A DNA stretch of 41,094 nt from NCBI GenBank assembly GCA_030606095.1, contig JAUWHC010000001.1, positions 1 to 41,094 of the forward strand, read 5' to 3'. The stretch is from Promethearchaeota archaeon (lineage in GTDB: Archaea; Asgardarchaeota; Lokiarchaeia; Sigyniarchaeales; SOKP01). Shown here one piece after another: positions 1-41,094 of the stretch; positions within the stretch are counted from its first letter, which is position 1; the number at the start of each line of letters is the position of its first letter. Both the position numbers and the translations under genes were made by a program. The notes beneath the pieces were generated by a model. It searched no databases and was not told where the DNA came from. It saw nothing but the letters and a program-made list of their open reading frames with translations.

Positions 1-22
1 GAAAAAACATTATTTGAAAAAC

Positions 23-124
23 GCTTCTGTAGTGTAGTACGGCCAAGCTTTCCTTAAAGGAAAGGGCTTCGCATGCTAGGCTTTCACCCTGGTGACCCGG
101 GTTCGAATCCCGGCAGAAGCACCA
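23..124 (+). tRNA. tRNA-Glu(UUC) with a ~24-nt non-canonical intron in the D-arm; CCA is encoded
   Basis: Acceptor stem gcttctg (23-29) pairs with cagaagc (114-120); discriminator a121 is followed by cca 122-124. Anticodon stem ctagg (76-80)/cctgg (88-92), loop ctttcac with ttc at 83-85. T arm ccggg-ttcgaat-cccgg (97-113). The D arm gtgt-agtacggccaa...gcat is split by 47-70 (gctttccttaaaggaaagggcttc, containing a ctttcc/ggaaag hairpin). Removing 24 nt leaves a 75-nt body, the normal size for archaeal tRNA-Glu. Confidence 0.85.
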
Positions 125-160
125 CCAGCAATTGGTGGAAAGCATTGGAAATTTACAGTA

Positions 161-325
161 GCCTCGATAGCTCAGTTAGTGGGGGCATCAATTCGGTGTG
201 CTCGATAAAGTAGAGCGCTCGGCTAAAATTTGTGGGTTTTATCACAATTTCCGAAAGTTAACCGAATGGTCGCATGTTCGATCCATAAAACTCTTGAATT
301 CCAAGGTTTGGAAAAGCTCGGGGCG
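161..325 (+). tRNA. tRNA-Asn(GUU) interrupted by three introns (D-loop, anticodon loop 33/34, T-stem)
   Basis: Acceptor gcctcga (161-167) pairs with tcggggc (318-324, one G-U); discriminator g325. D stem gctc (170-173)/gagc (213-216) encloses 39 nt instead of 8-9. Anticodon stem ctcgg (218-222)/ccgaa (262-266) encloses ct + 32 nt (225-256) + gttaa, giving loop CUGUUAA. T stem gcatg (272-276), loop ttcgatc, then cat (284-286) and gc (316-317) separated by 29 nt (287-315). 165 nt minus about 91 nt of introns gives about 74 nt. A T-rich tract follows. Confidence 0.65.
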
Positions 326-343
326 CTTATTTTCTCTCTTTAT

Positions 344-499
344 TTACTTATATTTTAATTTTTTGATCTTATGAAGTTCTTCGAGATCTTTTTCACTTAA
401 GATGATATGCCTATCGTTATTTTCACCTGAGATGATAACAAATTCCTTATTTACAAAGTTTGCTAGATTCTTTCTAATATTTCGAGTAATCACTCCCAC
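344..499 (-). CDS. Small ORF (about 51 aa from GTG) resembling the C-terminal half of a winged-helix/HTH regulator; possibly a gene fragment
   Basis: My own translation: (IAES)VGVITRNIRKNLANFVNKEFVIISGENNDRHIILSEKDLEELHKIKKLKYK*. It has a recognition-helix-plus-wing pattern but lacks the N-terminal helices. It is too short to appear in the ORF track. Confidence 0.25.
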   Translation of the reverse strand: MGVITRNIRKNLANFVNKEFVIISGENNDRHIILSEKDLEELHKIKKLKYK

Positions 500-664
500 G
501 CTCTCAGCTATAGGTTAATGTTTAAATTCACAACTTATAGATTATTATAATAAAGTTGATAGAAATTTATTAAAAAGAAGGTTTCCCAATTTCCATAATT
601 CTAATTAATTTTAAATAAGTTTCTTTTTTGCGGTTAAAATGGCAATTTCTAAAAATAGGGCAAA

Positions 665-1201
665 TTACGCTTGGTTTGCGTAAAATATAAGCCACTTTGC
701 CATGGCTTGAAACGATTCGTTTATGTTAATATTTTCTTTTGAAGAAGTGAAAACGCATTGATTGCATTTAGCATTTTGGGCGTATTCATTCGCGATTTTG
801 AAATCAACTTCGTGGTTCGATAAATCCCACTTCATACCCATAAGAATAATAGGCACAAAACCTGCTTTTTTGCGAATAATTTTTAGCCAACCTTGAATTT
901 CTCTGAAAGTGTCGTAATCCGTAATATCAAAGCAAATAAGCGCTCCACTAGCTCCCTTACAATAGTCTGGTAAAAGCTCTCGGAAGCGTTTTTCTCCTGC
1001 GAAGTCCCACAATTGCATTTTTACGGACTCTCCTGTGTCAAGGACTTCTGACTTTGTGTGGAATCCTGCACCTATAGTCATCTTATAGCCTTCTTCAAAT
1101 TTTCCTGTACAATATCGAGTCACCATAGCAGTTTTTCCCACACCACCCGCTCCTGCTACGATCACTTTAAAAATCCATGAACTCATCATTTTTTTAATCA
1201 T
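665..1201 (-). CDS. Ras-superfamily small GTPase (Rab/Ras-like) with divergent G3 and G4 motifs
   Basis: G1 GAGGVGKT; switch I YKMTIGAGF (Rab-like TIGxxF); G3 WDFAGEKRF (compare WDTAGQERF); G4 GMKWD (compare NKxD); G5 SSK. No C-terminal Cys prenylation motif. Confidence 0.85.
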   Translation of the reverse strand: MIKKMMSSWIFKVIVAGAGGVGKTAMVTRYCTGKFEEGYKMTIGAGFHTKSEVLDTGESVKMQLWDFAGEKRFRELLPDYCKGASGALICFDITDYDTFREIQGWLKIIRKKAGFVPIILMGMKWDLSNHEVDFKIANEYAQNAKCNQCVFTSSKENININESFQAMAKWLIFYANQA

Positions 1202-1419
1202 GAATTATTTTTTTTTAATTATAATAAATAAGAATTTGTTTTATAATGTTGTTAATTACAAAACCTAAAATCCAAATCAATCAACTCTTAAAAAAAATTT
1301 AACACTTTTAAAATTATACAAAACTAAAATAAAAAAAAGGTTTTTATAAGATTTAGTTCTATTATTTTTTAGTACTGTATTTTAATAAGTTTTAATAATA
1401 AAGGTTGTGAAAAAGGAGT

Positions 1420-1767
1420 ATTAAAGAAGAAGACATTTGTCCGGTATGTAGTTTTCCGAAAGACCTATGTATATGCGATAGTTTAAGCGCAGATGAACAA
1501 CAAATTATTATCTCTAACGATCGAAGAAAATGGGGGCGTGTGGTTACAGTTATAACCTTCGAAGGAAATATAGACGCTAACTTAAAGGATATCCTTACAC
1601 AAGCCAAAAAGAAATGTGCTTCTGGAGGAACTGTTAGAGGAAATTTAATCGAACTCCAAGGCGACCACAAATTCAAGTTGAAAAAATTTTTAATTGACTT
1701 GGGATTCCCTGAAGAAAATATTATCATTCGACAGGGGATGATGAAGAAACCCTATAGAAAATATTAA
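1420..1767 (+). CDS. Translation initiation factor aSUI1 (eIF1 homologue); start assigned to an in-frame ATT because no canonical start precedes the conserved N-terminus
   Basis: The track ORF (1540-1767) carries the SUI1 core GGTVRGNLIELQGDHKFKLKKFLIDLGF. The same frame is open back to 1411 (stop tga at 1408-1410) and encodes KEEDICPVCSFPKDLCICDSLSADEQQIIISNDRRKWGRVVTVI. This matches the CPxCGLPxELCxC...RRxGK N-terminus of archaeal SUI1. The 5' boundary is uncertain. Confidence 0.8.
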   Translation: MKEEDICPVCSFPKDLCICDSLSADEQQIIISNDRRKWGRVVTVITFEGNIDANLKDILTQAKKKCASGGTVRGNLIELQGDHKFKLKKFLIDLGFPEENIIIRQGMMKKPYRKY

Positions 1768-1830
1768 TAAGTTCATTTGCATTTTTTTTATTTTTATTTT
1801 AATGTTAAAAAAGAGATAAATTAGATTTCA

Positions 1831-2268
1831 ATGAGTGCAATATTTTTCAAGGTAATTTTTAAGGGGACAAAAGGAGATGAAAATGAATCGCATTCATTAA
1901 CTTTTAAAAGCATAGTCTCTGATAAACCGATTAACGTTCCTTCTCAATATTTTTCGTCTCTAAAAATATTAAGTCAAGAGCGTCAAAATGTAATAAATTT
2001 TCAAAACATACGAGAAGTGATAAAAAGTGGAGATGTAGCTATAAATTATAATTTTAATTATTATATCGTTATTCTCTACACATATTTATCAAATGGAAAA
2101 AAGGAAGGTTTTTTAATTGGGAATGTAAAAAAGTTAGGAGATATTCTAATTGGTATTTGGCCATTTAATCAACAGTATACCCAACTTACATCAGAAATGA
2201 TATTAGAAAAGTTAGATGTACTAATCAGTAGCGAGAATTTTAAAAATATAAGTGTAATTTATTCATAA
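1831..2268 (+). CDS. Hypothetical protein (145 aa), near the small GTPase gene on the opposite strand
   Basis: ATG-initiated ORF with no recognisable motif. The predicted alternation of beta-strands and helices is compatible with a small alpha/beta (longin/roadblock-type) fold, but this is not demonstrable by eye. Confidence 0.5.
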   Translation: MSAIFFKVIFKGTKGDENESHSLTFKSIVSDKPINVPSQYFSSLKILSQERQNVINFQNIREVIKSGDVAINYNFNYYIVILYTYLSNGKKEGFLIGNVKKLGDILIGIWPFNQQYTQLTSEMILEKLDVLISSENFKNISVIYS

Positions 2269-2295
2269 AAAAATCTACAATTAAACCTAAAAACT

Positions 2296-3231
2296 TTATA
2301 AGAATGTATCATCATTCTTCTTTAAGAAATCTAATAACTCCCTTTCTTTAGGCATACCAGATCTCGCACCTAAATTTTGGATCTTTAAAGAAGCTGCCGC
2401 ATTAGCGTATTTACAACTCTTTTCTAAATCCCAACCTTTAATCCAGTAAGCTAGAGAAAACGCACCATTGAATGTATCTCCTGCCCCCGTAGTATCAATA
2501 ATATTTTTAATATCGTAAGTTGGTATCCTTTTTTGAAAGTCAGTTGTGGTTATTAACGCTCCCTTATTTCCTAAAGTAATAATTACAATAGGTATCCCTT
2601 TTTTCACTAAAATATTAGCTGCTTTTTCAGGACTGTCGCTGTTCGTTATTGATTTTGCCCCTTCTTTATTTGGAATTAAAATATCAGCATTTAAAAGCAT
2701 ATTTTTTAAATTTTCCCAACCTCTTTGCGCAATTTGAGATTCTAAATCAATACTAATTTTAACGTTATTTCTTTTAGCAATTTCAATGGCTTTTTCAGTA
2801 ACTTCCTGATGAATCATTGTAGTATGTAATAGCTTAGATTCTGCTATAAAAGATTCATTTAAATCCTTGACATCAATTTTTGTTGTTTGCATGTGAGGAG
2901 ATTGAATTATTGACTTTTCCCCTTTAGCAATAAATATAAAATTAACAGGCGTTTTTTTATCTAGCTTCTTTACAATAAAAGTTGTGTCTACCTTTTCTTT
3001 AACGAAATCATCAACCAAGAAATCCCCATACGGATCCCCTCCAACAGCCCCTATAAATCCACACAACCCCCCCAATCTAGCTACTGCTACTAAATAATTA
3101 GCTGTAACACCGCCTGAAAAATAATTCTCGCTTACTGCATCAATTTTTTCATCCGGTCTTGGAAAATGTGGTATTTCGGCAACCCAATCTAAAACCACTT
3201 CGCCTAACCCAACAATATCAACATGTTTCAT
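2296..3231 (-). CDS. PfkB-family carbohydrate/nucleoside kinase (ribokinase-like)
   Basis: N-terminal GLGEVVLD, a GG dipeptide region, and the C-terminal PfkB signature DTTGAGDTFNGAF. Confidence 0.85.
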   Translation of the reverse strand: MKHVDIVGLGEVVLDWVAEIPHFPRPDEKIDAVSENYFSGGVTANYLVAVARLGGLCGFIGAVGGDPYGDFLVDDFVKEKVDTTFIVKKLDKKTPVNFIFIAKGEKSIIQSPHMQTTKIDVKDLNESFIAESKLLHTTMIHQEVTEKAIEIAKRNNVKISIDLESQIAQRGWENLKNMLLNADILIPNKEGAKSITNSDSPEKAANILVKKGIPIVIITLGNKGALITTTDFQKRIPTYDIKNIIDTTGAGDTFNGAFSLAYWIKGWDLEKSCKYANAAASLKIQNLGARSGMPKERELLDFLKKNDDTFL

Positions 3232-3320
3232 GTTTTCAATCTAAAAACTAATAATTATTAAGATAATTAATGAAATAGAAACAAAAATTAATAAAAAAGC
3301 TTTTTTGTATAAAATTTTAT

Positions 3321-5045
3321 TTAAGTCAAGATTTCCTTCATACTATTATCTAATTCTTCTTCCACATTGATATCCTTAAAATCTGAAGCAACTATTTCAT
3401 AGGAATCACTAAAATCATTAAATTTTACTGAACCTCTAATCATAATATCTCTTCCAACGATTTCAGCAGAGAATTTTTCTAATAATTTTTCATAATCTGG
3501 AGTATCTTTAACTTTTATAATTGTATCGGCCTTCTTTCCAATTAATTTTTCTGCTGCGTCTCCAATAAATGTAGCCCTAATTTTACCGCTTTCATCTTCT
3601 ACAAAATGACTAACAATCATTGTAAGTTTAGTATTACCTTTTTGGTCGCATTTACAATTATCAATTTTTCTTCTACAAGTAGTACAAGCTTCGTAGAAAT
3701 TGATTTTTTTTAATTCATTAGAAATAAATCCCTTTATTTCAAAAAACCCAGATGATTGTATCGAATTAATTTCAGTAAAATTTCTTGAAAAAGTTCGACG
3801 TTTTTCTTTTGATGGAGTTTCTGAGATTTTTAGATTGGGGATGTTTAAATCAATTTTTTCTATACTTGAGTCATTTTGAATTGTTGCCTCGATTTTTTGC
3901 CAATAATTACTGAATTTTAGCTCAACATTTTTCAATAAAATGCCATCCCCGTTTTTTAAAGACTTCGATAATTCATCTGCTTTTTCTCGCCAAGCATTAA
4001 CTCTTATTGTATCTGTATCATCGCTTACATTAAAACTTAATAAAGACACTTCATCTCCAGTTTTTAATGATATTTTTCTTAAATCATCTATAGTCATTAA
4101 AATTCCTTGAAACGATATATAACCCTTTTCTTTTTGAAGATTTTCGATCTTATCAATAAATTTTGCCTTTAAATTTATTTCTTTATCTTTTTTTGTAATA
4201 GTTGTTCGAGAAGTCGCATGTAAATCAATTGCATTTTGTGCATAGTTACTTTTTCTAGGGTTTACATTAGTAAGTGAAATAAAATCACCAACTTCAACAT
4301 CTTTTATTTTTTCAATATCATCGTTCCAAAAACTTATCCTAATTTGTCCTGTTGAATCTCTCACTTTTAAGGAAGCAACCCTACCACTTTGTCCATCTTT
4401 CTTAATAAATTCCTTTATCGGTAATTTATTCATTACTTTTCCTTCAGTTGATATAGATCCTAAATCATCATTGATATTCTGTATTTGTCTAAACTCGTCT
4501 TTAACTTTTTGATACTTTTTATAGTCAACATCCTCTGGCGCTAAAATTATTTTACTAAATCTTCCAACATGAATCTCTATTCCATCGAATCTTCCTTTTT
4601 TTGCATTGCCATTTAGAATTTTAACAATTTCATTTTTTTCAAAGCGCTCATCTTTAAAAATGCTCACTTGGTCATCCCATAAAACAATTCGGATATCGCC
4701 TGTATTATCATGCAACAAAAACGATCCTACATGTCCAGTTTCTCCGCTGCTTTTATTGAAACTATTAACATGAAATATATCCTTAATTCTACCGACTATA
4801 ACAATATTTTTCATATTTAATGTAATATCTGAGATATTTAACTCAATTTCATTCAAAAGTTCCTTATTTTCACTCGTCACATCTACTCCTAACTCTTTAG
4901 CGATTACAAACAAAGCTCCTTCGTCTGAGATTAAACCCTTAAGTTCTTCTTTTTTCTCTTCTACTAAGCTTTGAATATCAATTCTAGATAGACCAGTATC
5001 TTCAATAATTTTATTAATATATGCTTCCGTTTTCATTTCTTTCAC
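3321..5045 (-). CDS. Replication protein A large subunit (multi-OB-fold ssDNA-binding protein with zinc finger)
   Basis: The N-terminal helical domain (LISDEGALFVIAKELGV) is typical of archaeal RPA. There are repeated OB-like modules (GRIxxI...G.V..L...D.TG.IR...W). The last OB fold carries a CTTCRRKIDNCKC zinc motif. Confidence 0.8.
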   Translation of the reverse strand: MKEMKTEAYINKIIEDTGLSRIDIQSLVEEKKEELKGLISDEGALFVIAKELGVDVTSENKELLNEIELNISDITLNMKNIVIVGRIKDIFHVNSFNKSSGETGHVGSFLLHDNTGDIRIVLWDDQVSIFKDERFEKNEIVKILNGNAKKGRFDGIEIHVGRFSKIILAPEDVDYKKYQKVKDEFRQIQNINDDLGSISTEGKVMNKLPIKEFIKKDGQSGRVASLKVRDSTGQIRISFWNDDIEKIKDVEVGDFISLTNVNPRKSNYAQNAIDLHATSRTTITKKDKEINLKAKFIDKIENLQKEKGYISFQGILMTIDDLRKISLKTGDEVSLLSFNVSDDTDTIRVNAWREKADELSKSLKNGDGILLKNVELKFSNYWQKIEATIQNDSSIEKIDLNIPNLKISETPSKEKRRTFSRNFTEINSIQSSGFFEIKGFISNELKKINFYEACTTCRRKIDNCKCDQKGNTKLTMIVSHFVEDESGKIRATFIGDAAEKLIGKKADTIIKVKDTPDYEKLLEKFSAEIVGRDIMIRGSVKFNDFSDSYEIVASDFKDINVEEELDNSMKEILT

Positions 5046-5209
5046 TATTTTAAAAAGGTTTGTTTATTCAAAGATAATTTTAGAATTAATACTTTAAAAA
5101 TAAAACTATTTAATTATTAATTAATCACTATTTTTAAAAAATAAGGGTACATCATATTGGTAATTTGTTGATTTTATCCTAGAAAAAATAAAAATATTAA
5201 GTCGAAAAG

Positions 5210-5953
5210 ATGAGTAGTTTTAAGATCATACCCGTAATTGATGTGTTAAATTCTGAAGCAGTCCATGCCATAAAAGGGGAACGAGAGAGATATAAACCGT
5301 TAAAGGCGGTTTGGATAAATAACTGTGATCCAATAAAAATAGTAAAAAAATTGAAAGATGATTATGAAATCAATGATATATATATGGCCGATTTAGATGC
5401 AATAATCAAAAGAGAACCTAATTTTAAGTTATTAGAAAAAATTTTAGCCATACCAAATGTTAAAATCATTATTGATCCAGGAATTTTGTCTATAAAGAAT
5501 GTTAAAATATATTCTAAATATAACTTAGATGCATTAATTTTAGGATTAGAGACAATAAAAAATTTAAAAGTTATTTCTAAATGTTTAAAAATTTATGGTA
5601 AGAATAAAACCATTGTAAGTATAGACATGTATAACGAATTGATTCAAACCAATATAAAAGAATTACAAAACCAGAAACCAATTGAAATTATAAAGAAGAT
5701 TGAAAATTTAGGTGTTGAAAAAATAATTCTACTTGATCTTTATAAAGTAGGACAAAAGTTAGGTGGAATCCCGCAGTTATATCAAGAAATAAGGGATGAA
5801 TTTAAGGGGAATATAATTGTTGGAGGAGGAATTAAGGATATGGATGATATTAAATTATATAATCAGCAAAATTTCTCAGGAGTTCTAATAGGGACCGCTT
5901 TACACGATGGAACTATTAATATTGAAAAAATAAGAAAGTTTAATCAAAGTTAA
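5210..5953 (+). CDS. HisA/HisF-related (beta/alpha)8-barrel protein (COG1411-like)
   Basis: IIPVIDVLNSEAVHAIKGERERY near the N-terminus and GGGIKDMDDI...GVLIGTALHDG near the C-terminus, the pattern of HisA/HisF-like phosphate-binding barrels. Confidence 0.6.
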   Translation: MSSFKIIPVIDVLNSEAVHAIKGERERYKPLKAVWINNCDPIKIVKKLKDDYEINDIYMADLDAIIKREPNFKLLEKILAIPNVKIIIDPGILSIKNVKIYSKYNLDALILGLETIKNLKVISKCLKIYGKNKTIVSIDMYNELIQTNIKELQNQKPIEIIKKIENLGVEKIILLDLYKVGQKLGGIPQLYQEIRDEFKGNIIVGGGIKDMDDIKLYNQQNFSGVLIGTALHDGTINIEKIRKFNQS

Positions 5954-6480
5954 TCAATAAAAATCACACCAGAACTTGATACATTTAAAGATTTTTTACA
6001 AACTGGACAAGCATGTTTCATTCTAACCCAATCTATGAAATGTCCTTTATGGGCTTTCGCTTCACAAATTGGACAACCAGTCACTTCATCGAAAATTTCG
6101 ATGTTCTTTCCACAAACTGTACATTTCGTTTTAGATGCAGTAGATATTCTTATAATTTCCTTTTTTATATCAAGCACAACGTTTTCAGTATTTTCGGCAG
6201 TAGGATTAATCTGTTTTAATTCTGTTTTAGTATCAACGCAAAAGATAGTTCCTTCGCTATCATCCTTTTTATTACCAATCCAAACAACCTTACCCTTGAA
6301 ATAACTGGATCCTTGATTTTCTAAAGAGAGGTTCAATCTTCGATCTTCCATTACAAATGTTTGAATAACTTTAGTATATTTTAACCAATCTAAATTTAAG
6401 GATATTTGTTTAATAACTTCAAACGGTTCTCTAAATACTTCGTTAGTTATGTCTATTTTTGTGATTTCTTTTGGGGACAT
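5950..6480 (-). CDS. Protein with a C-terminal RING/PHD-like cross-brace zinc finger
   Basis: CTVC-x12-CPIC-x4-H-x2-H-FIDWV-x6-CPVCKK gives eight ligands (C2-C2-H2-C2). It also has the IxxW and CPxC(K/R) hallmarks of RING-H2 domains. The N-terminal ~120 aa has no recognisable motif. Confidence 0.6.
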   Translation of the reverse strand: MSPKEITKIDITNEVFREPFEVIKQISLNLDWLKYTKVIQTFVMEDRRLNLSLENQGSSYFKGKVVWIGNKKDDSEGTIFCVDTKTELKQINPTAENTENVVLDIKKEIIRISTASKTKCTVCGKNIEIFDEVTGCPICEAKAHKGHFIDWVRMKHACPVCKKSLNVSSSGVIFID

Positions 6481-6688
6481 AATAAATTCATGATTTTTTT
6501 GATATTTAATAATAATTATTTAATTTAAATTTTTATATCATTTGTTCTTAATATGTTTTAATAAAATTACAAATATCTAAAAATAAAAAAATATTTTAGC
6601 TTGATAATATAGAAGATCTATTATTAAACGCATTTATATATTAAAACGAGTAAATTCTAATCGTTCCATTCAAAATTACATCTAAATT

Positions 6689-7432
6689 TTGGTGATTATG
6701 CAAAAAAAAATCAAATTATTGATAAGCCCTAAAGATATTGAAGAAGCAAAGGTTATAGTTCAAGATAAAGATGTGAATTATATCGATTGCAAAAATCCAA
6801 GTGAAGGTTCTCTTGGAGCAAATTTTCCTTGGATTATTAAAAAAATGAAGGGCTTAATTCCTCCCAATAGCTCTCAATTATTGAGCGCAACTATTGGAGA
6901 TTTTCCTAATTTACCTGGTTCAGCCTCGTTAGCAGCTCTAGGTGCTGCAGTATCGGGGGCAGATATTATTAAAGTGGGGCTTAAAGGGTCAAATACCGAA
7001 AAAGAAGGCATATATTTAATGACTAAAGTTGTAAAAGCTGTAAAAGATTATGATATGGATATAAAGATCGTCGTAGCGGGTTATGCCGATAGAATACGGA
7101 TGAATTCATCACCAGATTTTTTATCCATCCCCACTATCGCAGAAAAATCTGGTTCTGATATTGCAATGCTTGATACATACATCAAAGATGGAAAAAATTT
7201 GTTCGATTTTTTAAATGTTACACAATTAAAACAGTTTAGAGATAAATCAAAAGAGTTAAACCTTGAAGTTGCTCTAGCTGGAAACTTATTAAAAGATTCA
7301 ATCCCAAAAATAAAAGAGATCTCACCCGATTTAATTGGCGTTAGGAGCGTGGTTTGTGAAGGATATGACAGAAATCATGGAATGATTAAAGGTTATCTTA
7401 TTGAAGAATTAAAATCAGAATTATACAATTAA
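6689..7432 (+). CDS. mfnB: (5-formylfuran-3-yl)methyl phosphate synthase (methanofuran biosynthesis, MfnB family)
   Basis: LLISPKD..EA, IDCKNPSEGSLGANFPWIIK, SATIGDFPNLPGSASLAALGAAVSGADIIKVGL and DIAMLDT match my memory of M. jannaschii MfnB closely. The start may instead be the ATG at 6698. Confidence 0.75.
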   Translation: MVIMQKKIKLLISPKDIEEAKVIVQDKDVNYIDCKNPSEGSLGANFPWIIKKMKGLIPPNSSQLLSATIGDFPNLPGSASLAALGAAVSGADIIKVGLKGSNTEKEGIYLMTKVVKAVKDYDMDIKIVVAGYADRIRMNSSPDFLSIPTIAEKSGSDIAMLDTYIKDGKNLFDFLNVTQLKQFRDKSKELNLEVALAGNLLKDSIPKIKEISPDLIGVRSVVCEGYDRNHGMIKGYLIEELKSELYN

Positions 7433-7439
7433 GCTGTTT

Positions 7440-7964
7440 ATGAAAGAATTTCAAATAGACGATTCAGATATCAGTATAAAAGAAGCAAATAAAGAAGATT
7501 TAATTGATTTGAATCTGTGTGCTAAAGAATTTTTACAATTAATTGAAGATTTTAGTATCAATTTTTTAAATCGCAAATATTTTACTTTAACGGCATATTA
7601 TAAGAAACTTTTAGTAGGAATTTTAGTTGCGGAAGAAAAAAATTACAAGGTCGATTCTTTAGAAAAAATTGTACCAAAAACAAATCTCCATTTGATATAT
7701 GTAAATCCAAATTTCAGGAAAAAGCATATTGGAAAAAAACTATTAATAAACTACTTAACTATTCAAAAAAAAAAGGGAATTGCTTCAATTTTTGTAAAAT
7801 TACCCCATAAATATAAAAAAGGGATTCTATTTTTTCAATACAATAAGTTTCATCAAATTAATAAAGTGAAAGATAAAATTATTTTAGAAATTAATTTATG
7901 GAACGATTTCGGAATTAGATCTTCTGAATTTATAGCAAATAATCTTAGTGATGTATTTAATTGA
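7440..7964 (+). CDS. GNAT-family N-acetyltransferase (divergent)
   Basis: LHLIYVNPNFRKKHIGKKLL resembles the acetyl-CoA-binding motif A (Q/RxxGxG/A); size is about 170 aa. Confidence 0.55.
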   Translation: MKEFQIDDSDISIKEANKEDLIDLNLCAKEFLQLIEDFSINFLNRKYFTLTAYYKKLLVGILVAEEKNYKVDSLEKIVPKTNLHLIYVNPNFRKKHIGKKLLINYLTIQKKKGIASIFVKLPHKYKKGILFFQYNKFHQINKVKDKIILEINLWNDFGIRSSEFIANNLSDVFN

Positions 7965-8051
7965 ATATTTATCTGAGAAACGCTTTTTAAATTTTTTAAA
8001 TAATCGTTCTATTTAATAACATTATTTTGGTTACATTAATAAATTAAATTT

Positions 8052-8876
8052 ATGTACAATAAAGAATTAGGAATTATCGGTATTGGAAAAATCGGTTCTG
8101 GCTTATTAAAGAGATTAATTTCTACGAATACTCTTAAAAAAAACGAAATTATTATTTTTGATATAGATGAAGACAAAAGAAATATACGATCTAAGGAATT
8201 TAATGTTGAGATTGCTGAAAGTAATGCAGATTTAGTACGCTCATCCAAATATGTTTTAATTGCTGTTATTCCTCAAGTAATAGATACCGTTTTGCGTGAA
8301 ATTGGGCCAATTATTACAGAACAACAAACAATTATTTCTATAGCAGCGGGGATTTCTCTTACTCACATTGCTAAATTTATTAATACCCCAATAGGATTAA
8401 TAAGAATTATGACAAACACTCCAGCACTTATAGGTGCTGCAGCAACGGCAATATCGCACAACGAAAACATCAAAGATTACCAAATAGACTTTGTTAAAAA
8501 ACTTTTTAATGCTGTTGGTATAGTAGTAGAATTAGATGAAATTCATTTAGATGCGGTTACAGGACTATCTGGAAGCGGTCCCGCTTATATTTTTATTATT
8601 ATTGAAGCATTAGCTGATGGTGGCGTGAAAATGGGTTTACCTAGAGCCGTATCTCTAAAATTAGCTGCTCAAACTGTTTTGGGTTCCGCAAAATTATTAT
8701 TAGAAACAGGCAAACATCCCGGGGAACTGAAAGATATGGTAGCCACCCCTGGAGGAACGACAATTACTGCAATACACGAAATTGAATCCGCTAAATTGAG
8801 AGCAACTATGATTAGAGCCGTAGAATCAGCTACAATAAAATCGAAATCATTAAATTCTGCTAAAAATAAAAATTAA
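8052..8876 (+). CDS. proC: Pyrroline-5-carboxylate reductase
   Basis: N-terminal GIIGIGKIGSGL Rossmann motif; SGSGPAYIFIIIEALADGGVKMGLPR and TPGGTTI signature segments. Confidence 0.9.
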   Translation: MYNKELGIIGIGKIGSGLLKRLISTNTLKKNEIIIFDIDEDKRNIRSKEFNVEIAESNADLVRSSKYVLIAVIPQVIDTVLREIGPIITEQQTIISIAAGISLTHIAKFINTPIGLIRIMTNTPALIGAAATAISHNENIKDYQIDFVKKLFNAVGIVVELDEIHLDAVTGLSGSGPAYIFIIIEALADGGVKMGLPRAVSLKLAAQTVLGSAKLLLETGKHPGELKDMVATPGGTTITAIHEIESAKLRATMIRAVESATIKSKSLNSAKNKN

Positions 8877-9835
8877 TTGTTTTTAAAAGATATTGTATTT
8901 TTGTTATTAATAGTTAATTTAAAAATTAAAATTTCTGGTTTATATGTATTTAGAACTTCAAGAACCTCGTTTTCTTTTCCTTTTTTGCAAAACACATAAA
9001 CTGAGCGCCCTAATTGATTCATACTGGCGCCTATGATATCTAATTTATGTAAATCATTTAATAGTTCCCTAGTTCTATCTAAATGTAAAATATTCAATAT
9101 TTCTGATTCTTCTACAAATTGAAATGAAACCTTAATAAAATTTCTATAATTTGGCTCTAATGTTAATTTATTCAAGGCAATCTTACCAGCCCGTTTTATT
9201 TTTGAACTCAAACTTGCATCTGATAAGATTGATTTTGTTTGTATCGTTCCAAAAGAACCACAAATCACTAAAAGATCATTAGGACTTTTTAGGCGCTCAT
9301 AGGTGCAAGGATAACCTGGTTCTTTTAATATACATAGACCTCTTCCTAATTGACCACAGACGGTTCCTAATCCTGTTTTTTTTACAACTTCTGCAATATG
9401 GGCAATCTTTCCGTTTTCTGAATCGTCTAAGTTTAGATTAAATAGTTTGTTCAACCCAAAAATCGTTCCTAATGCACCTGAACCACTTGCACCATATCCG
9501 CATCCAACGGGTAAATCGAAAAAATGTTCTATCTTAACTTTAACGGGATCTTTTATCAATTTTTTAACGTAATCAAAGATAAAACATGTTGTTTCTGCTT
9601 TTTTATCAAACTTTTCTTCATTAATATAAATTGTACAACAACTTTCTTTTCCCTTCTCTAAGTTTTCAAATGATAAATCTGTTCTTCCTTTCCCACTTAC
9701 GTTAAATCCGGCTCCTCGAGAACCAATTTGTTCAGGATTGTTAATTTTATTGCCATTTTTTTTATCTACAATCTCAAAAAAGCCAGAAATACGATGTGGA
9801 ACTTCAACTGTAATTTTATTTGTCGTATTAGCCAT
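8873..9835 (-). CDS. GHMP-superfamily kinase, probably archaeal pantoate kinase (COG1829-like)
   Basis: GHMP motif LPVGCGYGASGSGALGT; N-terminal HRISGFFEI; about 320 aa. The other archaeal CoA-pathway genes (PPS, PanE) lie in the same window. Confidence 0.55.
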   Translation of the reverse strand: MANTTNKITVEVPHRISGFFEIVDKKNGNKINNPEQIGSRGAGFNVSGKGRTDLSFENLEKGKESCCTIYINEEKFDKKAETTCFIFDYVKKLIKDPVKVKIEHFFDLPVGCGYGASGSGALGTIFGLNKLFNLNLDDSENGKIAHIAEVVKKTGLGTVCGQLGRGLCILKEPGYPCTYERLKSPNDLLVICGSFGTIQTKSILSDASLSSKIKRAGKIALNKLTLEPNYRNFIKVSFQFVEESEILNILHLDRTRELLNDLHKLDIIGASMNQLGRSVYVFCKKGKENEVLEVLNTYKPEILIFKLTINNKNTISFKNN

Positions 9836-9910
9836 ATTCCTTGAATAATCAAATTTATCAATTCAATTATATATATATTATTAAAAAAGAAAAATCAATT
9901 ATATTTTATT

Positions 9911-10618
9911 ATGAATAAGAATATTGTAATAAAGATTGGGGGTTCTCTTTTATTTTCTGAAGGGAAAACGATAAATTCTAAAAAAATTACTGAATTTTGC
10001 AATGTAGTTAAAAACAAGAAAGAATACGATTCCATTGTTATTGTATGTGGAGGAGGAATAATAGCAAGGGAATACATTGATGTTATAAGAGATTTTACTC
10101 AGAATGAGGCTTTATGTGATTTGATTGGAATTGATATTTCGCGAATAAATTCTCGATTAATTATTTCCAATTTAAAAGAATTTGCTTACCCCCAAGTACC
10201 AAAATCAATTGAGGAGTTATCAATTGCTATTCTAACTCATAAAATTGTAGTAATGGGTGGTTTACAACCGGGCCAATCGACAACTTCCGTAGCTATCGAA
10301 GTTGCAGAATATATAAATGCAAACATCTTAATAATCCTCACAGATGTAGAAGGTATATTTGATAAAGATCCAAAACTCTTTAAAGATGCAAAATTGATAA
10401 AAAAACTTTCTTATAATAAATTACGAGATATAATTTTACATTCATCAGGAGATAAGCAAGCAGCTGCGGGAGAGTATAGGATTTTTGATGCTGTTTCTTT
10501 ACAAATATTAAAAAGAAGTAAAATTACAATAATGGTAATTTCAGGAAAAAAGTTAATTCAATTTAAAAATTTTTGGGATAATGAAAAAGAGATTATTGGT
10601 ACTACTATATCAAACTAA
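9911..10618 (+). CDS. pyrH: Uridylate (UMP) kinase, archaeal type
   Basis: IVIKIGGSLLF, VIVCGGGIIAREY, MGGLQPGQSTTSVA and LTDVEGIFDKDP are amino-acid-kinase-fold UMPK motifs. Confidence 0.85.
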   Translation: MNKNIVIKIGGSLLFSEGKTINSKKITEFCNVVKNKKEYDSIVIVCGGGIIAREYIDVIRDFTQNEALCDLIGIDISRINSRLIISNLKEFAYPQVPKSIEELSIAILTHKIVVMGGLQPGQSTTSVAIEVAEYINANILIILTDVEGIFDKDPKLFKDAKLIKKLSYNKLRDIILHSSGDKQAAAGEYRIFDAVSLQILKRSKITIMVISGKKLIQFKNFWDNEKEIIGTTISN

Positions 10619-10699
10619 GATTTTTTTATAATAAATTATTTTAATTTGCAACATTTTACTAACATAGTTCTAAACAGTTAATATGTAGATGAAATAAAA

Positions 10700-10933
10700 A
10701 TGTCTCAAGCTTCATGGAAAGACCAAATTAAAAAGAAATGGGGGCCACATAGTCATTGTCCAATATGCGGAAAGGCAATGCCAACGGATAAGCAGTTTTG
10801 CAGTCAAACTTGTCGAGATAATTATCATAACATTAATAAAAAGAAAAAGAAAAAAGGAAAGGTTCAAATGATTTTTATGTTCGGGATGATGGCGGTTCTT
10901 TTTGTATTTATGTTCGTTTTTGGAGGAATATAA
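10700..10933 (+). CDS. Small zinc-ribbon protein with a C-terminal transmembrane helix (DUF2116-like)
   Basis: HSHCPICGKAMPTDKQFCSQTCRDNY zinc ribbon, a Lys-rich linker and a hydrophobic tail MIFMFGMMAVLFVFMFVFGGI. Confidence 0.65.
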   Translation: MSQASWKDQIKKKWGPHSHCPICGKAMPTDKQFCSQTCRDNYHNINKKKKKKGKVQMIFMFGMMAVLFVFMFVFGGI

Positions 10934-10985
10934 TACGAATATCACCTCATCTTCAAAAAATTACTAAATTATACTTATCATTACA

Positions 10986-10995
10986 AAATATATAA
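10986..10995 (+). promoter_or_regulatory. Candidate TATA box for tRNA-Leu
   Basis: aatatataag is centred about 27-30 nt upstream of the tRNA 5' end (11020). Confidence 0.35.
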
Positions 10996-11019
10996 GAGAT
11001 AATAAAGAATTAAAATAAA

Positions 11020-11185
11020 GCAGAGATAACCAAGCCAGGTCAAAGCAAGAATTATTTCTAAATAAGGAATAATAAAGCGGCAACCGGTGATGGACATTTT
11101 CAAAAACCATAATCTTTTGCGTTTTTGAACCACACTCAAGATCCATTGACATAGGTCTACAGGGGTTCAAATCCCCTTCTCTGCA
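11020..11185 (+). tRNA. tRNA-Leu(CAA) interrupted by two non-canonical introns (D-arm and anticodon stem/loop junction)
   Basis: Acceptor gcagaga (11020-26) pairs with tctctgc (11178-84); discriminator a11185. D arm is acc-aagccaggtcaaa, then a 41-nt insert (11045-11085), then ggt-g. Anticodon stem atgga (11090-94), then a ~40-nt insert (11095-11134), loop ctcaaga (caa at 11137-39), stem tccat (11142-46). Long variable arm tgacataggtctac; T arm agggg-ttcaaat-cccct. 166 minus 81 gives 85 nt, the class II tRNA size. A T-run follows. Confidence 0.8.
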
Positions 11186-11225
11186 TTTTTTCTCTTCAAA
11201 ATAGGTCTCATTTCAACCTCTTTAA

Positions 11226-11594
11226 TTATTTATCAGTACTATTAGAGATCTCATTTAACGCTTCATTTAAGAATAAGATCAGCGCTTTTGCGATCTCGCT
11301 TTCGTTTTCTACTGATTTCAAAAACAGTAATAATAATACTGGGGCATTAAGATAAGAAGTTGTCTTTTCAACAATAATTTTACTTAATAATTTTCTTTGG
11401 ACTCCGAATAACAGATGTGTAACTGATGACGCTTTCATTCCTTCAATTGTAGGGGGACTTCCTAAAGTTACATTTCCGATACCTCTGTTTTCTTGATCAG
11501 AGATAAGCAAGAGATAACTTTTTTGCAATTTAAAGAGCGATAAATAAATCTTAATCTTATCAATCTCTTTAGTTTTTTCGATTATGGGTTTCAT
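11226..11594 (-). CDS. Hypothetical protein (122 aa); weak pattern resemblance to proteasome assembly chaperone PAC4/PSMG4
   Basis: The ORF has a clean start. The pattern SYLLLISDQ..IGNVTLGSP...VTHLLFG...KIIVEKTTSYLNAPVLLLLFL resembles the strand/helix pattern of PSMG4 as I remember it. Unverified. Confidence 0.45.
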   Translation of the reverse strand: MKPIIEKTKEIDKIKIYLSLFKLQKSYLLLISDQENRGIGNVTLGSPPTIEGMKASSVTHLLFGVQRKLLSKIIVEKTTSYLNAPVLLLLFLKSVENESEIAKALILFLNEALNEISNSTDK

Positions 11595-11633
11595 TTCTTA
11601 TAAATACTATTAAATCTTTAATAAATTTGCGTT

Positions 11634-12446
11634 TTATAGACCTTCAATTTTTGTTTCTTTAATGGCTTCTTCTACTTCATAATTTTTGTGAACAACTAGA
11701 TAAAGCGCTTTCACAACTTTTGTAGGATTATCCGCTTGAAATACATTTCTTCCATAGGCAACTCCAGCTCCTCCAACATCTATGGATTGCTTAGTTATTT
11801 CCAAGAGTTCTTTAACCCCCGCCTTAACTCCTCCCGCGATAATTACTGGTGCCATACACCCCTCAACTACTTCACTAAAGGAATCAGGGTCTCCCGTCCA
11901 ATTAGTTTTCACAATATCTGCCCCTAGTTCAGCAGCGACTCTTACTGCTATTTTAACGACCTCAACATCGTTTTCGTTTTCGATATTCTCCCCTCTAGGA
12001 TACATCATAGCCAAAAGGGGCATTCCAAACTCTCGGCATTCACGTGAAACTACTCCTAGAATTTCTAACATTTCTGGATCTGCCTTTGTTCCAATATTAA
12101 TATGCAAAGATACACCATCGGCTCCTAATTTTACTGCGTCTAAAACATTATTTACTAAAACTTTATAATTTGACTTGGGACTTAGAGAGGTTGAACCAGA
12201 TAAATGTAAAATTAAGCCAATATCTGGACCATATCTTCTATGGGCGTATAATGGAATCCCTATATGCCCTAAAACGGCATTTGCGCCCCCTAAAGCTATT
12301 TTGTTTACCATTTCCCCTAAACTACTTTTAATTCCTTTAATAGGGCCTACAGTTAATCCATGGTCCATAGGAACTATGATCGTCTTATTTGTTTCCCTAT
12401 TAAAAATTCGTTCTAATCTAATTCTTTTCCCTATATAACCCGAAAT
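11634..12446 (-). CDS. DhnA-type class I aldolase (archaeal FBP aldolase class IA or ADH synthase AroA'); 5' end extended to an in-frame ATT
   Basis: VPMDHG, LHLSGST, MYPRG, DIVKTNW (Schiff-base Lys region), IAGG and GRNVFQ motifs. The frame is open upstream of the first ATG (12366-68) to stop taa (12450-52). That stretch encodes SISGYIGKRIRLERIFNRETNKTIIVP, the conserved N-terminal segment of this family. Confidence 0.8.
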   Translation of the reverse strand: MSGYIGKRIRLERIFNRETNKTIIVPMDHGLTVGPIKGIKSSLGEMVNKIALGGANAVLGHIGIPLYAHRRYGPDIGLILHLSGSTSLSPKSNYKVLVNNVLDAVKLGADGVSLHINIGTKADPEMLEILGVVSRECREFGMPLLAMMYPRGENIENENDVEVVKIAVRVAAELGADIVKTNWTGDPDSFSEVVEGCMAPVIIAGGVKAGVKELLEITKQSIDVGGAGVAYGRNVFQADNPTKVVKALYLVVHKNYEVEEAIKETKIEGL

Positions 12447-12560
12447 CGATTATTCACCAATTTAACAATGAATTTATAATTTAATTTAAATTAAGAATTA
12501 TATTATATAGTTTACAGCATTTTTTTAATTCTATTAAATTATATAAATCTTTGATTTTTA

Positions 12561-12782
12561 ATGTATAGGTCTAAAGACAATTCTACTATTAAAAAGAATA
12601 ATGTGCTAACACGATGTTATAATTGCGATAGTGAATTAATTAACCCAAATCAAAAATATTGTGAAAATTGCAATGCAATTCTTAATCCTAACGATTTGAA
12701 GTGGAGAAATAGTTTTATTGCTTTTATCTGTCTATTATGTTTAATTCCCTTAATTATCGTAGTCGGTATTAATTTAATGTGA
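12561..12782 (+). CDS. Small zinc-ribbon membrane protein
   Basis: CYNCDSELINPNQKYCENCNAIL (CxxC-x12-CxxC) followed by a transmembrane helix FIAFICLLCLIPLIIVVGINL. Confidence 0.5.
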   Translation: MYRSKDNSTIKKNNVLTRCYNCDSELINPNQKYCENCNAILNPNDLKWRNSFIAFICLLCLIPLIIVVGINLM

Positions 12783-12791
12783 ATATAATTA

Positions 12792-13181
12792 CTAAGGAGA
12801 AAAAACAACATCTGAGATACGTTGCCGACGTATATCAAAATCATGATCAACATAAAGAGTGATACAATGTTGATCTTTGTTTTGAGGGTTTTTGTGAATA
12901 TAACTTATAGGAACAACAGGTAGCTTTGATTTTGATATAAAATTCTTTGGAATTGGCACGGGGATTATTTCTTTACACCGCTCACAATTAACTAAAACTA
13001 CTTTTATTTTTTCAGATTCAAGCTTTTTCATTTTAATAAGCAAGTCAGTAGAAAGACCCAGAGAATTAACTGTTAACTTTTTTGGTGCTTCAGGAACTAA
13101 GGGAATATCCATTTCTAAATCCTCATCTGTTCTATACACTGATTTTCCTTTTTCAAACTTTTTTTTTGGTTGTTTAACCAC
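12792..13181 (-). CDS. Hypothetical protein (129 aa) immediately downstream of the profilin-like gene
   Basis: GTG-initiated ORF with a Lys-rich N-terminus, CERC, and ISYIHKNPQNKDQHCITLYVDHDFDIRRQRI. No family recognised. Confidence 0.5.
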   Translation of the reverse strand: MVKQPKKKFEKGKSVYRTDEDLEMDIPLVPEAPKKLTVNSLGLSTDLLIKMKKLESEKIKVVLVNCERCKEIIPVPIPKNFISKSKLPVVPISYIHKNPQNKDQHCITLYVDHDFDIRRQRISDVVFSP

Positions 13182-13331
13182 TTTTCTTCGCTCGTTACTA
13201 TTTTAAGAATTTAGATTTTTGGAAGGTAATTTATTGGAGAGAGGTATTTGTCATTACTTTTTGAAGATTTTTGATTGTTATTGTTTTTTTTTGAGAAATT
13301 TCTAATAATATGACTATAATTAAAAGTCAAA

Positions 13332-13940
13332 TTATACTCCAAATATTTGCCTTAACTCGTTATATACTTTTGAAAGTTCGGATATGATATGGGCGTTATT
13401 TTGTTGAAGATAATAATTAATATATCCTGAAAGCCCCTCGCCATCTTTAATCCATTCTAAGAAAGACTGAATTTCCCCTTTTAATTGAGGATCTATATTT
13501 TTTCCTGCAACAGGCGCAGGGGTTACACTGCTTCCACTAAATTGTGCGTTACTATTCACATAAGCTTTTTTTGTACTTAACTCTGAAACTGCTCTTGCTG
13601 TATCCATCGTTGCCCCCATAGGTTCACCATCGGGTTCAAGGTATATTATTACTTTGTGTTCTTCATCTTTTGCTCCAATTATGTGTCCTTCGCCCCGAAT
13701 TGAAGTAGCCACCATCCTTTCTGATGTACATTGAAGCACAGAATATTTCACACCCGAAATCATGACAAACGGAGCGTTTAAGCTGCTCCAACTTGAACTA
13801 ACTTTACCAATATCAGGGCTAATGTCCCAGTTATCTGTTGAGTAAACAATGTTATTTCTTCCTTGAATTACAGCAGCAGCAATAATACTGGGATCTTTTT
13901 GCAATAAATTATAAATTACAGTTGCAGGATCAGTTGGCAT
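13332..13940 (-). CDS. Profilin-like protein with a ~75-aa C-terminal extension
   Basis: Residues ~1-125 follow the profilin pattern: IYNLLQKDPSIIAAAVIQGRNNIVYSTDNWDISPD..., ISGVKYSVLQCTSERMVATSIRGEGHIIGAKDEEHKVIIYLEPDGEPMGATMDTARAVSEL. Compare eukaryotic AAIxGxDGxxWAxS...GxKYxVIQ...GKKGxxG...KT...Y...G....V..L.DYL. Residues ~126-202 are an extra Ser/Pro linker plus a helical tail. Confidence 0.65.
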   Translation of the reverse strand: MPTDPATVIYNLLQKDPSIIAAAVIQGRNNIVYSTDNWDISPDIGKVSSSWSSLNAPFVMISGVKYSVLQCTSERMVATSIRGEGHIIGAKDEEHKVIIYLEPDGEPMGATMDTARAVSELSTKKAYVNSNAQFSGSSVTPAPVAGKNIDPQLKGEIQSFLEWIKDGEGLSGYINYYLQQNNAHIISELSKVYNELRQIFGV

Positions 13941-14047
13941 TTTTTCCTCAATTTTTTAGATTTATATATCCTAGTGAAGAATTAATAATAATATATTAGT
14001 ATAAATATAATTATAAAATTTTTATTAAAATGTTATGGGTTTGTATT

Positions 14048-14506
14048 TTATTTTTTTGATGCCCTTATATTAATTCTTCCAAACATAGGTTTTTCTTGAA
14101 ATTTATTCTTTTCAGATTTTAATTTATTCATATCGTTTTTAAATATTATTTTATTTTGAAAAAATAATTTATGTTTGGAATCATTTTTTTTTAGTTCATT
14201 TAGATGATCTTTTAAATATATTTCTTTCCTAAACAATTTCCCACACACTGGGCAACTGAAATATGGATCTTCCAAAAGACCTTTAGGTGCTTTAACAACA
14301 ACTGGAAAAATTTTTCTTTTATGTGATATTCCATTAAGATTCCGACAATAATGTCTTCGCAATTTTCCATAAGGTGGATACTCAAAAAAAATTTTGCTTC
14401 CATGAGTGCATTCCCAAAATAGCACATCTGCACCACATTTTCTGCAAGATGTCTTAAAAGATCGAAGATAACAATGTTTACCGTGACTTTTATAAAAATG
14501 TCGCAT
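14048..14506 (-). CDS. Zinc-finger protein (C2H2-like plus Cys/His-rich N-terminus), basic C-terminal tail
   Basis: CRKCGADVLFWECTHG...HYC and FSCPVCGKLFRKEIYLKDHLNELKKNDSKH, followed by a Lys-rich tail. Confidence 0.55.
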   Translation of the reverse strand: MRHFYKSHGKHCYLRSFKTSCRKCGADVLFWECTHGSKIFFEYPPYGKLRRHYCRNLNGISHKRKIFPVVVKAPKGLLEDPYFSCPVCGKLFRKEIYLKDHLNELKKNDSKHKLFFQNKIIFKNDMNKLKSEKNKFQEKPMFGRINIRASKK

Positions 14507-14675
14507 TATATAATCAGAAAAATATAACTTATTAAAATTTTTCGGTGAAATGTTAAAACTAAATTTTTAAAATGTGATTTTTATTAACTGATAAATCCTA
14601 AAAACGCAAACATTTAAATGTATGACTTTAATTATAGAAATTAAGGAATTGAAAAATATACGTGGGTATAAGTAA

Positions 14676-15605
14676 TTGGATCTTTCAATGCTTCAAAATA
14701 ATTTAAATTTATGCCCAGAATGTGGGAATACAAATCTGATTTCTGATAGCACCCGTGGTGAGATAATTTGCAATTTATGTGGTTTAGTTTTAAGCCAAAA
14801 AATCATTGATTCTGGTCCTGAATGGAGAGCTTTTTCTTCAGAAGAAGCCAATAAAAAAGTTAGAGTAGGAGCGCCAACAACTTTGACAATTCATGATAAA
14901 GGATTAAGTACTATGATTGGGTGGAAAAATAAAGACGCGTTCGGTAAATGTATCAGCCCAAAAATGAAAGCTGAAGTATATCGTTTAAGAAAATGGCATG
15001 TAAGAACGAGGACAAATAAATCAATAGATCGGAATTTAGCTTATGCTATGAACGAATTAGATCGCTTTTCTTCTCAATTGAATCTGTCCAAAGCTTTAAA
15101 AGAATCGGCTGCTCATATATACAGAAAAATGGCTCATAAAAATCTAATAAGAGGAAGATCTATTGAGGCAATGTTGATTGCTTCTATCTATCTATCATGC
15201 AGGTTGAATAATATTCCGAAAACTTTGGATGATTTTATCGAATTTGCCCTAGTTGATAAAAAAAAAATTGCTCGTTGTTATAGGTTAATTCTAATTGAAT
15301 TAAAAATAAATATTCAAGTTTCCTCTCCAATTAATTTTATCCCTAGATTCTGCGCTGAATTAAAACTTTCAGGAAGAACTCAGAATCGAGCAGCAGAGTT
15401 ATTAAAATTAGCAAAAAAATACCATATTACTGCTGGAAAAGCACCCACAGGCCTAGCGGGTGCTGCTTTATATGTAGCGGCGATACAAGAGGGAGAACGC
15501 CGGACTCAAAGAGAGATCTCATTAGCAGCAGGTGTAACTGAAGCTACTATACGGAACAGATATAAAGAACTTGTTAATCATATGAGATTTGAATTAAAAC
15601 CATAG
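14676..15605 (+). CDS. tfb: Transcription initiation factor B (TFIIB homologue)
   Basis: N-terminal zinc ribbon CPECGNTNLISDSTRGEIICNLCGLV, B-reader/linker GPEWRAF, and two cyclin-fold repeats (RGRSIEAMLIASIYLSCR; GKAPTGLAGAALYVA). The start is TTG at 14676 or ATG at 14688. Confidence 0.95.
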   Translation: MDLSMLQNNLNLCPECGNTNLISDSTRGEIICNLCGLVLSQKIIDSGPEWRAFSSEEANKKVRVGAPTTLTIHDKGLSTMIGWKNKDAFGKCISPKMKAEVYRLRKWHVRTRTNKSIDRNLAYAMNELDRFSSQLNLSKALKESAAHIYRKMAHKNLIRGRSIEAMLIASIYLSCRLNNIPKTLDDFIEFALVDKKKIARCYRLILIELKINIQVSSPINFIPRFCAELKLSGRTQNRAAELLKLAKKYHITAGKAPTGLAGAALYVAAIQEGERRTQREISLAAGVTEATIRNRYKELVNHMRFELKP

Positions 15606-15645
15606 ATTGCATTTAAAAAAATCTTACTTTCAAACGAATAAAGTT

Positions 15646-15795
15646 TTATATCACTTTAATTCTTTTTATAACATCAGGGCGTTTTTTGTATAGGATGCGA
15701 AATCCACAGTGAGAACATTTTATTCCAGGAAGAGCGTTTAATTCTTTTTTAGAGACTTCTTTCCCACAACTTTTTCTTGCGCAAACATACTTCAT
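15646..15795 (-). CDS. rpoP: DNA-directed RNA polymerase subunit P (Rpo12/RPABC4 homologue)
   Basis: MKYVCARKSCGKEVSKKELNALPGIKCSHCGFRILYKKRP matches the YxCxxCG...IRCPxCGxRILxKxR zinc-ribbon family. The longer track ORF (to 15873) adds a hydrophobic, non-conserved leader and is probably not translated. Confidence 0.8.
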   Translation of the reverse strand: MKYVCARKSCGKEVSKKELNALPGIKCSHCGFRILYKKRPDVIKRIKVI

Positions 15796-15896
15796 ATTTA
15801 TTAAAAATGAATTATTGTTAAAAAATTTTTCGCAAATAATTAAAGTTGTTAGTAGAATTCCTAATAACATCAATAATGAAAAAAAAATAAATAATT

Positions 15897-16712
15897 TTAG
15901 ATGTATAATGACTTTTTCTTATCGTCCATATCAACAAATTGAAATGTACCGAGATCTTTTTCCAATTGGTCTTTTTTACTTTGAAGACTTTTTGTAATAT
16001 CTTCTATATTATCAAGGGAATATTTCTTTTTAATTGGTAACATAAAAGATTTCTTAAGCATTTCTAAGAGTGTTATTGAAGCTTTTAAATCGGTGATATC
16101 CTCATTAAGCATCGCAATATTATCCGTTTCTGCCAAAAGAACAATCCCGTCTATATCAAATCTCGCTTTTGCCAAAGTTGGGATTAACCCATTAGCACCA
16201 ATAATAACCCCTTTTTGGATCTTTTCACAGTTATTTTTTGATAAAAAATTATCTAACAGTTCTCGGTTAGTTGAACTTGCAAATATTTTTGGAATTTTTG
16301 AATCAATCTTGCGACTATTTACGGGATACGCCCCCAAAGCAATTATCAACTTAATTTTACATTGATATATTATCTCTGTAAGAAAATTTGAAATTCTATA
16401 TATGCCTTTAGGTGTTAAACTTTGCGCATCTGCTGTAATTAAAATAATATCTCTTTGATAACTTGGATCTTTCCAAAAAAGAATTTCTGCTTTAGGTGCT
16501 GATAATAGACTATCATCAACGATAGCTCCAGCGGGGTAATCATCAAATATAAAATCCATAAAATTTTGGGCATTTAATTGTCCAATTAAGGAATCTATAG
16601 CGAACTTTCCGACATCAGCGATACCTGGCATTCCTAAAATACAAATAGGGTCCTTAAATTCTTCTTCTTTAATATCATTATGTTTAATTATCCTTATCCC
16701 AGACTCAGTCAA
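15897..16712 (-). CDS. PAC2-family proteasome assembly chaperone (PbaA/PbaB-like)
   Basis: ILGMPGIADVGKFAIDSLI near the N-terminus and an overall length of ~270 aa are typical of the archaeal PAC2 family. Confidence 0.75.
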   Translation of the reverse strand: MTESGIRIIKHNDIKEEEFKDPICILGMPGIADVGKFAIDSLIGQLNAQNFMDFIFDDYPAGAIVDDSLLSAPKAEILFWKDPSYQRDIILITADAQSLTPKGIYRISNFLTEIIYQCKIKLIIALGAYPVNSRKIDSKIPKIFASSTNRELLDNFLSKNNCEKIQKGVIIGANGLIPTLAKARFDIDGIVLLAETDNIAMLNEDITDLKASITLLEMLKKSFMLPIKKKYSLDNIEDITKSLQSKKDQLEKDLGTFQFVDMDDKKKSLYI

Positions 16713-16906
16713 TTTTTTTACCTTAAGTATTGTTTATACGATATAATTAGAATCTTTTTTATGCCTTTAAATCAATGTGTTATCCTAATAGACTCATGAT
16801 TTACTGTTAAAGTAATACTTTAATATTATCACATAAATTTATTATTTAAGGTATCTATAAATATAATGAGGATTTCATATCAATATCATCTGAAAAAGGT
16901 AATTTT

Positions 16907-17515
16907 TTGGAATTGACTGAGCTAAAATATGCATGTCTAAAATGCGGAACGTGTTGCTCTCTCAGATTTTCTAACGCAGATTATATAAAAAGAATACCAA
17001 TATATCCCGAAGAGGTTGATAGATTAATAGAAATTGCCAAAAGGAGACAAATTCCTCTGAAGGTAAAAGAAGATCTTGTTTTTCCAGATATTTTAAATAA
17101 AAAAATGCTTGTGTTAACATATCGTTTTATAGCAAATGAAAACAATCATTGTGTTTTTTATGATCCTAAGATAGGATGTACTATCCATGAAATTAAACCT
17201 TTTGCGTGTCAAGCATATCCATTAACATTAAAACAGATCGATGCTTTTAATTTAGAAATCACAATTGACTCAACTTGCAATTGGGTAGAAGAACATCATA
17301 ATGAATTGAAAAATATAGACATTAATAAGATTAAAATAATTTTCAGGGAAGGCTTTAAAAACGCAGAAGCTTTTCTTAGGAAAAATAAAAAGTTGCAATT
17401 ACATCTAAGAAGAATGGAAGCTGAAAATAAAATAAAGATTGCTCGTCAAATTTCATTAGAAGATTTTAATAAATATTTAAAAGAATGGGAAAGGGAAGAA
17501 ATAACTACAAATTAA
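16907..17515 (+). CDS. YkgJ/UPF0153-family cysteine-cluster (CxxCxxCC) protein
   Basis: CLKCGTCC at the N-terminus, then CVFYD...CTIHEIKPFACQAYP. Confidence 0.7.
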   Translation: MELTELKYACLKCGTCCSLRFSNADYIKRIPIYPEEVDRLIEIAKRRQIPLKVKEDLVFPDILNKKMLVLTYRFIANENNHCVFYDPKIGCTIHEIKPFACQAYPLTLKQIDAFNLEITIDSTCNWVEEHHNELKNIDINKIKIIFREGFKNAEAFLRKNKKLQLHLRRMEAENKIKIARQISLEDFNKYLKEWEREEITTN

Positions 17516-17530
17516 AATTTGAAGTGAACG

Positions 17531-18166
17531 ATGAGAAAATTTATATCTTTACTTTCAGGTGGTTTAGACAGCTCAATCGCAGCATATTTAATGATAAAAA
17601 GGGGTTATATTCCGGTGTTTCTCTCATTTTTAACCTCAGACGATGCAAATCATTCTATGAAAAATAAAGTAATAGAGCTTGTCAAATTATTATCAAGGTA
17701 CACAGATAACGAATTAAAAATCTATATTATTAAACACGATAACAATTTGGAAGTTTTTAAACAATTTTGTGATAGAAAATTAACTTGTGTTTTATGCAAG
17801 CGATTAATGCTTCGAACAGCAAAACAGTTAGGACGTTTAGAAAATACAAAAATAATTGTTACAGGAGATATTTTGGGAGAACAAGCGAGTCAAACTTTAG
17901 ATAATTTATATTCATATAATAATATAATTCAAGATTTTATAGTGTTAAGACCGCTAATAGGATGTGATAAACAAGAAGTAATAAATATAAATAAAAAAAT
18001 TGGGTCTTATGAAGTATCTTCTGTCCCATCAGCGGGGTGTAAATTTAATCCACAATACCCTGAAACTCACGCGAAACCTCATGAAATACAGCTTTCAGAA
18101 TCAAAAATCAATATTTTCGATTTAGTTGAAAATTCAATAGAAAATGCAGAAATATTAAAATTTTGA
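17531..18166 (+). CDS. Stand-alone ThiI-like PP-loop ATP pyrophosphatase (tRNA sulfurtransferase catalytic domain, no THUMP domain)
   Basis: PP-loop LLSGGLDSSIAAYLM, CVLCKR, TGDILGEQASQTLDNL and LRPLIGCDKQEVI. At 211 aa it lacks the N-terminal ferredoxin-like/THUMP module. Confidence 0.7.
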   Translation: MRKFISLLSGGLDSSIAAYLMIKRGYIPVFLSFLTSDDANHSMKNKVIELVKLLSRYTDNELKIYIIKHDNNLEVFKQFCDRKLTCVLCKRLMLRTAKQLGRLENTKIIVTGDILGEQASQTLDNLYSYNNIIQDFIVLRPLIGCDKQEVININKKIGSYEVSSVPSAGCKFNPQYPETHAKPHEIQLSESKINIFDLVENSIENAEILKF

Positions 18167-18547
18167 TTCCAAATTATTAATTAAATCTTTAAATTCTTTA
18201 TCTTTTAACTCAACTTTCTTATATTTATTTAATGCTTCACATATTACTTGAGTTATAAGATGTTTACAAAATCCTATGGATTGATTTATTACAACCTCCT
18301 TATAAAAATTTAGGCATGAACAATATAATTTAGGATATATTAAATATTCGCGATTCTCTCCTAAAGCGAGCCAAATAACTCTATTCGAAGGTTTATAAGT
18401 ATATTTTGTTATGCCTTTTTTTATAACATCTAAAACCTTATCTGCCTTATTAGGAAAAATCGTATCAATGAAATTTATTAACTCATCATCGATTACGCCT
18501 TTCTTTTTTGCAATTGAATAAACATCAAATAATAAATCTTTAGACAT
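18155..18547 (-). CDS. SWIM zinc-finger protein
   Basis: YCSCLNFYKEVVINQSIGFCKHL fits the CxC-x(n)-CxH SWIM signature. Confidence 0.6.
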   Translation of the reverse strand: MSKDLLFDVYSIAKKKGVIDDELINFIDTIFPNKADKVLDVIKKGITKYTYKPSNRVIWLALGENREYLIYPKLYCSCLNFYKEVVINQSIGFCKHLITQVICEALNKYKKVELKDKEFKDLINNLESKF

Positions 18548-18596
18548 TTAGTTATCATATAATTATTATAATTGATAAATAAAAAGGATATTAAGT

Positions 18597-19901
18597 TTGA
18601 ACAAGATTTTATATCTCCCAACAAGATATTTCCCCGCAATCTCGGGGGCAGAGTTTTATATCCAAACAATGGCAGAGATATTAAATTCGAAACACAATTA
18701 CCAAGTTGATATCTATACCTCCACCGCAATTGACTTCAAAGCCCTAAGGCAATCTAATGGTAGAACAATAAATATTGGGGATAAACATTATGATGATGTA
18801 AATAATTTAAAAATTACGCGTTTTCCTATAAAATATAATCTTTTATTAGAAGAAAAAATAAAAATAATTAAAAATCTCCCATCCTACAATCTTTTGAAAC
18901 TATCTGATGATTGTTTGATTGATTTTTTAAAAAATGGTCCTTATTTAGGAGATATAATTGAAAAAATAGCACATTCAACTGAATTTTCCTTTGATTTAAT
19001 TCATACAACCTTCTTTCCATACTTTAATCTTATAATAAGTCTAATACTTGGAAAATTTATCAATAAACCTACTGTTTGTACGCCTTTTTTTCATTTCTCT
19101 AATCCTAGATATCTCAATAAAAACCTTTTTGAAGCTTTAAAAAAATTTGATCAAATCATTGCGTGTACGAATCTTGAAAAAAAAGTAATGGTAGAAAAGT
19201 TTAACCTACCCGAAGATAAAATTAAAGTTATTTCGATGGGAGTAGACTACAAAAAGTTTGATCTCTCTTCTGGTCGAAGTAACAACAAATTTAAATTTAA
19301 ACAAAAGTACTTCAAGCCAAAAGAAAAGAAATATAAAATGATCTTATTTTGTGGATATAAAAATTACGAGAAAGGAGCGATTTCTATTTTACGAGCAATT
19401 CCCTACATTGTTAAAAAATATAAAAAAGTATATTTTGTTTTTATTGGACCTTCCACTATTGCGTTTAATCTAGAGCTCTCAAAAATTAAAAAAACGATAA
19501 CTCGACGAGTTATTAATTTAACTCCAGATAATTTAAAAGGCTACTACGATAAAAAAAAAATAGCCGCTTTTAACGAAACAGATATATTTTTAATGCCAAG
19601 CAAAAGCGATGCGTTTGGTATTGCATATTTAGAGGCCTGGGCTTCTGGCAAACCGGTTATAGGGGCAAACATAGGGGCAACTCCAGAAGTCATTAGGAAT
19701 AACATTGATGGTTTATTAGTTGAATATGATAATTATTTAGACATAGCTAATAAAGTTATAACGCTACTTAAAAGGAAGAACTTCAGTAAAAAATTAGGAT
19801 CAGAAGGTAAAATTAGAGTTCGCCAAAATTTTTCATGGGATATAGTAGCTAGAAAAACTCATGAAACTTACCAAGAATTAATTTCAAAAAAAGTGGATTA
19901 A
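18597..19901 (+). CDS. Glycosyltransferase, GT4 family (GT-B fold)
   Basis: The C-terminal domain has FLMPSKSDAFGIAYLEAWASGKPVIGANIGATPEVI...DGLLV (an EX7E-type motif). TTG start. Confidence 0.8.
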   Translation: MNKILYLPTRYFPAISGAEFYIQTMAEILNSKHNYQVDIYTSTAIDFKALRQSNGRTINIGDKHYDDVNNLKITRFPIKYNLLLEEKIKIIKNLPSYNLLKLSDDCLIDFLKNGPYLGDIIEKIAHSTEFSFDLIHTTFFPYFNLIISLILGKFINKPTVCTPFFHFSNPRYLNKNLFEALKKFDQIIACTNLEKKVMVEKFNLPEDKIKVISMGVDYKKFDLSSGRSNNKFKFKQKYFKPKEKKYKMILFCGYKNYEKGAISILRAIPYIVKKYKKVYFVFIGPSTIAFNLELSKIKKTITRRVINLTPDNLKGYYDKKKIAAFNETDIFLMPSKSDAFGIAYLEAWASGKPVIGANIGATPEVIRNNIDGLLVEYDNYLDIANKVITLLKRKNFSKKLGSEGKIRVRQNFSWDIVARKTHETYQELISKKVD

Positions 19902-19902
19902 A

Positions 19903-21123
19903 TTGAAGAAAATATCTGGAAACCCCTATTTAAATAAAAAAGAGGGAAATGTATTAATTGATACGATTCTACTCAACGACGTTTTAAGAAATTCAACAAC
20001 TCCATTGATGATTTTTTTAGAAAATAGAGTTAGAGATAATATTAACTCCTTTTGTAGAGTATTTAAATCAGTTTTTAAAAATTTTCAATGTTTTTATTCA
20101 TTTAAAGCCAATTTTCTCCCAGAAATTTGTAAAATTATTCAATCGGAAGGTATAGGTGCTGAATTAATCGGATTACCTGAATTAAATTTAGCGCTAAAAT
20201 TGCAATTTCCCCCAAACAAAATTATTGTAGGAGGACCTTATTTACCACACGATCTCATCGAAAAATGCATACAAGAGAATGTAAAAGAAATTATCGTCTA
20301 TAACTTAAACGATTTAATTCAAATTAACTCGATTGCTAAAAGAAATCAAAAAATTCAAAATATATGCATTAGAATTAATTCTCAAAAATATGGGAGTAAA
20401 TTAGGAATCGTATTAGACAAATCTAAATTAACAAAATTAGCAAATTTAGTAAAAGAATGTAAAAACATCAAATTAACAACGATTTTATCTCATTTTTCTA
20501 CTCAAATGAATAATTTTGGACAATTTAAAAAAAACATAGAATCTCTCATAGAAAATATTAAAATTTTATCAGATACAGGGATTAATGTAGAAAATATTAA
20601 TTTAGGAGGCGGTTTTCCAGAAGCCATTATAATGCCAGAAACTCAATTAAGAGAAATAGCGAAAAATATAAACTCAACCTTAGGTAACTCTGAGTTTAAT
20701 TTTAAAAATATCTATTTTGAACCAGGACGCTATTTTATTGGAGATGCTGGTATATTTCTTGCGAAAATTATTAAGGTATCTGAAGATAGATGGATTTTTT
20801 TAAATATAGGAAATCATATTTGTCCCAAATTCGCAAAGTGCTCTTTAAGATTTTACAATGCGTCAAAAATCAACGAACCACATAAATTTAAAACTTCAAT
20901 AGCTGGAATTGTGCCTACTGATCAAGATGTATTAGCGAAAAATTATTTTTTTACTAAATCTTTAAAAGAAAATGATATTGTAATGGTTACGAATGTCGGA
21001 GCGTATACTCTGACTTTTTCTAATCGGTTTCCATATACTCTCCCTAAAATAATTCTTGTTAAGAATAGAACTATTATCGAAATTTTTGATCCTTTGAAAA
21101 ATTATGATTTTTCCTTAACCTAA
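19903..21123 (+). CDS. PLP-dependent Orn/DAP/Arg decarboxylase family protein (fold type III)
   Basis: YSFKANFLPEICKII (PLP Lys), HFSTQ, NLGGGFP and EPGRYFIGDAG. TTG start 2 nt after the stop of the GT4 gene. Confidence 0.75.
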   Translation: MKKISGNPYLNKKEGNVLIDTILLNDVLRNSTTPLMIFLENRVRDNINSFCRVFKSVFKNFQCFYSFKANFLPEICKIIQSEGIGAELIGLPELNLALKLQFPPNKIIVGGPYLPHDLIEKCIQENVKEIIVYNLNDLIQINSIAKRNQKIQNICIRINSQKYGSKLGIVLDKSKLTKLANLVKECKNIKLTTILSHFSTQMNNFGQFKKNIESLIENIKILSDTGINVENINLGGGFPEAIIMPETQLREIAKNINSTLGNSEFNFKNIYFEPGRYFIGDAGIFLAKIIKVSEDRWIFLNIGNHICPKFAKCSLRFYNASKINEPHKFKTSIAGIVPTDQDVLAKNYFFTKSLKENDIVMVTNVGAYTLTFSNRFPYTLPKIILVKNRTIIEIFDPLKNYDFSLT

Positions 21124-21237
21124 TATTTTAAAATTGTTCTTTTTGTAATTTGCAAATAATATGAGGATATTATATTAATTCTAAAATTTCATTTATATTA
21201 TTTCTATAACACATACAAAACAATCTGGTGTTTTTTA

Positions 21238-22344
21238 ATGGAATCTCTAATAAGAAATGCTCGAAAGAGAGAAGTAATCAGACCAACTCGTGAAAATTTT
21301 GGTTACGCTAATATTAAAATTGTTGGATGTGGAGGGGCTGGAAACAACACCATTAATAGGTTAATGAAAATAGGAATAAAAGGAGCAAAATGCGTAGCGG
21401 TAAATACAGATCTCCAACATTTAGAAAGCGTTGAGTCCCACATAAAACTGTTAATTGGTAAAGATTTAACGCGAGGTTTAGGTGCAGGTGGCAATCCAGA
21501 CATTGGTAGAGCAGCAGCAGAAGAATCACGTGAAGATTTAACAAAGATACTAAGAGAAGCTAATTTAGTCTTTATTACCTGTGGAGAAGGTGGGGGGACT
21601 GGGACTGGAAGCGCACCTATAGTAGCTGAAATAGCTAAACTTGAAGGAGCAATAGTTGTAGGCGTCGTCACATTACCATTTGATACTGAAATAGGACGAA
21701 TAGAAAAAGCTCAAATGGGACTTAATGAACTAAAGAAGTACGCGGATACACTAGTGGTAATCGATAATAATAGCCTTTTAGACATTGCTCCAGATTTACC
21801 GATCATAGAGGCGTTTAGCGTCGCCGATGAAGTTTTAGCAACTATGGTAAAGGGAATAACTGAAACAATTTCATTACCTTCACTAATTAATTTAGACTTT
21901 GCTGATGTTAGGACCATTTTAAGTACGGGAGGCGTAGCAATTGTAGGAGTGGGTGAGTCTGGTAATAAAGGTAACCGTGTAGAAGAGGCCATTGAAGACG
22001 CACTCAACTCACCATTACTAGATGTATCTATTGACGGCGCAAAGGGTGCTTTAATTCATATTTGTGGCGGAAACGATATGACTCTCGCAGAAGCAAATTC
22101 TGTAGCAAAGAAAATTTCTGAAAAAATGGATGTGAACAATGCGATGGTAATCTGGGGTGCCCGGGTAAACGATGAGTTCGACGGATATTTAAGAGTTATG
22201 CTCCTTATAACTGGAATTAAATCGCCACAGATTTTTGGACAAGATATATCACCCGTTCAATCATTTAATAACAAAAATATATCTAATAAAAAAATTGGTT
22301 TATCCAATGATATTTTTAACATCGGTGAACTTGCTTTTGATTAA
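21238..22344 (+). CDS. ftsZ: Cell division protein FtsZ
   Basis: GCGGAGNNTINRL, NTDLQHL, and the tubulin signature GGGTGTGSAPIVAEIAK. Confidence 0.95.
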   Translation: MESLIRNARKREVIRPTRENFGYANIKIVGCGGAGNNTINRLMKIGIKGAKCVAVNTDLQHLESVESHIKLLIGKDLTRGLGAGGNPDIGRAAAEESREDLTKILREANLVFITCGEGGGTGTGSAPIVAEIAKLEGAIVVGVVTLPFDTEIGRIEKAQMGLNELKKYADTLVVIDNNSLLDIAPDLPIIEAFSVADEVLATMVKGITETISLPSLINLDFADVRTILSTGGVAIVGVGESGNKGNRVEEAIEDALNSPLLDVSIDGAKGALIHICGGNDMTLAEANSVAKKISEKMDVNNAMVIWGARVNDEFDGYLRVMLLITGIKSPQIFGQDISPVQSFNNKNISNKKIGLSNDIFNIGELAFD

Positions 22345-22391
22345 TGTAATTTTTATTACTCCTTTTTAAATTTATTTCTTTAATTAATTAT

Positions 22392-22742
22392 ATGGACCCA
22401 AAATATTGCTCTAAAACCCAAAAAGAAGTAAGTACAGTTTTAAAAAGTCTATTTGAATGGCAAAATCTATTTTCTATCAAGGTAAAATATTTTTATGAAG
22501 GATGGGCTGTATATCTAAGAGAAATGAGCATGTATCCTCGATGTATAGTGATTTTCAAACATTACTCTAAGGAAAGTTTTTCGATTAAAAGTTTTGAGAT
22601 CAATTTTGATAAAAATAAAAGTGAATCTTATAAGGAGCTTTATGTTAATGAAAGTATTTACTCTATTTCTAATCTATTAAGTGAAACAAAGCAAATTATA
22701 TATGGAAAAGATATTTTAGGAAATATCAAGAAATTGTTGTAG
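22392..22742 (+). CDS. Hypothetical protein (116 aa)
   Basis: ORF only; no motif recognised. Confidence 0.4.
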   Translation: MDPKYCSKTQKEVSTVLKSLFEWQNLFSIKVKYFYEGWAVYLREMSMYPRCIVIFKHYSKESFSIKSFEINFDKNKSESYKELYVNESIYSISNLLSETKQIIYGKDILGNIKKLL

Positions 22743-22811
22743 TAAGGTTCATAACTATTTCAATTCAATGTGAAACAAACATCCAAATATAAAAAAAGCT
22801 AAAAACGCTAA

Positions 22812-23369
22812 TTAGAATTGAGGCTTATATAATTTTTTAAATTCTTCCTTCTTTTTATCGTTGTATTTATGTTCTAAAAACTTTAGTACCGTGTGATGAG
22901 GCATCCCACCCAATATCATACTTACTGCTTTTCTTGCGATTTGTAAATTATCATAATCGGAAATGATTGAGACTGTTTTTCCATAGACAGATACGTAGCT
23001 CTCGGCAAATCTTTCGATTGCTTTTCTCATTTCACCATTCCTACCAATAATTCTCCCCTTTAATCTTTTTATTTTCTTCTCAGATTTTCCTAATATTTTA
23101 TACAAATTAAAAACTTCTATGTCAAAAGTTTCGTCTAGAAGCTTCATAGCTTTAATAGGGTTAAATCCTCTGTTTATAGCATTAATTATTTTTTGAGCAA
23201 TAAAGATATTAAGGGGATTATAATTTGGGTGCTCTATAACAGGCCTCACTTCGCAATCTCCAGACTCACTGTCCAAATTAATCTTAACTCCCAATGACTC
23301 TTCAATTTCTCGTTTAGTTTCACCGTTTTTTCCAATTGTTACCGCAATTCTATTTTTTCCTATTTTCAT
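22812..23369 (-). CDS. KH-domain RNA-binding protein (Dim2/Pno1-like pre-rRNA processing factor)
   Basis: Two KH GxxG motifs (IGKNGETKREIE; IGRNGEMRKAIE). Sits downstream of Rio1 as in many archaea. Confidence 0.8.
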   Translation of the reverse strand: MKIGKNRIAVTIGKNGETKREIEESLGVKINLDSESGDCEVRPVIEHPNYNPLNIFIAQKIINAINRGFNPIKAMKLLDETFDIEVFNLYKILGKSEKKIKRLKGRIIGRNGEMRKAIERFAESYVSVYGKTVSIISDYDNLQIARKAVSMILGGMPHHTVLKFLEHKYNDKKKEEFKKLYKPQF

Positions 23370-23415
23370 AATTCTAATTTAACTTTAGTACCTTCAATAA
23401 TGAAAGTTTATTTTT

Positions 23416-24279
23416 TTATTTATCTAAATTTATAACTTCGTAATAAAAATCCTCTGGATTAGGAATTTCAACTCCGATTTTTTCAAAATAATTAAAAACA
23501 TTCTTAATATCTCTCACTAAATAAACTTCTGCTTTTGGATGAAATGTAGTGACTGCTTGTGAGATGTCAATTACAATTGGTTTTTGATTATGATATAAAA
23601 TATTAAATTCGGATAAATCACCATGAACTAAGTTTGCATTTTGATATAAGTTTTTAATAAAACCAAGAATTTCATTTAATAGTTTAATAGGTTCCTTTGG
23701 AAATTTTATATCTTTAAGTTTTGGTGCAGGAATTGATCCAAAACCAATATATTCCATAATTAAAATATTATTTTTTACATAGATTGGCTCAGGTACGCTC
23801 AAACCTGCTTTATAAGCCCTTTTAAGATTTTTAAACTCTTTACTTGCCCATAAAAATATAATTTTTGATATGTTATGTGGTATTTTTTTAAATCTAGGAT
23901 CTCCTATAATATAATTTCTCATCCATCTTGACGTATTACTATCAATCTTATAAATTTTTATCGCAACTTCGCGATTATCTTCACCGTAAGCAAGGTAAAC
24001 ATTTGCTTCCTTACCTGCAGAAATTATCCCTTCAATTCTGTTTAAACGGCCAATTTTTAATAATTTGTTTACTTGTAAATACATTCTTTCATCAAAAACA
24101 GAATCTACAGTGGCTCTTTTTTTAGTTTGATCAATTTTTTTAATTCTTATCGAATCAATCTTCTTTTTTTCTAAATCATCTAATCTTGTATTAAATTTTT
24201 TATTTAAAACATCATTTGAAACTTCTCTTTCAAGTTCTTCCTCATCTTTATCAATAAAATCATTGTTTTTTTCCTCCAC
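23416..24279 (-). CDS. RIO-type serine/threonine protein kinase (Rio1 family)
   Basis: ISAGKEANVY, VAIKIYK and LVHGDLSEFNIL catalytic loop, with an acidic/basic N-terminal extension. Confidence 0.9.
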   Translation of the reverse strand: MEEKNNDFIDKDEEELEREVSNDVLNKKFNTRLDDLEKKKIDSIRIKKIDQTKKRATVDSVFDERMYLQVNKLLKIGRLNRIEGIISAGKEANVYLAYGEDNREVAIKIYKIDSNTSRWMRNYIIGDPRFKKIPHNISKIIFLWASKEFKNLKRAYKAGLSVPEPIYVKNNILIMEYIGFGSIPAPKLKDIKFPKEPIKLLNEILGFIKNLYQNANLVHGDLSEFNILYHNQKPIVIDISQAVTTFHPKAEVYLVRDIKNVFNYFEKIGVEIPNPEDFYYEVINLDK

Positions 24280-25197
24280 TTAATCCCCCTCCATAATCCT
24301 TTTAAATGCTTTTTTATCATCAAAAAAAGAAAAGTTTTTTATAAGTTTAATATGGTTTTCATCTCTTAATAAAACCCTATTTTTGGTAATATTCTCCACA
24401 AAATATTTGGATTTGTTTATTAAAATATAGTCATTTTTTTTAATTGGTAAAAATTTTATAAGTGTTTTTAATCTATAGAGATTTCTTCCCTTTTGAGTAT
24501 CTCTCCCTACTAGCTTTTTTGTTCTTTTTAAAATAAAATTATATTTTGACTTTAAACGTGAAACGATGTGTTTCATTAACTCATTTGTACTTAAATACAA
24601 ATCCACACCAAGTTTTTGATCTTCCATTTTTGAAATATATTGTTTATCGTCTTTTTTAAAGATATTTTCTACAAAATAAAGGATATCATCCAAAACTTTA
24701 TTAATAATATCAAATTGATTCTCATTTTTTACCCGTAATTGAATAATTGATAAAAAATACATCCCCCCTCTTAAATTAGAACAATTTTTACATAATTCGT
24801 AATTTATTTTGACTTTTATCGTTTGTTGATGAGTAATTTTATGATCTTCCCTCAAAGTTCCTGTAATTGTAAGATCAAAAGAAGATAACAAATCTTTTTG
24901 AGTAAACATTAATTCTTCAAATGAGAATGAAAAGGTGATTAAATCTTGTTTTAAATAAGATTTTAATAAAAATCGAGATATTACCTCTTCTATAATTGGA
25001 AATAATTCATTTTCAGCAGGTTCAATCCATTCTTCTTTTTTTGAATATTTCCTGCAATCGGTGCACATTTTAAAACTGATACTTTTTGGCAATTCGAATA
25101 ATGGATTTTCTTTTAAAAAACAGTTAAGGCACATACCAAAATAAGGCGCGTTTTCTTCTAGAGCCGTTCCACATATTGCACAAAATCTATGAGGCAT
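24280..25197 (-). CDS. NMD3-family protein (60S export adaptor homologue)
   Basis: N-terminal double CxxC (FCAICG...CLNCF, CTDCRKY). Size and operon position next to Rio1 fit the family. Confidence 0.75.
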   Translation of the reverse strand: MPHRFCAICGTALEENAPYFGMCLNCFLKENPLFELPKSISFKMCTDCRKYSKKEEWIEPAENELFPIIEEVISRFLLKSYLKQDLITFSFSFEELMFTQKDLLSSFDLTITGTLREDHKITHQQTIKVKINYELCKNCSNLRGGMYFLSIIQLRVKNENQFDIINKVLDDILYFVENIFKKDDKQYISKMEDQKLGVDLYLSTNELMKHIVSRLKSKYNFILKRTKKLVGRDTQKGRNLYRLKTLIKFLPIKKNDYILINKSKYFVENITKNRVLLRDENHIKLIKNFSFFDDKKAFKRIMEGD

Positions 25198-25493
25198 TAA
25201 AACATCATTTTTATTGCCATTGGAATATTATTTATTTTTTTAACTCCTTCTTTAGGAAGGATTTTATGGGCAATTACCTTATTGGTTATATTTTCACCCA
25301 CTATATTAAAGTACGACACCTTTTTTAACAATTCTACTGCCTTATCTATGCTTAGAAGATCGCCCCCAAAAAAGTGTTCACTAATTTCGATTTTCAAATT
25401 TCCCTCAATAAAAATTTGGTTTAATAACAACTCATCGCAACATGCAACCGTATCGATACCATTTCGACGATGGATTTTAAGATATACTCTCAT
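25197..25493 (-). CDS. DUF424-family protein
   Basis: The ~98-aa protein MRVYLKIH....VACCDELL....FFGG fits the archaeal DUF424 pattern. It overlaps the NMD3 start by 1 nt. Confidence 0.6.
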   Translation of the reverse strand: MRVYLKIHRRNGIDTVACCDELLLNQIFIEGNLKIEISEHFFGGDLLSIDKAVELLKKVSYFNIVGENITNKVIAHKILPKEGVKKINNIPMAIKMMF

Positions 25494-25514
25494 CTGGCAA
25501 TCATTAAACTATCT

Positions 25515-25928
25515 TTATTTTTCTCTTATTTCTTCATGTGCTCCGCAAGCAGTGCATTTAAGAAATTTTTTTTTCCCTTCTCTTTGAATTTCTGTATCAG
25601 GCTTATTACAAATTTTGCATAATACATATGTTTTAGAATATAATTCAATTAACCGATTTAAAACTTGTTCTTTATAAACTCCTTTTAAAAAAAGATGTTG
25701 TCCCCTCATTTCTCCCATTGTACCTACTTTTTTTAAAAACTCTACAATGAAATGTTTTCGCTCGCGATTTAAAGTATTGATAATTTTATTAAAATTTATA
25801 ATATAAGTATTCTTAGCTTCTATTCTTATCTGAACTTTTGGTATTTCAAATCTAGATAATTTCTTTACGTTATCGGGGATATTTTCATAACCCTTGTCTA
25901 ATAATTCCTGATAATTGTTTATATCCAT
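25515..25928 (-). CDS. Translation initiation factor aIF-2 beta subunit
   Basis: FEIPK, YVLCKICNKPDTEI...LKCTACGA C-terminal zinc ribbon; about 137 aa. Confidence 0.9.
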   Translation of the reverse strand: MDINNYQELLDKGYENIPDNVKKLSRFEIPKVQIRIEAKNTYIINFNKIINTLNRERKHFIVEFLKKVGTMGEMRGQHLFLKGVYKEQVLNRLIELYSKTYVLCKICNKPDTEIQREGKKKFLKCTACGAHEEIREK

Positions 25929-26054
25929 TTTAGTTTACCTTTTTTTTACTTCTTCTACTAAATGTAATAATCTTTCTAACAAAAATACTTTTTCGATTTT
26001 AAAAAATTATTTGAAAAGACAATTCAAAAAAAAAGCTTCTAGTTAGAATTGTTT

Positions 26055-26783
26055 TTAGTAACTTTGATATATATTTTCCTCTGTTGGATAAATTCTTGAT
26101 TCCATCACTAAATCGTTAATATATGTCCTTAGCTTATTTTCGGGAATCTGCAACTTTGATTGTAATTCTTTAAGACTTATACCATTTCCGTCTTGAGAAT
26201 ATTCATATATTATCGAAAAAATCTTTTCTTTAAGTTTATCAACTTCTGAAGGCTGATCTTCTCCAAATATTTTGTCTATATCAATTCCATCTGAAATATT
26301 ATCAAAAGAGAATTCTTCGTCCGTTTCAAAATCAACAGGAATCTCGTGGATATCTCCAGATTTAATTTTTTTTATTATTTCAGCGTCTCGTAATAAGATA
26401 TAATTTGGATCTTTTACTTTTTTTATCAATTTGATATTACTAATTTGAACGGTATCGCCATAAAAACCTACTCTTCCTAAAATATCTACAATATCTCCTT
26501 GATTTAAATCGTTAAATTTATCTAAATCAACATCCCACTTGACAGCAGAAATTAAACCAGTTCCGTCATCCAGTTCGAATCTTAAATTGGTGCTTAATTC
26601 CCCTGTTGATGTATTGCTAACGAAATCCTCTCGATTAGTGATTGTCGCGACAAGACGAATTTTTCTGAGAGCTCCAAAGATCGTGAATAACGACTTTTCT
26701 TCAGCGTTATAATTCCCTTCTAAAAGATGTTTAACCCAACAACGAATTGCTGGAAAATATTCATAAGATTGAGTTCCACTCAT
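26055..26783 (-). CDS. RPA32/Rpa2-like protein: OB fold plus C-terminal winged helix
   Basis: OB segment IRLVATITNRE...LDDGTGLISAVKWD...GDIVDILGRV, an acidic linker, and a C-terminal WH GISLKELQSKLQIPENKLRTYINDLVMESRIYPTEENIYQ. Compare the eukaryotic RPA32 C-terminus ...EGHIYSTVDDDHFK. Confidence 0.6.
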   Translation of the reverse strand: MSGTQSYEYFPAIRCWVKHLLEGNYNAEEKSLFTIFGALRKIRLVATITNREDFVSNTSTGELSTNLRFELDDGTGLISAVKWDVDLDKFNDLNQGDIVDILGRVGFYGDTVQISNIKLIKKVKDPNYILLRDAEIIKKIKSGDIHEIPVDFETDEEFSFDNISDGIDIDKIFGEDQPSEVDKLKEKIFSIIYEYSQDGNGISLKELQSKLQIPENKLRTYINDLVMESRIYPTEENIYQSY

Positions 26784-26951
26784 AATTTAACTCATGTGAA
26801 ATTTCTATTATACAATCGATTACTATATTAACAAATTTTATGAAATATAGGCGTGATTATTAATTGTTAAATATAATTAATTTTCTCTTTATTTTAATTC
26901 ATTTTACATTTTTAAGGATTCTATCGTTTTAAGATAAAGAATAAAATAAAA

Positions 26952-27058
26952 TAGCGGGGACTGGAATCTCAGATTGCTGTAAATCAAACAAAATCTTTTG
27001 AACCAGTGTTCTCAGGGTTATGAGCCCTGCGGCATAAACCAGGCTAGCCCACCCCGCT
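26952..27058 (-). tRNA. Initiator tRNA-Met(CAU) with a ~31-nt intron in the T-loop
   Basis: Minus strand: agcgggg (A1-U72 pair) ... ccccgct + a. Anticodon stem caggg/ccctg has the three G-C pairs typical of initiators; loop ctcataa (atg on + at 27020-22). T stem actgg/ccagt (+ 27003-07 and 26960-64) encloses 38 nt (26965-27002) instead of 7. 107 minus 31 gives 76 nt. Confidence 0.8.
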
Positions 27059-27085
27059 AAGGTTTTTTCCTTATGAGAATAACTC

Positions 27086-27094
27086 TTTTTTATA
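27086..27094 (-). promoter_or_regulatory. Candidate TATA box for initiator tRNA
   Basis: The minus strand reads tataaaaaa about 29-36 nt upstream of the tRNA 5' end. Confidence 0.3.
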
Positions 27095-27215
27095 GATCAT
27101 ATAATTATTTTATCTTTTAATTTTTTATCATTTTTATGGAGATTATGGTGGTATTTTTTTAGTTTAAAATATATTAACTTACAATTATTTAAAATAAACA
27201 CATCTCTTAAAAAAA

Positions 27216-27953
27216 ATGGCGGATTCACATTCAAAAAGCTTTTTCGGGCAGAACACTGGGATGATTGTGAGTAGTCCCTCGAGCTCAGACCCATATATTT
27301 TTATACATTGCATTAAAAAAAAACCTGATGGAATTTGGGAAAAACCCTCTACCAATGAAGGTAAAATAATTAAAATTTCGTTAGAAGAGATCGTTATGAT
27401 CTTGCGAGTATTGAATCGTCAAACTCTAAATTGGCAAAGTCATCATATTTACAAGGATAAGAAAACTTCGTTATCTTTTAGTTGGGAAGATGAAGATGCA
27501 AATATATTGTGGATTAATATTGGAATTTATTCTAAAATGCTTAATCTTGCTCAAACGGAAATCTTGAGGTTATTATTGATTCATGTACTTAATGAAAAAA
27601 TAGTATATTCGACGGTACCAAAAAGAACTAACAACGAAAATAAGGTAATAAAACTCAAACAAGAGGAACTTTGTAATATGAATAAAATTGAAGAAATTAA
27701 TAAAGAAGCTGATTGTTATAAAAATAACCTTTTTTCTGACATAGAAATTCGAGGAGATATCCTAAAAGACTTGAGTAATGTCGATGGAATAATATTGGGA
27801 GAAACAGAAAAGGCTATTTTAATTGAATTCGACAATAAGGAGGTGTGGGTGCCGAAATCTACTATTAATAATCAATATCTCCCTCGAAAGAACCTTTCTC
27901 AAAAATTCTTGATTAATAATTGGTTTTTAAAAAAACATAATTTAATTCCATAA
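27216..27953 (+). CDS. Hypothetical two-domain protein (245 aa)
   Basis: The N-terminal ~130 aa and a C-terminal ~60-aa module (VDGIILGETEKAILIEFDNKEVWVPKSTI) are separated by a Lys/Asn-rich linker. No family recognised. Confidence 0.55.
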   Translation: MADSHSKSFFGQNTGMIVSSPSSSDPYIFIHCIKKKPDGIWEKPSTNEGKIIKISLEEIVMILRVLNRQTLNWQSHHIYKDKKTSLSFSWEDEDANILWINIGIYSKMLNLAQTEILRLLLIHVLNEKIVYSTVPKRTNNENKVIKLKQEELCNMNKIEEINKEADCYKNNLFSDIEIRGDILKDLSNVDGIILGETEKAILIEFDNKEVWVPKSTINNQYLPRKNLSQKFLINNWFLKKHNLIP

Positions 27954-28057
27954 TTACTCATTTAAAGAAAATTGTCTTATTTAAGCAAAAAGAATAAACT
28001 TAATTTTTATTCTTAATTAACCTTGATATTCGATAAAATAGAGCTCAAAACACTTAT

Positions 28058-29851
28058 ATGACTTTACTGAATATTATTGTAGATTTCTTACTCAATCCTT
28101 GGTTTCTCATTTCCTTAACTTTTTGGATTATCGTAATCGTATTTGTGTTTTTATTAAGAAATAAAAAAGATGCATATAGTTTATTCTTTCCATTACTAGC
28201 GTTATTTAAAACTAAAAAGCTTAATAACCTTATCATAAACATTTCTAAAAGAAAACCAAAATTGTGGAGAATATTTTGGAATATTGGAATATTCGTGTCG
28301 TTTAGTTTTACAATTTTTGGCTTCTATTTCTTTTTTATAAATATTGTAAATTTAATATTTCAACCAAGTATTGAAAATGCTATTGTTCCACTCATCCCTG
28401 GAGTTACAATTGATCTACCCATTTTATTTTACTTATTTTTACCACTATTATTTATTATGACTACCCACGAATTTGCTCACGGAATTTCAGCTAGTATCGA
28501 TGGAGTGGAAATTAAATCTACGGGTATACTTGGTGTCGGCTTCTTTTACCTGGTGGGATTTGGCGCATTTGTAGAAATTGATGAAAGAGAATTAAGATCG
28601 TCAAAATTCCATCGAAATACAAGATTTAGAATAGCGGCAGCAGGAACATATGTAAATGCCTTAACTGCTGGTTTAGCATTCTTGCTAATTCTTAGTTTTC
28701 CTACATTAATTTCTCCTTTTTACGTACAAGTCACACAGGTTTATACTGTATTAACACCACAAGATGGGGGGTTCAATAATGGGACTCTTGAAGCTGGAGA
28801 TGCTATCATTGGTATTAAAAATTCAGGTGATCCAGATGCTAATTTTTTGAACCTTGATTTAAACCAAGGAATTAGTCTTACTTCAATATTAAGTAATAGT
28901 ACTAGAATTAAATTTTCAATTGGAGATAATCTAACTTTTAAAACTTATAACCCTTTTAGTGAATCCTATTCTAAAAAAAATGTTACTTTAGGACCTCGTT
29001 ACGATATAGGAATCCGTTATGAGTACACGGATGACGGTATGGGATTACGAATTACCTATAATTATTCCAGTAATACGGAAACAAACATATTAATTACAAA
29101 AGTAAATGGAACAGCAATAGATAAGTCCAACGGCGACACATTAGAAATTTTACTAACAGATTTTTCTTTAAAAGCCATAAACCTAACTTCAGAACTGGGG
29201 ATTGATTACATCTTAGATATCGATATTGTAGGTGTCTTCGTGGGGGTTCAAAGTACATATTATTGGATGCATCTAAATGAATTTGCAAAACTTTTTACCG
29301 CTAACTGGCCAGATTTCTTGTTTAGAGAATTAATATGGCTTTTTATTATTGCATTTAGTATAACGTTATTCAACATGATGCCTTTACCGATATTTGATGG
29401 AGATAGATTCGTGAAAGAATTGGTAAATTGGATTTTTGGTGAAAATTACAAATCTAAAAAGAAGAAAAAAGATAGGCTAATTTATAAAGGAATTGATACA
29501 GAATGTAAATTAACCGAATATCGTGTAGAAAAAATAGAATATGTAAAAATATACTTAAAAGATAATCATAGAGAGGATCAAAATAGTGAAATAATCTTAG
29601 GAGAAGATAACTATGAACTAGTGGATAAAATAGGCGATGGATATAAAGATACTGTATCAGTAAATTTGCCAGAAAATACTAAACTTAAAGAAAATTCTAT
29701 TTTCGAAATCTCTTACGAGTATTCCTATGACGACAAAAAAAGAATTAAAAATATTGTACTGAATACAATCAGAGTTAGCGCATTAATTCTTATAGGTGGT
29801 AATTTCCTATTATCTTTTCTAAAATTTGGATTTGATCTTTTTTGGATTTAA
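28058..29851 (+). CDS. Site-2 protease family (M50) intramembrane metalloprotease with a large extracytoplasmic insert
   Basis: HEFAHGISA (HExxH) in a transmembrane helix, FNMMPLPIFDGDRF (NxxPxxxxDG), and multiple hydrophobic segments. Confidence 0.85.
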   Translation: MTLLNIIVDFLLNPWFLISLTFWIIVIVFVFLLRNKKDAYSLFFPLLALFKTKKLNNLIINISKRKPKLWRIFWNIGIFVSFSFTIFGFYFFFINIVNLIFQPSIENAIVPLIPGVTIDLPILFYLFLPLLFIMTTHEFAHGISASIDGVEIKSTGILGVGFFYLVGFGAFVEIDERELRSSKFHRNTRFRIAAAGTYVNALTAGLAFLLILSFPTLISPFYVQVTQVYTVLTPQDGGFNNGTLEAGDAIIGIKNSGDPDANFLNLDLNQGISLTSILSNSTRIKFSIGDNLTFKTYNPFSESYSKKNVTLGPRYDIGIRYEYTDDGMGLRITYNYSSNTETNILITKVNGTAIDKSNGDTLEILLTDFSLKAINLTSELGIDYILDIDIVGVFVGVQSTYYWMHLNEFAKLFTANWPDFLFRELIWLFIIAFSITLFNMMPLPIFDGDRFVKELVNWIFGENYKSKKKKKDRLIYKGIDTECKLTEYRVEKIEYVKIYLKDNHREDQNSEIILGEDNYELVDKIGDGYKDTVSVNLPENTKLKENSIFEISYEYSYDDKKRIKNIVLNTIRVSALILIGGNFLLSFLKFGFDLFWI

Positions 29852-29906
29852 TAAATTAGTTGATGTGATCTTCATAAGCAATCATGAAAATAGTTATAAT
29901 GTGCTT

Positions 29907-30866
29907 ATGAAAATAAGTACATGTGATTATTGTAATAAAAATGCATTAGTAATCCACAGAAAATATTCTGGTGAGCTAATTTGTCCTGAATGCTTCACAA
30001 AAAGAATAGAGAAAAACATTTATAAGACAATATCCAAATACAAGATGCTAAAACCTCGAGATAAAATTGTTGTAGGACTTTCTGGTGGAAAGGATTCTAT
30101 AGCATTACTATATAATCTTAAAAAAATTCAAGAAATTTTTTTTCACTCTCAACCTATTATCGCTATAACCGTTGACGAAGGTATCAAAGATTATAGGAAC
30201 AAAAGCATAAAGAATGCCAATAAATTCTGTAAAAAATATGGAATTGAGCATAAGATTGTTTCATTTAAAGAAAAAACAGGAAAGACTTTAGATGAGATTA
30301 TTGAATTAAAAAGCAAATCTATAGATTATAAATACGCCTGCAATTATTGTGCAACATTTAGGAGAAGATTGTTAAATGAAATAGCAAAAGAATTAGGCGC
30401 TGATGTTCTTGCGATGGGGCATAACCTAACAGATATCGCAGAAACATACCTTATGAACGTTTTGTTTAAAAGATTTCAAACAATCTCTAATCAATATCTC
30501 TTTAAAAAGGAGAGTAAAGAAATTAGCAAGTATTTCGTAAGAAAAATTACTCCTTTGATGAGAATTCCTGAAGAAGAAATCTTTCTTTATTCAAACTTGA
30601 AAAAATTTGACTATTATCCCTCGCATTGCCCCTACAGAGAGAAAGATCCAATTCTAAGGAAAAGAGTTTTAGATTTTATTTTGGAATGTAAAAAATTTAG
30701 TCCAGAAATAGAATTCAATTTACTCAATGGCTTTTTAGAAATGTCTGAAATATTTTATTACCATTATAAAGCAAAATCGTATAATTCTTGTGAAGAATGC
30801 GGATATCCATGTGGAAATACAAATCTATGTTTGTATTGCAAATATTTAAAAGAATTTAATAGATAA
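29907..30866 (+). CDS. tRNA 2-thiolation PP-loop ATPase (TtuA/NcsA/Ctu1 family)
   Basis: N-terminal CDYC...CPECF, PP-loop GLSGGKDS, CNYCATFRR, GHNLTD, and C-terminal CEECGYPC...CLYC. The track ORF begins at 29826 inside the M50 gene; the ATG at 29907 (MKISTCDYC) is the likely start. Confidence 0.8.
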   Translation: MKISTCDYCNKNALVIHRKYSGELICPECFTKRIEKNIYKTISKYKMLKPRDKIVVGLSGGKDSIALLYNLKKIQEIFFHSQPIIAITVDEGIKDYRNKSIKNANKFCKKYGIEHKIVSFKEKTGKTLDEIIELKSKSIDYKYACNYCATFRRRLLNEIAKELGADVLAMGHNLTDIAETYLMNVLFKRFQTISNQYLFKKESKEISKYFVRKITPLMRIPEEEIFLYSNLKKFDYYPSHCPYREKDPILRKRVLDFILECKKFSPEIEFNLLNGFLEMSEIFYYHYKAKSYNSCEECGYPCGNTNLCLYCKYLKEFNR

Positions 30867-30868
30867 AT

Positions 30869-31864
30869 TTATTTGATAAGATATTCGCTAAATTCCTTTA
30901 ATCTATCATATTCTCTAATTTCTTCTCGAAAAAGAGGAACTTCAATCAGATGTTTTCCCAACTTTTCTTTAAAAATTTTATAAATGTTTAATAAATTACG
31001 GTGTTGCATGTTCCGTCGAGCTTTGCAAAAATCACATAATTCTTCTTCAGCTTGATATAATTGATTGATTATAATGTTTGAAACAGGAATTTTATATTTA
31101 TACAATTCGGTTAAAAGGCGATCTGTTTCTGAAATAGCCATCTCTTCCGGTATCATCACAACAACAAAAGAATTTTTCAAAGGATTCGTGAGATCCTCTC
31201 GCGCATTAATGATAGAGTTTTTTAACCTTTCTAAAACTTCTAAAGAGTTATCTTTTTTTCTTTCATTACTAGAAAATAAACTTTTCATTAGACCTATCAT
31301 ACTTCCAAGTTTTAATCTCATTTTCAATAGTTTACCTATCCACCCAGATAGCGTTTCTGGAAGGCTTAAAAACCTAAGAGTATGCCCTGTTGGGGCAGTA
31401 TCAAATATTACTAAATCATAGTCGTGTTCTGTCTCTATAATTTCTAATACTTTTAATAATGCGAAAGCTTCATCTATACCTGGTGGATTCATTGAAGTCA
31501 AATCTTGCAAATCCTCCATCATTGGAACACCTTCAATTAAGCCGGGCATATTCATCCCTTCCATGGGATTTACACTCGTTAAACCTTTATATTCTGCCAA
31601 GTTTTTTTTTGGATCGATTTCTAAGGCAGTCAATTTATTAATTCCCGGTATAGGTGTCGGCTCACCGGGAGGAAGTTTGATCCCTAAACTATCTCCTAGT
31701 GAATGTGCTGGATCTGTACTAATAATTAAGGTATTTCTACCATGTTCTGCTGCCCAGATTGCTGAACTTGAGGCACAAGTTGTTTTACCTACGCCTCCTT
31801 TACCACCAAACATGATTATTTTTAAATTTAATAACATTTCTTTTAATTCCATAATAATCAACAC
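30869..31864 (-). CDS. ArsA/Get3-family ATPase
   Basis: P-loop GGKGGVGKTT, DPAHSL, DTAPTGHTLRFL, and a CDFC pair near the C-terminus. Confidence 0.85.
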   Translation of the reverse strand: MLIIMELKEMLLNLKIIMFGGKGGVGKTTCASSSAIWAAEHGRNTLIISTDPAHSLGDSLGIKLPPGEPTPIPGINKLTALEIDPKKNLAEYKGLTSVNPMEGMNMPGLIEGVPMMEDLQDLTSMNPPGIDEAFALLKVLEIIETEHDYDLVIFDTAPTGHTLRFLSLPETLSGWIGKLLKMRLKLGSMIGLMKSLFSSNERKKDNSLEVLERLKNSIINAREDLTNPLKNSFVVVMIPEEMAISETDRLLTELYKYKIPVSNIIINQLYQAEEELCDFCKARRNMQHRNLLNIYKIFKEKLGKHLIEVPLFREEIREYDRLKEFSEYLIK

Positions 31865-31896
31865 CTTTTTTTGAATTTAGAGTTATGTGATTTATA

Positions 31897-33183
31897 CTAA
31901 TAAGTAAGTTTGAAACGAAGAATTGCAACAATTCCTCCGAAAGTACTATATAACATTTCTCCCTCTTCTGTGTCTGGAGAAATAAGTATCACATCAGTGT
32001 TCATAGTTTCTGCTATGGAACCCAGCTCTTCAATTATAGAAACTGTGTTTACAAGGTTGTATGTGTTTGAACTACATTTTGGACAATTTTCTTCTTGGAT
32101 GGATAATTCTACTTTGTTTAATTCTAACTCCCTTGCAATACGAGATTCTTTATAGCCACAATTCAAACATTCAATATTCAATTGATAAATATCTAATTTT
32201 TCAGAAAGAATTAATTTTTTCACAGCACCCATATTTAAAGCTTTTTCTACTTCTTTAAGACCGTAAGCAGCTAAACCCGATTCATTTGATATCTCCTTTA
32301 AAAATCCTTGGACAACTTCTTTTTCCCGAATGAATTTTACGTTTGATATTTTCTTTTTAATCTTTTCAATCAAAGCGCGGATTCCCTCAGATCCTCCATA
32401 ACCAAGGTCTACAACGTCTAAAATTTTATCTCGTAATCTATAATCTAAACTTTCATCGTTTACAAACTTTTCTTTAGAAGGACCAGGTCCTCCAATAAAA
32501 ATTCCTTGTAAATCCTCTATTTTCAAAAATAACTCGTTAACTTCCTCAGATATTCTTCTGTAAAACCTCTTTTCTCCCTCTTCAATCAATCTTTCATATC
32601 TTTTCTGCGATTGACCACCAGCTTTATGCTTTCCATGAATCCCAGAAGTAAACTCTCTCACTATCTCTACATGATTTCCCGTAATATACCCAACTGCTGA
32701 TTCCTTTCGTCCGATAACAAGCAATCCATAAGTTTCCTTTGATTTAAGCATGTCCTCTAATGGCCTTAGTAAAAATTCACTCGCACAGTGATATCTAAAT
32801 GTTTTTCCCTTTTCTGGGGGATCTACGATGTATCTTTCCATCTTTTCTGTACCAGGAGTATTGTTTTGAGGGATTGCTCCAGCAAACATAACCAATCCAT
32901 TCTCTGGAACTTCTTTATAATTCTTCAACATCCCTAGAAGTGTTGAGATTCCATCCAATACATTTTTACGAGTTAATTTTGATTTAATGTTTTGGCTTTC
33001 GCTTACTTCGTTCTTTAAATAATTGGTAACATCAGAAAGTTTTCGATCATGAGGTATATACAAAGATATCAACTCTGTATGAAAACCTTTTTTAGATTTA
33101 AGCTTGTCTAAAAGCTTCTTTATCTTGTAAACTTTTAAATCCTCGCTTTTTTTATGTTCTACTGGAGTCATAATCATCAACAA
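31897..33183 (-). CDS. prf1: Peptide chain release factor aRF1
   Basis: NIKS motif (SQNIKSK), GGQS motif (HKAGGQSQKR), and a C-terminal domain with a CxxC...CxxC insert. Confidence 0.95.
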   Translation of the reverse strand: MLMIMTPVEHKKSEDLKVYKIKKLLDKLKSKKGFHTELISLYIPHDRKLSDVTNYLKNEVSESQNIKSKLTRKNVLDGISTLLGMLKNYKEVPENGLVMFAGAIPQNNTPGTEKMERYIVDPPEKGKTFRYHCASEFLLRPLEDMLKSKETYGLLVIGRKESAVGYITGNHVEIVREFTSGIHGKHKAGGQSQKRYERLIEEGEKRFYRRISEEVNELFLKIEDLQGIFIGGPGPSKEKFVNDESLDYRLRDKILDVVDLGYGGSEGIRALIEKIKKKISNVKFIREKEVVQGFLKEISNESGLAAYGLKEVEKALNMGAVKKLILSEKLDIYQLNIECLNCGYKESRIARELELNKVELSIQEENCPKCSSNTYNLVNTVSIIEELGSIAETMNTDVILISPDTEEGEMLYSTFGGIVAILRFKLTY

Positions 33184-33265
33184 TGAGATAAAATTAACAA
33201 AAGATTAATAATTTTTCTTCCTTTTCAACCTATATAAAGGCCTACATAATAATAATTGTTGTTTT

Positions 33266-34054
33266 ATGATTACCAATAAAAATAATCATTCTGATGTTCC
33301 TAAAACACATCCCCGATATGAGAGCTTAAAACATCGTCATAAAATTATAGAAGGGATGAAAAATCTAGTTGTAGCTGAGGCTGGTTTAATAGCTCATGGG
33401 AGAGGTGAATGTTTTGATTACATTTTAGGTGAAAAAACAAATGAAGCTGCTAAAAGAGCCATTAAAGCTGCAGTAGCAATGCTTCTGCTTGCCAAAAAGC
33501 CAGTGATTAGCGTTAATGGGAATATTGCGGCTCTAGTACCTCATGAACTCGTTAAACTTTCGAATGTGATAGATGCTCCACTCGAAATAAATTTATTTTA
33601 TAGGAAAGAAGGACGAATCAAGGCTATTAAGAATGTATTAGAAAAGGCAGGAGCTATTGATATTCGAGGTATTAATGAAGAAAAAATGGTTGAAATTGAA
33701 GGATTGGATAGTAATAGAAGGTTAGTAGAATCAATTCAAAATTCTGATGTAATAATGGTCCCTTTAGAAGATGGAGACCGAACAGAAACATTAAAAAGGA
33801 TCGGAAAAAAAGTAATCGCAGTCGATTTAAATCCAATTAGTAGAACTTCAATATGGGCAGATATTACGATTGTAGACAATATTGTCAGAACATTACCTGT
33901 AATGATTGCTATCGCTAAAAAATTAAAACATGTTGATAAGAAAGAATTGCAAAGTATTATCGATAATTTTAATAACAGAAAAAACATTCTTTTATCTTTA
34001 GAAACTATAATTCGATATGTTAAAAAACAAAAAAAAATGCTTTCAAAATTGTAA
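33266..34054 (+). CDS. 4-phosphopantoate--beta-alanine ligase (archaeal phosphopantothenate synthetase, DUF137/COG1701)
   Basis: HPRYESL and GLIAHGRGECFDYILGE are segments I associate with this family; about 260 aa. Confidence 0.65.
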   Translation: MITNKNNHSDVPKTHPRYESLKHRHKIIEGMKNLVVAEAGLIAHGRGECFDYILGEKTNEAAKRAIKAAVAMLLLAKKPVISVNGNIAALVPHELVKLSNVIDAPLEINLFYRKEGRIKAIKNVLEKAGAIDIRGINEEKMVEIEGLDSNRRLVESIQNSDVIMVPLEDGDRTETLKRIGKKVIAVDLNPISRTSIWADITIVDNIVRTLPVMIAIAKKLKHVDKKELQSIIDNFNNRKNILLSLETIIRYVKKQKKMLSKL

Positions 34055-34167
34055 AAAATCGAATTTAAACCTTTTTATTATTTAAAAAAGCTTAAAAAGT
34101 TCTAAAATAATATTTTATATAGCTATAATTTTAAATGTCAAGAACTTTAATTTGAACTCACACAACT

Positions 34168-34692
34168 ATGGGTACAGAAAAAGATACGCGGACTAATTAC
34201 TTCAATATTTTCAATGATAACAAACCAATTGTAGTAAGAAGATGCTCCTTAGAAGACTTAGAAGGCGTTATCGAAGTAAACGAAAAAGAATTACCCGAAG
34301 ATTATCCTTACTTTTTTTACAAAAGCATATTAGATAATTATCCAGAAGCCTTTCAAGTTGCTTGTAATAACAACGGAAAAATTATTGGATATATAATGTG
34401 GAGGGTTGAACGATCTCCCTCGATAAATCGTTTGAAATTGACGAATAAAGGACATTTGGTCTCAATAGCCGTTTTAAAGAGCTATAGAAGAGTAGGTATA
34501 GCAGCAACGTTGTTATCCAATTCTATGAAAAAATTAAAAAAATACAAAGTACACGAGTTTGTCTTAGAAGTAAGAGTGAGTAATTATCTTGCTATTAATT
34601 TATACAAAAAATTTAATTTTAATACCAATAACATAAAAGAAAGATATTATAGAGACGGGGAAAATGCGTATTATATGACCCTAAAAGCCTAA
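34168..34692 (+). CDS. N-alpha-acetyltransferase (Ard1/Naa10-RimI type GNAT)
   Basis: HLVSIAVLKSYRRVGIAATLL (motif A), LEVRVSN..AINLYKKFNF, YYRDGENAYYM. Confidence 0.8.
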   Translation: MGTEKDTRTNYFNIFNDNKPIVVRRCSLEDLEGVIEVNEKELPEDYPYFFYKSILDNYPEAFQVACNNNGKIIGYIMWRVERSPSINRLKLTNKGHLVSIAVLKSYRRVGIAATLLSNSMKKLKKYKVHEFVLEVRVSNYLAINLYKKFNFNTNNIKERYYRDGENAYYMTLKA

Positions 34693-34697
34693 TTTTC

Positions 34698-35705
34698 TTA
34701 TCTAAAAGATTCTTCTAACCCTTTTATTAAATAAGTAAACATTTCATTTATCGGGACTTTTATACCTACTTCTTTTGCCAAACTTACAATTCTACCATTA
34801 AGAAAGTCAATTTCTGTAAGATTTCCTTTTAGTACATCTTGTAACATTGAATTTTTGTTATTATATGTTTTTTCGGCAACAGAATACATTAGCCTAACAT
34901 AATCCCTATCTAAAAGTTCGATGCATTTTAACTTAGCTACTTCTAACGCCTCTTTAACCGCAGCACTCATTAATTGTTTCAAATTTTCATTCTCTAAAAG
35001 TTTTCCATTATTTAAACGAGTTAACGCCCCTAACGCGTTAATTCCAATGTTTACAAATGCTTTCTCCCAAGTATGCTTAATAATATCGTCAACAATTTCA
35101 GTTTCTAAACCTCCCGCGTCCAGACTTTTTTTTAACATGTTCAATTTTATTTGACCGCTCTCATAACGACTATGATTTTGTTTTTGGGGTTTTAAATAGA
35201 CAAACCCAATTTTTGTAAATCCTACGCCTGTATGATACACGTGACCATATTCTTTCAGTAATGCACCATGCGAAGTAATTATTCTTATAATTTTATTCTC
35301 ATCGCAATATTTCTTCAACAATTCCTCGTTACCGATACCATTCTGCAGAATTATTAACCAATTACTCGAATTAATCAAGGTTTTATATTGAATCATCGCT
35401 CTCTCGCTATCGTATGTCTTAGTCGTTAAAAACAAATAGTCTAATTTGTATTTCTCGTCATTTATTGATTTTTTAGTAAAATCCTCAGCATTCTCGAAAG
35501 CTGTAATATTAGTTAGCGTTATATTACCTTTATCGTTGTATATCTTTATTCCATACTTATTTATTACCTTAGCATGAGCCTTTCTACAAAAAAAATAAAT
35601 CTCTAATGGGTTAGCATCAGTATGAACAGAAGCAAGACATCCTCCGAATAAACTACCAATAGATCCTGGACCAATGAAACCAATTCTTAATAAGTTATGA
35701 TTCAA
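34698..35705 (-). CDS. panE: 2-dehydropantoate 2-reductase (ketopantoate reductase)
   Basis: N-terminal IGFIGPGSIGSLFGG; C-terminal KNSMLQDVLKGNLTEIDFLNGRIV (the SMxQD...EID signature). Confidence 0.8.
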   Translation of the reverse strand: MNHNLLRIGFIGPGSIGSLFGGCLASVHTDANPLEIYFFCRKAHAKVINKYGIKIYNDKGNITLTNITAFENAEDFTKKSINDEKYKLDYLFLTTKTYDSERAMIQYKTLINSSNWLIILQNGIGNEELLKKYCDENKIIRIITSHGALLKEYGHVYHTGVGFTKIGFVYLKPQKQNHSRYESGQIKLNMLKKSLDAGGLETEIVDDIIKHTWEKAFVNIGINALGALTRLNNGKLLENENLKQLMSAAVKEALEVAKLKCIELLDRDYVRLMYSVAEKTYNNKNSMLQDVLKGNLTEIDFLNGRIVSLAKEVGIKVPINEMFTYLIKGLEESFR

Positions 35706-35768
35706 TTCTTAACCAACATCTTCTAACAACAGAATCTATTATGATTACTCATAAGATAAATTTGTGCT

Positions 35769-36647
35769 TTAATTTAAAAATTTATCTAAACCTGTTTGGC
35801 CTCTTGAATAAGTACCAGACTTTTTCTTTATATCTAATATTCTAACTTGTTCAGGTTCCTTTCTAGGATTTAGATTTAACTCGCGCATCATCATTAAAGA
35901 ATTCTTCGTAGCATACCCCGAAAAATGATTGTTAAAATAAATCCCAACTCTATCAACTTTTTGAACTACATCTCTTATTGAAATTGCCCATTTCTTAATC
36001 TCCTCTTCTTTGAAATAATAATTAAACCAAATTTTTTGCCCATAACCATGAAACCTAATATACGCAAATTTTGGATTTGTAATGTCCATTCTAGGAGGCA
36101 ATAATGGCTCAATAACAGCACAATACGTAAGCGAATTTCTCTTTAAATACTTAAAAACATCAGCATCCATCCAAGATTCGTGCCTAAATTCTATAATCAA
36201 ATTATATCCTTCCCGTTCTGGATTACCTGGCCAATTTTCAATAAAATCTTTTAAATTATCGTAATGCTCCTCTTTATTAAAGGAAGGAGGTAATTGTATT
36301 AAAAACCCTAATAACTTCTTGGATTCTATTAAAGGGCTCATCGATTCTAAAAAATAATCCAGATCGTTTAAACATAAATTAATATCTAACTTATGTTCGT
36401 GAGTAATCTTTCTGTGAAGTTTCGCAGTAAACAAGAAATCTGAGGGAGTCTTGTCTCTCCAGCGGGTTACGACTAATTTCGAAGGAATGTTGTAAAATGT
36501 AGTGTTTATCTCGTTCGTGTAAAATATTTCCGAATAATACGAAAGATAATCCTCCTTTTTCAAACTCCTAGGATAAAATGGCCCTACCCACTCATCATAA
36601 CCCCATCCCGAAGTCCCTATCAAAATCTTATTTTCATTTATTTCCAT
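35769..36647 (-). CDS. DUF72-family protein
   Basis: IGTSGWGYDEWVGPFYP, NTTFY and RFHG are characteristic DUF72 segments. Confidence 0.8.
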   Translation of the reverse strand: MEINENKILIGTSGWGYDEWVGPFYPRSLKKEDYLSYYSEIFYTNEINTTFYNIPSKLVVTRWRDKTPSDFLFTAKLHRKITHEHKLDINLCLNDLDYFLESMSPLIESKKLLGFLIQLPPSFNKEEHYDNLKDFIENWPGNPEREGYNLIIEFRHESWMDADVFKYLKRNSLTYCAVIEPLLPPRMDITNPKFAYIRFHGYGQKIWFNYYFKEEEIKKWAISIRDVVQKVDRVGIYFNNHFSGYATKNSLMMMRELNLNPRKEPEQVRILDIKKKSGTYSRGQTGLDKFLN

Positions 36648-36680
36648 TATTAATAAAACAAAAAAATTAATTATTATTAA

Positions 36681-36750
36681 TCAGATACTTAGATACTTTA
36701 ATACTTAAATATTCAGATATCTAGATATTCAGATTTTTCAGACATTCTAA
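36681..36750. repeat. Degenerate short tandem repeats (agataYtt / ttcagaYaT units) in a ~450-nt non-coding spacer
   Basis: tcagatactt-agatacttt-aatacttaaatat-tcagatatct-agatat-tcagattt-ttcagacatt read directly from the sequence. Confidence 0.5.
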
Positions 36751-37107
36751 GTAAACCTTGTAATATTAATATTACTCACTTTTTTTAAAAGAGCCCTTAA
36801 ATGAATTTTTAATTTCTTAATCAATATTTAAATTTTATTTAATTATGATTTTTCCAATATAACTATCGCTAAAAAAATTATTAAACTTCTGCTTATTAAT
36901 CCATTAGGATCTTATTATTTGCCAAATGAAAGAACACTCCTTCCTTTTAAAGTTTATGAATCCCGACCATAAAATTTTTAATTAATAAATTACTCTAATA
37001 TTTCGTCGATGGATTTTTAATTTGTGATTTAAATTTATCCCTATTAACATCGTCGCGTTATTGGCTGAGAAAAATATCTCATCGTTTAGCGATGATATAC
37101 CATCAAT

Positions 37108-37309
37108 AACAGGTACCGGCCTCATGGAAGTTTATCAGAAGTGACTTCGGTCAAAATGCCTGATAATACAGGAAATAAGTGCCTAAAACGACCAATTCCT
37201 CGGTTGTTTAAGGGTTCCGGACCAAGCACAGACGCAACGAAAAACGAAAACGAACATAAAACGAACAGAACAAACAAGACAACAAACACAAACAACAAAA
37301 CGAAAAGCG
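37108..37309 (+). other. Putative pre-23S 5' leader: a GC-rich multi-hairpin module followed by a nearly T-free A/C-rich tract
   Basis: Stems ttatcag/ctgataa (perfect 7 bp) enclosing a tgac-ttcg-gtca hairpin; aaacgacc/ggttgttt; outer ggtaccgg/ccggacc. Then 37237-37309 (acgaa repeats) contains a single T in 73 nt. Confidence 0.4.
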
Positions 37310-37317
37310 TGCTCATA

Positions 37318-37440
37318 AGAACATACTCCCCATAGATATATAATATATAATATTTTCGTCTCAATTTTTAATTTCAATTTTCAAATATTTATTGTCTCTG
37401 AATACACAAGTCTTTTCACAAGCAATCTGAATCTTTCCTC
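37318..37440 (+). promoter_or_regulatory. 5' strand of the 23S rRNA processing stem
   Basis: It pairs with 40785-40900. Examples: agaacatactccc (37318-30) with gggggtatgttct (40888-900), 13 bp; tctcaatttt (37359-68) with gaaattgaga (40851-60); ctgaatctt (37427-35) with aaggttcag (40794-802); tcctc (37436-40) with gagga (40785-89). Confidence 0.7.
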
Positions 37441-37444
37441 AAGT

Positions 37445-40780
<3,336 letters not shown>

Positions 40781-40784
40781 GAAA

Positions 40785-40900
40785 GAGGAGCTCAAGGTTC
40801 AGGCTTAGAGTGAATTAGGTTTGTGTGAATGGCAGACGATAATTTGTTTCGAAATTGAGAGGTGAGATGAGTTAGATGTATTGTAGAGGGGGTATGTTCT
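40785..40900 (+). promoter_or_regulatory. 3' strand of the 23S rRNA processing stem
   Basis: G/U-rich complement of 37318-37440 (see the 5' strand feature). Confidence 0.7.
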
Positions 40901-40936
40901 GGAGTTTTTAACTCCACATTTTTTATTTTTTATTAT
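40901..40936 (+). terminator. Hairpin plus oligo-T transcription terminator after the 23S unit
   Basis: ggagt-tttta-actcc hairpin (40901-15) followed by acattttttattttttatt. Confidence 0.55.
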
Positions 40937-40999
40937 TATTTTTAATATTTCACTAATTAATTTTATATCAATAATCATCTATAATAAAGATAAGAAATA

Positions 41000-41094
41000 A
41001 TGGTAAATATAAGAAATCTGAAGGAAAACGAAATTCCTAGGTTGTTATACCTCGATCAAAATCATTGGGTAGAATTAGAAAAAGTTGAATATCA
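41000..41094 (+). CDS. 5' end of an ORF running off the window (possibly a GNAT acetyltransferase)
   Basis: ATG at 41000; MVNIRNLKENEIPRLLYLDQNHWVELEKVEY... Only 31 codons are visible. Confidence 0.3.
   Translation, partial: MVNIRNLKENEIPRLLYLDQNHWVELEKVEY

Follow-up and report, generated by a model that had tools for sequence, protein, structure and literature searches.

tRNA genes that carry several introns, place them at non-canonical positions and depend on the splicing endonuclease EndA are an already known phenomenon. They were first catalogued in the Thermoproteales (Sugahara et al. 2007/2008, cited in PMC4090602), where up to three short introns are described per tRNA and where the junctions, of the bulge-helix-bulge (BHB), hBH or HBh' form, are cut by an (alpha-beta)2 EndA (PMC4090602). 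Several short non-canonical introns per tRNA gene, with BHB-like motifs, are also described for a eukaryote, the red alga Cyanidioschyzon merolae (PMC3728597). The closest described system is that of the Asgard archaea: according to Valentin-Alvarado et al. 2024 (PMC11291895), 92-95% of the tRNA genes of Atabeyarchaeia and Freyarchaeia contain introns, over half of them multiple ones. In this gene set the introns are often at non-canonical positions, many genes have three, and tRNAscan-SE under-predicted introns (PMC11291895). Furthermore, the survey of Kaneta et al. includes a Lokiarchaeota genome and notes incomplete tRNA sets in Asgard archaea (PMC5829648).

With regard to the enzyme, broad specificity is ascribed to the (alpha-beta)2 form with an L1 loop and to the epsilon2 form of ARMAN-2 (PMC5829648, PMC3239211). 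The HBh' junction, which has one well-formed bulge leading from the central helix to the intron helix, is cut by broad-specificity enzymes only (PMC5829648, PMC3239211), and the EndA of Asgard archaea is reported to be of the broad-specificity (alpha-beta)2 type with L1 loop (PMC5829648).

Here we describe positions 161-325 of a contiguous stretch of 41,094 nucleotides (the window), which very probably constitute a functional Asgard tRNA-Asn(GUU) gene with three predicted protein-spliced introns at positions 18/19, 33/34 and 63/64. The window fits the intron-rich tRNA set of the Asgard archaea, in that its host belongs to this superphylum and all tRNA genes within the 41 kb are interrupted. 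As in Atabeyarchaeia and Freyarchaeia, Asn(GTT) adjoins Glu(TTC); the class is a different one (Promethearchaeota, to judge by the names of relatives), the order here is Glu followed by Asn, and tRNA-Asn contains three introns compared to two in the gene set of PMC11291895. That set lists coordinates; junction structures or an orthologue series were not found in it. The resemblance to the Thermoproteales lies in up to three short non-canonical introns per tRNA, but these hyperthermophiles belong to another superphylum (TACK), whereas the host of the window is an Asgard archaeon with about 29% G+C. Positions 18/19, 33/34 and 63/64 are absent from the Thermoproteales examples in PMC4090602, and we do not claim novelty for the positions. 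In contrast to the nuclear genes of C. merolae, some of which are permuted (PMC3728597), the exons in the window are collinear. Finally, the window junctions, known here from the tRNA gene sequence, share the HBh' form with the substrates of broad-specificity EndA.

A preliminary description of the window had presented the multi-intron gene as a find in an unexpected lineage. The gene is real; the lineage is less of a surprise, because the host is an Asgard archaeon and multi-intron tRNAs have already been published for this superphylum (PMC11291895). What is added is that the intron-rich Asgard tRNA repertoire now extends to a Promethearchaeota lineage, and that a single 74-nt tRNA provides three examples of relaxed HBh' junctions validated by orthologues.

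Host and genomic context

Pfam scans of the open reading frames (ORFs) identify a Ras/Rab GTPase, a RING-finger protein, RPA, TFIIB, FtsZ, RIO1, NMD3, aRF1 and eIF2-beta, a housekeeping set as expected of an archaeon with eukaryote-like traits. The named relatives of the Ras protein come from Promethearchaeota, Lokiarchaeum ossiferum and Lokiarchaeia; current taxonomy places the Promethearchaeota, a phylum of Loki type, in the kingdom Promethearchaeati (Asgard). Together with the archaeal LSU rRNA gene, the Ras/Rab GTPase and RING-finger proteins and the names of these relatives identify the host as an Asgard archaeon. The LSU rRNA gene exceeds the archaeal model in length and hence contains large insertions. 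The 37 kb upstream of it are devoid of an SSU rRNA gene, which suggests that the rRNA genes are unlinked.

The approximately 95 bases on the 3' side of tRNA-Asn (326-420) are conserved in the metagenome-assembled genome (MAG) L003, a close relative, first identically and then with scattered substitutions. The pattern of these substitutions suggests a short minus-strand ORF at about 350-530, which falls below the cut-off of 80 amino acids for listed ORFs.

Table 1. Features of the window, and tRNA-Asn introns at loci of relatives (handles beginning with L; intron sites in tRNA numbering). H, H helix; h', intron hairpin; a slash within a bulge marks the cut.
Feature	Position	Strand	Description
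tRNA-Glu(UUC)	23-124	+	24-nt D-loop intron 47-70; H GGCC/GGCU, 4/4 pairs; hairpin 6-7 bp; CCA encoded
tRNA-Asn(GUU) gene	161..325	+	165 nt unspliced, 74 nt spliced; G1 = 161, discriminator G73 = 325
Exon 1	161..179	+	acceptor 5' strand GCCUCGA, U8 A9, D-stem 5' strand GCUC, D loop AGUUAG to G18
Intron 1	180..209	+	30 nt, D loop, position 18/19 (G18 / G19)
Intron 1, H	174-177 (AGUU) x 204-207 (GAUA)		3/4 pairs and A.A mismatch
Intron 1, bulges and h'	h' 181-186 x 198-203		5' bulge A178 G179/U180; 3' bulge A208 A209/G210
Exon 2	210..224	+	G19 U20 A21, D-stem 3' strand GAGC, G26, anticodon-stem 5' strand CUCGG, C32 U33
Intron 2	225..256	+	32 nt, anticodon loop, position 33/34 (U33 / G34), non-canonical
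Intron 2, H	219-222 (UCGG) x 251-254 (CCGA)		4/4 pairs (BHB scan, local folds)
Intron 2, bulges and h'	h' 226-234 x 243-250		5' bulge C223 U224/A225; 3' bulge A255 A256/G257
Exon 3	257..286	+	anticodon GUU, A37 A38, anticodon-stem 3' strand CCGAA, variable loop UGGUC, T-stem 5' strand GCAUG, T loop UUCGAUC, C61 A62 U63
Intron 3	287..315	+	29 nt, T-stem 3' strand, position 63/64 (U63 / G64)
Intron 3, H	281-284 (AUCC) x 310-313 (GGAA)		3/4 pairs and A.A mismatch
Intron 3, bulges and h'	h' 288-296 x 302-309		5' bulge A285 U286/A287; 3' bulge A314 A315/G316; h' contains CUUG-AAUUC-CAAG
Exon 4	316..325	+	G64 C65, acceptor 3' strand UCGGGGC, discriminator G73
T-rich tract CTTATTTTCTCTCTTTATTT	326..345	+	abuts tRNA-Asn 3' end; read from sequence; identical in L003
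tRNA-Leu(CAA)	11020-11185	+	insert of ~41 nt in D loop/D stem (~11045-11085); 40 nt at 32/33 (11096-11135)
tRNA-iMet(CAU)	27058-26952	-	initiator-type, 5' AGCGGGG; 31-nt T-loop intron 26996-26966 at 59/60; H UUCA/UGAG, 4/4 pairs
LSU rRNA	37447-40779	+	3333 nt; archaeal model 2987 nt
L024 tRNA-Asn introns			~23-26, 33/34, T loop
L030 tRNA-Asn introns			~23-26 and 37/38
L033 tRNA-Asn intron			one, 59/60
L034 tRNA-Asn intron			one, 38/39
L037 tRNA-Asn intron			one, 37/38

Gene layout and detection

The cloverleaf had been said to form only after the removal of three inserts, of ~30 nt in the D loop, 32 nt after position 33 and 29 nt in the 3' strand of the T stem. These sizes and places are exact on the sequence (Table 1), and it is the fully spliced 74-nt sequence alone that ARAGORN calls as tRNA-Asn(gtt), with no call on versions that retain any one, two or all three inserts. 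In its unspliced form the gene escapes ARAGORN as well as Rfam, the latter at the gathering threshold and even at E<=5, as had been expected of default finders. Splicing restores the canonical elements, i.e. G18G19, U33, the T loop UUCGAUC and the T stem. CCA is not encoded. The four exons are collinear and contiguous within 165 nt, which rules out a split or a permuted gene. The T-rich tract that follows it is likely to be an archaeal oligo-T terminator.

Two independent assemblies of the same species, one from JGI (L001) and one from Logan (L002), contain the identical 165 nt, which means that the gene is not an assembly artefact. This also bears on a sceptical explanation, namely that the cloverleaf is a product of chance, given three freely placed deletions, or of misassembly. 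ARAGORN is indeed lenient, as it still called some tRNA in 196 of 3000 versions of the 165 nt with three random deletions, although this control is a poor one, since most of the called products retain real tRNA parts, and we relied on orthologues and covariation instead. BHB-like pairs are likewise common when a single junction is considered. Against these points stand the identity of the two assemblies, the match of the spliced product to an uninterrupted orthologue in 66 of 74 positions, the covariation of the cloverleaf, and the conservation of the intron positions in syntenic relatives. With a probability close to nil, chance or artefact is effectively refuted as an explanation.

Orthologous loci and covariation

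Syntenic loci were fetched via homologues of the adjacent Ras gene; the syntenic order is RPA, PfkB, a small ORF, SUI1, Ras and the tRNAs. In L028/L029, whose neighbouring Ras is 80% identical, tRNA-Asn is uninterrupted and is found by both ARAGORN and Rfam (66.3 bits). In the 66/74 alignment of the spliced window product with the L028 gene, the differences in the helices are paired changes or wobbles, and the junction AGTTAG/GTA corresponds to the uninterrupted D loop AGTTAGGTA of L028, L034 and L024. In L026/L027 (Ras 81% identical), tRNA-Asn contains three inserts at the same three positions, with lengths of 35, 30 and 30 nt. Between L026 and the window, the introns are 59-60% identical and the exons 87-95% (exon 1 18/19, exon 2 13/15, exon 3 27/30). 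L003 (GTDB MAG Promethearchaeota CSMAG_2412) shares its exons with the window at 100% identity; its intron 2 has 27 nt, i.e. five fewer, and is 62% identical, and the flanks are 82% identical over the aligned region.

After splicing of the seven orthologues, 99.3% of the cloverleaf cells in the alignment are paired and four pairs have changes in both partners; neither this percentage of pairing nor the covariation score was attained in any of 500 shuffles. The stem pairs formed by exon 2 covary with exon 3. Two-sided changes are seen at 6:67 and 7:66, which connect exon 1 with exon 4, and at 49:65, which connects exon 3 with exon 4. The sole unpaired cell is C27.A43 of the window, at the top of the anticodon stem; the mismatch is common to L003, and the other six aligned orthologues are paired there. 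Orthologues, covariation and the junction structures described below thus bear out the earlier claim of three introns in tRNA-Asn(GUU), none of them at 37/38.

The C27.A43 mismatch, along with the invisibility of the gene to default finders, is what could be cited in favor of a decaying pseudogene with insertions, the cell being served by a separate, intact tRNA-Asn. Such decay should leave relaxed exons and broken stems, and C27.A43 is the only pair found open. The exons of L003 have remained 100% identical against the divergence of intron 2 (62%) and of the flanks (82%), and the two-sided changes keep stems paired across exon boundaries. L026 preserves the three-insert layout and the junction helices despite intron divergence of about 40%. 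Relatives, too, give no sign of a second gene: the locus is the syntenic site of the only tRNA-Asn seen in relatives, the uninterrupted one included; a pattern derived from exon 3 matched one genome in the species collection, L003, at a single place; and the complete genome of Atabeyarchaeia-1 lists one Asn(GTT), which itself has two introns (PMC11291895). We therefore regard a pseudogene as very improbable and retain the functional tRNA-Asn gene as by far the likelier explanation.

A metagenome scan with the exon-3 pattern found only 20 uninterrupted tRNA-Asn genes of bacterial or phage type, on contigs with 39-49% G+C. Three further candidate loci were set aside because they are non-syntenic and have no tRNA-Asn nearby, i.e. 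L038 (from Lokiarchaeum ossiferum reads) and L039, both with a Ras identity of about 65%, and L040. L032 yielded no tRNA-Asn either. L036 (GCA_040961635.1, JBFOMZ010006090.1) was left out as its contig looks chimeric: within positions 1-300, an unrelated GC-rich stretch is fused directly to the 3' part of a tRNA-Asn, which probably reflects a chimeric contig of a public MAG.

Junction structure

In the standard archaeal BHB geometry, which was applied here, the cuts lie between the second and third bases of 3-nt bulges, and the intron hairpin h' stacks on the H helix. H consists of four exon nucleotides paired with four intron nucleotides, with two bases left between the exon strand and the 5' cut and likewise between the intron strand and the 3' cut. 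This cleavage register accommodates the canonical introns (37/38 and 38/39) found in L030, L034 and L037, and it is consistent with the description of a central helix that includes the first two anticodon bases (PMC4090602).

The earlier suggestion to fold the junctions in search of BHB-like motifs turned out well: a relaxed HBh' motif fits at all three, with intron 1 the weakest (Table 1). Each insert can also be folded into a hairpin of its own, as had been proposed, and intron 3 contains the predicted CTTG-AATTC-CAAG. The 3' bulge reads AA/G at all three introns, and the A.A mismatch in the H helices of introns 1 and 3 occupies the outer position. Because the outer helix is absent or offset at the junctions, they are classified as relaxed HBh'; at intron 1, the D stem lies directly outside H. 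In the BHB scan such pairs are frequent by chance if one junction is taken alone. Taken together, at least three H pairs and at least three h' pairs are present at 3/3 of the junctions defined by orthology, compared with 1.26% of arbitrary combinations of site and length in the region.

Comparison of the window, L003 and L026, which represent three independent sequences, reveals that the junction helices are kept while the introns drift, with substitutions in one partner of a pair or in both. In intron 1, the H and h' helices of L003 and L026 stay paired across A-to-G and U-to-C substitutions and the replacement of a G-C pair by U-A; the substitutions include G15-U to G-C and U16-A to U-G. In intron 2, U28-A is replaced by U-G and C-G among L003 and L026 (C28-G in L026), and the h' of L003 has a different sequence with the pairing retained. 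In L026, intron 3 (30 nt, 60% identical) has rebuilt its h' from other sequence, and U59-A has become U59-G.

These junctions are also the material on which to judge whether the inserts are removed or tolerated independently of EndA and BHB motifs, be it as self-splicing introns, as inserted repeats, or because the tRNA is joined from separately processed pieces. Such a proposal can draw on the imperfect motifs of introns 1 and 3, where three of four H pairs are formed, and on the fact that the motif of intron 1 is not the predicted minimum-energy fold. But the inserts, at 29-32 nt, are far below the size of group I or II introns, whose core comprises hundreds of nucleotides, and no Rfam match to these families appears even at E<=5. 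Neither the remainder of the window nor the fetched loci contain further copies of their sequences, so that a dispersed repeat is excluded for the DNA sampled; separately processed pieces are at odds with collinear, contiguous exons. The three junctions share one geometry and the AA/G 3' bulge, are kept by compensatory changes, and have the HBh' form that is a documented substrate of (alpha-beta)2 EndA (PMC4090602, PMC5829648). There is only a very slim chance that the inserts are handled in one of these other ways, and endonuclease-spliced introns remain our interpretation.

The exact ends of intron 1 deserve comment. Its BHB motif is absent from the local minimum-free-energy folds, and a stable pairing of 198-203 (GUGCUC) with 213-218 (GAGCGC) of exon 2 competes with it. 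Alternative boundaries were considered, e.g. 177/207, which would produce the D loop AGUUAAGUA; they were rejected, since uninterrupted orthologues read AGTTAGGTA, which fixes the ends at 179/180 and 209/210. For intron 3, a register shifted by one base offers a 4/4 helix (UCCA/UGGA); it was rejected because its product, CAUAAGC, does not correspond to the orthologous CATGC.

The pairing potential of intron 1 is an observation in its own right. Its 3' part (GGUGUGCUC) can pair with the GAGCGC of the following exon (positions 22-27), rivalling the BHB fold. A GGUGUGC that could pair in the same way is present in the D-region introns of three relatives, namely L026 and, with the intron at a different site (about 23-26), L024 and L030. 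A duplex of 12-13 bp between intron 1 (185-197) and exon 3 (261-273) in the full-length fold was considered as guide or chaperone pairing and dropped; the duplex energies are not better than those of dinucleotide shuffles (210/500 and 96/500).

Proposed splicing enzyme and mechanism

According to the proposed mechanism, EndA would cut the precursor at six sites. By analogy with the reports on Asgard archaea, this EndA would be of the (alpha-beta)2 form with an L1 loop, able to accept relaxed motifs. An RtcB-type ligase would presumably join the four exons, and the introns would be released, probably as circles. Each motif is local, with no overlap between them, so the introns need not be removed in any fixed order. 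Since CCA is not in the gene, it would have to be added post-transcriptionally. Pfam scans detected no EndA domain in the scanned ORFs of the window, and no EndA or ligase gene lies within it; the genome annotation of Atabeyarchaeia contains two K01170 endonuclease genes (supplement of PMC11291895). Reliance on a broad-specificity splicing endonuclease, as put forward in the preliminary description, seems reasonable in light of the Asgard literature.

Possible intron turnover at the locus

Among the syntenic species, whose Ras proteins are 74-87% identical, the number of tRNA-Asn introns ranges from 0 to 3 and about seven positions are occupied: 18/19, ~23-26, 33/34, 37/38, 38/39, 58-60 and 63/64 (Table 1). 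The exact ends of the ~23-26 intron of L024 and L030 are not fixed by the BHB rule. One explanation for this series, to which we assign about an even chance, is that Loki-type Asgard archaea gain, lose or relocate endonuclease-spliced introns very rapidly. If true, the locus provides a natural series of intron turnover in the archaeal lineage closest to eukaryotes. A literature search found no comparable single-locus intron series for Asgard archaea; the series of 0-3 introns at about seven positions may be the new part of the present results. The syntenic set can be used to study the gain and loss of tRNA introns and the range of EndA specificity. The orientation of tRNA-Asn relative to Ras and tRNA-Glu is inverted in some of the relatives.

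Other tRNA genes in the window

Within the 41 kb covered by the count, each of the four tRNA genes is interrupted, with seven inserts in total, none of which is at 37/38: tRNA-Glu has one, tRNA-Asn three, tRNA-Leu two and tRNA-iMet one. The statement that every other tRNA of the window is disrupted is hence correct, and the inserts of Glu, Leu and iMet all lie away from 37/38. Neither ARAGORN nor Rfam at its curated threshold recovers any of the four genes (0/4 each). For tRNA-Glu, Rfam sees the 3' part only, at 27.5 bits and under the threshold; tRNA-Leu(CAA) is undetected by both programs. It follows that annotations and completeness estimates for MAGs of Loki-type Asgard archaea under-count tRNAs, which is avoidable with BHB-aware tools and manual curation.

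The ends of the first insert of tRNA-Leu are not fixed by the BHB rule. The interruption at 59/60 is common to tRNA-iMet of the window and to the one-intron tRNA-Asn of L033. In L003 and L026, tRNA-Glu possesses an extra insert of 30 nt between variable loop and T stem that the copy in the window is without, so that an intron is present or absent among close relatives. At 118-138 on the plus strand, the tRNA-Glu 3' end ACCACCA can pair with a TGGTGG in the 36 nt that separate it from tRNA-Asn. This hairpin, which may be a processing signal or meaningless, is conserved in L003, with one pair altered to a wobble by a C-to-T substitution.

Follow-up and report, generated by a model that had tools for sequence, protein, structure and literature searches.

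A conserved AUU codon as the probable start of aIF1 in Lokiarchaeia and its possible role in negative feedback

The gene for the archaeal initiation factor aIF1, the SUI1-family homologue of eukaryotic eIF1, lies near the beginning of the window, the 41,094-nucleotide stretch of DNA from a Promethearchaeota archaeon (contig JAUWHC010000001.1) that was analyzed as a whole. The features of the locus are listed from the predicted promoter to the stop codon.

1341-1349, plus strand: TATA-box-like element TTTTTATAA, the predicted aIF1 promoter, preceded by an A-rich BRE-like tract at 1320-1339
1402-1410, plus strand: Shine-Dalgarno-like motif AGGTTGTGA, corresponding to the consensus AGGAGGTGA with two central mismatches
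1407-1424, plus strand: out-of-frame mini-ORF GTG AAA AAG GAG TAT TAA, whose TAA overlaps the ATT (ATTAA)
1411-1419, plus strand: purine-rich 9-nt spacer AAAAGGAGT between motif and start codon, proposed to be untranslated
1420-1422, plus strand: ATT, the proposed aIF1 initiation codon, from conservation, onset of periodicity and distance to the motif
1420-1767, plus strand: aIF1/SUI1 coding sequence, 115 codons followed by TAA at 1765-1767
1435-1437, plus strand: second ATT, the isoleucine of the family-wide ICPxC, not a start
1438-1476, plus strand: zinc-knuckle segment CPVCSFPKDLCIC, with cysteine codons at 1438, 1447, 1468 and 1474
1540-1542, plus strand: GTG, the first canonical in-frame codon, an internal valine codon and not a start

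The SUI1 frame runs TAA(1399) AGG TTG(1405) TGA(1408-1410) AAA AGG AGT ATT(1420) AAA GAA GAA GAC ATT(1435) TGT CCG GTA TGT, and the first ATG, GTG or TTG past the TGA is the GTG at 1540-1542. An earlier sequence-only reading of this DNA had reported a frame free of canonical start codons between these two points, and re-reading the frame bears this out. Because aIF1 has no earlier canonical codon, the ORF listing shows just a 75-amino acid ORF (1540-1767), and gene callers limited to ATG, GTG and TTG begin at GTG 1540 or nearby internal codons, giving truncated products of 69-91 amino acids in many databases. The translation from 1411 matches Pfam SUI1 (PF01253) at 8e-15 and 55.5 bits (cut-off 25.5) and the NCBIfam model PRK00939/NF002096 at 107.5 bits (cut-off 98), and aligns with the Methanocaldococcus jannaschii aIF1 structure (PDB code 4MO0) at E 3.7e-23 over residues 3-102, with the CxxC...CxC zinc knuckle inside the alignment; human eIF1 chains give weak sequence matches (E ~9e-4). 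The conserved SUI1 N terminus is encoded in frame from 1411, as had been claimed, and a start at 1540 would cost 40 conserved residues. The cysteine columns of the zinc knuckle are invariant or nearly so in the protein alignment, the segment aligns with the N terminus of 4MO0, and variation at third positions across loci indicates that it is translated. The Loki-type aIF1 genes are monocistronic, adjoin a small GTPase gene and carry a five-residue acidic N-terminal extension.

The distance from the upstream stop codon to the first canonical start has a median of 7 codons among the 57 stop-to-stop ORFs in the window that have 100 codons or more, compared with 43 for SUI1, and only antisense shadow ORFs among the same 57 exceed it. 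A run of 40 codons free of ATG, GTG and TTG has a probability of ~0.23 in this genome, so the run by itself is no proof of an unusual start. The evidence comes instead from a conserved N-terminal coding sequence that has no canonical start in ~100 independent assemblies. The comparison set holds 136 unique aIF1 loci, 103 of them Loki-type and 33 non-Loki-type, and 80 genome loci share 75-100% amino acid identity with the aIF1 of the window. In 98 of the 103 Loki-type loci the stretch from the upstream stop to the zinc knuckle contains no ATG, GTG or TTG, and none is present between that stop and the first cysteine in any of the 80 species-representative genome loci or in the window, all of which share the main-group layout AGGTTGTGA-N9-ATT AAA free of insertions and deletions. 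A canonical start is present in 30 of the 33 non-Loki-type loci, usually an ATG 3-6 codons before the cysteine with GGAG(G) upstream. The lack of a canonical start and the presence of the ATT are therefore both conserved in relatives, and a sequencing error at 1405-1425, which the sequence-only reading had raised against itself, is excluded by the arrangement shared among orthologues. The same layout in the 80 species-representative genomes and ~40 metagenome contigs, with N-terminal codons under purifying selection, leads to rejection of an assembly error or a pseudogene more generally. A homopolymer error in the A5 tract (1410-1414) that would place GTG 1407 in frame is rejected on the constant length of the spacer, whose sequence varies. 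Database proteins beginning MWKKSIK... prompted the idea that TGA 1408 is a mutated or recoded tryptophan codon; the TGA is present in all loci, and in 40 of the 82 main-group loci the 9-nt spacer contains TAA or TAG in frame. These two observations indicate that the MW N termini are artefacts of translation with genetic code 4.

The near-cognate candidates named earlier, ATT 1420 and ATT 1435, are both present, although they are not formally the only ones: AGG 1414 is also near-cognate, but it is not conserved, and in many orthologues the TGA is followed, within the spacer, by a TAA or TAG in frame. Of the two ATT codons it is the one at 1420 that fits a start. Among 107 unique main-group sequences the equivalent codon is ATT in 103 and ATC in four, with no ATA and no ATG, and ATG is absent from this position in all 103 Loki-type sequences even though a single T-to-G change would create it. 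On a neighbor-joining tree of the 107 sequences the third base of this codon has changed once, compared with 7-29 changes at other conserved isoleucine codons and a median of 13 over all conserved degenerate codons. Across 82 main-group loci the variable positions follow a 3-nt period that begins at the ATT (8, 11, 14, 17 and 23), and the spacer shows no such period. The ATT is also retained in a relative with a GC content of 59% (L087), is annotated as the start codon by PGAP (NCBI) in L085, and is implied as the start by other NCBI proteins with MKDDDIC N termini. The ATT at 1435 is a translated isoleucine, as judged from its counterpart in archaeal aIF1 outside the Loki clade, where the N terminus reads M-x-(x)-I-C-P-K-C; it lies 24 nt from the motif and varies between ATT, ATA and ATC with seven changes on the tree. 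Taken together, translation very probably starts at ATT 1420. The avoidance of ATG down to 51% amino acid identity suggests selection for a weak start. Synonymous variation is generally low over the first ~17 aIF1 codons, so the constraint on the ATT could in part be one that applies to the 5' region of the coding sequence as a whole.

The Shine-Dalgarno-like motif AGGTTGTGA hardly varies among 82 unique main-group genome loci, with two single-locus changes at -18 and -14, and among ~40 more metagenome loci; AGGTAGTGA and AGGTCGTGA occur as single variants. At the homologous position the sister clades have a perfect GGAGGTGA or GAGGTGAT, and ATT or ATA follows after 7-8 nt. Pairing of the motif (AGGUUGUGA) was judged from the canonical archaeal 16S tail and from these perfect-motif clades; with the canonical tail assumed, the predicted duplex energy is -7.9 to -9.3 kcal/mol for the motif and -14 to -15.8 kcal/mol for the perfect versions. 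The rRNA in the window is 23S only, the 3' tail of the 16S rRNA lying outside it. The two mismatched T residues of the motif are invariant, which goes beyond what a plain Shine-Dalgarno role explains. The spacer is 9 nt long in all main-group loci and varies in sequence with no coding periodicity. The same GTGA-N9 geometry is found ahead of the canonical ATG of the neighboring GTPase gene in 29 loci, and a spacing of 8-9 nt behind GTGA falls among the longest shown by other genes of the window. The window contains a single exact copy of the motif, and matches with one mismatch occur at chance level, so that a repeated regulatory site is rejected. A riboswitch or conserved RNA structure around the start is likewise rejected: the sole RNAalifold prediction is a weak hairpin (-2.6 kcal/mol) within the coding region that lacks covariation, no conserved structure occludes the site, and an Rfam scan of the leader gives no match.

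The more distant relatives illustrate how the start region is preserved as the upstream GTG changes. L085 has AGGTTGTGA-N9-ATT, L086 and L087 have GAGGT-N8/9-ATT, and L084, L115, L137 and L138 have a perfect (A)GGAGGTGA or GAGGTGAT with N7/8 followed by ATT or ATA. Depending on the sister clade, the GTG may be in frame, as in L082 and L084, out of frame or missing. In L101, a close relative of L082, a 1-nt deletion leads to an in-frame TAG, and in L091 GGG replaces the GTG; the aIF1 ORF is intact in L082, L101 and L091 alike. The drift of the GTG frame between these three relatives argues that the upstream GTG is not the start. In L081, ATG AAA TAA stands directly upstream of GTT ATT AAA. The mini-ORF that begins at GTG 1407 is five codons long in 78 of the 82 main-group loci; it reaches 14 codons in the three ATC loci and has two codons in one locus. 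Its frame has no coding pattern over the 82 loci. A rule that ATA occurs only where an in-frame GTG exists, prompted by L082 and L088, is rejected, as L091 and L101 have ATA and no canonical in-frame start. A further case of ATA, that of L141/L142, is independent.

Upstream of the motif, the TATA-like element is 80-90% conserved across 77 unique loci aligned without gaps. It lies 66 nt from the GTG, also in the more distant L082, and 10 nt farther in L136. From the usual archaeal distance between TATA box and start site, transcription is predicted to begin near A1371, inside the conserved TTTTTAGTACTG, which would give a leader of ~49 nt.

On the reading preferred here the aIF1 mRNA would be a leadered transcript on which the Shine-Dalgarno-like motif (1402-1410), by pairing with the 16S tail, would place the small ribosomal subunit; initiation would then take place 9 nt beyond the motif at AUU 1420-1422, with the initiator tRNA reading AUU, to give the 115-residue aIF1 with its full zinc knuckle. 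The aIF1 of Sulfolobus solfataricus makes 30S complexes reject AUU mRNA (review PMC4705826), and that of Pyrococcus abyssi has a fidelity function (PMC6237735); a function in start-codon fidelity is assumed by homology for the aIF1 of the window. Since aIF1 causes non-AUG codons to be rejected by the initiation complex, AUU-started synthesis of aIF1 itself should track its level inversely, dropping when aIF1 is abundant and climbing when it is scarce, a negative feedback. The arrangement makes autoregulation like that of infC and eIF1 more plausible, and the whole proposal, a Shine-Dalgarno-guided start at AUU 1420 together with the feedback, is given a probability of roughly 0.55.

The start and the feedback separate if initiation does take place at AUU 1420 but serves no regulation, the Lokiarchaeia tolerating AUU, AUA and AUC as ordinary Shine-Dalgarno-assisted starts of which one was fixed in aIF1 by chance. 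The control is an ADH-synthase/aldolase gene on the minus strand of the window, which appears also to begin at ATT: it reads TAA TCG ATT(12446) with GGTGA 7 nt upstream, has 26 family-conserved codons with no canonical start, and has nearest relatives called as truncated 244-amino acid proteins, and the aldolase of a separate lineage (L172) has GGAAGTGA-N7-ATT. AUU starts are then not unique to aIF1 in this window, and AUU is perhaps merely a tolerated start codon here, which weakens the case for a specifically regulatory role. Truncated aldolase calls do not all count as evidence of non-canonical starts, as L171 has a GTG that was skipped by the caller. The aldolase start codon turns over, most of 120 clusters beginning MSGY (among them JGI, ENA and Logan calls, made by callers that accept only ATG, GTG or TTG), a few having TTG or GTG and a minority ATT; the aIF1 codon behaves differently, with ATG in none of the 103 Loki-type sequences and one change at the third base. 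With this difference a start devoid of regulation is considered unlikely, although it retains appreciable weight.

The remaining alternatives move the site or the mode of initiation. Ribosomes could start at the out-of-frame GTG 1407, or at the in-frame TTG 1405 that is followed by TGA, and reinitiate at the overlapping AUU (ATTAA). The GTG is invariant in the main group and its five-codon ORF ends with the overlapping TAA in the 78 of 82 loci noted above, the in-frame ATG AAA TAA of L081 ends 3 nt before the ATT, and in L082 the in-frame GTG keeps the 66-nt distance to the TATA-like element. Yet AGGT abuts the GTG directly and leaves it no separate ribosome-binding site, the mini-ORF lacks a coding pattern, the TAA is gone from the three ATC loci, where the upstream ORF runs to 14 codons, L086 and L087 have no GTG, L091 has GGG, and in the perfect-motif clade the GTG is simply part of GGAGGTGA, which makes reinitiation improbable. 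The invariant GTG, the overlap of its stop with the entry into the aIF1 frame and the Shine-Dalgarno-like sequence upstream also give the locus a superficial likeness to prfB, with a programmed +1 frameshift, for example at TAT TAA A, leading from the GTG frame into that of aIF1. No slippery site is conserved, the codon before the TAA being TAT, CAT or AAT, none of which re-pairs with AUU; the ATC loci have no stop there, the sister-clade GTG is in frame, indel-shifted or absent, and coding periodicity does not reach upstream of the ATT, so frameshifting is scarcely credible. A leaderless or nearly leaderless mRNA would result if the AT-rich block at 1391-1402 were the real TATA box and transcription began at or next to the ATT. 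The partly conserved sequence TTTTAATAATAAA lies ~24-26 nt upstream of 1420. Archaea commonly have leaderless mRNAs, and reviews describe Shine-Dalgarno sequences as not prevalent, or rare, in Lokiarchaea (PMC7531240, PMC12993045). Against this, distant clades share a better BRE/TATA pair, at 1320-1349, with the conserved TTTTTAGTACTG where the start would be expected from it, and the invariant G-rich 9-mer and the perfect GGAGGTGA of the sister clades would be left unexplained. Leaderless initiation depends strongly on a 5' AUG, which also speaks against AUU, and a leaderless message is held to be highly improbable. There is, finally, a start at the second ATT (1435), or an artefact or pseudogene making just the 75-residue product from GTG 1540. 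Some NCBI annotations begin at the former (MCPLCS...) and many callers give the truncated product, but the K-D/E-D/E-D/E codons between the two ATT codons vary almost only at third positions, the isoleucine of ICPxC is conserved in all archaeal aIF1, the second ATT lies 24 nt from the motif, and ~100 independent assemblies are alike, with the zinc-knuckle codons under purifying selection. The chance of either is close to negligible.

If the AUU 1420 start and its feedback hold, a broader and speculative view is that Lokiarchaeota possess a homeostat of start-codon stringency, in which aIF1 is made only from AUH and its level settles where Shine-Dalgarno-assisted AUU is just permitted, so that other genes, such as the aldolase at 12446, may drift to AUU. 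Were this ancestral to Asgard archaea, it could be a precursor of the eukaryotic eIF1 loop in which the weak codon was later swapped for a weak context, and initiation fidelity would be controlled by one principle in all three domains. A search of the literature found no report of a comparable self-limiting start on an archaeal fidelity factor. An AUU, AUA or AUC start of aIF1 conserved across one whole Asgard phylum would fill this archaeal gap beside the IF3 and eIF1 loops, and it bears on the origin of the eukaryotic loop, given that aIF1 and eIF1 are homologous and that eukaryotes have their closest relatives among Asgard archaea. In practical terms, callers limited to ATG, GTG and TTG truncate an essential gene, or it is mistranslated with genetic code 4, in public databases. 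The loci are also clean natural cases of Shine-Dalgarno-assisted non-AUG initiation in a group whose start-site selection is called poorly understood in reviews.

Termination-reinitiation coupling at overlapping stop and start codons occurs in archaea and bacteria, and the five-codon upstream ORF with its TAA overlapping the ATT in most main-group loci resembles it. This ORF is not conserved as coding, is absent or in another frame in sister clades and begins with a GTG that lacks a separate ribosome-binding site. The aIF1 locus differs from the +1 frameshifting of prfB in having no conserved shift site and no P-site re-pairing. The canonical archaeal aIF1, represented by M. jannaschii (4MO0) and a Thermoplasmata locus (L090), belongs to the same family with zinc knuckle and SUI1 domain, and differs in having an ATG 2-5 codons before the first cysteine and a GGAG(G) Shine-Dalgarno sequence in place of the AUH start of the Loki type; unlike the monocistronic Loki-type genes, that of L090 sits within a ribosomal-protein operon. 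Bacterial infC, encoding IF3, is described as autoregulated translationally through an AUU start (Butler, Springer and Grunberg-Manago 1987, as cited in PMC4705826). As in infC, a fidelity-factor gene begins at AUU behind a Shine-Dalgarno sequence, AUH is conserved across many species, and the expected logic is the same, with a low level of the factor relaxing stringency and so giving more factor; Loki aIF1 starts also show ATC and ATA variants. The two factors are unrelated in fold and ancestry, the window protein belonging by profile to the SUI1 family and not to IF3, the archaeal system uses Met-tRNAi delivered by aIF2, the feedback is proposed here from sequence, and the ribosome-binding motif of aIF1 is an imperfect Shine-Dalgarno sequence with two invariant mismatches. 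Eukaryotic eIF1 (SUI1) is described as autoregulated by means of an AUG in a poor context (Ivanov et al. 2010 and Martin-Marcos et al. 2011, as cited in PMC6237735 and PMC4705826). Here the protein is homologous (Pfam SUI1) with the same fidelity function and a suboptimal start site, and the host belongs to the Asgard lineage, the closest archaeal relatives of eukaryotes. The eukaryotic codon is AUG, with the weakness in the flanking context read during scanning, whereas in the Loki-type gene, which shows no AUG in a poor context, the codon itself is non-AUG (ATT) and is placed by a Shine-Dalgarno-like motif at a fixed distance.

The SUI1 frame at 1399-1449 reads TAA AGG TTG TGA AAA AGG AGT ATT AAA GAA GAA GAC ATT TGT CCG GTA TGT, and GTG 1540 is the first in-frame ATG, GTG or TTG past TGA 1408-1410, so that a mechanical listing of open reading frames reports only a 75-amino acid product. 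The longer translation matches Pfam PF01253 (8e-15) and NCBIfam PRK00939 (score above that profile's cut-off) and aligns with the solved M. jannaschii aIF1 structure (4MO0, E 3.7e-23) with the zinc knuckle inside the alignment; it is a bona fide member of the aIF1/SUI1 family. The sequence-only reading is thus borne out on two points, the lack of a canonical start between TGA 1408-1410 and GTG 1540, by direct reading of the frame, and the conserved zinc-knuckle N terminus upstream of 1540, which the 4MO0 alignment covers. A run of 40 codons lacking a canonical start-type codon is in itself not rare in this genome (P ~0.23), and the significance therefore rests on comparison with other genomes.

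A protein search with aIF1 returned ~150 close homologues. Every aIF1 locus of 80 species-representative genomes of the Promethearchaeota (Lokiarchaeota) shows AGGTTGTGA, 9 nt, and ATT AAA GA. GA. GA. ATT TGY. From the upstream stop to the first Cys these loci contain no indel and no ATG, GTG or TTG. A metagenome scan added ~40 loci of this main group (close Lokiarchaeal loci with the window's leader layout of motif, N9 and ATT AAA) with the layout unchanged. The comparison of orthologues that had been proposed as a check accordingly finds the ATT and the missing canonical start kept in 80/80 genomes. With duplicates removed, 98 of 103 loci of Loki type, defined by the zinc knuckle CxxCS[FY]P, lack a canonical start; in the remaining five the upstream motif itself includes a GTG. 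Several metagenome-assembled genomes (MAGs) with such loci (L016, L017, L025, L027, L031, L040, L050, L055, L057, L059, L066, L069, L075) are labelled Thor-, Odin-, Hod- or Hermodarchaeota, and one (L007) is labelled a Nanopelagicaceae bacterium. Their aIF1 loci are 75-89% identical to that of the window with an identical leader, which suggests taxonomic mislabelling or contaminated bins.

Among non-Loki-type aIF1 loci 30 of 33 have a canonical start, typically an ATG that lies 3-6 codons ahead of the first Cys and is preceded by GGAG(G), and gene callers restricted to ATG, GTG and TTG give full-length proteins in these canonical-start lineages; in one of them, Thermoplasmata locus L090, aIF1 lies within a ribosomal-protein operon. 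The three exceptions are L086 and L087, from GC-rich Promethearchaeota, and L141/L142. The latter (metagenome contigs Ga0190363_1013161 and Ga0209410_1000053, 35% GC, Cys at 401) belong to an unrelated lineage with a non-Loki-type protein (CPICGLPKDICQCE); they read AGGAGG-N9-ATA TCC TTA GAA AGA TGT, their frame contains no ATG, GTG or TTG ahead of the zinc knuckle, and aIF1 may have acquired a non-AUG start independently in this other archaeal lineage.

Across 82 unique main-group loci only third codon positions vary from the first ATT (1420-1422) onward. The 9-nt spacer before it varies with no codon periodicity, and 40 of the 82 loci have a stop in frame there. The second ATT (1435-1437) specifies the Ile of 'ICPxC'; the aIF1 proteins of Thermoplasmata, Nanoarchaeota and others, which read M-x-I-C-P-K-C, conserve this residue, and the codon is therefore a translated Ile; of the two start candidates put forward earlier, 1420 agrees with the onset of periodicity and 1435 falls away. 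A neighbour-joining tree built from 107 unique main-group sequences, which diverge by up to 28% in nucleotides, shows a single third-base change at the first ATT (to ATC), compared with 7-29 changes at other conserved Ile codons and a median of 13 over all conserved degenerate codons. ATT and ATA are used about equally for Ile elsewhere in the gene; at the first ATT the main group never has ATA, ATG is absent altogether, and L087, a relative with 59% GC, keeps ATT there. These data show that an AUH codon (AUU, AUA or AUC) at a fixed distance from a Shine-Dalgarno (SD)-like motif is under strong constraint and that coding begins at this codon. Synonymous change is also strongly suppressed at 1438-1470 (codons 6-16, TGT...TGT AGT TTT CC. 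AAA), with 0-4 parsimony steps (gene-wide median 13); RNAalifold predicts a weak hairpin at ~1448-1468, just downstream in the coding region, and the suppression could be initiation-region constraint or an RNA element.

The motif AAAGGTTGTGA is essentially invariant across the main group and differs from the archaeal SD consensus AGGAGGTGA at two central positions. Its nature becomes clear from remoter relatives: perfect versions, (A)GGAGGTGA or GAGGTGAT, stand 7-8 nt before ATT AAA in L084, L115, L137 and L138 (ATA AAG in L138), and GAGGT stands 8-9 nt ahead of ATT in L086 and L087. The main motif is predicted to form a duplex of -7.9 to -9.3 kcal/mol and the perfect versions one of -14 to -15.8 kcal/mol, a canonical archaeal 16S tail being assumed for both since the window contains no 16S gene. 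Several window genes have AGGT, GGTG or GAGG 3-9 nt ahead of the start, and no conserved RNA structure was found over the aIF1 start region. Isolate DZ3M.111 (assembly JBHLOC01) carries two aIF1 genes in one MAG, L067 of main-group type (AGGTTGTGA-N9-ATT) and the 61% identical L084 (GAGGTGAT-N7-ATT), which may be paralogues or reflect a mixed bin. The region upstream, a predicted promoter, contains the following feature.

1320-1349, plus strand: A-rich tract and TTTTTATAA, conserved; a likewise conserved TTTTTAGTACTG follows at the distance usual in archaea

From this spacing transcription is predicted to start near 1371, giving a leader of ~49 nt. An Arf/Ras-like small GTPase gene (665-1201, minus strand) lies divergent from aIF1, a synteny that holds even in a 64%-identical clade (L082) and in the flanks of L030, L041, L047 and others. 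At 29 loci (T)ATGTGAT occurs 8-9 nt before the canonical ATG of the GTPase, GTGA(T)-N8/9 being the geometry of the aIF1 motif; the start region of the window's own GTPase differs (ATG ATT AAA AAA ATG ATG).

The invariant GTG 1407, which in the main group opens a five-codon ORF whose TAA overlaps the ATT, invites two other explanations, termination at this mini-ORF with reinitiation at the overlapping AUU, which is unlikely, and a start at the GTG with a prfB-like +1 frameshift into the aIF1 frame, which is barely credible. Both are disfavoured: the mini-ORF does not look like coding sequence, its stop is preceded by different codons in different loci (TAT, CAT, AAT), and the stop itself is lost in the three ATC loci. 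In the clade of database protein P0041 the GTG is in frame in L082 yet replaced by GGG in L091, and in L101 a 1-nt deletion puts it out of frame with an in-frame TAG present; the aIF1 ORF is intact in all three despite these differences, and the GTG is missing altogether from L086 and L087. Most simply, GTG 1407 would be kept as part of the ribosome-binding motif. That motif is also left unexplained by a leaderless transcript with its 5' end at the ATT, which is very unlikely.

Many database homologues are only 69-91 amino acids long, called from internal TTG, GTG or ATG codons. Those at NCBI have 'MKDDDIC' or 'MCPLCS' as N terminus, placing Met on one of the two Ile codons, and several ENA entries begin 'MWKKSIK'. 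'MW...' N termini at the equivalent of 1405-1410 occur among ENA and Logan predictions (P0001-P0003, P0005, P0007, P0009, P0012, P0013, P0043). Translation of the TGA as Trp is ruled out, as TGA is present at all loci and an in-frame TAA or TAG follows in the spacer at 40/82 main-group loci; the 'MW' proteins are accordingly inferred to be TTG-TGA translated with genetic code 4. Together with the short calls, these predictions make the Lokiarchaeal aIF1 entries systematically wrong at the N terminus.

Three further features of the window were delineated.

11634-12458, minus strand: ADH-synthase/DhnA-type aldolase, by family profile and frame (ATT 12446-12444, GGTGA 12458-12454)
66-121, plus strand: sub-threshold tRNA match (Rfam RF00005, 27.5 bits vs gathering score 29; 56 nt, full model spanned)
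37447-40779, plus strand: complete archaeal 23S rRNA gene

The aldolase frame reads TAA TCG ATT TCG GGT TAT..., GGTGA lying 7 nt ahead of the ATT. Only a start at this ATT lets the protein match its family profile from residue 5; a start at the first ATG (12368) would drop 26 conserved residues. Most homologues begin MSGYIGK from an ATG at the position of the ATT, with TTG or GTG in some lineages, and the nearest relatives are called as shortened 244-amino acid proteins. The window aldolase thus also seems to start at ATT, and L172, from a separate lineage, has an aldolase with GGAAGTGA-N7-ATT. AUU starts are therefore tolerated in this lineage beyond aIF1, with a good SD in every case seen, which makes a restriction of AUU to aIF1 less likely. 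The two genes nevertheless contrast: start codons turn over in the aldolase, and ATG never appears in aIF1 throughout the clade. ARAGORN makes no tRNA call at 66-121, where a tRNA that is degenerate, truncated or otherwise unusual may lie. The 23S gene (3333 nt vs a 2987-position model) has a length excess that implies insertions, no 16S gene occurs in the 37 kb upstream of it within the window, and the window is ~29% GC outside it.

As far as sequence comparison reaches, the interpretation of aIF1 as starting at a non-canonical codon is supported, and autoregulation through that start gains in plausibility. The SD-like motif would anchor the 30S subunit and Met-tRNAi would read AUU; aIF1 would destabilise complexes on non-AUG codons, so that the product would limit its own synthesis. 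S. solfataricus 30S complexes bound both AUG and AUU mRNAs without aIF1 and only AUG with it (review PMC4705826), and P. abyssi aIF1 proofreads initiation complexes (PMC6237735, 2018), a paper that discusses eIF1 autoregulation and mentions nothing similar for archaeal aIF1. Neither a full-text literature search nor reviews from 2020 and 2026 yielded a report of archaeal aIF1 autoregulation. The design would work like that of infC, the bacterial IF3 gene with its self-limiting AUU start, which is not homologous. It would also resemble the loop of eIF1, which limits itself through a poor AUG context; there the factor is homologous to aIF1 but the weak element is different.

Follow-up and report, generated by a model that had tools for sequence, protein, structure and literature searches.

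A tRNA-Leu(CAA) gene of a Loki-type archaeon interrupted by two non-canonical introns in the D-arm and the anticodon arm

The window analysed here is a stretch of 41,094 nucleotides that constitutes the 41-kb contig C79 of an archaeal metagenome assembly (G000) of 2.88 Mb, with 31% G+C, 436 contigs and a completeness of about 89%. It encodes an archaeal LSU rRNA as well as a profilin, for which the best matches among solved structures are the Asgard profilins 5ZZA, 7PBH and 5YED/5YEE. The LSU rRNA match (37447-40779) extends over 3333 nt as compared to the 2987 positions of the archaeal model, and the approximately 350 extra bases may represent either enlarged expansion segments or an intron; enlarged LSU rRNA expansion segments have been reported in Loki-type archaea. 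The locus considered in this report is a tRNA-Leu(CAA) gene in three exons at 11020-11185 on the forward strand; it is listed here together with the T-rich tract downstream of it and an open reading frame on the opposite strand:

11020..11185, + strand: tRNA-Leu(CAA) gene of 166 nt, divided by two introns into three exons; CCA is not encoded
11020..11043, + strand: exon 1, with the acceptor 5' strand, U8, the D-stem 5' strand and the D-loop up to A21
11044..11084, + strand: intron 1 of 41 nt at D-arm position 21/22 (most likely boundaries, from the BHB frame scan and the orthologues)
11085..11095, + strand: exon 2 of 11 nt, with C22, the D-stem 3' strand GGT, G26, the anticodon-stem 5' strand ATGGA and C32
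11096..11135, + strand: intron 2 of 40 nt at position 32/33 (likely boundaries, from the BHB frame scan and the orthologues)
11136..11185, + strand: exon 3, with U33, the anticodon CAA (11137-11139), the anticodon-stem 3' strand, the long variable arm, the T-arm, the acceptor 3' strand and A73
11186..11191, + strand: six consecutive T that immediately follow the discriminator (read in the sequence; the orthologues are T-rich here too)
10964..11170, - strand: spurious ORF of 68 aa, lying antisense to the tRNA gene

The six-T run resembles an archaeal terminator and may serve as such.

In its unspliced form, 11020-11185 is not recognized as a tRNA by ARAGORN, and the Rfam search of the unspliced locus gave no tRNA either at the gathering threshold or at E<=10, returning noise only. 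After in silico splicing, ARAGORN called a class II tRNA-Leu(CAA) of 85 nt with an acceptor stem of 7 bp, anticodon and T stems of 5 bp each, the T-loop TTCAAAT and A73, which bears out the preliminary description of this DNA in its claim that the exons reassemble into an 85-nt class II tRNA with a long variable arm. The product combines the long variable arm, the discriminator A73 and the leucine anticodon CAA by which a class II tRNA-Leu is recognized, and its variable arm contains a 3-bp stem that covaries among orthologues. Support for the cloverleaf after intron removal was drawn from ARAGORN, from Rfam searches of natural one-intron orthologues and from the counting of pairs in an alignment of five spliced orthologues with the three intronless Leu tRNAs of the genome. 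All 23 cloverleaf pairs are formed by the spliced sequence of the window, and across the alignment pairing was found in 99.5% of the cells (at most 56% in slid controls), with 12 pairs having changed on both sides. The gene is present as a single copy in the assembly (about 89% complete), where no second Leu-CAA gene was found by ARAGORN or by DNA search.

The same stretch could be read as a small protein-coding gene, given that a frame of 68 codons is open on the minus strand; the preliminary description had drawn attention to a 68-aa ORF over the locus and to the risk of mis-annotation. The ORF is indeed present, and it begins with TTG, is frameshifted by a 2-nt deletion in the orthologous locus L003, which marks it as a non-coding artefact, and retains in distant relatives only its residues 1-23, the part antisense to exon 3. 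We give the protein-coding reading practically no credence.

The strongest evidence for the tRNA reading comes from the relatives, which were found by DNA search in a genus of 42 species-level genomes. The same gene occupies the same syntenic locus in the 16 relatives that were fetched, and the genes on its flanks are shared as well: one is kinase-like (235 aa), one encodes a zinc ribbon (77 aa), one a protein of 122 aa and one an aldolase. The combination of introns differs among genomes as follows:

Type A (the type of the window), 7 genomes including G000: 21/22 intron of 39-41 nt; 32/33 intron of 40 nt; no 59/60 intron
Group B, 13 genomes: no 21/22 intron; 32/33 intron of 36-39 nt; no 59/60 intron
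G022, G019, G045 and G054, 4 genomes: 21/22 intron of 42 nt; no 32/33 intron; 59/60 intron of 30 nt
G007, G003, G041 and G046 (probably also G043 and G020), 4 to 6 genomes: 21/22 intron of 17 or 40 nt; no 32/33 intron; no 59/60 intron

The lengths of 42 nt (21/22) and 30 nt (59/60) were read in the sequences of G022 and G019, and those of 17 or 40 nt in G007 and G003; G045, G054, G041, G046, G043 and G020 were placed by their pattern of BLAST matches. The D-arm intron is thus missing in 13 genomes of the same genus (group B) and the anticodon-arm intron in at least 10. The loci L014-L017, which lack intron 2, contain an unbroken GATGGACTCAAGATCCAT that is exactly the predicted splice product, and in group B exon 1 runs straight into exon 2 as GGTCAACGGCGGTGGA, so that for each intron there are orthologues without the insert at the exact site. 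ARAGORN returned tRNA-Leu(caa) for all spliced orthologues, and the Rfam tRNA model scored 47.6 bits (L016) and 42.5 bits (L010) on one-intron orthologues, the gathering score being 29. Across the genus (42 genomes), none of the matches proved to be an orthologue without any intron. Splicing in silico and the one-intron orthologues together sustain the original proposal of a tRNA-Leu(CAA) with two introns of about 40 nt, and on the sequence evidence the locus is confirmed as a genuine tRNA-Leu(CAA) gene of an Asgard (Loki-type) archaeon with two non-canonical introns. Additionally, a T-loop intron of 30 nt at 59/60 with a strict hBHBh' motif (H/h'/h = 4/5/5) was observed in L014 and L015 (G022 and G019), two loci that also carry the 21/22 intron and lack the one at 32/33.

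The intron boundaries were examined by scoring every junction in the bulge-helix-bulge (BHB) frame, in which a 4-bp central helix (H) is formed between the exon bases that stop two short of the 5' junction and the intron bases that stop two short of the 3' junction, and each strand of this helix is followed on its 3' side by a bulge of 3 nt; the outer helices are that of the intron (h') and that of the exon (h). As a control of the frame, the 37/38 introns of the same genome gave 4/4 central pairs at the ARAGORN junction for Thr-CGT and Thr-TGT, and 4/4 central pairs two bases from the ARAGORN junction for Ser-GGA. At the present locus the frame 11043|11084 gives H/h'/h = 3/2/0 and the frame 11095|11135 gives 3/3/2, while neighbouring frames show 0-2 central pairs. 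The preliminary description had placed the inserts at 11045-11085 and 11095-11134; the D-arm site and the junction of the 5' anticodon-stem strand with the loop were both confirmed, and the likely boundaries lie one base away. The corresponding frames (11044|11085 and 11094|11134) have 1 and 0 central pairs respectively and were rejected.

Intron 1 appears in a relaxed HBh' form, in which H pairs GGTC (11038-11041) with GGCA (11079-11082) in 3/4 positions, the 5' bulge is AA|A and h' joins GC (11045-46) to GC (11077-78). The same frame yields 4/4 central pairs in orthologues (GGTC/GACC in L016 and GGTC/GACT in L017). The choice of frame alters the product, since with the 21/22 frame nucleotide 22 of the mature tRNA is C instead of A. 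A D-arm intron at 11045-11085 (22/23) in the same gene, leaving A22, would be compatible with ARAGORN, which also accepts the A22 product, and with the intronless Leu-CAG paralogue of the genome, which has A at the position of nucleotide 22. However, the 22/23 frame has only 1/4 central pairs and makes nucleotide 22 vary among the orthologues (A, T, T, A), whereas with the 21/22 frame nucleotide 22 is C throughout the four allele types that have a D-arm intron, as it is in the group B allele GGTCAACGG, intronless at this site. We regard the 22/23 placement as improbable, and 21/22 (11044-11084) as the most likely position on the basis of pairing and comparison. The tRNA-Leu(TAA) of L019 (G030), from another genus of the order, likewise has a long intron in its D-arm that fits the 21/22 frame (GGTC.AA|A ... 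GGCT.AA|A), indicating that this site in the D-arm is occupied repeatedly in Leu isoacceptors of different genera.

Intron 2 appears in a relaxed hBH form, with H formed by ATGG (11090-93) and CCAC (11130-33) in 3/4 positions (4/4 for GTGG/CCAC in group B), a well-formed 3' bulge AC|T, a 2-bp h (11088-89 / 11137-38) and a 3-bp h'. It also contains an internal hairpin (11099-11107 / 11121-11129) whose arms differ in sequence and yet pair in the three intron-2 types. Placing the intron at 30/31, 31/32 or 32/33 leaves the same mature RNA, and only 32/33 is BHB-like; the range initially given for this intron (31/32-32/33) included that position, and the mature sequence is unchanged. Intron 2 is accordingly likely to be 11096-11135 rather than 11095-11134, as judged from the frame and the orthologues. 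Another 32/33 intron was noticed in the same genome, in the tRNA-Met(CAT) gene at C294:1854-1970 on the minus strand; it is 41 nt long, has 4/4 central pairs (CCAG.AC|A ... CTGG.AC|T) and its bulges, AC|A and AC|T, are those of Leu intron 2. The tRNA-Met(CAT) intron and Leu intron 2 share no evident sequence similarity.

The BHB structure prediction suggested in the preliminary description thus returned, in the window, relaxed motifs with 3/4 central pairs at both junctions, which are common by chance, and complete central helices (4/4) in the orthologues. The relaxed class arises often by chance where the sequence is AT-rich: within the 166-nt region, 372 junction pairs pass a similar threshold, and a chance rate of relaxed motifs near two-thirds, with placement slack, has been described (10.64898/2026.10.13.758758). 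The BHB motif was consequently rejected as stand-alone evidence and, relaxed motifs being so frequent by chance, it was used only for choosing among the few frames that restore a tRNA. The BHB conformer of intron 1 has a free energy of -13.1 kcal/mol vs -16.8 kcal/mol for the local MFE fold, and that of intron 2 of -10.4 vs -14.6 kcal/mol, that is, 3.7 and 4.2 kcal/mol above the respective minima. When the precursor was folded with RNAfold without constraints, the acceptor stem and the T-arm were retained and other helices (GGT/ACC and GGTG/CACT) were favoured over the BHB conformers, so that folding energy gives the motif of the window no support. The exact cut sites given here for both introns are therefore to be taken as predicted ones.

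These relaxed motifs, which are not the MFE fold, could be expected from a decaying tRNA pseudogene with two disabling insertions that are never removed. Against such decay, the exons are invariant and the introns and flanks are variable: in five genomes of about 97% identity, variable columns amount to 0/85 in the exons, 7/81 in the introns and 41/119 in the flanks. The intron changes fall in hairpin loops and leave the helices of the proposed motifs untouched, with those of intron 1 restricted to 11059-61 and 11073-74, outside the motif; exon 1 is identical across L001-L005 and L014-L016. Moreover, the two-intron form is maintained in 7 species-level genomes, the cloverleaf pairs are all intact, no other Leu-CAA gene was found in the assembly at about 89% completeness, and the genome encodes splicing machinery. 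A pseudogene is a very improbable reading of these data.

Regarding the splicing machinery, the genome harbors two genes with an EndA domain (PF01974), scoring 95 and 72 bits:

C121:468-1070, + strand: EndA gene 1, 200 aa, with the catalytic Tyr, His and Lys kept
C193:156-761, - strand: EndA gene 2, 201 aa, with the catalytic His aligned to Ser

The best match of the C121 protein is Aeropyrum pernix 3p1z_B (8e-34), an alignment that runs gap-free through the N-terminal loop region, and an RtcB gene is also present (105.6 bits). The EndA pair, as read from its sequences, is consistent with an alpha/beta heterotetramer. In Asgard archaea an (alpha-beta)2 EndA with an L1 loop has been described and linked to broad substrate specificity (Kaneta et al., 2018, PMC5829648), and by analogy the enzyme of the present host may be of broad specificity as well. 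In the proposed pathway, the precursor would fold so as to place every exon-intron junction in a bulge adjoining a 4-bp helix, with intron 1 in its HBh' form and intron 2 in its hBH form; after cleavage RtcB would join the three exons, CCA would be added once the exons are joined, and the end product would be an 85-nt class II tRNA reading UUG. Taken together, we hold with high confidence that 11020-11185 (+) is the only detectable tRNA-Leu(CAA) gene of this genome, encoded as a 166-nt precursor with BHB-type, protein-spliced introns at 21/22 and 32/33.

Concerning the content of the introns, neither the C box RUGAUGA nor the D box CUGA was found on either strand of 11000-11200, and when the two introns were compared with the 2.88-Mb assembly by short-word blastn, only AT-rich matches of 13-19 nt came up, without second copies. 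The initial suggestion of C/D-box or repeated sequences in the introns was therefore not borne out, and the introns lack the features both of an intron-encoded box C/D guide RNA of the euryarchaeal tRNA-Trp type and of a repeated intron family of the Thermoproteales type.

Multi-intron tRNA genes are documented in Asgard archaea (Valentin-Alvarado et al., 2024, PMC11291895; Goswami et al., 2026, preprint, 10.64898/2026.10.13.758758), and the present gene resembles them in that several short non-canonical introns occur in one tRNA gene, D-arm introns escape the standard finders, and presence and absence shift repeatedly among relatives. On the other hand, those papers centre on Atabeyarchaeia, Freyarchaeia and Jordiarchaeaceae and report a median intron length of 22-23 nt, whereas the gene described here belongs to a Loki-type genus and its introns are about 40 nt long. 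[quoted passage not shown] Related introns in Thermoproteales recur across tRNA genes and are read as products of transposition, whereas here each intron has no second copy in the genome. A close counterpart of intron 1 is described in PMC5829648 for the Methanopyrus kandleri pre-tRNA-Glu(UUC), whose intron likewise occupies the D-loop in its 3' part, has a relaxed HBh' motif and, as predicted for intron 1, a 5' cut site in a 3-nt bulge between H and h' and a 3' site in a looser loop. The M. kandleri case concerns a different tRNA and lineage and an enzyme without the L1 loop, unlike the alpha subunit here, which aligns gap-free to the Aeropyrum pernix alpha subunit through the region of that loop. 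The phenomenon is already published, and the present gene is a solid but ordinary further case of it.

The gene of the window is a mosaic of the two allele types of the genus. In the 5' part (exon 1, intron 1 and exon 2) the exons match the L014/L016 type at every position, while the 3' part, with intron 2 and exon 3, is of the group B type, exon 3 differing only at position 68, which compensates A5. A maximum likelihood tree of four flanking proteins places type A as sister to the B2 subgroup with support of 99/99; the B2 clade is devoid of intron 1, and each intron state requires at least two changes on this tree. A single clade of loci without intron 1 was rejected (AU p = 0.0002), the group having been named after the tree was seen. 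Repeated loss or gain, or an exchange of alleles, could each explain the mosaic. It is conceivable, although in our estimate rather unlikely, that homologous recombination of a short tract at the orthologous locus carried the intron-bearing half of the tRNA from one species to another; if true, this would provide a concrete route for the spread of tRNA introns, an issue left open in 10.64898/2026.10.13.758758. Whatever its origin, the genus offers at one locus a natural series (21/22 alone, 32/33 alone, 21/22 with 32/33, and 21/22 with 59/60) that could be used for studying the gain and loss of tRNA introns in the closest prokaryotic relatives of eukaryotes.

The locus also has consequences for annotation. 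Standard tRNA finders miss the gene, so the genome would appear to be devoid of tRNA-Leu(CAA), and annotation might put the spurious 68-aa ORF there instead. When ARAGORN was run with introns on the whole genome, 24 tRNA genes were found in 2.88 Mb, 13 of them with introns, and many isoacceptors, including Leu-TAA, were missing from that output. With so few tRNA genes, more than half of which bear introns, hidden multi-intron tRNA genes are probably common in this genome. Within the window itself, ARAGORN calls a tRNA-Glu(TTC) at 23-124 with a 33-nt intron at gene position 26, and an identical call was obtained at C400:2503-2604, which may reflect either an overlap of the two contigs or a duplication of the gene.

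Follow-up and report, generated by a model that had tools for sequence, protein, structure and literature searches.

Asgard archaea possess actin, profilins and gelsolins, and the coupling of GTPases to actin is a hallmark of eukaryotic cells. According to reports cited in PMC8410842 and PMC9433394, Loki and Odin profilins do not bind polyproline. The Asgard machinery that recruits profilin-actin to filament-assembly sites "has yet to be discovered" (PMC9433394). In a survey covering 256 Asgard profilins, the only extensions examined were N-terminal (PMC8410842). In the Loki two-domain gelsolins, a linker joins the core to a C-terminal Zn domain that is specific to Loki and is found on unrelated multi-domain proteins as well (PMC9433394). 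In cultured L. ossiferum two profilins are present, B35_Pro1 of 22.82 kDa and B35_Pro2 of 14.47 kDa (10.1101/2025.11.30.690169, Suppl. Table 2). Coimmunoprecipitation with Lokiactin enriched B35_Pro2 and did not significantly enrich B35_Pro1 (log2FC 0.31, p 0.17), and the level of B35_Pro1 in the proteome exceeded that of B35_Pro2 (10.1101/2025.11.30.690169).

The window, by which we mean the whole stretch of 41,094 nt that was analysed, has a GC content of 31.2% and carries a mixture of archaeal and eukaryote-like housekeeping genes, encoding FtsZ, a KH/PNO1-like protein, RIO1, NMD3, ArsA/Get3 and eRF1 in addition to those described below (Table 1). It also encodes a protein with a predicted mass of 22.0 kDa and a pI of 5.05, which we term the long profilin. 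This is a widespread, unannotated Lokiarchaeial paralogue bearing an undescribed, strongly constrained and portable three-helix domain. MAGs containing its homologues are labelled Lokiarchaeota, Promethearchaeota or Lokiarchaeia and, given these labels and the set of housekeeping genes, we assign the protein as a profilin paralogue from a Lokiarchaeia-type Asgard archaeon. The peptide strings quoted in a first-pass annotation of this DNA were all found in the translated ORF.

Table 1. Features of the long-profilin gene and its surroundings, with coordinates counted from the first nucleotide of the window.
Feature	Coordinates	Strand	Basis and remarks
Long-profilin CDS	13332..13940	(-)	ORF listing; 202 aa, ATG start, TAA stop included; 670 homologues
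Profilin domain, residues 1-124	13569..13940	(-)	Odin-type, without Loki loop; phmmer, Foldseek, AlphaFold2
Ser/Pro/Ala/Gly-rich disordered linker, residues 125-147	13500..13568	(-)	pLDDT <50
C-terminal three-helix module, residues 148-202	13335..13499	(-)	tblastn; AlphaFold2; alignment of 37 modules
GAGG, Shine-Dalgarno-like motif	13946..13949	(-)	5 nt 5' of long-profilin ATG; candidate, read by eye
152-aa Cys/His-rich protein	14048..14506	(-)	Upstream neighbour; C2H2-type finger, zf-C2H2 E=7e-4, sub-threshold
129-aa protein, CxxC pair	12792..13181	(-)	Downstream neighbour; in 75/84 loci
73-aa protein	12561-12782	(+)	Zinc-ribbon-like CxxC...CxxC N-terminus, C-terminal hydrophobic helix; 58/84 loci
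TFIIB	14676-15605		In window
PAC2-family protein	15897-16712	(-)	Proteasome assembly chaperone homologue; syntenic in 79/84 loci
PAC4-like protein (weak)	11226-11594	(-)	Proteasome assembly chaperone homologue; syntenic in 79/84 loci
FtsZ (Tubulin/FtsZ GTPase domain and FtsZ_C)	21238-22344	(+)	7 kb from profilin gene
KH-domain PNO1/KRR1-like protein, RIO1 kinase, NMD3	22812-25197	(-)	Adjacent, co-directional eukaryote-type ribosome-biogenesis genes

Residues 1-124 constitute a genuine profilin. When compared with PDB sequences using phmmer, the best match of the core was to the Odin profilin 5zza_P, covering residues 19-121 (E=2.8e-12), and there were further matches to Thor 7pbh (1.2e-9) and to Loki 5yed (8.3e-8) and 5zzb (2.6e-7). 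The Pfam profilin model PF00235 gave 19.1 bits, below the cut-off of 25 (E=0.0015), and a precomputed PF00235 match is present in just 2 of the 240 homologues listed. We attribute the sub-threshold score to a low sensitivity of the Pfam model for this Asgard clade and do not consider it evidence against homology.

The full-length protein was also modelled with AlphaFold2. A shallow alignment of 50 homologues, 73-100% identical, produced a pLDDT of only 46.7, but the low score was cured by using a diverse alignment, which yielded a mean pLDDT of 82.5 and a pTM of 0.60, with pLDDT >90 across residues 1-120. Helices were modelled in the core at residues 5-15 (N-terminal), 41-52 (central) and 107-121 (C-terminal) and strands at 19-26, 30-34, 58-61, 64-71, 75-79, 86-91 and 95-101. 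Thus, the N-terminal helix, the antiparallel β-sheet, the three-strand motif that replaces half of the central helix and the C-terminal helix of the profilin fold are all found. In a Foldseek search of the PDB, Odin profilin 5zza_P ranked first (E=4.6e-11, TM 0.91, rmsd 1.2 Å) and ranks 1-49 were occupied exclusively by profilins from Odin, Loki, Thor and Heimdall archaea and from eukaryotes. The best roadblock structure, 9jue_E, appeared at rank 50 (E=3.8e-4, TM 0.66), and Robl_LC7 was absent from the Pfam matches of the protein. A roadblock/LC7 identity of the N-terminal domain is therefore ruled out, and the profilin fold that the first-pass annotation had read into the first ~125 residues is borne out by both the sequence and the structure searches.

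Residues 58-91 correspond to the three-strand motif that is described as the actin-contacting element of profilin (PMC10933270). Identity to Odin profilin is highest in this region (16/34), and it contains most of the invariant residues of the family, V64, K65, Y66, S67, L69, Q70 and C71 together with T72, E74, R75, V77, A78, T79 and S80. Profilin identity and the conservation of the three-strand region suggest that the core may bind actin monomers. A different role would follow if the profilin-fold domain were a GTPase-associated adaptor, similar to roadblock or longin domains, which the module connects to Ras-like GTPases. The core fold is indeed common to profilin, roadblock and longin (PMC10933270), related profilin domains are fused to Ras GTPases (P0302, P0304 and the L086 ORF 2335-3327), and the presumed L. 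ossiferum orthologue, for which orthology is based on mass only, was not significantly enriched with Lokiactin. Nevertheless, we consider an adaptor of this kind very unlikely because the structural match to profilin is far better than that to roadblock, the profilin-specific three-strand motif is not only present but better conserved than the rest of the core, and Odin profilin, the nearest relative with a solved structure, was crystallised with actin (5ZZA).

Beyond the core, an extra C-terminal domain of ~75 residues had been proposed at the outset. The extension is real, but it is not a single domain, consisting instead of a disordered linker of ~23 aa and a folded module of 55 aa. The linker has evolved almost neutrally, with a pN/pS of 0.83 (against 83 orthologues) and a mean column identity of 0.554, and in relatives it ranges from ~23 to ~150 aa, some linkers being Lys-rich and others Pro-rich. 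The module, on the other hand, is under stronger constraint than any other part of the protein, with a pN/pS of 0.11 versus 0.27 for the core (83 orthologues) and a mean column identity of 0.932 versus 0.875. It is modelled as three helices at residues 151-165, 170-179 and 183-200 (pLDDT 78-88), and the periodicity of its hydrophobic residues is consistent with a small helical bundle. The consensus is xIDPxLKxEIxxFLxWIKDPxGLxxYIxYYLQQNDxxxISxLxxIYxxLRxIFxx, in which W163, G169 and Y193 are invariant among 37 diverse modules that were aligned. The module is acidic (pI 4.75) and contains no cysteine.

With the full-length protein as query, 670 database proteins were matched at E<=1e-3; the top 120 have lengths of 188-204 aa and show 73-100% identity at 100% query coverage. 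A second search, seeded with a subfamily of 211 aa, gave 667 matches. All of the named homologues are annotated as 'hypothetical protein'. For the genomic context, one genome per species was scanned with 11 close module sequences as query, yielding 112 module-encoding places, 80 of which were combined with four metagenome loci to give a set of 84 loci. In 82 of the 84 loci, one ORF of 199-216 aa encodes both profilin and module. That a frameshift in sequencing or assembly might have joined a separate small gene to the profilin, or that the ORF was mis-called, has a probability which we regard as practically nil; the single ORF recurs in loci of different species and in hundreds of metagenomic proteins, and the reading frame is common to the orthologues and carries a signature of selection at the codon level. 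The possibility of a frameshift, which had been raised earlier as an objection, is thereby excluded.

The gene order is also strongly conserved, and 75-80 of the 84 loci share the arrangement PAC2 / TFIIB(-) / 152-aa Cys-His-rich protein / long profilin / small CxxC protein / ... / PAC4-like protein, in which the PAC2 and PAC4-like genes bracket the profilin neighbourhood. In a distant lineage with a GC content of 59.5% and a TFIIB 57% identical in sequence, profilin and module are still present (39% identity) and the order is TFIIB(-) / Zn protein (39% identity) / profilin and module / a 77-aa homologue of the downstream gene / DeoC. Since this lineage maintains the arrangement, both the fusion and its two same-strand neighbours must be old. 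Several near-identical and fully syntenic loci carry discordant taxon labels (L023, L035, L048, L058, L066, L067 and L024; P0032 and P0287), including Hermod-, Hod-, Thor-, Odin- and Heimdallarchaeota as well as 'Nanopelagicaceae bacterium'. As TFIIB in the sampled loci is 86-98% identical to that of the window, the labels probably cannot be relied on or reflect mis-binning.

The first-pass annotation had described the long profilin as being flanked by two small zinc-binding proteins. For the upstream neighbour this is supported by a sub-threshold C2H2 match, whereas the downstream neighbour shows a CxxC pair and yielded no Pfam or NCBIfam match. The upstream protein, found in 78 of the 84 loci, carries one C2H2-type finger and a basic tail; its gene is transcribed in divergence from that of TFIIB and still adjoins that of the long profilin in the GC-rich lineage (E=2e-23). 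The 77-aa protein which follows the profilin gene in that lineage matches the 129-aa neighbour's C-terminal half (E=3e-8) and, as only this half is retained there, the N-terminus of the downstream gene appears dispensable. In close relatives the downstream gene encodes 152 aa (L001), and in the corresponding region of the window (12792-13331, (-)) small indels have placed in-frame stops among the first ~23 codons, so that the remaining ORF starts with GTG and encodes 129 aa. A paralogous domain of this neighbour occurs in a 389-aa protein (L087, 9031-10200), and the gene for the 73-aa protein lies between the downstream neighbour and DeoC on the opposite strand. The association of the long profilin with its two same-strand neighbours is suggested by synteny only.

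When 1.84 billion representative proteins were searched exhaustively with the tail using phmmer, 53 matches were obtained, 45 of which were judged to be true. The remaining eight were to giant adhesin-like proteins (1.4-7.8 kaa with 2-10 module 'copies') which we consider non-homologous. They reflect a chance resemblance of DGEGLSGYINYYLQQNN to DADGLSGxINYQWQRNG of β-rich adhesin repeats, and in these DUF4347/cadherin/LamG proteins each matching stretch scored <17 bits, the totals being sums over repeats. The true matches fall into three groups: proteins with the profilin-linker-module architecture and linkers from 23 to ~150 aa, short sequences many of which resemble fragments of such proteins, and mosaic proteins. 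One of the long-linker variants, P0159 (301 aa with a Lys-rich linker of 140 aa), is encoded at locus L088, where a gene for a two-domain gelsolin (10547-10906) is located ~4.6 kb downstream of the profilin and module gene.

Mosaic architectures were characterised by one extra search seeded with a mosaic and by local domain mapping. In most of them the module is attached to Ras-family GTPases, in the orders Ras-polyproline-Zn ribbon-module (P0129, P0299 and P0300), Ras-[profilin C-helix and linker]-module-polyproline-Zn (P0301 and P0303) and Ras-module-gelsolin (P0133), and P0130 is a further module-bearing Ras-family GTPase. The others are WD40-like-polyproline-Zn-module (P0306), a module following a Zn ribbon (P0122) and coiled coil-module-polyproline-profilin-Zn (P0126 and L086), in the last of which the module is N-terminal to the profilin. 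Two sister proteins, P0302 and P0304, lack the module and are arranged as Ras-polyproline-profilin core-Zn, with a core close to that of the long profilin; no description of Ras-profilin fusions was found in the literature searched. At locus L086 the ORFs at 2335-3327 and 3251-4231, which belong to these Lokiarchaeial mosaics of Ras, polyproline and profilin core, overlap by 77 nt and possibly represent one frameshifted gene. A C-terminal unit of the form '(Y)PYPYIFxPPxPPDD...(20-30 aa)...CQYCGxKLTxEEQxTHSCKKKP' recurs in P0126, P0130, P0301-P0306 and L081:1017-1775, and it is probably the Loki-specific 'Zn domain' of the two-domain gelsolins (PMC9433394). The Zn domain and the three-helix module co-occur, as separate units, in mosaic Ras proteins. 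All these non-profilin architectures are rare, amounting to about 10 clusters as against hundreds of canonical profilin-module clusters.

The genome CAZBPC01 contains both the canonical gene (L032) and a Ras fusion (L081/P0123) from which profilin residues ~74-136 have been deleted; the profilin remnant has decayed and the module is 83% identical. Because four independent contigs, the longest of 76.6 kb, carry the fusion gene, it is not an assembly chimera. Maintenance of the module where the profilin core has been lost implies that it functions independently of the core, and the module is a portable, autonomous domain.

These architectures bear on an earlier suggestion that the tail either occludes or regulates a profilin surface or else tethers the protein. 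As the module is found without profilin, the tether is favoured and occlusion is not. An intramolecular regulator would fold back on the core and mask or tune its actin- or phosphoinositide-binding surface, the autoinhibition being released by a signal. A small domain on a flexible tether is the classic layout for such a mechanism, a pTM of 0.60 is compatible with a fold-back contact, and the terminal extension of Heimdall and Thor profilins modulates binding to polyproline and PIP2 (PMC8410842). We nevertheless judge autoinhibition to be quite unlikely because the module survives on profilin-less proteins and after deletion of the core, and because it occurs on either side of the profilin, preceding it in P0126 with a polyproline tract between. 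Moreover, the length of the linker differs about six-fold among relatives, and the module is conserved more strongly than the core that it would supposedly regulate.

The module is an orphan domain family that is undescribed in the literature reached. It matched nothing in Pfam or among PDB sequences, whether the search was made with one sequence or with a profile, the best profile match in the PDB having an E-value of 0.079 with nothing coherent among the matches. The weak Pfam matches of the 37 modules (E<=10) include no recurrent family, and the full-length protein has no NCBIfam match. In a literature search that was not exhaustive, so that an earlier mention is possible, no C-terminal extension or domain on Asgard profilins was found. 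An EF-hand reading of 'KDGEGLSGY' was dismissed by inspecting the conservation within the family, and a WH2 reading of 'LSKV' was rejected on inspection of the alignment, in which no LKKT/V-type motif occurs in an extended segment.

In villin, a flexible linker leads to the headpiece, a compact helical domain with which the protein ends, and both the '(V/I)DP' start and the terminal position of the module prompted a comparison with the villin and dematin headpieces. Homology was rejected on the basis of an hhalign probability of 0.4%, and VHP was not detected even among the weak Pfam matches of the 37 modules (E<=10). A functional resemblance can still be envisaged, in which the module would bind F- or G-actin like a headpiece and provide a second actin-binding site, so that the protein would act as a bivalent deliverer of monomers on filaments, a bundler or a nucleator. 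The villin-like order of actin-binding core, linker and terminal helical domain would accord with this, as would the position of the module beside a gelsolin repeat in P0133 and the conservation of the family alongside genomes bearing Lokiactin. Apart from the failed headpiece comparisons, such a role is opposed by the location of the sole L-S-K-V/I of the module, which is buried within predicted helix 3 where L189 is a conserved core position, by the acidity of the module, and by its non-profilin carriers, which are mostly GTPases with no evident need of an F-actin anchor. We regard a second actin-binding site as decidedly unlikely.

The reading that we prefer, and in which we have about even confidence, is that the long profilin consists of a profilin core tethered by a flexible linker to a docking or assembly domain which binds a shared partner or hub. 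The module would bind either a conserved partner or its own counterparts on other proteins, and this would concentrate profilin, and profilin-actin, at one defined site. The covalent tether would then replace the role that polyproline tracts of formin and VASP have for eukaryotic profilin, a fitting comparison, given the reported failure of Loki- and Odin-type profilins to bind polyproline. Both the docking role of the module and the nature of its partner are inferred. Since Ras-family GTPases and a GTPase-gelsolin fusion also carry the module, the shared site may couple GTPase signalling to actin regulators. More specifically, although we consider it unlikely, a homotypic or hub-binding module might couple Ras-family GTPases, gelsolin-domain proteins and profilin at a GTPase-controlled site of actin assembly in Lokiarchaeia; as part of the same doubtful proposal, the long-profilin gene would have been the donor for the mosaic family that combines Ras, polyproline and profilin or module. 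The non-profilin architectures could also be by-products of lineage-specific domain shuffling rather than a sign of a common hub.

The cultured organism provides a possible link to protein data. Members of the 211-aa subfamily have masses of 22.7-23.2 kDa, and the window protein has a mass of 22.05 kDa. B35_Pro1 (UYP46361.1) is therefore probably the L. ossiferum orthologue of the long profilin, as judged by mass only, and its name was not found among the database matches. If it is the orthologue, its lack of significant enrichment with Lokiactin speaks against the preferred reading.

The analysis defines an orphan domain family and allows hundreds of 'hypothetical proteins' to be recognised as profilins. 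As the long profilin is conserved across Lokiarchaeia, its 55-residue module constitutes a possible bait for the missing hub of actin assembly. The occurrence of the module on Ras-like GTPases and on a GTPase-gelsolin protein, together with the Ras-polyproline-profilin sister proteins, raises the possibility that GTPase-actin coupling may pre-exist in these archaea in another molecular form. If true, the proposal of a GTPase-controlled site of actin assembly would imply a pre-eukaryotic wiring of small-GTPase signalling to actin polymerisation that is independent of formin and WASP.

Among known systems, the closest to residues 1-124 are Odin profilin (5ZZA chain P) and Loki profilin-1 and profilin-2 (5YED, 5YEE and 5ZZB), with which they share both fold and sequence homology. 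Like Odin profilin, the long profilin lacks the long Loki loop, which is apparent in the alignment with 5yed as extra residues in Loki profilin-1. The solved Asgard profilins are 119-136 aa in length and end at the C-terminal helix, whereas the long profilin continues with the linker and the module. Heimdall and Thor profilins (6YRR and 7PBH; PMC8410842) likewise have a terminal appendage, for which a regulatory role was proposed, but their extensions are N-terminal, 5-25 aa in length and disordered, occur in ~5% of 256 profilins and apparently arose independently (PMC8410842). By contrast, the long profilin has its appendage at the C-terminus, in the form of a folded, strongly conserved and portable domain that nearly all members of the lineage possess. 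Trypanosomatid profilin (PMC10907219) has likewise gained a helical element that the canonical fold lacks, but this is an internal insertion making a WH2-like actin contact, whereas the element of the long profilin is a separate terminal domain without WH2. The headpieces of villin and dematin resemble the module in size class, helical content and terminal position, with no detectable sequence relationship. The Loki two-domain gelsolins, which come from the same organisms, follow the same design as the long profilin, in that the core of an actin regulator is joined by a variable linker to a small, lineage-specific terminal domain. Although the gelsolins end in a zinc-binding (CxxC)2 domain and the profilin module is all-helical and without Cys/His ligands, the gelsolin architecture is, by analogy, a direct precedent for the core-linker-module design of the long profilin.

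Follow-up and report, generated by a model that had tools for sequence, protein, structure and literature searches.

Can a gene for the tRNA that starts every protein be functional when its T-loop is interrupted, and how would the interruption be dealt with? The question is raised by a 107-nt locus in a 41,094-nt stretch of DNA (the window), which is contig C79 of a MAG of 2.88 Mb in 436 contigs (31% G+C; completeness 88.8%, contamination 5.1%). The MAG's neighbours in sequence space can be named from a protein encoded beside the locus, an NMD3-family protein that is 91-96% identical to proteins of 'Promethearchaeota archaeon' MAGs (Loki_b31, 33X4, ABR02, and others). A sequence-only reading of the window had suggested an initiator tRNA-Met gene with an intron of about 31 nt within or next to the T-loop. 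Drawing on a comparison of the locus with its relatives in the same archaeal order, we propose that it is very likely a functional, single-copy initiator tRNA-Met gene from which a 31-nt intron would be spliced between positions 59 and 60. We propose no new mechanism, and the gene exemplifies a phenomenon that is already documented in archaea. It does so in a lineage near the eukaryotic stem, where the tRNA starting every protein would be unusable until an intron is spliced from its T-loop.

An initiator tRNA gene interrupted in its T-loop

The gene lies on the minus strand and occupies exactly the coordinates first given for it (27058..26952), with A1 at window position 27058 and the discriminator base A73 at 26952; all coordinates of the gene and its flanking signals below refer to this strand. 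Its acceptor stem, AGCGGGG/CCCCGCU (27058-27052 with 26959-26953), supplies an A1:U72 pair, its D arm is GGCU...UGCC, and its variable loop is AGAAC. The anticodon arm, CAGGG-CUCAUAA-CCCUG (27029-27013), carries three G:C pairs (G29-31:C39-41), and its CAU lies at 27022..27020. All the marks of an archaeal initiator tRNA-Met (CAU, A1:U72, and the G:C pairs at 29-31:39-41) are present, including the A1-U72 pair and the GGG/CCC of the anticodon stem to which the sequence-only reading had drawn attention. The discriminator is an A, and CCA is not encoded in the genome at this gene. As that reading had also noted, the T stem, ACUGG (27007-27003) paired with CCAGU (26964-26960), encloses 38 nt and not 7. 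A split or permuted tRNA gene is ruled out, since both exons follow in their normal order on a single strand and fit within 107 nt.

Five sister species (G005, G009, G017, G021, and G106) share the exact architecture of the gene, and the alignment used to count variable sites in this clade consists of the present gene and those of G005, G009, G017, and G021 (5 sequences). The 5' exon (tRNA positions 1-59) lies at 26997..27058, is identical in all 5 aligned clade sequences, and contains the 5' strand of the acceptor stem, the anticodon arm, the 5' strand of the T stem, and the T-loop bases UUCAAA (27002-26997). It is followed by the intron, AGAUUUUGUUUGAUUUACAGCAAUCUGAGAU (31 nt, 26966..26996), which sits between positions 59 and 60. 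The 3' exon (positions 60-73, 26952..26965) begins with U60 and contains the 3' strands of the T and acceptor stems and the discriminator, as read from the sequence and the clade alignment.

The gene is flanked by what may be its own expression signals. A TATA-like box, CUAUAAAAAAG, is found 37-27 nt upstream of A1 (27085..27095) and is a candidate archaeal promoter. The block ATCTATA[A/T]AAAAGAG is kept across the 5 aligned clade sequences, and the leader that separates it from the tRNA is variable, with an 11-nt deletion in one locus (L002). At the other end, a T-rich tract (UUUUAUUUUAUUC..., 26927..26951) directly follows the discriminator, and the oligo-T tract immediately after A73 is conserved in the clade alignment. 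Archaea are known to use oligo-T terminators, and for this reason we read the tract as a likely transcription stop.

The interruption has consequences for detection. ARAGORN, run without its intron option, reported no tRNA in the window, and a search with Rfam at the gathering score missed the initiator gene, returning the 23S rRNA as the sole match in the window. In permissive mode (E<=10), the Rfam tRNA model matches the locus with only 19.1 bits and with its 3' half mis-aligned. Once the 31 nt are removed, ARAGORN accepts a 76-nt tRNA-Met(CAU); intron-less orthologues score 57-64 bits against the Rfam tRNA model, and the two from the same genus (L006 and L007) score 59 bits. The interruption explains why standard tRNA finders give no initiator tRNA for such MAGs. 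Given that ARAGORN obtains only 13 uninterrupted tRNA genes from the entire MAG, interrupted tRNA genes appear to be the norm in it.

Placement of the intron at 59/60

Where exactly is the gene interrupted? Acceptance by a tRNA finder is of little help here, because six registers (k=2-7) that remove 31 nt all yield a tRNA-Met acceptable to ARAGORN, which alone cannot place the junction. We therefore scored every register around the T-loop for the archaeal splicing motif (hBHBh'). The register at 59/60 is the only one with the full motif (H 4/4, h 5, h' 4); eight other T-loop registers were rejected, as none of them forms a BHB: they lack outer helices and reach no more than 3/4 H pairs. In the 59/60 register, helix h is the T stem itself (5 bp), and helix H pairs the exon sequence UUCA (27002-26999, U54-A57) with the intron sequence UGAG (26971-26968) through 4/4 pairs, one of them G-U. 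Helix h' pairs GAUU (26995-26992) with AAUC (26975-26972) over 4 bp, and the two 3-nt bulges are AA|A (26998-26996) and AU|U (26967-26965). When the intron was shuffled (n=200,000), H of 4/4 together with an h' of 3 bp or more was seen in 0.17% of cases. Excision at 59/60 leaves the 7-nt T-loop UUCAAAU, matching that of the intron-less orthologues L006 and L007. The suspected intron of about 31 nt within or next to the T-loop is thus confirmed, with the BHB register placing it at 59/60.

The agatt...aatct hairpin that had been described inside the intron is real as well, AGAUU/AAUCU being the minimum-free-energy pairing of the insert. When the T arm is folded as a whole, a structure with a 6x6 internal loop and the AGAUU/AAUCU hairpin reaches -11.2 kcal/mol, against -8.6 for the BHB conformer. 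The difference is slight, and the nearest-neighbour energy model penalises 3-nt bulges heavily. We do not count folding energy as support for the placement, because the BHB conformer is not selected by energy alone.

Two other classes of intron were considered and rejected. A self-splicing group I or group II intron is set aside on the length of the insert (31 nt only) and on the Rfam search at E<=10, which gave a weak tRNA match alone. An intron bearing a C/D-box sRNA is set aside on the same length, with no RUGAUGA box seen by eye and no Rfam match.

Might the 31 nt instead be kept, so that the mature tRNA has an enlarged T-loop or an extra arm? The insert does fold into a hairpin of its own, as such an arm would, yet it sits in a perfect endonuclease motif that recurs across the family: 20/20 distinct homologous copies have H at 4/4 and h at 5/5 with bulges of exactly 3 nt, and h' shows covariation among these copies (GC/UA/AU at pair 1; AU/UA/CG/GC at pair 2). 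In addition, the orthologues that lack the insert have the universal 7-nt loop, and we looked for an alternative fold that keeps the insert and found none compatible with this conserved loop. A T-loop of 38 nt would also be expected to abolish the T-loop/D-loop elbow, which is required by ribosomes and initiation factors. We give almost no credence to a retained insert, and prefer removal of the 31 nt at 59/60.

Conservation of the gene and its copy number

Across the 5 aligned clade sequences, the exons have 0/76 variable sites and the intron 3/31, whereas the flanks have 57/312 (18%). Of the intron, the three changes affect the first base of the bulge and the upper part of the hairpin (stem and loop), and they touch no pair of H, h, or h'. 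The gene also keeps its place: across the genus, the order is the 245-aa protein, the tRNA, and the RPA-like OB-fold protein. Orthologous loci were compared, and in two members of the genus (L006 and L007) the gene has no intron, is 76 nt long, and has the T-loop UUCAAAU.

In the clade of six species alone, the T stem has changed from the family consensus GUUCG/CGAAC to ACUGG/CCAGU, a difference of three pairs, all of them fully compensatory (comparison set: L006-L023 and L038-L057). One variable-loop base of the clade also departs from the family consensus, and the T-stem and variable-loop changes all adjoin the intron. The remainder of the clade's mature sequence equals the consensus, which is itself 100% identical between several genera. 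A donor tRNA gene with the T arm ACUGG...CCAGU was searched for in the genome, and none was found.

Is there another initiator tRNA-Met gene that could do the work of this one? A blastn-short search of the MAG with the mature sequence found no second initiator copy, and a scan across the MAG for CAU anticodon arms with at least three G:C pairs returned this locus alone. Other candidate CAU tRNAs (on contig C294) do not have the GGG/CCC initiator marks. Each of the five sister genomes (G005, G009, G017, G021, and G106; 85-100% complete) has one initiator-type gene, including G005 and G017 (97-100% complete), each with one initiator locus. An intact second tRNAi-Met, the presence of which the sequence-only reading had named as a way in which its proposal could fail, was thus found neither in this MAG nor in the five sister genomes. 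An unassembled second copy is conceivable in this genome, given the MAG's completeness of 88.8% and contamination of 5.1%. As this is the sole initiator gene found, translation initiation very probably depends on the splicing of its transcript.

The incomplete assembly is also an argument for a different view of the locus, namely that it is a decaying pseudogene and that a working initiator lies in the roughly 11% of the genome that is unassembled. With a MAG in 436 contigs and a locus that standard tRNA finders reject, this deserves to be weighed. Nevertheless, a decaying gene is hard to reconcile with exons without a single variable site across five aligned species beside flanks that vary at 18% of sites, with a T stem changed by compensatory substitutions only, and with sister genomes of 97-100% completeness that have this one locus only. 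The conserved synteny, TATA-like box, and oligo-T tract speak against it as well. We consider a pseudogene very improbable and retain a functional, single-copy gene as our reading of the locus.

Splicing machinery and proposed maturation

The sequence-only reading had held that initiation would depend on non-canonical tRNA splicing. This is correct for the position of the intron, which is non-canonical, but not for its recognition motif, which is strictly canonical. Because the motif is of this kind, the mechanism would be ordinary archaeal EndA/RtcB splicing, and even an EndA of narrow specificity should suffice to cut it.

The MAG encodes two EndA paralogues, identified as PF01974 matches on two contigs (C121:468-1070 and C193:761-156). 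The alpha-like EndA (200 aa) matches the A. pernix catalytic subunit (3P1Z_B) over residues 20-200 with an E of 8e-34, keeps the catalytic His, and is gapless across the N-terminal region GSPLGISKPRLEYF. The beta-like EndA (201 aa) is closest to M. jannaschii EndA (1A79) and has Ser at the position of the catalytic His. RtcB is represented by a partial PF01139 match on contig C368, covering model positions 1-90 of 426.

An (alpha-beta)2 EndA with the L1 (crenarchaea-specific) loop has been described in Asgard and TACK archaea (Kaneta et al. 2018, PMC5829648). At the level of protein sequence, the two paralogues found here would fit the Asgard enzyme (PMC5829648): both are of about 200 aa, one has the catalytic His and aligns with the A. 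pernix subunit through the N-terminal loop region, and in the other the His is replaced. The strict BHB of the present intron would not call for an enzyme of broad specificity.

We infer the following course of cleavage, ligation, and further processing. In the precursor, the T stem (h, 5 bp) would be extended by H (UUCA with UGAG) and then by the h' hairpin, giving the hBHBh' motif. The two-subunit alpha/beta EndA would cut once in each bulge, and RtcB would join A59 to U60 and so restore the 7-nt loop UUCAAAU. The T-loop/D-loop elbow would form only after this joining. Since CCA is not encoded, a CCA-adding step would then be needed to complete the 3' end of the tRNA.

Distribution and origin of the 59/60 intron

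How widely is the initiator gene interrupted? Using the intron-less sequence as the query, we searched 150 genomes from the order and found the gene in 134. Among genomes of the same family with a match, an uninterrupted 76-nt initiator match is seen in only 8/119, so that an interrupted initiator is the rule in the family. The other matches break at 40/41 (the intron at 37/38), around 49-52 (in the variable region), at 62 (the intron at 59/60), or within the D loop. The genus by itself has eight initiator-gene architectures: no intron, an intron at 59/60 only, an intron at 37/38 only, introns at 37/38 and 59/60, introns at 37/38 and in the variable region, introns in the variable region and at 59/60, all three introns, and a variant with an anticodon-loop intron in a slightly different register. 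One syntenic gene with zero to three introns thus offers a natural series for studying intron gain and loss, along with BHB constraints, in Asgard archaea.

Outside the family, complete genomes carry the gene with an intron in the D loop (G032 and G051, loci L052 and L051) or at 37/38 (G038, locus L053).

In at least five genera, the 59/60 introns share an apical hairpin (GCUG-N5-CAGC / GUUGG-N3-CCAAC) together with CUGAAA, and the flanking intergenic DNA of these loci (L008, L010-L013, L016, L019, L038-L046, L055, and L057) cannot be aligned. The clade to which the window belongs has a shorter intron (31 nt), in which the apical GCUG/CAGC hairpin has decayed.

What, then, is the origin of the clade's intron? 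The 59/60 introns of genera g1, g12, g15, g16, and g18 have the core YUG-N5-CAGC followed by CUGAAA, and the intron of the clade can be aligned with that of a locus in the same genus, L038 (UUGAUUUACAGCAAUCUGAGA against CUGAUUUCCAGCAGAUUGAGA). L038 links the clade's shortened intron to the others, since the two have the core and the rare UGAG version of H in common. A tree built from two flanking proteins, which has long branches, shows a mosaic distribution of the 59/60 intron. A search of the genome for other copies of the intron, which would be a sign of transposition, found none.

We clearly favour one old 59/60 intron with several losses over repeated gains, a preference that depends on homology read from short alignments. 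The opposing view is that the intron of the clade is no descendant of an old family-wide one and was gained recently and independently at a BHB-permissive site. The mosaic of presence and absence on the flanking-protein tree would be expected of such gains, many terminal gains have been inferred in other Asgard classes (bioRxiv 10.64898/2026.10.13.758758), and the clade's intron is unusual in its shorter length, in the loss of the apical GCUG/CAGC hairpin, and in a T stem unlike all others. We nevertheless think a recent gain unlikely, given that the intron can still be aligned with those of other members such as L038, with which it shares the core and UGAG, and that neither the intron nor the T arm has another copy in the genome that might have been its donor.

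A stronger form of the favoured reading would be that a single old insertion, kept over a very long time in at least five genera of the family and having a conserved internal hairpin (GCUG-N5-CAGC), has been selected for a role of its own and is not a passive passenger. We regard this as quite doubtful. If it were so, the intron might gate T-loop modification and elbow formation, adjust the supply of initiator through splicing, or disrupt an integration site for mobile elements.

Relation to known tRNA introns

Position 59/60 is among the known sites of non-canonical archaeal tRNA introns (PMC4090602). The non-canonical BHB introns of crenarchaea (Thermoproteales) are one point of reference (Marck & Grosjean 2003; Sugahara et al. 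2007, 2008; reviewed in PMC4090602). Like them, the present intron lies outside 37/38 in an hBHBh' that is half exon and half intron, has a host with a two-subunit EndA, and would be spliced by proteins. Unlike them, it is hosted by an Asgard archaeon (Promethearchaeota), and its motif is strict rather than the relaxed hBH/HBh'. It also appears to be conserved in several genera, in contrast to Thermoproteales, where similar introns are found transposed from one tRNA gene to another.

Intron-rich tRNA genes are not new to Asgard archaea. Introns have been reported in 92-95% of the tRNA genes of Atabeyarchaeia and Freyarchaeia (Valentin-Alvarado et al. 2024, PMC11291895), and a census of Asgard tRNA introns found the canonical BHB to be strongly enriched in T-arm insertions and related genomes to differ by single introns (bioRxiv 10.64898/2026.10.13.758758). 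The present MAG resembles these published cases, in which introns are present in the majority of tRNA genes, frequently occupy non-canonical sites and the T arm, and sit at canonical BHB motifs. It differs in that the published studies centre on Jordiarchaeia and Atabeyarchaeia and report four to five introns, against one in this gene. The word 'initiator' is absent from both papers (PMC11291895; bioRxiv 10.64898/2026.10.13.758758), and 'Loki' and 'Prometh' are absent from the main text of the latter. Given these two absences, the family-wide conservation of the 59/60 intron of the initiator may be undescribed in the literature.

Initiator tRNAs have been taken apart in other ways, and Nanoarchaeum equitans has a split tRNA-iMet. 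The tRNA-iMet of Thermofilum pendens is permuted, and there too the T arm contains the junction (Chan et al. 2011, as cited in PMC4090602). Maturation of the present gene would, as in these two archaea, rely on EndA cutting a BHB, but its exons, unlike theirs, are collinear and contiguous on one strand.

Other features of the window

The sequence-only reading had further counted four of four tRNA genes in the window as interrupted, with 7 introns and none of them at 37/38. We checked this in part only: by eye, tRNA-Glu (23-124, with one D-arm insert), tRNA-Asn (161-325), and tRNA-Leu (11020-11185) are interrupted and consistent with the count. The tRNA-Glu(UUC) gene at 23-124 has genomically encoded CCA in addition to its D-arm insert, and it occurs a second time on another contig (C400:2503-2604) with identical scores, which may reflect a true duplicate or redundancy of the assembly.

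The initiator tRNA gene heads a minus-strand run (23416-26783) that encodes an RPA-like OB-fold protein, aIF2-beta, NMD3, and the RIO1 kinase. With aIF2-beta second in the run, the initiator tRNA lies two genes from a subunit of its own binding factor. Upstream of the tRNA, a divergent gene on the plus strand (27216-27953) encodes the 245-aa protein mentioned above, which has no Pfam match and whose position is kept across the genus (51-91% identity).

Enlarged expansion segments have been described for the rRNAs of Asgard archaea. The 23S rRNA gene of the window (37447-40779, plus strand) is 3,333 nt long, against an archaeal model of 2,987 positions, and so carries sizeable insertions.
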